This document shows positions 1 through 20,000 of a stretch of DNA of 20,000 nt, in pieces. Each line of letters opens with the position of its first letter. Position 1 is the first letter of the stretch. Both the position numbers and the translations under genes were made by a program. The notes under the pieces are model-generated. The model had not been told where the DNA came from and ran no database searches. It saw nothing but the letters and a program-made list of their open reading frames with translations. Origin of the DNA: an uncultured virus (IMG/VR IMGVR_UViG_3300042860_002775) (lineage: Duplodnaviria > Heunggongvirae > Uroviricota > Caudoviricetes). The DNA lies in the IMG/VR virus record IMGVR_UViG_3300042860_002775, one strand, 5' to 3'.

Positions 1-376
1 GCGAACCTACGCCAAATAAAACTCTACTACCCGTGTCGTTTAAAAGTGCGTCCGATGGTATAAATGCTTTAACGGTCAAAGAAAAATTATTTCCCAAGTC
101 ATTTGCTTTTCCGTAGCAATACATGCTTAATTCATCCAATGGAGCATAATTAGCCGCAAAAGATAATCCGTTAGAACTTTGATAACCGTGCTGCGGCACT
201 GCAAAGTTAGCAAACCCACCAGAAACAACATATTCGGCCAAATCTGCCGCCGAAATTTTCTTTGTTTCCCCAGTAGGACTTGTTAATTCACTAACATCTA
301 CAATAGGAAGCCAGTCGCCATTTGCTACATTTGTTGAAGTAAGTGTGCGTAGTTCAGTTGTTTTCTGGTTGGCCAT
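1..376 (-). CDS. Partial (runs off window) probable virion structural / tail-fibre-like protein
   Basis: Manual translation from ATG at 376: MANQKTTELRTLTSTNVANGDWLPIVDVSELTSPTGETKKISAADLAEYV..., open to the window edge. N-terminus resembles the 'MANxKxxEL...DxLPIVDxS...TKKI' start of many phage tail/fibre proteins; TATTTATA upstream. Confidence 0.6.
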   Translation of the reverse strand, partial: MANQKTTELRTLTSTNVANGDWLPIVDVSELTSPTGETKKISAADLAEYVVSGGFANFAVPQHGYQSSNGLSFAANYAPLDELSMYCYGKANDLGNNFSLTVKAFIPSDALLNDTGSRVLFGVGS

Positions 377-458
377 AATAAAAATATCGTTTGATTATAA
401 ATATCAAGGCATACCCAAAAATATATATGATTTTATACTTTATAGGGAAGTTATTATA

Positions 459-1241
459 TTACCCTAGATTTTTTACTTTTTTTACAATGAACTTTACTAG
501 GGCACTGCGTAATATGTCGTCTTCATTGAATTCAAACGTATATATACCATGTTCTTTGCTGTCATCGTCATTGAACAGGTTGAATATTGCCTGAAATCCA
601 CTTCTTCCATTTATGTCTGATTGTTGAGGATCTCCGCACAAGAATATCTTACTAAACTCGCCTGCTCTGGTCATTAGTGTTATTAGTTCCTTTTTTGTGC
701 AATTCTGCATTTCATCGCCAATAACAGCCTTGGCATTCCAGTTCAATCCACGAAGATATCCAACTGGCAATCCTTCTATTCTTTCATCTTTTATTAGATA
801 TTGTATATCTTCTCGCGGCAATAGTTCATCAAGTTTGTCAATTAGTGGACGTTTATATGGACTCAACTTGTCATCTGCTTCGCCGGGTAATGTGCCCATT
901 TTTGTGTCAGCACTTTCTACGATGCTACGAACATAAAGTAAATCGCTTACTTTCTTCTCATTCATTAGCAGCAACGCCGCTAATACAGATAGATATGTTT
1001 TTGTTGAACCTGCTGGTCCAGAAACCAATAACATTTTTACTTTTTTATCTAACGCTAATTCTATAAATTTCTTTTGTTTTTCGGTCAGTTCTCTGTCTAA
1101 TATTCTTAGGTGATGTTCTATTTTTCCTCTTTGATGCACTACTGGACTTTTATCGTGTTTTATTTGTGGTTGTTGATGGTTATTGTTATTTTCTATATCG
1201 TTGTGCTTTTTCTTGTTCAGTAGGCGTTTTTTCTTTGACAT
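459..1241 (-). CDS. phoH: PhoH-like ATPase
   Basis: Walker A-like GPAGSTKT, MGTLPGEADDKLSPY, YLRGLNW, DEMQN, RAGEFSKIFLCGDPQQSD, DILRS: canonical PhoH motifs. Start chosen at MSKKK (1241), just after the upstream stop; 1265 is an alternative. Confidence 0.93.
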   Translation of the reverse strand: MSKKKRLLNKKKHNDIENNNNHQQPQIKHDKSPVVHQRGKIEHHLRILDRELTEKQKKFIELALDKKVKMLLVSGPAGSTKTYLSVLAALLLMNEKKVSDLLYVRSIVESADTKMGTLPGEADDKLSPYKRPLIDKLDELLPREDIQYLIKDERIEGLPVGYLRGLNWNAKAVIGDEMQNCTKKELITLMTRAGEFSKIFLCGDPQQSDINGRSGFQAIFNLFNDDDSKEHGIYTFEFNEDDILRSALVKFIVKKVKNLG

Positions 1242-1242
1242 A

Positions 1243-1614
1243 TTATTTTGTTTTTTTGTATTCAAAAAAGACGGACATCATGTCCAACTTTTGCATAACC
1301 TGTTTTGCCTGGCGGCAAGTTTCAAAATCATCGTGTTTTTTTGAAAACTCAATGATGTTTTGAATGTTTTCCCTAAAATCTTTTTGATTCATCAGTACCA
1401 CAAAATTTGAATTTTTGAAACTGAAGATCTCAACAACTGGCATTCTGTTTTTTATGCCATATTCAATGTTATTCAATATGCGACTGTTGATCTCGTGGCG
1501 ATGCGTTTCCAAATACTTTTCCATTTCCGTGTTTGATGACGGAAGTTCTATGACTTCGTATGAATTTTTTGACTTTGCCTTCGATCCAGACTTACTGCGT
1601 GGATTCTTTTTCAT
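1243..1614 (-). CDS. Hypothetical phage protein
   Basis: 123-aa ORF, tightly packed with neighbours on the same strand. Confidence 0.75.
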   Translation of the reverse strand: MKKNPRSKSGSKAKSKNSYEVIELPSSNTEMEKYLETHRHEINSRILNNIEYGIKNRMPVVEIFSFKNSNFVVLMNQKDFRENIQNIIEFSKKHDDFETCRQAKQVMQKLDMMSVFFEYKKTK

Positions 1615-1972
1615 ATACTGAAGATAAATATATCTCTAACAAAGATTTTCCCATTATATTCACAAACTTCTCGTTCTCAGACAATGTTTCTTCTCCTGTT
1701 GCATCAAGTATGATATGCATCACTTCATGAAAAAATGTTTCTGCCACCGTTTCTTCTGTTATTTTGACCACGGCTTCATATACCACGCCATCTTCTTCAT
1801 ATTTTCTATTTACTTCGCCAACTCCCTGCAAACGTATTAATTTCAAGTCTTCGTCCGCACAACCATAACAATCCTCTTTCTCAAACAAATCGGGCTCTAT
1901 TTGGACTTTATATTTGTGTCCAAAAAGTATAAATTCTTTCGGTATATTAAGTCGTTTTTCGGTATTAAACAC
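1592..1972 (-). CDS. Putative zincin-type metallopeptidase-like protein (HExxH)
   Basis: ETFFHEVMHIIL motif with downstream ENEKFV; GHKYKV..CYG..D...IRL pattern typical of small phage HExxH proteins. Confidence 0.7.
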   Translation of the reverse strand: MFNTEKRLNIPKEFILFGHKYKVQIEPDLFEKEDCYGCADEDLKLIRLQGVGEVNRKYEEDGVVYEAVVKITEETVAETFFHEVMHIILDATGEETLSENEKFVNIMGKSLLEIYLSSVYEKESTQ

Positions 1973-1986
1973 TACATATAAATATC

Positions 1987-2262
1987 ATGAGTGAACAAAA
2001 AGAACCAAATTTAATTGATAAGGCAAAAAGCCTGACCAAGGCCGCATATGACTGGAGCGTAAAGGACAAATTCAGCAAAGTTCCACCAGAAGTATTTGAA
2101 CAAAGAAAATCTATATGCCTATCTTGCCCAAATTGGGATACTGAAGCATTTAATGGGTTGGGAAAATGCAAACTGTGTGGATGCTCTGTGGCAAAATTAT
2201 ATATGCCAAGTTCTATTTGCCCAGATAAGCCTCCTAGATGGCATCCTGTATCTATTTCTTAG
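1987..2262 (+). CDS. Small Cys-rich (probable metal-binding) protein
   Basis: RKSICLSCP...CKLCGC...K......CP...W pattern, common in large phages. Confidence 0.75.
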   Translation: MSEQKEPNLIDKAKSLTKAAYDWSVKDKFSKVPPEVFEQRKSICLSCPNWDTEAFNGLGKCKLCGCSVAKLYMPSSICPDKPPRWHPVSIS

Positions 2263-2467
2263 TTTTCTGTTGACAAGTTCCACAACCAGCAAACAAACTT
2301 TCGCAATAAGAACAAAAGCCGGTAAATACTTGATGTATTCCACCGGCTTTGTACTTTAATAATACTATCTGATTCTTATTATCTTTGCACGAACGACAAA
2401 TATAAACACTACCATGGCTTTTTAGTGTATTTAGTTCCTGCTGTGTAATTTCTACTTCGTGAGGCAT
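2252..2467 (-). CDS. Small zinc-ribbon-like protein
   Basis: Three CxxC pairs (CRSC, CSYC, CGTC). Confidence 0.65.
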   Translation of the reverse strand: MPHEVEITQQELNTLKSHGSVYICRSCKDNKNQIVLLKYKAGGIHQVFTGFCSYCESLFAGCGTCQQKTKK

Positions 2468-2470
2468 ATC

Positions 2471-5392
2471 TCAAGAATATAGGTAATTAAAATACTGTTT
2501 ATAATTCAAATGACGCTCAGTTAAGAACTGAGTTAAGAACTTGTCTGCTTCTGGAAAACTCTTAAAAATACGATTTATTACGTCTATTCTAAATTGATCG
2601 CTGCCCATTTTACTATAATTATATATTTTCTGTACAATACGAATAGCGGCGCTGTCTTCGAAATTTAGTAATTTTTGAAGTATATTATCAACCTCCCTTA
2701 TACCCAAAATTTCTAAACGTGTATTCATTGCGTCAACAAATTTTTCTATATATTTGCCGCCACTGACATTTATTATCTCCGTACCAACATCCGTAAAATT
2801 AATCGAGTTGTTTTTTATATGCTCAAGAATATAATTCATCATTTCTTCTTTATCATCTGGATCCATATATTCCGTAGAGTATACAAGTAAGTTAAACGTA
2901 CCATAATCTGTAAAAATACTTGGATCTTTTGTACTAATTTTCTTTAAATTAAGCAATCTTTCTTTGCTGCTGTCTGCCAAACGTATCACGAGACTTATTG
3001 TGGCGTAATCAAATTTTTTTCCATTCTCTATAACATAATTCAACAACCCGCGAGGATCTTTCGTGAGACCTATATCCATACCCTCAACCGTGCTTGGAGA
3101 TATTCCCCCAATCATTTCAATAACTTGATTTACATCTTTTGCATGTTTTACAATCGCTTTTTTATCCAAATCAGTTAATTTTTTTACTTTTAATATTTTT
3201 GGAATTAGTCGAATAGGATCTACACCGTAGCGCAAGAGATTTTCAATCATATCGTGGCTCAACGAGTTATTTTTTACATCTATTATATAGTTCGTGACCG
3301 CTTTTATATTTTTTTCATCGTGAATACCTGAAAAAATATAAGCAAATTGAGAATCGGTCAACTTAGATCCAATCAATTTTAAAAGCTTGATAGCCAAAGA
3401 TTCTCTTTCTTTGATTGGGTATTTCGCAATAGCGAGTTCCACATTTCTATCATCCATTGAGTCCGAGTTACCGGTTTCAACAATCTGGTCAATCATTTTT
3501 TTCGCATCAACACAACCCAACAGCAACGGCGTTACAACCTCTGCATCCAATGAATTCTTTTTTAGATTAAAAATTGTGTTCGCTAATTTATCTGATTTTT
3601 TTGATCTAAAAAGTTCTTCGACATCATTTCCTGTCAACTTGTCGCCTTTCATATTCGCTATTCGTATGGCTATATCCTCGTTCCATCTATTTTGATAAAA
3701 TATAGTTCTGATTAATGCATAATCCAGCTTGATGCCGGGAATTGAAAGTATCTTTTCTATTGTTTTTTTATTATCGACGGCAAACTCTAGTATATATTCT
3801 GCTTCGCCCGCGCTGAGTGAAGATCCTTTTATTGAAAGAATATCGTTTTCAATCTTTTCCTTGTTTGTTGACCAATAGAACAAGACGGGTATGTCGGAAT
3901 AATCAATTCTATTTCTTTTTGTTTTGAGAATAAGATCGACCATCTTTTGTTTGTCTTTTGTTAGTTGCAACAAAGCCCCCAAGTCATCTGATGTTGTATT
4001 TCTAGTTCTTAGAAATCCCTCCGCAGCCTTGAAATCGTTCGCAACTATTCCCAGATTTATTTTATAACTTCTTCCTCTATCTTTTCTCTTTGATTTTTCA
4101 GCCTTCCATTCGTCTTCGCTCGGAAGGTCGGATGGATCTGGATTATCCAAATAACTTATTATCTCAAATTTAGAACTGTCTGTGAAAAATGCCTGACATC
4201 GTTCGTTTGAATGAATAACACCGTATCCTCCATCAAAGACCAACCCGTACCCAAGATCTTTTCTTAAAATTTTATTCCAGTTTACTGTTGATTTTCCACC
4301 AAGTTCATCACTTACCAGCTTGCAGAAATACCAAAACACGCCGACTCCAAGTTTTGCAAAGTCTGTGCCTGCTTTCGCCCTTCTTAGCAATTCCTCAATA
4401 TCTTCGACTTTATCCTTATATATTTCTATAATTTTCTTGATGTCCTTTTCGCCATCAGATGCTGTATACTTTGATACATCAATCTTTTTTATATTATTTT
4501 TTTCTTTCAATATAAAAATATATGGTCTTCCTGCCGCAAATGGAAAGTTTATAATTCCATTTTTTTTACCATAAAACTCGGCGGCTTTTTTCAACGGAAA
4601 ACAATATACACCCAGCGGAGTATCATAACTACTGTTTGGATTTATACCTGCCTTTATAAAATGAGTAAATGTGATGTATATGTCATCGCGGTCCATATAC
4701 TTATCAAGCATTTCGGTGTAAGGGATTTTTGGATTTTTTTCTCCACCACGCCGTTTTTCAGAAAGCAATCCAGAATCAAAAAACAGTTGATCTAATTTAT
4801 TTTTTACAAACTCTGGAACTTTGTCGCTTGCTGTTATTTTTTCCTTCAATCCATCAAAGTACATTTCATTTCCGACCAAAACTTTGTTTGCCTCGCCTAC
4901 ATCCGAATATTCAAACCCAATTGTTCCATCAGAATTTATTCCATTGATTTTTGCGCCTCCAAACACACTGGAAGGAATAATAGTTTTGATCAATTTCAAG
5001 AATATCTTGGCGCTTATATCGTTCTTTAGCCTCAATACCTTGAATCCCATTTTCTCTGACTGGTTGGCTATTTCCTTACTTACCATTCCCCATAATGGCA
5101 TATTAGAATACTTGTTCTTTACTTCTTGTATTCCCTTGTAAATTGATTTTGGGCTACCCGCTACACCAACCAATTTGACCATTCCACTATTCTGAACTCT
5201 TACCGCAACATATCCATTTTCATCTCCGTAAAATGTCCAGTTTCTTGCTCGCTCAACAAACTTATCTTTATCCCAACTCTTGCCTGTTGACTTTATATAA
5301 CTTTGATTGAAAATATCATACGCATTGTCCACATTTAGTGTGTCAAATGTGAATTCTGCCTCACCTAAAAATTTATCAATGGGATCCACCAT
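2471..5392 (-). CDS. Large multidomain phage protein (N-terminal domain, GINPxSxYxTPxG domain, C-terminal ~30-aa helical repeats)
   Basis: 973-aa ORF; domains separated by FLGE / LLSE-type motifs; repeated LLxxxxDxxKxIxxILxxKxxxL pattern in the C-terminal half. Confidence 0.85.
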   Translation of the reverse strand: MVDPIDKFLGEAEFTFDTLNVDNAYDIFNQSYIKSTGKSWDKDKFVERARNWTFYGDENGYVAVRVQNSGMVKLVGVAGSPKSIYKGIQEVKNKYSNMPLWGMVSKEIANQSEKMGFKVLRLKNDISAKIFLKLIKTIIPSSVFGGAKINGINSDGTIGFEYSDVGEANKVLVGNEMYFDGLKEKITASDKVPEFVKNKLDQLFFDSGLLSEKRRGGEKNPKIPYTEMLDKYMDRDDIYITFTHFIKAGINPNSSYDTPLGVYCFPLKKAAEFYGKKNGIINFPFAAGRPYIFILKEKNNIKKIDVSKYTASDGEKDIKKIIEIYKDKVEDIEELLRRAKAGTDFAKLGVGVFWYFCKLVSDELGGKSTVNWNKILRKDLGYGLVFDGGYGVIHSNERCQAFFTDSSKFEIISYLDNPDPSDLPSEDEWKAEKSKRKDRGRSYKINLGIVANDFKAAEGFLRTRNTTSDDLGALLQLTKDKQKMVDLILKTKRNRIDYSDIPVLFYWSTNKEKIENDILSIKGSSLSAGEAEYILEFAVDNKKTIEKILSIPGIKLDYALIRTIFYQNRWNEDIAIRIANMKGDKLTGNDVEELFRSKKSDKLANTIFNLKKNSLDAEVVTPLLLGCVDAKKMIDQIVETGNSDSMDDRNVELAIAKYPIKERESLAIKLLKLIGSKLTDSQFAYIFSGIHDEKNIKAVTNYIIDVKNNSLSHDMIENLLRYGVDPIRLIPKILKVKKLTDLDKKAIVKHAKDVNQVIEMIGGISPSTVEGMDIGLTKDPRGLLNYVIENGKKFDYATISLVIRLADSSKERLLNLKKISTKDPSIFTDYGTFNLLVYSTEYMDPDDKEEMMNYILEHIKNNSINFTDVGTEIINVSGGKYIEKFVDAMNTRLEILGIREVDNILQKLLNFEDSAAIRIVQKIYNYSKMGSDQFRIDVINRIFKSFPEADKFLTQFLTERHLNYKQYFNYLYS

Positions 5393-5431
5393 ATATACAA
5401 ATAAATATATGAATGGACCCCATTTATTATA

Positions 5432-5893
5432 TTAGGATGTGCATTTCATCAATATGTCATAATAATAAGTATAATCTTTGTTGGTATAAACCATTTTAGC
5501 TTTATGCTTAAAAACAGTTTTCACCGTTGCCATATCTTTGCCAATATCCTTCTCCTTGAAGTACCATTTGAACAAAAACTGATTGACCTGTATGTCTTGG
5601 GCAATATTACACCACTCTCTGTCCATCTTTGGATTTATAAGCCAATGACCAAACATTACGTGACATAGTTCGTGGCAAATAACAAACAACTTTTTATCGT
5701 GCTTGTATTTTTTCCAAACTTCTGGATTAGCGACGATTCTAAAGTTATTGTTATAGATTTCTAACTCAACAGATTCGGCGTCGTCGTCAAATACCATTGG
5801 TTCAAACCTATTCCACATTTCACCAAATACGGGATTGAGAATATCAAGCCTCATACTCAGCAGTTGATTTTCTCGTTTCTTCAGTTTTTTCAT
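5432..5893 (-). CDS. Putative metallopeptidase (HExxH)
   Basis: FVICHELCHVMFGH and NIAQDIQVNQ motifs, resembling DUF2201-type peptidase domains. Start reassigned to ATG 5893 (MKKLKKREN) because the longer ORF overlaps a terminator and another gene. Confidence 0.75.
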   Translation of the reverse strand: MKKLKKRENQLLSMRLDILNPVFGEMWNRFEPMVFDDDAESVELEIYNNNFRIVANPEVWKKYKHDKKLFVICHELCHVMFGHWLINPKMDREWCNIAQDIQVNQFLFKWYFKEKDIGKDMATVKTVFKHKAKMVYTNKDYTYYYDILMKCTS

Positions 5894-5920
5894 AAAAAAT
5901 AGGGGAGGTTTCCCTCCCCT
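5894..5920 (-). terminator. Rho-independent terminator
   Basis: Minus strand AGGGGAGG-GAAA-CCTCCCCT followed by ATTTTTT, just after the stop at 5925. Confidence 0.8.
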
Positions 5921-5924
5921 TGGT

Positions 5925-6146
5925 TCAGATGCGGGCTCGTCGAGCCTTCTTTTTGCTCTTGGGCTTTTCAGTCGTGCCAGCGACATACTTTTCACCAGCA
6001 GCCTTGCGACGAGCCGCACTTGCCCACGAGTTGCGAGTCTTCTTGCTCGCAAACTCATACTTCTTTCCTTCGTTGAGCAACTTCTCAACTTCGTCGGTAG
6101 AAGTTGCGCTCAAAATACGCTGTTTTAGACCTTGGTTGTTCTTCAT
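5925..6146 (-). CDS. Small basic hypothetical protein
   Basis: 73 aa, K/R-rich C-terminus, followed by a terminator. Confidence 0.75.
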   Translation of the reverse strand: MKNNQGLKQRILSATSTDEVEKLLNEGKKYEFASKKTRNSWASAARRKAAGEKYVAGTTEKPKSKKKARRARI

Positions 6147-6150
6147 ATAT

Positions 6151-6351
6151 TTAGACTCTGGCCTTCTTCTGGTTCAGGGGGCGGATTTCCAGCTTGCTAC
6201 CATCGGGGTATCGCTTGATGATACCTGTCCAATAGTCAAGCTCTCGCTGGGCATCCAACTTGGAGTCGTACTCCGAGTCGCTGACGCGGACGTTGTTCCG
6301 AAAAACAGCGTACATTGTGGTTTCAGTTTGTTCGAGCGTATTATTACTCAT
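6151..6351 (-). CDS. Hypothetical protein
   Basis: 66-aa ORF in operon-like packing. Confidence 0.7.
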   Translation of the reverse strand: MSNNTLEQTETTMYAVFRNNVRVSDSEYDSKLDAQRELDYWTGIIKRYPDGSKLEIRPLNQKKARV

Positions 6352-6366
6352 GTTTTGGTTTTTGTG

Positions 6367-6561
6367 TTATTCGTTGTAACGAGAATAGTTATAACTGTCC
6401 AGATAAGACAGTTCATCGCGAATGTCATGCTCATTGGGCTCAATCATGCCGGGAAGACCAACCTTCTTATACTGGACTTCGTCGCCATTTTCATCAGTCA
6501 CGATCTTCTTGGGACGACCGCGACCACGCTTGATAGTATATGTGTTAGATGTATCATTCAT
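6367..6561 (-). CDS. Small protein with AT-hook-like motif
   Basis: KRGRGRPKK motif; start at MNDTSN (6561) fits the promoter spacing. Confidence 0.65.
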   Translation of the reverse strand: MNDTSNTYTIKRGRGRPKKIVTDENGDEVQYKKVGLPGMIEPNEHDIRDELSYLDSYNYSRYNE

Positions 6562-6569
6562 ACTCATAT

Positions 6570-6597
6570 ACCTTACCATACTATCTTAAAATATCAA
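6570..6597 (-). promoter_or_regulatory. Sigma70-like promoter, outlier copy of the early-type architecture
   Basis: TTGATA-N16-TAAGGT-N8-ATG(6561). Confidence 0.5.
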
Positions 6598-6758
6598 GCA
6601 CAAAATATTAGAATAATTACTATTTATAATGACCGTGAGTAAGTTTAGCGTAAATGACCGAATACAACATGGTTATATACATTTTAAATGCTTGTGCGTG
6701 TGTATTGCTAAAGGCAAAAACCCCACATTTTATTTAAAGGGATTGATACGAACAATAT

Positions 6759-8435
6759 TTAGTTGGAAGTATTAGCTTCATTCACATTCATTATGTGATT
6801 GAACTCTGCTACACTCATACCAAGTTTGTTTGCGATGTCTATAGTCTTGGTATTCTTTGCTCCAAGCTTTTCTAATGCCGCTTTCTTTTCTTTTGGCGTC
6901 ATCATATGAAGCTCACGCTGTATTCTTTTGATTTCTTCTGGATCAATCGGAGCTTCATCAGTAAGTTTATCCAGAAAATCGGTTTGGCCAACATCTGTTT
7001 TCATTCCCGCAGTTATTGAACTTGCTGGCGTAAGTGGACCACCATTGCGAACATCTCTGTCAAGCCAATCAACTTTATATTCTTCAATGTTTCCAAGTAT
7101 GGTTGGAAAATCCTTATACAATCTTTCAACGTAGTTCCATTTTTCAATCACTTCAGCCTTGTTGTTCCAGAATGATATTATTTTTTTTCTATACCATAAT
7201 CTGCCAGCTAATCCACCGGATTTTACTCTAAATGCGCCAGGATCATCATCGTCATGAACTTTACCAGATTTGATAAAATCTGCCAATGGACCAGAACTTA
7301 CAGAATCAAACATAGCTTCAAAATCTGATATTTCAATTTCTCGATTAGAAACCATATCATAAAAATCACGCATATCTTCTTCAGTGGCTTTAATATACTC
7401 CATATTTTCGTGAGCGTATTGAAGAATTTCCATTATATCAGTATGTACTCCACCCTCATTGATTGCTGAAAATTTTGGATAAATAAAAAATGCTATAGCG
7501 TCGCCATCCATATATTTCGCAATCTTGAACTCTCCATCAACACTAAGCACCGTATCTGGGCTTTCTTTCAACAAATCTTTCAGCTTGATATGTCCTTCAA
7601 GTGCTGGCATTGCTGCGGTTGCTTTTGCTGGGTAGTCAAATCCTTTTGCTGCTTTTTTATCCTGCCTGTTCCAAAAACTTGGACTATAATCTGCCTTATC
7701 TTTCTTGAAATGTTTTTGTGCTTTCAATGCCTGTATTTCTTCTGGGCTCAATTTTTCTTTGTCGTCGGGAATATTACCGGTCAATTCTTTGTATGTATAA
7801 ATTCCGCGACTATCAATAAATTCATACAATGCAGTTTCAAGATTCATGTTATAGTTTTTCATGAAACTATATACTTGATTCATATATGGCATCACCCTGT
7901 CTTTTTCATTCCAAAAACTTACTACATTTGCATCTACCCAAATTCTACCAGCAAGTTCATTTGATTCATCGTCGTTGCCACCGCCCCGAATATCAAGCTT
8001 TTTAAAATATTCTCTATGCTTTTCTAGATACTTGCGAACATCTTCAAGACTGCTCGCATTTAGGCCGTGAAAATAACACTCATATGCTTTGTCTCTTTTT
8101 GCTATAAGTCCAGGATCGCCATCCATACGTCTAAATTCATAATTACGTTCAAACACATCTTGTTTCCCACGCGAACTATGCCCAGCATATCTAAGAATCA
8201 AATCCAGGCTTCCGTGCGTTCCGCGATGCAGATATATTATTATCTTGTCTTTTGGTTCTATAAAGAATGGATATGCGTCAGGATCATCCCACCGAATAGA
8301 TACCGTTTCTTTGCGTTTTATTCCAAGTTTTTCAAGTTTTTGAACATCCGAAGGGCTGACAAAAAATCTGTCTGGACTTTCAGTCATTATACTTTCCAGC
8401 AAAAACTCTATATCAAATGGAATACGCTTTTTCAT
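6759..8435 (-). CDS. Large phage protein with two tandem homologous domains
   Basis: Duplicated motifs ESPD...LAGRIWVDANVVSFWN and ESPD...LAGRLWYRKKIISFWN. Start reassigned to ATG 8435 (MKKRIPF). Confidence 0.85.
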   Translation of the reverse strand: MKKRIPFDIEFLLESIMTESPDRFFVSPSDVQKLEKLGIKRKETVSIRWDDPDAYPFFIEPKDKIIIYLHRGTHGSLDLILRYAGHSSRGKQDVFERNYEFRRMDGDPGLIAKRDKAYECYFHGLNASSLEDVRKYLEKHREYFKKLDIRGGGNDDESNELAGRIWVDANVVSFWNEKDRVMPYMNQVYSFMKNYNMNLETALYEFIDSRGIYTYKELTGNIPDDKEKLSPEEIQALKAQKHFKKDKADYSPSFWNRQDKKAAKGFDYPAKATAAMPALEGHIKLKDLLKESPDTVLSVDGEFKIAKYMDGDAIAFFIYPKFSAINEGGVHTDIMEILQYAHENMEYIKATEEDMRDFYDMVSNREIEISDFEAMFDSVSSGPLADFIKSGKVHDDDDPGAFRVKSGGLAGRLWYRKKIISFWNNKAEVIEKWNYVERLYKDFPTILGNIEEYKVDWLDRDVRNGGPLTPASSITAGMKTDVGQTDFLDKLTDEAPIDPEEIKRIQRELHMMTPKEKKAALEKLGAKNTKTIDIANKLGMSVAEFNHIMNVNEANTSN

Positions 8436-8436
8436 C

Positions 8437-8613
8437 TTATAATAATTTACTCTTTGGTTTAAAAGGATTATTTTCTGCACGAAATGCGTGCTTTTGATCT
8501 ATGCCTTGTTTCACGATATTAGCCGCTGCTGCATTATAATTTGGAGACTTTGTTATATCAGGTTGCATATCTCTAATAACCTTGCCTAATTCATTTTGAT
8601 TTACGTTGTTCAT
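8437..8613 (-). CDS. Small hypothetical protein (58 aa, not in ORF track)
   Basis: MNNVNQNELGKVIRDMQPDITKSPNYNAAAANIVKQGIDQKHAFRAENNPFKPKSKLL; fills the gap exactly, TATTTATA upstream. Confidence 0.65.
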   Translation of the reverse strand: MNNVNQNELGKVIRDMQPDITKSPNYNAAAANIVKQGIDQKHAFRAENNPFKPKSKLL

Positions 8614-8618
8614 GTTTG

Positions 8619-8960
8619 TTATCTATAAATAGCACGAATGCCAGCATCCGAACCGGTAATATTCACCGTTGCACCTATTTTCACGATGGTATTAGGATCA
8701 TATGATGCAGTAAATCCTTTTACCGTAGTATACCAGAATGCTCCAGCACTATAAATTGTGTGCGGAGGATATATGGCATAATAATCAAAACTATAATATA
8801 CTTGGCTGGCTGATAGCTGAACAATATCTCCATTTGATATAACTTGGTTGATTGGATATATTTGCTCGGTTTTTTGGTCATTAAACGCAAACGTAGAACC
8901 TTTCCAGAGTGGAAATTCGGTAGAATTGTAATTTAATGGATTGATCGAAAATACCGCCAT
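8619..8960 (-). CDS. Hypothetical protein, possibly virion-associated
   Basis: 113 aa, aromatic/beta-rich composition; TATTTATA upstream. Confidence 0.7.
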   Translation of the reverse strand: MAVFSINPLNYNSTEFPLWKGSTFAFNDQKTEQIYPINQVISNGDIVQLSASQVYYSFDYYAIYPPHTIYSAGAFWYTTVKGFTASYDPNTIVKIGATVNITGSDAGIRAIYR

Positions 8961-9012
8961 ATTTTATATAAATTATAAATATAACACCGCAAGCATAGTT
9001 ATATATGAATAT

Positions 9013-9672
9013 ATGGCTAAAACCGCACCAAATAAGAAACCAAGAATACCGCCCGACGAAACTATCTTTTATATATTCAAGCTATCAGCATCAGAATATA
9101 TGCTATATGACTCAAGCATGGGCGATCCAGTTCATCACGGCTCGCTAAATCTTATAACATCCAAACTAAATTCACACATCGAGGAACTAAACAAGAACAT
9201 AAAGCCAAACGACAAGCCAAAACAAATATATGCATATAAGCTTGATAGAGACTCAACAAAAGGTTGGAAAGTTGAAGAAAGAATGAATGGCATAAATTAT
9301 GAAGCCCCGCCATCAAAACCAAAGCCAAAATATACTAACCCAAAAAAGATAAGAGGAATGGATATTGATCCAGTATTCTTTTGGATAGATATGGGTAGCA
9401 TGAATTATCTATATGATATGGATATGGGTTCGCCATTATATTATGGATCTCCAGCCAAAATAAAAGCACCTATACTATTACATTCAAAAAAATACAACTT
9501 TAGCGTCATGATGTTTGATTTTCCACCAAAGGCAGTTGAGCCAAAATGGAAACTCAGCATAAAGTATAATATAAACGAGCAACAAGAAAAGCAAAAGCTA
9601 AGAGACAAGAAACAGATAGAAGAAAAGAACCCAAAAGCGCCAACCAAAGAAGATACTGAAAAAGACGCTTAA
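9013..9672 (+). CDS. Hypothetical protein with internal two-fold repeat
   Basis: Start MAKTAPNKK; YMLYDSSMGDPVHHGS versus NYLYDMDMGSPLYYGS. Confidence 0.75.
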   Translation: MAKTAPNKKPRIPPDETIFYIFKLSASEYMLYDSSMGDPVHHGSLNLITSKLNSHIEELNKNIKPNDKPKQIYAYKLDRDSTKGWKVEERMNGINYEAPPSKPKPKYTNPKKIRGMDIDPVFFWIDMGSMNYLYDMDMGSPLYYGSPAKIKAPILLHSKKYNFSVMMFDFPPKAVEPKWKLSIKYNINEQQEKQKLRDKKQIEEKNPKAPTKEDTEKDA

Positions 9673-9694
9673 AAAATAGAATTATTGGTATATA

Positions 9695-10045
9695 TCACAC
9701 TATAGTTTCATCAAAGCCTATAACTCTTGATGAAACTATATCAGACATAACAAAATCAATAGCATCCATAGGAAGACCGACCGTAAGAACAGTTATTTTA
9801 TCTTCTGGCACATCATGATATGTAGAAGCAATACGTTTGCTATACTCTGGTCTTAATGAAAAATATGTACCTTGCCTAAATCCATTCTTTTTTATGCCAG
9901 ATATATTCTTTGATGGTGTGCCGTGATATGCAATAAGTCTACCATCCTCTGTATATGTAGCTTTATGACGCTTAAGCCAATCTGCTCGCCATTCCATATG
10001 CTTTTCATCATTCTCTTTTAACAAACTTTTAAGTAGTATATGCAT
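9695..10045 (-). CDS. Putative ADP-ribosyltransferase-fold protein
   Basis: LIAYHGT...IKKNGF..GTYFS...Y motif; start MHILLKSLLKE. Confidence 0.6.
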   Translation of the reverse strand: MHILLKSLLKENDEKHMEWRADWLKRHKATYTEDGRLIAYHGTPSKNISGIKKNGFRQGTYFSLRPEYSKRIASTYHDVPEDKITVLTVGLPMDAIDFVMSDIVSSRVIGFDETIV

Positions 10046-10046
10046 G

Positions 10047-10592
10047 TCACTTGTGTATGTTTGGATCCTTTGGATCAAAATTCCCATTATTTCCAATAGC
10101 AGACTTTATTTGAGTAGGTTCAAATACCACATATACACCATGCCCAAAATCAACGCCGTCATATCCTTGAGATTTCAAATCATTAAACACCTCGCGCTGT
10201 GCTTTTGTATAATTATCAGCATGCTTTAGCTTATTTGCCTGCTCGGTATTCAATTTGGCTGGATTCTGAATAGACAAATATACAGGAATAACCCTAGACG
10301 CTGTATTCGCCTTCTTATAAGTCATTCCCCCACTTGACCAATCAGGCTCAGTCTTCATGCTATCATTCTGATCCGCATATGATGAAGCACTATCTGATGA
10401 AGTTGTAAACCATATACCATTTTGCTTTATTTTAAACTTTGTAAAATCAAGATCCTTGCTTGTGCCATGATATACACGCAAAGGTTTTCCACTGCTATCA
10501 ACAACCGCACTGTTTTTAAACCAATTCTTGAACTGTGGAGTATCCTGTTGAGTCTTTATTTCATTCAATAGACTTCTAAGTAGTATATGCAT
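10047..10592 (-). CDS. ADP-ribosyltransferase-like protein (ART-PolyVal type)
   Basis: FKNWFKNSAVVDSSGKPLRVYHGT, GIWFT, ASSYA, VIPVYLSIQNP, GYDGV, VVFEPTQIKSAIGNNGNFD match the ART domain of phage polyvalent proteins; start MHILLRSLLNE. Confidence 0.8.
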   Translation of the reverse strand: MHILLRSLLNEIKTQQDTPQFKNWFKNSAVVDSSGKPLRVYHGTSKDLDFTKFKIKQNGIWFTTSSDSASSYADQNDSMKTEPDWSSGGMTYKKANTASRVIPVYLSIQNPAKLNTEQANKLKHADNYTKAQREVFNDLKSQGYDGVDFGHGVYVVFEPTQIKSAIGNNGNFDPKDPNIHK

Positions 10593-10599
10593 ATACAAT

Positions 10600-10858
10600 A
10601 TATATAAAAATCACATAACAAAAATATACACGTTATAAAATTAAAAAAACATAACTGTATATACAAAAATCCTATAACTAAATTAGCAAAATTTTAAAAT
10701 TGAAAAAATGGGGTAATAATGTAAAAAAGTATATACGGAAAAAGGATGATAAAGAAGATATAGATTTATAAGGCGTTATATATGAATTATAAAGATTATA
10801 TAATTGTGTATATATGAAAGTGTGGCAGAAAAATTGACTATAAGTATAAAAGGTATCT
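10600..10858. other. AT-rich, A-skewed non-coding tract
   Basis: No credible ORF; very A/T-rich; directly adjacent to the G/C-tract structure. Confidence 0.6.
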
Positions 10859-10860
10859 GG

Positions 10861-10986
10861 CCCCCCGTGGGGGGTATACCCTACCCCCACCTAGAAGACA
10901 CCTAAACCCCCCACCTACAGGGGGTTAGGGGTGGGGGTAAAGCCCCCTATAACCCCCATACCCCCGCCCCCACCACGAGGGGGTTA
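10861..10986. repeat. G/C-tract inverted repeats and G-quadruplex motif
   Basis: CCCCCC-GT-GGGGGG (10861-10874); TACCCCCACC (10882-10891) pairs with GGTGGGGGTA (10930-10939), enclosing AACCCCC/GGGGGTT; TAACCCCC (10950) pairs with GGGGGTTA (10979-10986); four C5 tracts at 10943-10971. Confidence 0.8.
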
Positions 10987-11226
10987 CCCCACCCGCTTGA
11001 CGAAGTACTCGTCCACCTGCGTGTCACCCAAGAAGGTGTCAGTCACGGGGTTGTAGAAGCAGACCCCCGCGAAGTTGGCGTTGGTGGTGTCGCTGGGGAA
11101 GCGGACGTTGGCGATCTGCCTGTCGTTGTGGAAGACGGCATAGCTCGCGTACCGGACGGCCTTGGCCTGAGCCGCAGCGGTGGCGCGATAGATGGCGAAG
11201 CGGTCAGCGGTAGTGGTGTTGTTCAT
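10984..11226 (-). CDS. Hypothetical early-array protein (MNNTTTADRF...)
   Basis: Start reassigned to ATG 11226 from the promoter spacing. Confidence 0.75.
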   Translation of the reverse strand: MNNTTTADRFAIYRATAAAQAKAVRYASYAVFHNDRQIANVRFPSDTTNANFAGVCFYNPVTDTFLGDTQVDEYFVKRVG

Positions 11227-11235
11227 CGTGCGCAT

Positions 11236-11264
11236 ACTATGGCGAATTATTTTATAAAAAGCAA
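11236..11264 (-). promoter_or_regulatory. Array promoter
   Basis: TTGCTT-N17-CATAGT-N9-ATG. Confidence 0.8.
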
Positions 11265-11265
11265 G

Positions 11266-11292
11266 AAAAAAAGGGAGGCTTATGCCTCCCTT
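11266..11292 (-). terminator. Rho-independent terminator
   Basis: Minus strand GGGAGGC-ATAA-GCCTCCC followed by TTTTTTT, after the stop at 11297. Confidence 0.85.
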
Positions 11293-11296
11293 GTTG

Positions 11297-11596
11297 TTAG
11301 TCAAGCACTTGCGCGTAAGCGTTCTTGTCCAGCTTCAGGACAAGGTATCGCACTCGGTCATACGTCTGGATGCTCACGGGCTTGTGGCGGAAGGTCATCT
11401 TGCCGAATAGCGCATAGCCCCGATACGCGACCTGAGCGAAGCGGATCAGCGCAGCGACCAGCGGAGTGGTCTCCACTTCCACGCCATTCAGCGGGTTGCT
11501 TGCGACGGTCCACTTGTCACTCACGATCAGGCTGTAGTCGGTGGTCAGCTTGTTGATCAGGTTCTGTTCGGGCTTGGTTAGGGTGGTGTTATTCAT
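11297..11596 (-). CDS. Hypothetical early-array protein
   Basis: 99 aa, own promoter, terminator downstream. Confidence 0.8.
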   Translation of the reverse strand: MNNTTLTKPEQNLINKLTTDYSLIVSDKWTVASNPLNGVEVETTPLVAALIRFAQVAYRGYALFGKMTFRHKPVSIQTYDRVRYLVLKLDKNAYAQVLD

Positions 11597-11605
11597 ACGG
11601 GCGAT

Positions 11606-11634
11606 AGATTGGTGGATTTTTTATAGAAAGTCAA
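11606..11634 (-). promoter_or_regulatory. Array promoter
   Basis: TTGACT-N17-CAATCT-N9-ATG. Confidence 0.8.
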
Positions 11635-11637
11635 GCT

Positions 11638-11937
11638 TTACTTGACAGGAATTTCCAACGTCTCAACCACCGTCTTGGTGGTTTCCTCGTACCACTTGGC
11701 CTCGATATGGTCAGCAGGGATAACTTCGGCCCAACCGTGACCAAGGATGATTTGATGATCCGTGGGGTAGTAATGATTCCTACGGTGGCGAATCGTTTCC
11801 AATACTCGACCCTTTTTGTAAGTGACGGGGGGCAAGTCGGGCGTTCGATAGTAAGTGAAATCCTTGTTTAGAACAAACTTGGTGACGAGCATCACCTTTT
11901 CGGTCTTGATGGCGTTGGCGGTGGTGGTGTTTTTCAT
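11638..11937 (-). CDS. Hypothetical early-array protein
   Basis: 99 aa, own promoter. Confidence 0.8.
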   Translation of the reverse strand: MKNTTTANAIKTEKVMLVTKFVLNKDFTYYRTPDLPPVTYKKGRVLETIRHRRNHYYPTDHQIILGHGWAEVIPADHIEAKWYEETTKTVVETLEIPVK

Positions 11938-11946
11938 AACGGCGCT

Positions 11947-11975
11947 ATGTTGGGTTATGATTTATAAAAAGTCAA
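11947..11975 (-). promoter_or_regulatory. Array promoter
   Basis: TTGACT-N17-CAACAT-N9-ATG; -35 supplies the upstream TGA stop. Confidence 0.8.
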
Positions 11976-12235
11976 GCATTTACACGGCTCGCCCAGCGTT
12001 CAGCATAAATTTCGTGCGTCTTCTTTTCGACTTCTTCCATGACTACATCGGGAGTTTTGCCATACAATGCACCAAGCAAATGATATGCATTATACAAATC
12101 AATGTCTACGGTCTCGCTACCACCCATCCACAGATTATAACGCACCTTGGCCAAAAGCTCAATGCCTCTATCATAGCTAGGCGCAATATTGGTGGGCTTG
12201 GTAGTCTTCTTGCTAGTCTTCTTGGTCTTTTTCAT
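11972..12235 (-). CDS. Hypothetical early-array protein
   Basis: 87 aa, K/T-rich N-terminus, own promoter. Confidence 0.8.
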   Translation of the reverse strand: MKKTKKTSKKTTKPTNIAPSYDRGIELLAKVRYNLWMGGSETVDIDLYNAYHLLGALYGKTPDVVMEEVEKKTHEIYAERWASRVNA

Positions 12236-12245
12236 CTTGATTATT

Positions 12246-12273
12246 AGTATGCTGAATTTTTATAGAAAGTCAA
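12246..12273 (-). promoter_or_regulatory. Array promoter
   Basis: TTGACT-N16-CATACT-N10-ATG; supplies the upstream TGA stop. Confidence 0.8.
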
Positions 12274-12416
12274 GCACTTATGCGGCGCAATACAAAAAAT
12301 CCTGTAGCTATGGTGATGATAGTCAAAGCTATGGTGGTGAAGGAATAAAAGCTGATGGCGAAAATGGACAACACGCTAAACAGAATTGCACCAGCAAACA
12401 GCAGTAGATTTTTCAT
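12270..12416 (-). CDS. Small hydrophobic membrane protein (48 aa, not in ORF track)
   Basis: MKNLLLFAGAILFSVLSIFAISFYSFTTIALTIITIATGFFVLRRISA; fills the cassette slot exactly. Confidence 0.7.
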   Translation of the reverse strand: MKNLLLFAGAILFSVLSIFAISFYSFTTIALTIITIATGFFVLRRISA

Positions 12417-12422
12417 AATGGT

Positions 12423-12457
12423 AGTATTTTGAGATAAAAAAAGGGATTGTCAATCCC
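12423..12457 (-). promoter_or_regulatory. Promoter (TTGACA) embedded in a terminator-like hairpin
   Basis: Minus strand GGGATTGACAATCCC-TTTTTTT; TTGACA begins 37 nt before ATG 12416. Confidence 0.65.
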
Positions 12458-12584
12458 AGTTCTTGGCGTATTTTTCCTTACGAGTGTAAGCGCCCTTGCC
12501 CTTCTTCGGCTTGTGGCTCACGCCGCCGAGGTTGACGCCAGAGGTGAACACAGAACGAATCTTCAGATTAGTGGTGGTCTTCAT
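12450..12584 (-). CDS. ArfA-like (alternative ribosome rescue factor A-like) peptide, 44 aa, not in ORF track
   Basis: MKTTTNLKIRSVFTSGVNLGGVSHKPKKGKGAYTRKEKYAKNWD; KKGKGAYTRK resembles the ArfA core KKGKGSYxRK. Confidence 0.65.
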   Translation of the reverse strand: MKTTTNLKIRSVFTSGVNLGGVSHKPKKGKGAYTRKEKYAKNWD

Positions 12585-12594
12585 TATGCCAATA

Positions 12595-12622
12595 ACTATG
12601 GCAGATTTTTATAGAAAGTCAA
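12595..12622 (-). promoter_or_regulatory. Array promoter
   Basis: TTGACT-N16-CATAGT-N10-ATG. Confidence 0.8.
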
Positions 12623-12626
12623 GCAC

Positions 12627-12662
12627 AAAGAAATGGGGGAGGAGCCACCACGCTCCTCCCCC
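12627..12662 (-). terminator. Rho-independent terminator
   Basis: Minus strand GGGGGAGGAGC-GTGGTG-GCTCCTCCCCC followed by ATTTCTTT. Confidence 0.75.
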
Positions 12663-12687
12663 GATGAACACCCTCTAACCCAAAATT

Positions 12688-13044
12688 TTAGTGGTGATTG
12701 AAGCAGTTAATCGCCTCGCCACCCCACTTGTAAAAAGTGGCATAGCTGTTTTCCTTCACCTTGTAGCTGTTGCCATACGGCTTGAACCGCTTGGTCTCGG
12801 TCTCGTCGTTTTCGGCGCTGAAGTTGGGCACGCTAGTCCACTCCATGCCGCCCGACCCCTTGTAGGTGTTGATGCTGCCAAGGCGCAGGAGCTTGACGCT
12901 GCTCTTCGTCACCGCCACGACCTTGGCGAAGTGGGCGATGCACGCCTCATACCCAGAGCAACTGACGAGGATGTCGCCGACCTTGGGACCGTTGACGACG
13001 GCGGCGGGAGTTTCGAGTGTGGGGGAGATGATAGTGTTGTTCAT
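12688..13044 (-). CDS. Hypothetical early-array protein
   Basis: 118 aa; KVGDILV...AKVVAVTKSSVKL suggests a small beta-barrel. Confidence 0.8.
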   Translation of the reverse strand: MNNTIISPTLETPAAVVNGPKVGDILVSCSGYEACIAHFAKVVAVTKSSVKLLRLGSINTYKGSGGMEWTSVPNFSAENDETETKRFKPYGNSYKVKENSYATFYKWGGEAINCFNHH

Positions 13045-13054
13045 AACGTAGAAC

Positions 13055-13082
13055 AGCTTGGCAGGTTTTTATGAAAAGTCAA
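13055..13082 (-). promoter_or_regulatory. Array promoter
   Basis: TTGACT-N16-CAAGCT-N10-ATG. Confidence 0.75.
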
Positions 13083-13086
13083 GAAC

Positions 13087-13380
13087 TTAACCAAGGGCGG
13101 GATGATTTTCGGTCACCACGTAGATATGAAAGTGAGCAGTGCCACGGGGAGCACGATAGGTGTTCAGGTTCACGATGTTCACGTTTCGCAAGTCCTTGCG
13201 AGCCGAAACCCAGTTGAACACCCGCTCAAGCGAGGAGCCAGCAGGAACCGCCCACGCGCAGCGAGACGTGCCGCCAGCAGCGCCGCCCCAGCCGCTCATG
13301 AACTTGTCCTTGGCGACAACGCCCCAGACGTGAGTATTCTTCTGCTCGGTCGAACGATCATCAACAGTAGTAGTGTTCAT
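13087..13380 (-). CDS. Hypothetical early-array protein
   Basis: 97 aa, DKFMSGWGGA motif, own promoter. Confidence 0.8.
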   Translation of the reverse strand: MNTTTVDDRSTEQKNTHVWGVVAKDKFMSGWGGAAGGTSRCAWAVPAGSSLERVFNWVSARKDLRNVNIVNLNTYRAPRGTAHFHIYVVTENHPALG

Positions 13381-13390
13381 TGTGCTGAAT

Positions 13391-13418
13391 AGTATGGTGG
13401 GTTTTTATGAAAAGTCAA
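13391..13418 (-). promoter_or_regulatory. Array promoter
   Basis: TTGACT-N16-CATACT-N10-ATG. Confidence 0.8.
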
Positions 13419-13422
13419 GAAC

Positions 13423-13632
13423 TTACTTCTGCTTGAGCCAGGCAATGGTCTTGTCCACGGCGACAAGAAGCGCACCGCCGATGATGCCGACAATGAAAAT
13501 CACAGGGCCAACGGCCAGAGCCAGCTTGAACAGATTGGTCTTGGAGTAGGTCAATTCATCAACCGAGTGGAACAGCACAAAGAAACCAAAGATGGTCCAA
13601 ACAACGAGGGTGGCGATAAGGATGGTGCTCAT
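13423..13632 (-). CDS. Small membrane protein (two hydrophobic segments)
   Basis: 69 aa, two TM-like stretches, GP motif before the second. Confidence 0.75.
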   Translation of the reverse strand: MSTILIATLVVWTIFGFFVLFHSVDELTYSKTNLFKLALAVGPVIFIVGIIGGALLVAVDKTIAWLKQK

Positions 13633-13642
13633 ATTGGATATT

Positions 13643-13670
13643 ACTATGGCAGATTTTTATAAAAAGTCCA
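13643..13670 (-). promoter_or_regulatory. Array promoter (variant -35)
   Basis: TGGACT-N16-CATAGT-N10-ATG. Confidence 0.7.
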
Positions 13671-13688
13671 GAAGAAAATATAAATATC

Positions 13689-13895
13689 TTACTTGATAAA
13701 TCCTGCTGCCTTCAGGCGCAACTGGGTGTCCGTCTTGGCCTTATCGCGCATAAACCCAGCAACGTCGTGCTCCTCCCAAAGACCGCCGCCGCGCAGCCAG
13801 CGAGCGGTAGGGTCGCCGTGCTTCTGTTCGGGATGGCACCGCTTGAAACCATAATCTTCAGCCAGAGCAATCAAATGCGAGTTTGTTAGCGTCAT
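13689..13895 (-). CDS. Hypothetical early-array protein
   Basis: 68 aa, own promoter. Confidence 0.75.
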   Translation of the reverse strand: MTLTNSHLIALAEDYGFKRCHPEQKHGDPTARWLRGGGLWEEHDVAGFMRDKAKTDTQLRLKAAGFIK

Positions 13896-13901
13896 AACAG
13901 T

Positions 13902-13929
13902 AGACTGCCTAAATTTTATAGAAAGTCAA
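13902..13929 (-). promoter_or_regulatory. Array promoter
   Basis: TTGACT-N16-CAGTCT-N6-ATG. Confidence 0.75.
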
Positions 13930-13930
13930 G

Positions 13931-14119
13931 TTACTTCTTGCTGAAACTAAGCCGCACCAGCAGAAAAAGCGGGCTGGCGATGGGACCGTAGTACAAAACC
14001 GCCTCGCCCACACCCACGTCCAGGTATTCCTCGCGGGTGTAGGTGGCAAACGCCAGAATCACGGCGCAGACGCCAAGCAGGGACCAAGCAGCGACCAGAC
14101 CAAGGATATTATCGATCAT
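13931..14119 (-). CDS. Small membrane protein
   Basis: 62 aa, two hydrophobic stretches, GP motif. Confidence 0.7.
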   Translation of the reverse strand: MIDNILGLVAAWSLLGVCAVILAFATYTREEYLDVGVGEAVLYYGPIASPLFLLVRLSFSKK

Positions 14120-14127
14120 ATGCTAGT

Positions 14128-14155
14128 ACTGTAGCACTTTTTATAGAAAAGTCAA
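14128..14155 (-). promoter_or_regulatory. Array promoter
   Basis: TTGACT-N16-TACAGT-N8-ATG; supplies the upstream TGA stop. Confidence 0.8.
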
Positions 14156-14358
14156 GAACTATCTTCGCTATCCATAATTGCTATTCTAAGTTTGGCATAT
14201 TCACCCAGCCATAATGCCAGCATTTCTTGACTATTTTCTTTGACGGTGCCTGCCATTACAAGCAGCATACTTTGAGTATTTTTATCACCCAGTTCGCCAA
14301 ATCTATTTGCCAAATCTATCAGGCATTGCACCAGTTGATTTTTTGTATCTTCGTTCAT
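14152..14358 (-). CDS. Hypothetical protein
   Basis: 68 aa; ATGA overlap with the upstream gene. Confidence 0.7.
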   Translation of the reverse strand: MNEDTKNQLVQCLIDLANRFGELGDKNTQSMLLVMAGTVKENSQEMLALWLGEYAKLRIAIMDSEDSS

Positions 14359-14522
14359 ACTTCACGAATCGTGGAGATTTCAGAATAATGAACGGGGTAT
14401 TCATCTACTCCAATAATAACATATTCGCCAGCCACATTAGCATAGCCAGTAAAATATCTACCATCATTTGTGTGTAGATGAATATTCTTTTTGTTTAGCG
14501 AAAATAGGTCGTTATTTTTCAT
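14355..14522 (-). CDS. Small hypothetical protein (55 aa, not in ORF track)
   Basis: MKNNDLFSLNKKNIHLHTNDGRYFTGYANVAGEYVIIGVDEYPVHYSEISTIREV; ATGA coupling to the next gene. Confidence 0.65.
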   Translation of the reverse strand: MKNNDLFSLNKKNIHLHTNDGRYFTGYANVAGEYVIIGVDEYPVHYSEISTIREV

Positions 14523-14527
14523 ACGTT

Positions 14528-15283
14528 CTAATCTATCTGTAGTTCTTTTTTTGTCAAGGCTATACGTTCATTGGTTATGTTATAATACTTATCGCTTATT
14601 TCACTACCAATGTATTTTCTATTACTTTTTAGGCAAGATACTGCTACGGTGCCTGTGCCAGTAAATGGGTCATATACTATATCATCTACATTACTGAAGT
14701 TATGTATTATTTTATTAGATAGTTCTAACGGAAAAGAAGCGCCGTGTTCTTTACTATACTTTTCGCCTCTGCTTATTTGCCAGATATCTTCTAACTTGCC
14801 TCTGCCAAAATTACATTTCTTGAACTGGCGAGAAATAGCATTACTTTTCTCAAATACTAAAATAAGTTCGGTGCGTCTATTCAATACACCACTTTGCATG
14901 GCAGGCTGACCGTGGTTTTTATCCCATACAATAATATCTTTTAGATGATTAGAAAACTCGCCAATCATCTTGAAAAAAGCAACCTTGCTGCCAGTTACAA
15001 TCTGAATGTTGTAAAAAACAATCTTGCTGGTTCTTATTAGTTCAGAAAGTATCTTGCTGTGCAGTCTATGAAAATCATCAATCGGTAGATTATCGTCAAA
15101 GCCAACATACTTTGTACTAAACTCTTCTTTGACTATTTGGCGGCTACAATACTTGCCATTACGAATTCTTAGATTCATATTGTATGGCGGCGAAGTAAAT
15201 ACCAAATCAACAAAACTGTCTGGCATACGAGCCATCGTAGCCAGACAGTCCTCATTGTAAATCTTGTTCAGTTCAAGACTCAT
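14528..15283 (-). CDS. Site-specific DNA methyltransferase, N4-C/N6-A, beta class
   Basis: Motif IV FTSPPYN precedes motif I YDPFTGTGT; HGASFP; start MSLELNKIYNEDC. Confidence 0.92.
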   Translation of the reverse strand: MSLELNKIYNEDCLATMARMPDSFVDLVFTSPPYNMNLRIRNGKYCSRQIVKEEFSTKYVGFDDNLPIDDFHRLHSKILSELIRTSKIVFYNIQIVTGSKVAFFKMIGEFSNHLKDIIVWDKNHGQPAMQSGVLNRRTELILVFEKSNAISRQFKKCNFGRGKLEDIWQISRGEKYSKEHGASFPLELSNKIIHNFSNVDDIVYDPFTGTGTVAVSCLKSNRKYIGSEISDKYYNITNERIALTKKELQID

Positions 15284-15821
15284 CTTCCTCTTCCAGATGC
15301 TCAAACGGATCGTAATCAAACTCGTCGATTACAAACTGGCGATACAACACCTTTTCATCTTCATCTTCACAGTCATAACTAACCTCGTCATAATCCTCGC
15401 CAGATATGGTAAGACTACCAGCAAAACCAACTCCACACTCATAATACTTGTGAGTAAAACTCAGTTCTGGAAACAACGTGGATAGATACTTGGTTGCTTC
15501 AAGCGACGGACCCCACGCACTATCAAAACTGTAATAGATGTTGTCTACGTTAGAGTCGTCCTCGCTCGCTTCGATGTCCCACTTCGTACCCCAATACTTG
15601 ACGTGCCAGTCGTACCAGTTGTCGGAACCATACTTCTCCATCAGTTCCTTGCTCTTGTCGGCTTGGGCGGCGGGGACAGGAGAAGTGGTCTCTTCCAGTT
15701 CCTGCGGCATAGGACGAATCTTCTGAAGCGTCAATGGCTCGTTATTGAGCCACTCGCGGAACTTGGTGATAGCAGAAGCAGCACCATCAATAGACAATGT
15801 ATTGAAACACCAGTTGGGCAT
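15273..15821 (-). CDS. DUF1281/YubB-like ferredoxin-fold phage protein
   Basis: MPNWCFN start, NWYDWHVKYWGTKWD, SFDSAWGP, FPELSF..YYECGVGFAG motifs. Confidence 0.8.
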   Translation of the reverse strand: MPNWCFNTLSIDGAASAITKFREWLNNEPLTLQKIRPMPQELEETTSPVPAAQADKSKELMEKYGSDNWYDWHVKYWGTKWDIEASEDDSNVDNIYYSFDSAWGPSLEATKYLSTLFPELSFTHKYYECGVGFAGSLTISGEDYDEVSYDCEDEDEKVLYRQFVIDEFDYDPFEHLEEEDES

Positions 15822-15829
15822 AGGAGAAT

Positions 15830-15858
15830 AGATTGACTGAGTTTTTATCTAATGTCAA
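15830..15858 (-). promoter_or_regulatory. Array promoter
   Basis: TTGACA-N17-CAATCT-N8-ATG; supplies the upstream TGA stop. Confidence 0.75.
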
Positions 15859-16058
15859 GAACGATGTGGAGAAACTCGCTTGAGGCAAGTGCCATAGCCA
15901 GGTCGCCTCGTTGCCTTGTCGTGAGCCGCAGCCTGATCCTCGGTCATGAGCATCAGGCTCGGCGCGGTCTTGTGGTCAAAGACCAGACGGCCCACCAGCT
16001 TGGGCCGTGGGCCGTTCAGTATGTCTGCCAGAGTGGCAGCAGGAACGATGTCAGTCAT
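15855..16058 (-). CDS. Hypothetical protein
   Basis: Start MTDIVPAAT overlaps the upstream stop; 67 aa. Confidence 0.6.
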   Translation of the reverse strand: MTDIVPAATLADILNGPRPKLVGRLVFDHKTAPSLMLMTEDQAAAHDKATRRPGYGTCLKRVSPHRS

Positions 16059-16350
16059 CGTAGCCGTAGTGGCCATAGTCCTCGTCCGTGCCAAACCCAG
16101 CAGAGGCAAGGGCATCGGCGTCCGCCTCGGCGTCGGTCAGGAATCCGTCAGACGGCTCGGCGTCAGCACGATGGCAGATGAAGTTGGAGATGCCGCCGTT
16201 GTGGAGGACATCCACCAGACCGTCGATGTCGTCGGAATAGATCGTCAGGTTGTCGAAGTCGAGTTCGTAGGACGGGGTAGCGTCCAGTTCCAGAGTCGTA
16301 GCGGCCAGCAGGAACAGACCCTTGTCGCTGAAGGTAATGGAGGAGTTCAT
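16051..16350 (-). CDS. Highly acidic small protein
   Basis: 99 aa, D/E-rich, C-terminal ALASAGFGTDEDYG. Confidence 0.8.
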   Translation of the reverse strand: MNSSITFSDKGLFLLAATTLELDATPSYELDFDNLTIYSDDIDGLVDVLHNGGISNFICHRADAEPSDGFLTDAEADADALASAGFGTDEDYGHYGYDD

Positions 16351-16357
16351 ATTGAGT

Positions 16358-16385
16358 AGAATGGTGATTTTTTATGAAAAGTCAA
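16358..16385 (-). promoter_or_regulatory. Array promoter
   Basis: TTGACT-N16-CATTCT-N7-ATG. Confidence 0.8.
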
Positions 16386-16393
16386 GCACAACC

Positions 16394-16561
16394 TCAAAAA
16401 TTCGCATAGCCAGCTTCCACCCAAGAGTGGACCGCCCGCTGCCACGAACCTTGCAGGTTCTTCCAAATGCCAGAGTCAACAAAGGACTGAACATTGTCCG
16501 CAAACTCCTCGTTGCTCAACGTGCCGTTTTCAACGCCGATGATGAAGTCGATGTGATCCAT
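16394..16561 (-). CDS. Small hypothetical protein (55 aa, not in ORF track)
   Basis: MDHIDFIIGVENGTLSNEEFADNVQSFVDSGIWKNLQGSWQRAVHSWVEAGYANF; own promoter. Confidence 0.75.
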   Translation of the reverse strand: MDHIDFIIGVENGTLSNEEFADNVQSFVDSGIWKNLQGSWQRAVHSWVEAGYANF

Positions 16562-16570
16562 AGTTAGAGT

Positions 16571-16598
16571 AGAATGACTAGTTTTTATAAAAAGTCAA
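16571..16598 (-). promoter_or_regulatory. Array promoter
   Basis: TTGACT-N16-CATTCT-N9-ATG. Confidence 0.8.
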
Positions 16599-16621
16599 GC
16601 ACCAAGTTTCAGAATCGGCAA

Positions 16622-16894
16622 TCAGCAGTTCTCGCACATGGCCTGCTCCTCTTCGTCCAATTGGTCAAAGAGATCGCCCGCAGCATCACGGAACTTGCCC
16701 AAGGGAGCAGTAGCGAAGATGCCCCAGAACATAGCACCAATTTCAGAGTAGTCGCCTTCCTTACGCAGCCGCTTGAAGTCGGCGGTGAGCTTCTGGATTT
16801 CCAGTTGCTCGGCAGCAGCCTTAGCGGCCTTGGCGGTGGGCTTGGTAGCCTTGGCGACGGTCTTGGTCTTCTTACGAATAGAAGTGGTTTTCAT
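16622..16894 (-). CDS. Hypothetical protein with K/A/T-rich N-terminus
   Basis: Start reassigned to MKTTSIRKK (16894) from the promoter spacing. Confidence 0.75.
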   Translation of the reverse strand: MKTTSIRKKTKTVAKATKPTAKAAKAAAEQLEIQKLTADFKRLRKEGDYSEIGAMFWGIFATAPLGKFRDAAGDLFDQLDEEEQAMCENC

Positions 16895-16902
16895 GATGGT
16901 AA

Positions 16903-16930
16903 AATTTAGCAGGGTTTTATAGAAAGTCAA
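16903..16930 (-). promoter_or_regulatory. Array promoter
   Basis: TTGACT-N16-TAAATT-N8-ATG; supplies the upstream TGA stop. Confidence 0.8.
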
Positions 16931-17160
16931 GAACAAATCTTCGCCACTTCGTTGCTGCGAACAAAGTAGCACTTGAACGTGTCGCTGTTCCAGCCAGTGA
17001 ACACGAACGCCTTGCCGTCGTAGCGCAGCACCTTCTTGGTCAGCTTCGCCACGTCATCCCAGCCGTTCGGAACGTCAATGGTCAGATACTCGCGGTTCAC
17101 GTCGGCGCGGTTGGAATAGACGACGCTGATTTCGTCCTTGGAGATAGTGGCAGTGTTCAT
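16927..17160 (-). CDS. Hypothetical early-array protein
   Basis: Start MNTATISK (17160); FVFTGWNSD motif. Confidence 0.8.
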   Translation of the reverse strand: MNTATISKDEISVVYSNRADVNREYLTIDVPNGWDDVAKLTKKVLRYDGKAFVFTGWNSDTFKCYFVRSNEVAKICS

Positions 17161-17167
17161 ACCTAGC

Positions 17168-17195
17168 ACTATGGCAGGGTTTTATAGAAAGTCAA
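17168..17195 (-). promoter_or_regulatory. Array promoter
   Basis: TTGACT-N16-CATAGT-N7-ATG. Confidence 0.8.
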
Positions 17196-17361
17196 GCTGT
17201 TTGTGTGTCTTTTTCACAACTCGCTGAATAGCAAAGAAATGCCTACGAAGGTCAGGATCAATTTTTGGCGATTGCATATCTTCAGCATTCCATTCAAGTA
17301 TGGCACTCAGCGCACAAACTTGATGGTGCGAAAGTTCAATCTTGTATTTTTTCTTTTTCAA
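17182..17361 (-). CDS. Possible small protein reading through the next promoter
   Basis: TTG start at 17361 (LKKKKYKIELSHH...), ends ...KQLDFL inside the promoter repeat; start uncertain. Confidence 0.45.
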   Translation of the reverse strand: MKKKKYKIELSHHQVCALSAILEWNAEDMQSPKIDPDLRRHFFAIQRVVKKTHKQLDFL

Positions 17362-17405
17362 GAATATTGTGCGTTGAATGGTATGCGCACCCCACCATGT
17401 GAAAC

Positions 17406-17699
17406 TTACAAGACCTCGGAGCCCTTGAAGTAGCGACAGGCGCGGTCGTAGATAATGTCCCAATCAGCCTTCACGCTCTGTGGAAGATCAGCCTTGAAAT
17501 GCGGGAAGTTGTCCGCTCGACCGATGGCGATCTCCATCGCCGTCACAGGATTAAAGGTGTCACCACGATTCGTGGCACACAAACTAAAGCCGAGACCGAC
17601 CGTGTTGTCGCTGCGCTTGGTAGCGACGACGACGCCGACCTTTTCCCGCCGCCGGTTGCGGACATACTGGAAGATAGTGTTGTTAGGAGGATTAGTCAT
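17406..17699 (-). CDS. Hypothetical protein with GxSxC...DxF...IAxxRA motif
   Basis: 97 aa, own promoter. Confidence 0.8.
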   Translation of the reverse strand: MTNPPNNTIFQYVRNRRREKVGVVVATKRSDNTVGLGFSLCATNRGDTFNPVTAMEIAIGRADNFPHFKADLPQSVKADWDIIYDRACRYFKGSEVL

Positions 17700-17709
17700 A
17701 ATGCTAGTG

Positions 17710-17737
17710 AAGTTAGAAGTTTTTATAGAAAAGTCAA
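17710..17737 (-). promoter_or_regulatory. Array promoter
   Basis: TTGACT-N16-TAACTT-N10-ATG; supplies the upstream TGA stop. Confidence 0.75.
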
Positions 17738-17958
17738 GAACTCTTTTTGAGTACAGAAGTGGTGCTCTTGAAAAGGATGCTGGTCAGCAATAGCAGCTTC
17801 AGCGAGTCAAAATAACTGATAGACTTTGCGCTAAACATACTCACAACTGTGCTGTTCCAAATCCATTCCACCAAAAATCCACAGAGAAAAAAGACGGCAA
17901 CAACGCCGAAAATATTACCAGCAAGTTCCGCGTAAGCTTCTTTAGTTTTAATGTTCAT
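17734..17958 (-). CDS. Small membrane protein
   Basis: 74 aa; WIWN...F....ISYF...LLLLTSILF hydrophobic pattern. Confidence 0.75.
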   Translation of the reverse strand: MNIKTKEAYAELAGNIFGVVAVFFLCGFLVEWIWNSTVVSMFSAKSISYFDSLKLLLLTSILFKSTTSVLKKSS

Positions 17959-17965
17959 AGTAGAT

Positions 17966-17994
17966 ATGATGTGTGTTTTTTATAGAAAAGTCAA
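17966..17994 (-). promoter_or_regulatory. Array promoter
   Basis: TTGACT-N17-CATCAT-N7-ATG. Confidence 0.75.
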
Positions 17995-18003
17995 GGAGTT
18001 ATT

Positions 18004-18387
18004 TTACCAATCAAACATGAGTGGCTTGCCATTATACCAGCCAATATTTCCAGTATGCAAGTCAGGAAAGATGCCGTATTTCAGATACTTGTTCAGTTTG
18101 CCACGTAGAATCTGCAAAGCAAGCCTTAAATTTTTCCGTTCTGCAAGTGGCTGAAGAACATAACTTTCTTGAAGAAAATATGTAGGAACACGAAATTCCA
18201 TTGGCGTGCGATGTTCAAGAATGAACGCCGGACGCTTCATGACAACGCCCAGCTTCTTGTTGTAGAACCCGTTCACCTTGCGGCTTTTGCAGGCTATGGG
18301 CTTCCACCCCTTGACCTGCTGCCCTTTCAGCAGCAGGTCAAGAACATCCTCGTAATACCAGCGGATACTGGCGTTCAGCTTCTTCAC
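18004..18387 (-). CDS. Minimal protein-kinase-like fold protein
   Basis: VVMK, VLQPLA, DLHTGNIG and MFDW motifs; GTG start at 18387 next to the upstream stop. Confidence 0.6.
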   Translation of the reverse strand: MKKLNASIRWYYEDVLDLLLKGQQVKGWKPIACKSRKVNGFYNKKLGVVMKRPAFILEHRTPMEFRVPTYFLQESYVLQPLAERKNLRLALQILRGKLNKYLKYGIFPDLHTGNIGWYNGKPLMFDW

Positions 18388-18389
18388 GC

Positions 18390-18707
18390 TTACCAATTGA
18401 CTCCGGACGGCACCGCCACCTCCAGCGTGGCGACCGGAGCCTCGGGCACCTTGACCTTGCTGTAGACCACTTCTTTGCGTCCACGCCGAGCCTTGGCGGG
18501 GTCGCGCAGACCAGCCTCGGTCACCTCGCCCGCCTCAATCGCCTTGCGGATGCGGCTGTAGATGGTGATCGGCTTCACCTTGTAATGCGTGGCCTTACGC
18601 AGGTCGCGCAAGGTGAACGTGTCGGGGAACGTCAGATCAAAACCATACTTGATTCGCTTGGCCTTGATCACGGTGCTTGTGTCGGTATTGGTGTCAGTAT
18701 TGGTCAT
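18390..18707 (-). CDS. Putative winged helix-turn-helix DNA-binding protein
   Basis: FTLRDLRKAT..VKPITIYSRIRKAIEAGEV...RRGRKEVVYS pattern. Confidence 0.6.
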   Translation of the reverse strand: MTNTDTNTDTSTVIKAKRIKYGFDLTFPDTFTLRDLRKATHYKVKPITIYSRIRKAIEAGEVTEAGLRDPAKARRGRKEVVYSKVKVPEAPVATLEVAVPSGVNW

Positions 18708-18716
18708 AGGTTGTGT

Positions 18717-18745
18717 ATGTTGGTTGAAGAAATAAAGAAAGTCAA
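18717..18745 (-). promoter_or_regulatory. Array promoter (TTTATTTCTTCAAC subtype)
   Basis: TTGACT-N17-CAACAT-N9-ATG; supplies the sigma gene TGA stop. Confidence 0.75.
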
Positions 18746-19317
18746 GAGTTGTTATGTTCTGCCAGCAACTTTTTCAGTTTGTTTCTGGCGCGAAATGAAC
18801 GCACTTTTACTGTAGAAAAATTCCAGCCAGTCAAGGCAGAAATTTGCGCCGTGGTCTTTTGCTCAAAATGAACCAACTTTATGACACGCTGGTCATCGGC
18901 ATTCAATTTGGAAATCAGATTGTGAACCAAATCACGATCAGCATATGTATTGTTACTCGATTCGTCGCGATTGTCAACTAGATTGTTTTGCAGTTGGTCA
19001 GCTTCAGTTTCTGACAAATCAGCAAAACGATACTCTGGACGACGCCGTTGAGCACGCAGGTGGTCAATGCAGGTTGATACGGCAATCCGGCTTACCCAAT
19101 GATGAAACGGAACCTGACCAGCGTATTGATCCAGCTTCAGAAATACTTTCTTGTAAACCTCCTGAGTAAGATCCTCCTCAGCAGAACGCCAAGGACGGCG
19201 CGACTTCACGATCTTGGTGACCATCGGCGTGAGATGTTCCACCAGTTGGCGCGCTGCCTCTTGGTCATTCTTCTTGACCTTTTTGAGGCAGGTTGAGACT
19301 TCTTGGGTCGTTTCCAT
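18742..19317 (-). CDS. RNA polymerase ECF (sigma-70 group 4) sigma factor
   Basis: Region 2 AEEDLTQEVYKKVFLKLDQY...FHHWVSRIAVSTCIDHLR; region 4 L.ADDQRVIKLVHFEQKTTAQISALTGWNFSTVKVRSFRARNKLKK; start METTQEV coupled to the upstream TGA. Confidence 0.92.
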   Translation of the reverse strand: METTQEVSTCLKKVKKNDQEAARQLVEHLTPMVTKIVKSRRPWRSAEEDLTQEVYKKVFLKLDQYAGQVPFHHWVSRIAVSTCIDHLRAQRRRPEYRFADLSETEADQLQNNLVDNRDESSNNTYADRDLVHNLISKLNADDQRVIKLVHFEQKTTAQISALTGWNFSTVKVRSFRARNKLKKLLAEHNNS

Positions 19318-19502
19318 CACGCCGCCTTGGCCTCCGCAGACCACTTGATCGCAATCGCCTGTGCCTCTTCGATCATCTTGTCGGTGTATTTGATACGGGA
19401 ATCCGTGTCCAGCGCGACGAAGTTCCGGTCAAGCGCGAGGTTGTAAATCTTCGCCTTGAGAATCCCGGTGAAGATCGTGTAGTCAATGTGGGCGTTGTTC
19501 AT
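19317..19502 (-). CDS. Hypothetical early-array protein
   Basis: Start reassigned to MNNAHIDY (19502). Confidence 0.75.
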   Translation of the reverse strand: MNNAHIDYTIFTGILKAKIYNLALDRNFVALDTDSRIKYTDKMIEEAQAIAIKWSAEAKAA

Positions 19503-19511
19503 CGTGCGTGT

Positions 19512-19540
19512 ACTATGGTTGAAGAAATAAAAAAAGTCAA
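19512..19540 (-). promoter_or_regulatory. Array promoter (TTTATTTCTTCAAC subtype)
   Basis: TTGACT-N17-CATAGT-N9-ATG. Confidence 0.8.
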
Positions 19541-19542
19541 GC

Positions 19543-19887
19543 TCAAACCGCCACCGCCTTGGTGGCGGTGACGAGGGTGGCAAGCTTGGCAGCGTCGCTG
19601 AAGGCGATGACCTGGCGAGCATACTTGGGCATCTTCTTCAGCACGAAGCTCATCTGCTTGTCGGTCAGGCGACCGTACTTGAGCTGGGCCTGCGCCAGCG
19701 AGGACAGGAACTCGGCGTCGGCCCCGCTGAAGCCGATGCCATTGTCGTGCGTGGTCGTCTGGCTGACCTGCTCGTCAGCCGTCTGGTTCTCCTGATAGAT
19801 GCGGACCAGAGCCTTGACCGCCCACACGGGGTCGGTGGCGAGCTTAGTCTTGACGAAGAGGAGGGTGTCTTTCTTGGTGGCGTTCAT
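19543..19887 (-). CDS. Phage hypothetical protein (QTADEQ / NGIGFSGADA motif)
   Basis: Start MNATKKD (19887); 114 aa. Confidence 0.8.
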   Translation of the reverse strand: MNATKKDTLLFVKTKLATDPVWAVKALVRIYQENQTADEQVSQTTTHDNGIGFSGADAEFLSSLAQAQLKYGRLTDKQMSFVLKKMPKYARQVIAFSDAAKLATLVTATKAVAV

Positions 19888-19896
19888 CGTGAGCAT

Positions 19897-19925
19897 ACTA
19901 TGGCACACGATTTAAAAAAATTCAA
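19897..19925 (-). promoter_or_regulatory. Array promoter
   Basis: TTGAAT-N17-CATAGT-N9-ATG. Confidence 0.75.
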
Positions 19926-19931
19926 GGAAAA

Positions 19932-20000
19932 TCAGCCGTAGCTGTCCAACTTCTTGATAATCACCTCGTTACGATTTTTTGATCCCTTCCAGTCTTTCTC
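19932..20000 (-). CDS. 3' end of a gene entering from beyond the window
   Basis: ...EKDWKGSKNRNEVIIKKLDSYG-TGA, ending just before the next promoter copy. Confidence 0.55.
   Translation of the reverse strand, partial: EKDWKGSKNRNEVIIKKLDSYG

Follow-up and report, generated by a model that had tools for sequence, protein, structure and literature searches.

A window of 20,000 nucleotides from an uncultured Caudoviricetes virus contains, on the minus strand, an open reading frame that runs from an ATG at 12584 to a TGA at 12452-12450 (12584 to 12450, stop codon included) and has the 44-residue translation MKTTTNLKIRSVFTSGVNLGGVSHKPKKGKGAYTRKEKYAKNWD. The original prediction took this peptide for an ArfA-like ribosome-rescue factor, constitutively short, driven by its own promoter and ending in a hairpin that doubles as the -35 box of the next gene. 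Such a reading raises the questions of whether the frame is a gene at all, how far its likeness to ArfA extends, and what a peptide of this kind might do on the ribosomes of an infected cell.

A conserved short gene in a lake-water phage genome

A 90%-clustered protein collection yielded 17 homologues of the peptide, 33-76 aa long and 68-97% identical, the longer ones being the result of miscalled starts at a TTG of the promoter motif described below. A scan of IMG/VR placed relatives on 35 viral-contig loci, coding 29 distinct peptides, and the nearest record (G001, 23.7 kb) carries an identical one. Within a 27-codon core compared among 11 sequences, differences numbered 304, 256 and 692 at codon positions 1, 2 and 3, respectively, and 481 differences were synonymous versus 321 non-synonymous. 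Given this excess at third positions and the preponderance of synonymous changes, this is a genuine gene that evolves under purifying selection. The contrary view, that a non-functional frame happens to lie between two promoter cassettes, could draw on its very short length and on the absence of RNA evidence for it, freshwater metatranscriptome contigs having fallen on neighbouring genes only (12609-12946 and 13161-13357, 90-99% alike); these are contigs only and have no bearing on expression of the ORF. Against it stand both sets of homologous peptides, the concentration of changes at third positions and the conserved cassette position, so that a chance ORF has next to no probability left and is effectively refuted by the conservation pattern.

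HMMER searches of 1.84 billion cluster representatives of any length returned 25 clusters at E<=0.001, all of 38-86 aa except for one 628-aa repetitive protein, matched at profile positions 13-32 in eight stretches, and these sizes indicate a sub-family without a fused form. The motif FTSGVNLG[GN] gave no confirmed locus in the representative genomes of 185,579 prokaryote species, and the sub-family has to date been seen on viral and metagenomic contigs only. An AF2 model of the 44-aa monomer reached a pLDDT of 63.6 with zero secondary structure; the peptide is thus predicted to be intrinsically disordered, and a lack of predicted structure is what would be expected of a peptide that folds on its target.

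All listed genes of the window, which has a G+C content of 41.5%, lie on the minus strand. They include those for PhoH (459-1265), a SprT/DUF2201-like metallopeptidase (5432-6088), a protein with an ART-PolyVal ADP-ribosyltransferase domain (10047-10598, E 8e-25), an N6/N4 DNA methylase (14528-15319) and an ECF-like sigma factor (18742-19344). In the phage collection the sigma factor finds its best matches, of 24-29% identity, in crAss-like phages and in other uncultured ones, and the best phage matches of PhoH are 32-35% identical, with mixed hosts. Two large minus-strand ORFs, 2471-5392 (973 aa) and 6759-8480 (573 aa), are without Pfam or PHROG match, and the 973-aa protein matches just a single sequence of the phage collection, 735 kb long and from an uncultured phage, which is present under two accessions (16% coverage, 44% identity). 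Comparison of 16 neighbouring ORFs with PHROGs gave two weak matches, both to families of unknown function, and no tRNA or Rfam family was found in the window. Related phages are large, their viral records measuring 72-297 kb, with the 297-kb one rated complete. Nucleotide and protein searches of phage sequences found no cultured relative of the window phage, and megablast of 11000-14000 against cultured phages gave zero matches. The DNA of the window recurs, with a word share of at least 0.96, in 18 lake-water metagenome runs, 14 of which may belong to the source campaign.

No Shine-Dalgarno sequence is visible before any of the 24 larger ORFs of the window; taken together with the G+C content, this hints at a host that does without Shine-Dalgarno pairing. 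An AT-rich motif, ATATTTAT, is present in six copies on the coding strand and none on the other, 17-28 nt before several starts (ORF starts at 1614, 5392, 8960 and 10598), and may be a middle or late promoter. Counts of a TA..TTTG motif on the two strands, 21 versus 13, are not decisive.

Promoter-like sites, hairpins and cassette layout

The region around the ORF is dominated by an 18-nt motif, TTGACTTTCTATAAAAAT, which occurs in 11 copies with at most 3 mismatches, all on the minus strand, when 0.06 would be expected from shuffles. Each copy (11596-17195, minus strand) precedes the ATG of an ORF of 44-118 aa by 16-20 nt, with no Shine-Dalgarno sequence in between. Were the motif to act as a promoter of the sigma-70 type, transcripts would begin at the ATG or within a few bases of it and the messages would be leaderless, and the array looks like a series of early-gene cassettes with leaderless or very short-leader transcripts. 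Homologues of the 118-aa and 97-aa neighbours accompany the ArfA-like gene in 12 out of 14 loci (L002-L015); the gene order is shuffled in relatives, as expected of independent promoter-gene units.

The cassette of the 44-aa ORF follows this plan. A strong terminator-like hairpin of 11 pairs, 9 of them GC (12635..12662, minus strand), marks the end of the 118-aa gene upstream and sets the cassette apart from it. It is followed on the same strand by a promoter-like site, TTGACT-16-CATAGT with an upstream TG (12595..12622), the first 18 nt of which (12605-12622) are a copy of TTGACTTTCTATAAAAAT. The ATG lies 10 nt past the second hexamer, so that the mRNA would be leaderless or near-leaderless; a Shine-Dalgarno sequence is absent. 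The gene is presumably expressed early. The observation of a 44-aa ORF with a promoter-like site of its own is thus borne out.

At the other end of the gene, the minus-strand hairpin GGGATTGACAATCCC, with a 6-bp stem and the 3-nt loop GAC (12443..12457), holds the TGA stop codon in its loop and stem; a terminator scan lists this site, and a run of seven T directly after it (12436..12442) resembles a terminator tail. The next promoter-like site, TTGACA-16-CAAAAT (12426..12453, minus strand, 10 of 12 matches), has a -35 hexamer that overlaps both the stop codon and the hairpin loop. It stands 37 nt before the ATG at 12416 of the following cassette, which encodes a 48-aa hydrophobic peptide (12416-12270, minus strand). 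The anatomy described by the original prediction, a TGA within a hairpin and T run that also provide the next -35 box, is thus correct, the elements lying between 12457 and 12426.

As a trait of the family, the hairpin around the stop did not hold up. A hairpin of the GGGATTGACAATCCC type recurs over the stop in only one of 11 relatives, the closest one (L003), and two others (L006 and L008) have different and unrelated predicted hairpins there. Among the window and the 11 loci, the stop is TAA in nine genes and TGA in three, and in nine of these 12 family genes the next promoter-like element overlaps the stop or begins at most 10 nt away. Because closeness of promoter and stop is frequent and this type of hairpin seldom recurs, the overlap of stop, hairpin and -35 box looks like tight packing of cassettes. 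A conserved regulatory hairpin in the style of arfA was considered and rejected on the same count of relatives. Moreover, since the T run comes after the stop codon, termination at this site would still leave the codon in the transcript.

A separate observation concerns a contig from a wastewater run (X19; labelled RNA, probably DNA), in which 11639 is connected to 12606, each of them at a copy of the promoter motif; the 966 bases left out contain the ArfA-like gene together with two of its neighbours. With only 21 letters on its shorter side, this joint may stem from a repeat or from another phage.

An ArfA-type tail behind a family-specific front

The peptide falls into two parts. Its tail, residues 20-42 (GGVSHKPKKGKGAYTRKEKYAKN), includes H24, KKGKG at 27-31, Y33, R35 K36 and K38 Y39. 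The sole Pfam match of the peptide is to ArfA (PF03889), at E 7.8e-5 and 22.5 bits, which does not reach the gathering cut-off of 25.5 bits, and places residues 24-39 on profile positions 28-43 of 44; NCBIfam gave zero matches. All 29 related viral peptides match ArfA at E<=0.0011, always at about profile positions 24-44, and four of them pass the gathering cut-off. In addition, 25 of the 30 Atlas feature matches are in ArfA-carrying clusters.

Whole alignments were compared as well. When an alignment of 34 peptides of the phage family was compared by hhalign with one of 22 bacterial ArfA sequences (mostly from Neisseriaceae, with Shewanella and Plesiomonas, and many of them named ArfA by NCBI), a match of 96.4% probability was obtained (E 1.4e-9, score 48.8, 23 columns), pairing phage G20-N42 with Neisseria ArfA positions 27-46. 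The highest score among 60 column shuffles of the ArfA alignment was 16.4, and the reversed alignment scored 16.9; since these controls fall far below 48.8, the match is not due to Lys/Gly composition. The family match foreseen for the peptide was thus obtained, below the Pfam cut-off and beyond what composition explains. A sequence profile search of the PDB at E<=10 returned six matches, all of them ArfA chains from ribosome complexes and none a BrfA chain, with residues 24-42 aligned to E. coli ArfA 30-48. In the alignments, phage HKPKKGKGAYTRKEKY corresponds to E. coli ArfA EKNKKGKGSYMRKGKH, and a named Neisseria ArfA, with HKPKKGKGAYSRKGK, differs from phage HKPKKGKGAYTRKEK at two positions. 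The K-H pair of ArfA is K-Y in the 44-aa peptide and K-H in some family members.

In bacterial ArfA the C-terminus lies in the mRNA entry channel, where the KGKGS and KH motifs bind (PMC8012679, PMC6299226). Only 46-48 residues are ordered in ArfA structures, a truncation to 40 aa is inactive (PMC8012679, PMC6299226), and mature ArfA has 52-55 aa (PMC6299226). Judged by the alignments, residues 20-42 of the phage peptide are homologous to this channel-binding tail, and the homology covers the C-terminal half only. The peptide includes this aligned segment in full and ends in NWD, aligned to the ...GNW of E. coli ArfA (residues 50-51), close to the end of the mature protein and at an in-frame stop; the idea of a constitutively short form agrees with this end point, and the phage peptide thus corresponds to a ready-truncated ArfA.

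The likeness does not extend to residues 1-19 (KIRSVFTSGVNL), for which hhalign gave zero alignment to the 22 bacterial ArfA sequences, so the ArfA-like character first proposed for the whole peptide stands for the tail and not for the front. This N-terminal module is specific to the family and strongly conserved in the 34-sequence alignment, reading K-[IL]-R-S-V-F-T-S-G-[VM]-N-L-G, with R10 and S11 invariant and F13, G16, L19 and G20 at least 90% conserved. Invariant residues of this kind imply a specific partner. In ArfA, activation of RF2 requires a helix (residues 15-24, including A18) and is abolished by A18T, while RF2 is recruited by F25, which sits in one of its pockets, and by the strand Q27-E30, which augments its sheet (PMC8012679). 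The helix motif D-N-A-L-K-A, invariant in the 22 bacterial ArfA sequences, is absent from the 44-aa peptide; upstream of residue 20 there is no counterpart of the activating helix, and AF2 predicts no helix there.

At the border of the two parts, hhalign pairs phage G20-H24 with Neisseria ArfA Q27-H31. By ungapped extension only, the near-invariant L19 coincides with ArfA F25 and V22-H24 with the last part of the strand that pairs with RF2, and we infer from this that these residues may be equivalent to F25 and the strand. With the activating helix lacking a counterpart, recruitment or activation of a release factor has no support from the sequence. The release-factor domain PF00472 (RF-1) was found in none of five related phage records, four of which are incomplete, so that any release factor involved would be that of the host; ArfA and BrfA are each species-specific for RF2 (PMC8012679).

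In other viral contigs this same tail follows different fronts. Two of these fronts read [WF]-N-T-G-x-R-x-H and R-V-N-P-E-G-F-M-G-S-A, and a third, R-N-P-V-A-R-H-x-H-N-R-G-G-V-H, comes with a weak match to DUF7230 as well. These weak DUF7230 matches, below the cut-off, were confined to two distant relatives (L032 and L035), and for the 44-aa peptide DUF7230 (PF23876) is unlisted even at E<=10. The tail HKPKKGKGSY stands behind a Cys-rich, Zn-ribbon-like segment (73 aa; L022, L024 and L031), and it is also part of a protein of 144 aa that matches DUF3008 weakly (L026 and L028); on the strength of these fusions it behaves as a portable module. In tblastn searches of cultured phages the peptide gave zero matches at E<=0.01 and only seven Enterococcus phage records at E 0.7, and the L032 peptide gave zero matches; the low-complexity filter of BLAST probably hides the tail in such searches.

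Some further carriers of the tail deserve mention in their own right. A protein of the cultured 142-kb Enterococcus phage EF1 (L049:1495-1641, MF001358), shared by six sister records, places an ArfA-type tail in a phage whose host is Gram-positive. Small proteins with a ...KWNTGVRVHKPKKGKGSY... tail are found in Verrucomicrobiota assemblies (L042, L044 and L046) and others with a ...RGTGIHKPKKGKGSYTRKNK... tail in Clostridium (L038, L039 and L043), which may be chromosomal ArfA analogues or prophage genes, and the assembly of a candidate-phylum bacterium also carries the tail.

Possible roles on the ribosome and relation to known systems

The reading that we prefer, with chances we judge to be about even, is that the ORF encodes a phage 'mini-ArfA', a rescue peptide working through release-factor-dependent release, and that it most likely docks on stalled host ribosomes, in the mRNA channel left vacant there. 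We infer ribosome binding, recruitment of a release factor and a benefit to the phage, which could be connected as follows. The gene for a small, disordered and basic peptide would be transcribed early, from a host-type promoter of its own, into an mRNA that has little or no leader and a normal stop codon. Its segment H24-K-P-K-K-G-K-G-A-Y-T-R-K-E-K-Y would be the same module that, in ArfA, goes into the mRNA entry channel of the 30S subunit when this is vacant. With it, the peptide would bind host ribosomes that have stalled at the 3' end of a broken mRNA, or of one lacking a stop codon, and have nothing in the channel. L19 and V22-H24 would then take the positions of ArfA F25 and of the RF2-pairing strand Q27-E30, and the motif K-I-R-S-V-F-T-S-G-V-N-L would substitute for the activating helix. 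A host class-I release factor would be recruited, release of the nascent chain being the most likely outcome, and the freed ribosomes could turn to phage translation while phage or defence nucleases cut host mRNAs. A bolder version, which we regard as tentative, postulates a phage-specific class of rescue factor that combines the channel sensor of ArfA with a new front, R-S-x-F-T-S-G-x-N-L-G, for RF1 or RF2 of an ArfA-less host that does not use Shine-Dalgarno sequences; produced constitutively from the outset of infection, it would take ribosomes off host mRNAs broken during takeover or by defence nucleases, in favour of leaderless phage messages.

The same tail could instead serve to block ribosomes. 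A peptide that fills the empty channel without recruiting a release factor would compete with tmRNA-SmpB, ArfA or ArfB, and would inhibit rescue and tagging or hold ribosomes in the stalled state. The restriction of homology to the channel-binding half and the absence of the activating helix are consistent with such a blocker, and there are precedents for its parts, in that ArfA(A18T) binds and recruits RF2 without activating it and a peptide of the SmpB tail inhibits tmRNA-SmpB binding (PMC8012679). However, a pure plug would not need residues 1-19 to be conserved as strongly as the tail, and no clear advantage of blocking for a lytic phage has been shown, for which reasons we consider blocking rather unlikely. 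Improbable in our estimate is also a basic nucleic-acid-binding peptide with another target altogether, be it free 30S or 50S subunits, rRNA precursors, phage RNA or DNA, or a role associated with the virion, in which the KKGKGSY module would be a reusable RNA-binding arm. The occurrence of the tail in fusions with the Zn-ribbon and the 144-aa protein in viral contigs would suit this explanation, as would the association of ArfA with isolated large subunits (PMC8012679), but the best and only family and structure matches are to ArfA, at the exact segment that enters the mRNA channel, and both size and end point of the peptide agree with mature ArfA.

Should rescue or blocking be true, large lake phages would control a step of host quality control that is essential in many bacteria. 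The tail family would then amount to a natural experiment, in which one channel-sensing tail is combined with the fronts RSVFTSGVNLG, WNTGxRxH, RVNPEGFMGSA and RNPVA... as well as with the fusions, and from this spread of fronts one could learn by what means small peptides recruit release factors and to what extent the ArfA principle applies outside the proteobacteria. At 44 residues, the peptide lends itself to direct synthesis and testing. The surprise is moderate, given that genes with an ArfA domain have already been annotated in phages (PMC8953757, PMC12753301). A full-text literature search turned up neither a functional study of any ArfA-like protein from a phage nor an account of the RSVFTSGVNLG family; the word 'phage' has zero occurrences in Burroughs and Aravind 2019 (PMC6514570), and an 'arfA' in PMC10680825 proved to be an unrelated name, absent from the current version.

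The closest known system is ArfA itself (YhdL, PF03889), the RF2-dependent factor of beta- and gammaproteobacteria, which is likewise small and shares with the phage peptide the homologous tail H/E-K-x-K-K-G-K-G-S/A-Y-x-R-K-x-K-H/Y and the same end point. In contrast, the N-terminal half of the phage peptide is unrelated and without a DNALKAL-type helix, its gene is phage-borne and its Pfam score stays below the cut-off. The phage gene also has its own in-frame TGA before the T run, unlike the stop-less mRNA of arfA, and with a stop codon of its own its expression should not be gated by trans-translation. The phage peptide thus fails three features of ArfA, namely the Pfam cut-off, the activating helix and the stop-less mRNA. 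ArfT of Francisella (40 aa) and BrfA of Bacillus are independent rescue peptides that also depend on release factors (PMC6299226, PMC8012679), and they share the design of a tiny basic peptide with its tail in the mRNA channel and a front that recruits RF1 and/or RF2 (PMC6299226, PMC8012679); in ArfT, a different front can recruit RF1 too (PMC6299226).

Among phage proteins, PHROG 37108, a family of unknown function, matches the peptide at E 2e-5 and 25.7 bits (residues 22-44 on profile positions 26-48 of 48), in the tail only, the N-terminal part being different. The 48-aa hypothetical protein of Enterococcus phage EF1 ends in ...KPKKGKGSYKRKPKHKGKWD, with the same tail and W-D end, whereas its N-terminal part differs and the overall likeness is weak (39% identity, E 0.7). 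Two cultured phages carry genes assigned to ArfA, g10 of Citromicrobium phage vB_CbaS-RXM, annotated as ArfA (PMC8953757), and gp30 of Pelagibacter phage HTVC027P, which is described as having an ArfA domain and reported to be highly expressed both early and late in infection (PMC12753301); the available text of these two papers reports no functional test of either (PMC8953757, PMC12753301). Like the 44-aa peptide, both are small phage proteins with a K-G-[KR]-G-S-[YF] tail, and both are without the RSVFTSGVNLG module: the front of g10 (60 aa), ...NPAFRQRKVRPLKGRGSY, is of the canonical ArfA type and unlike that of the 44-aa peptide, and gp30 (58 aa) has a different one.
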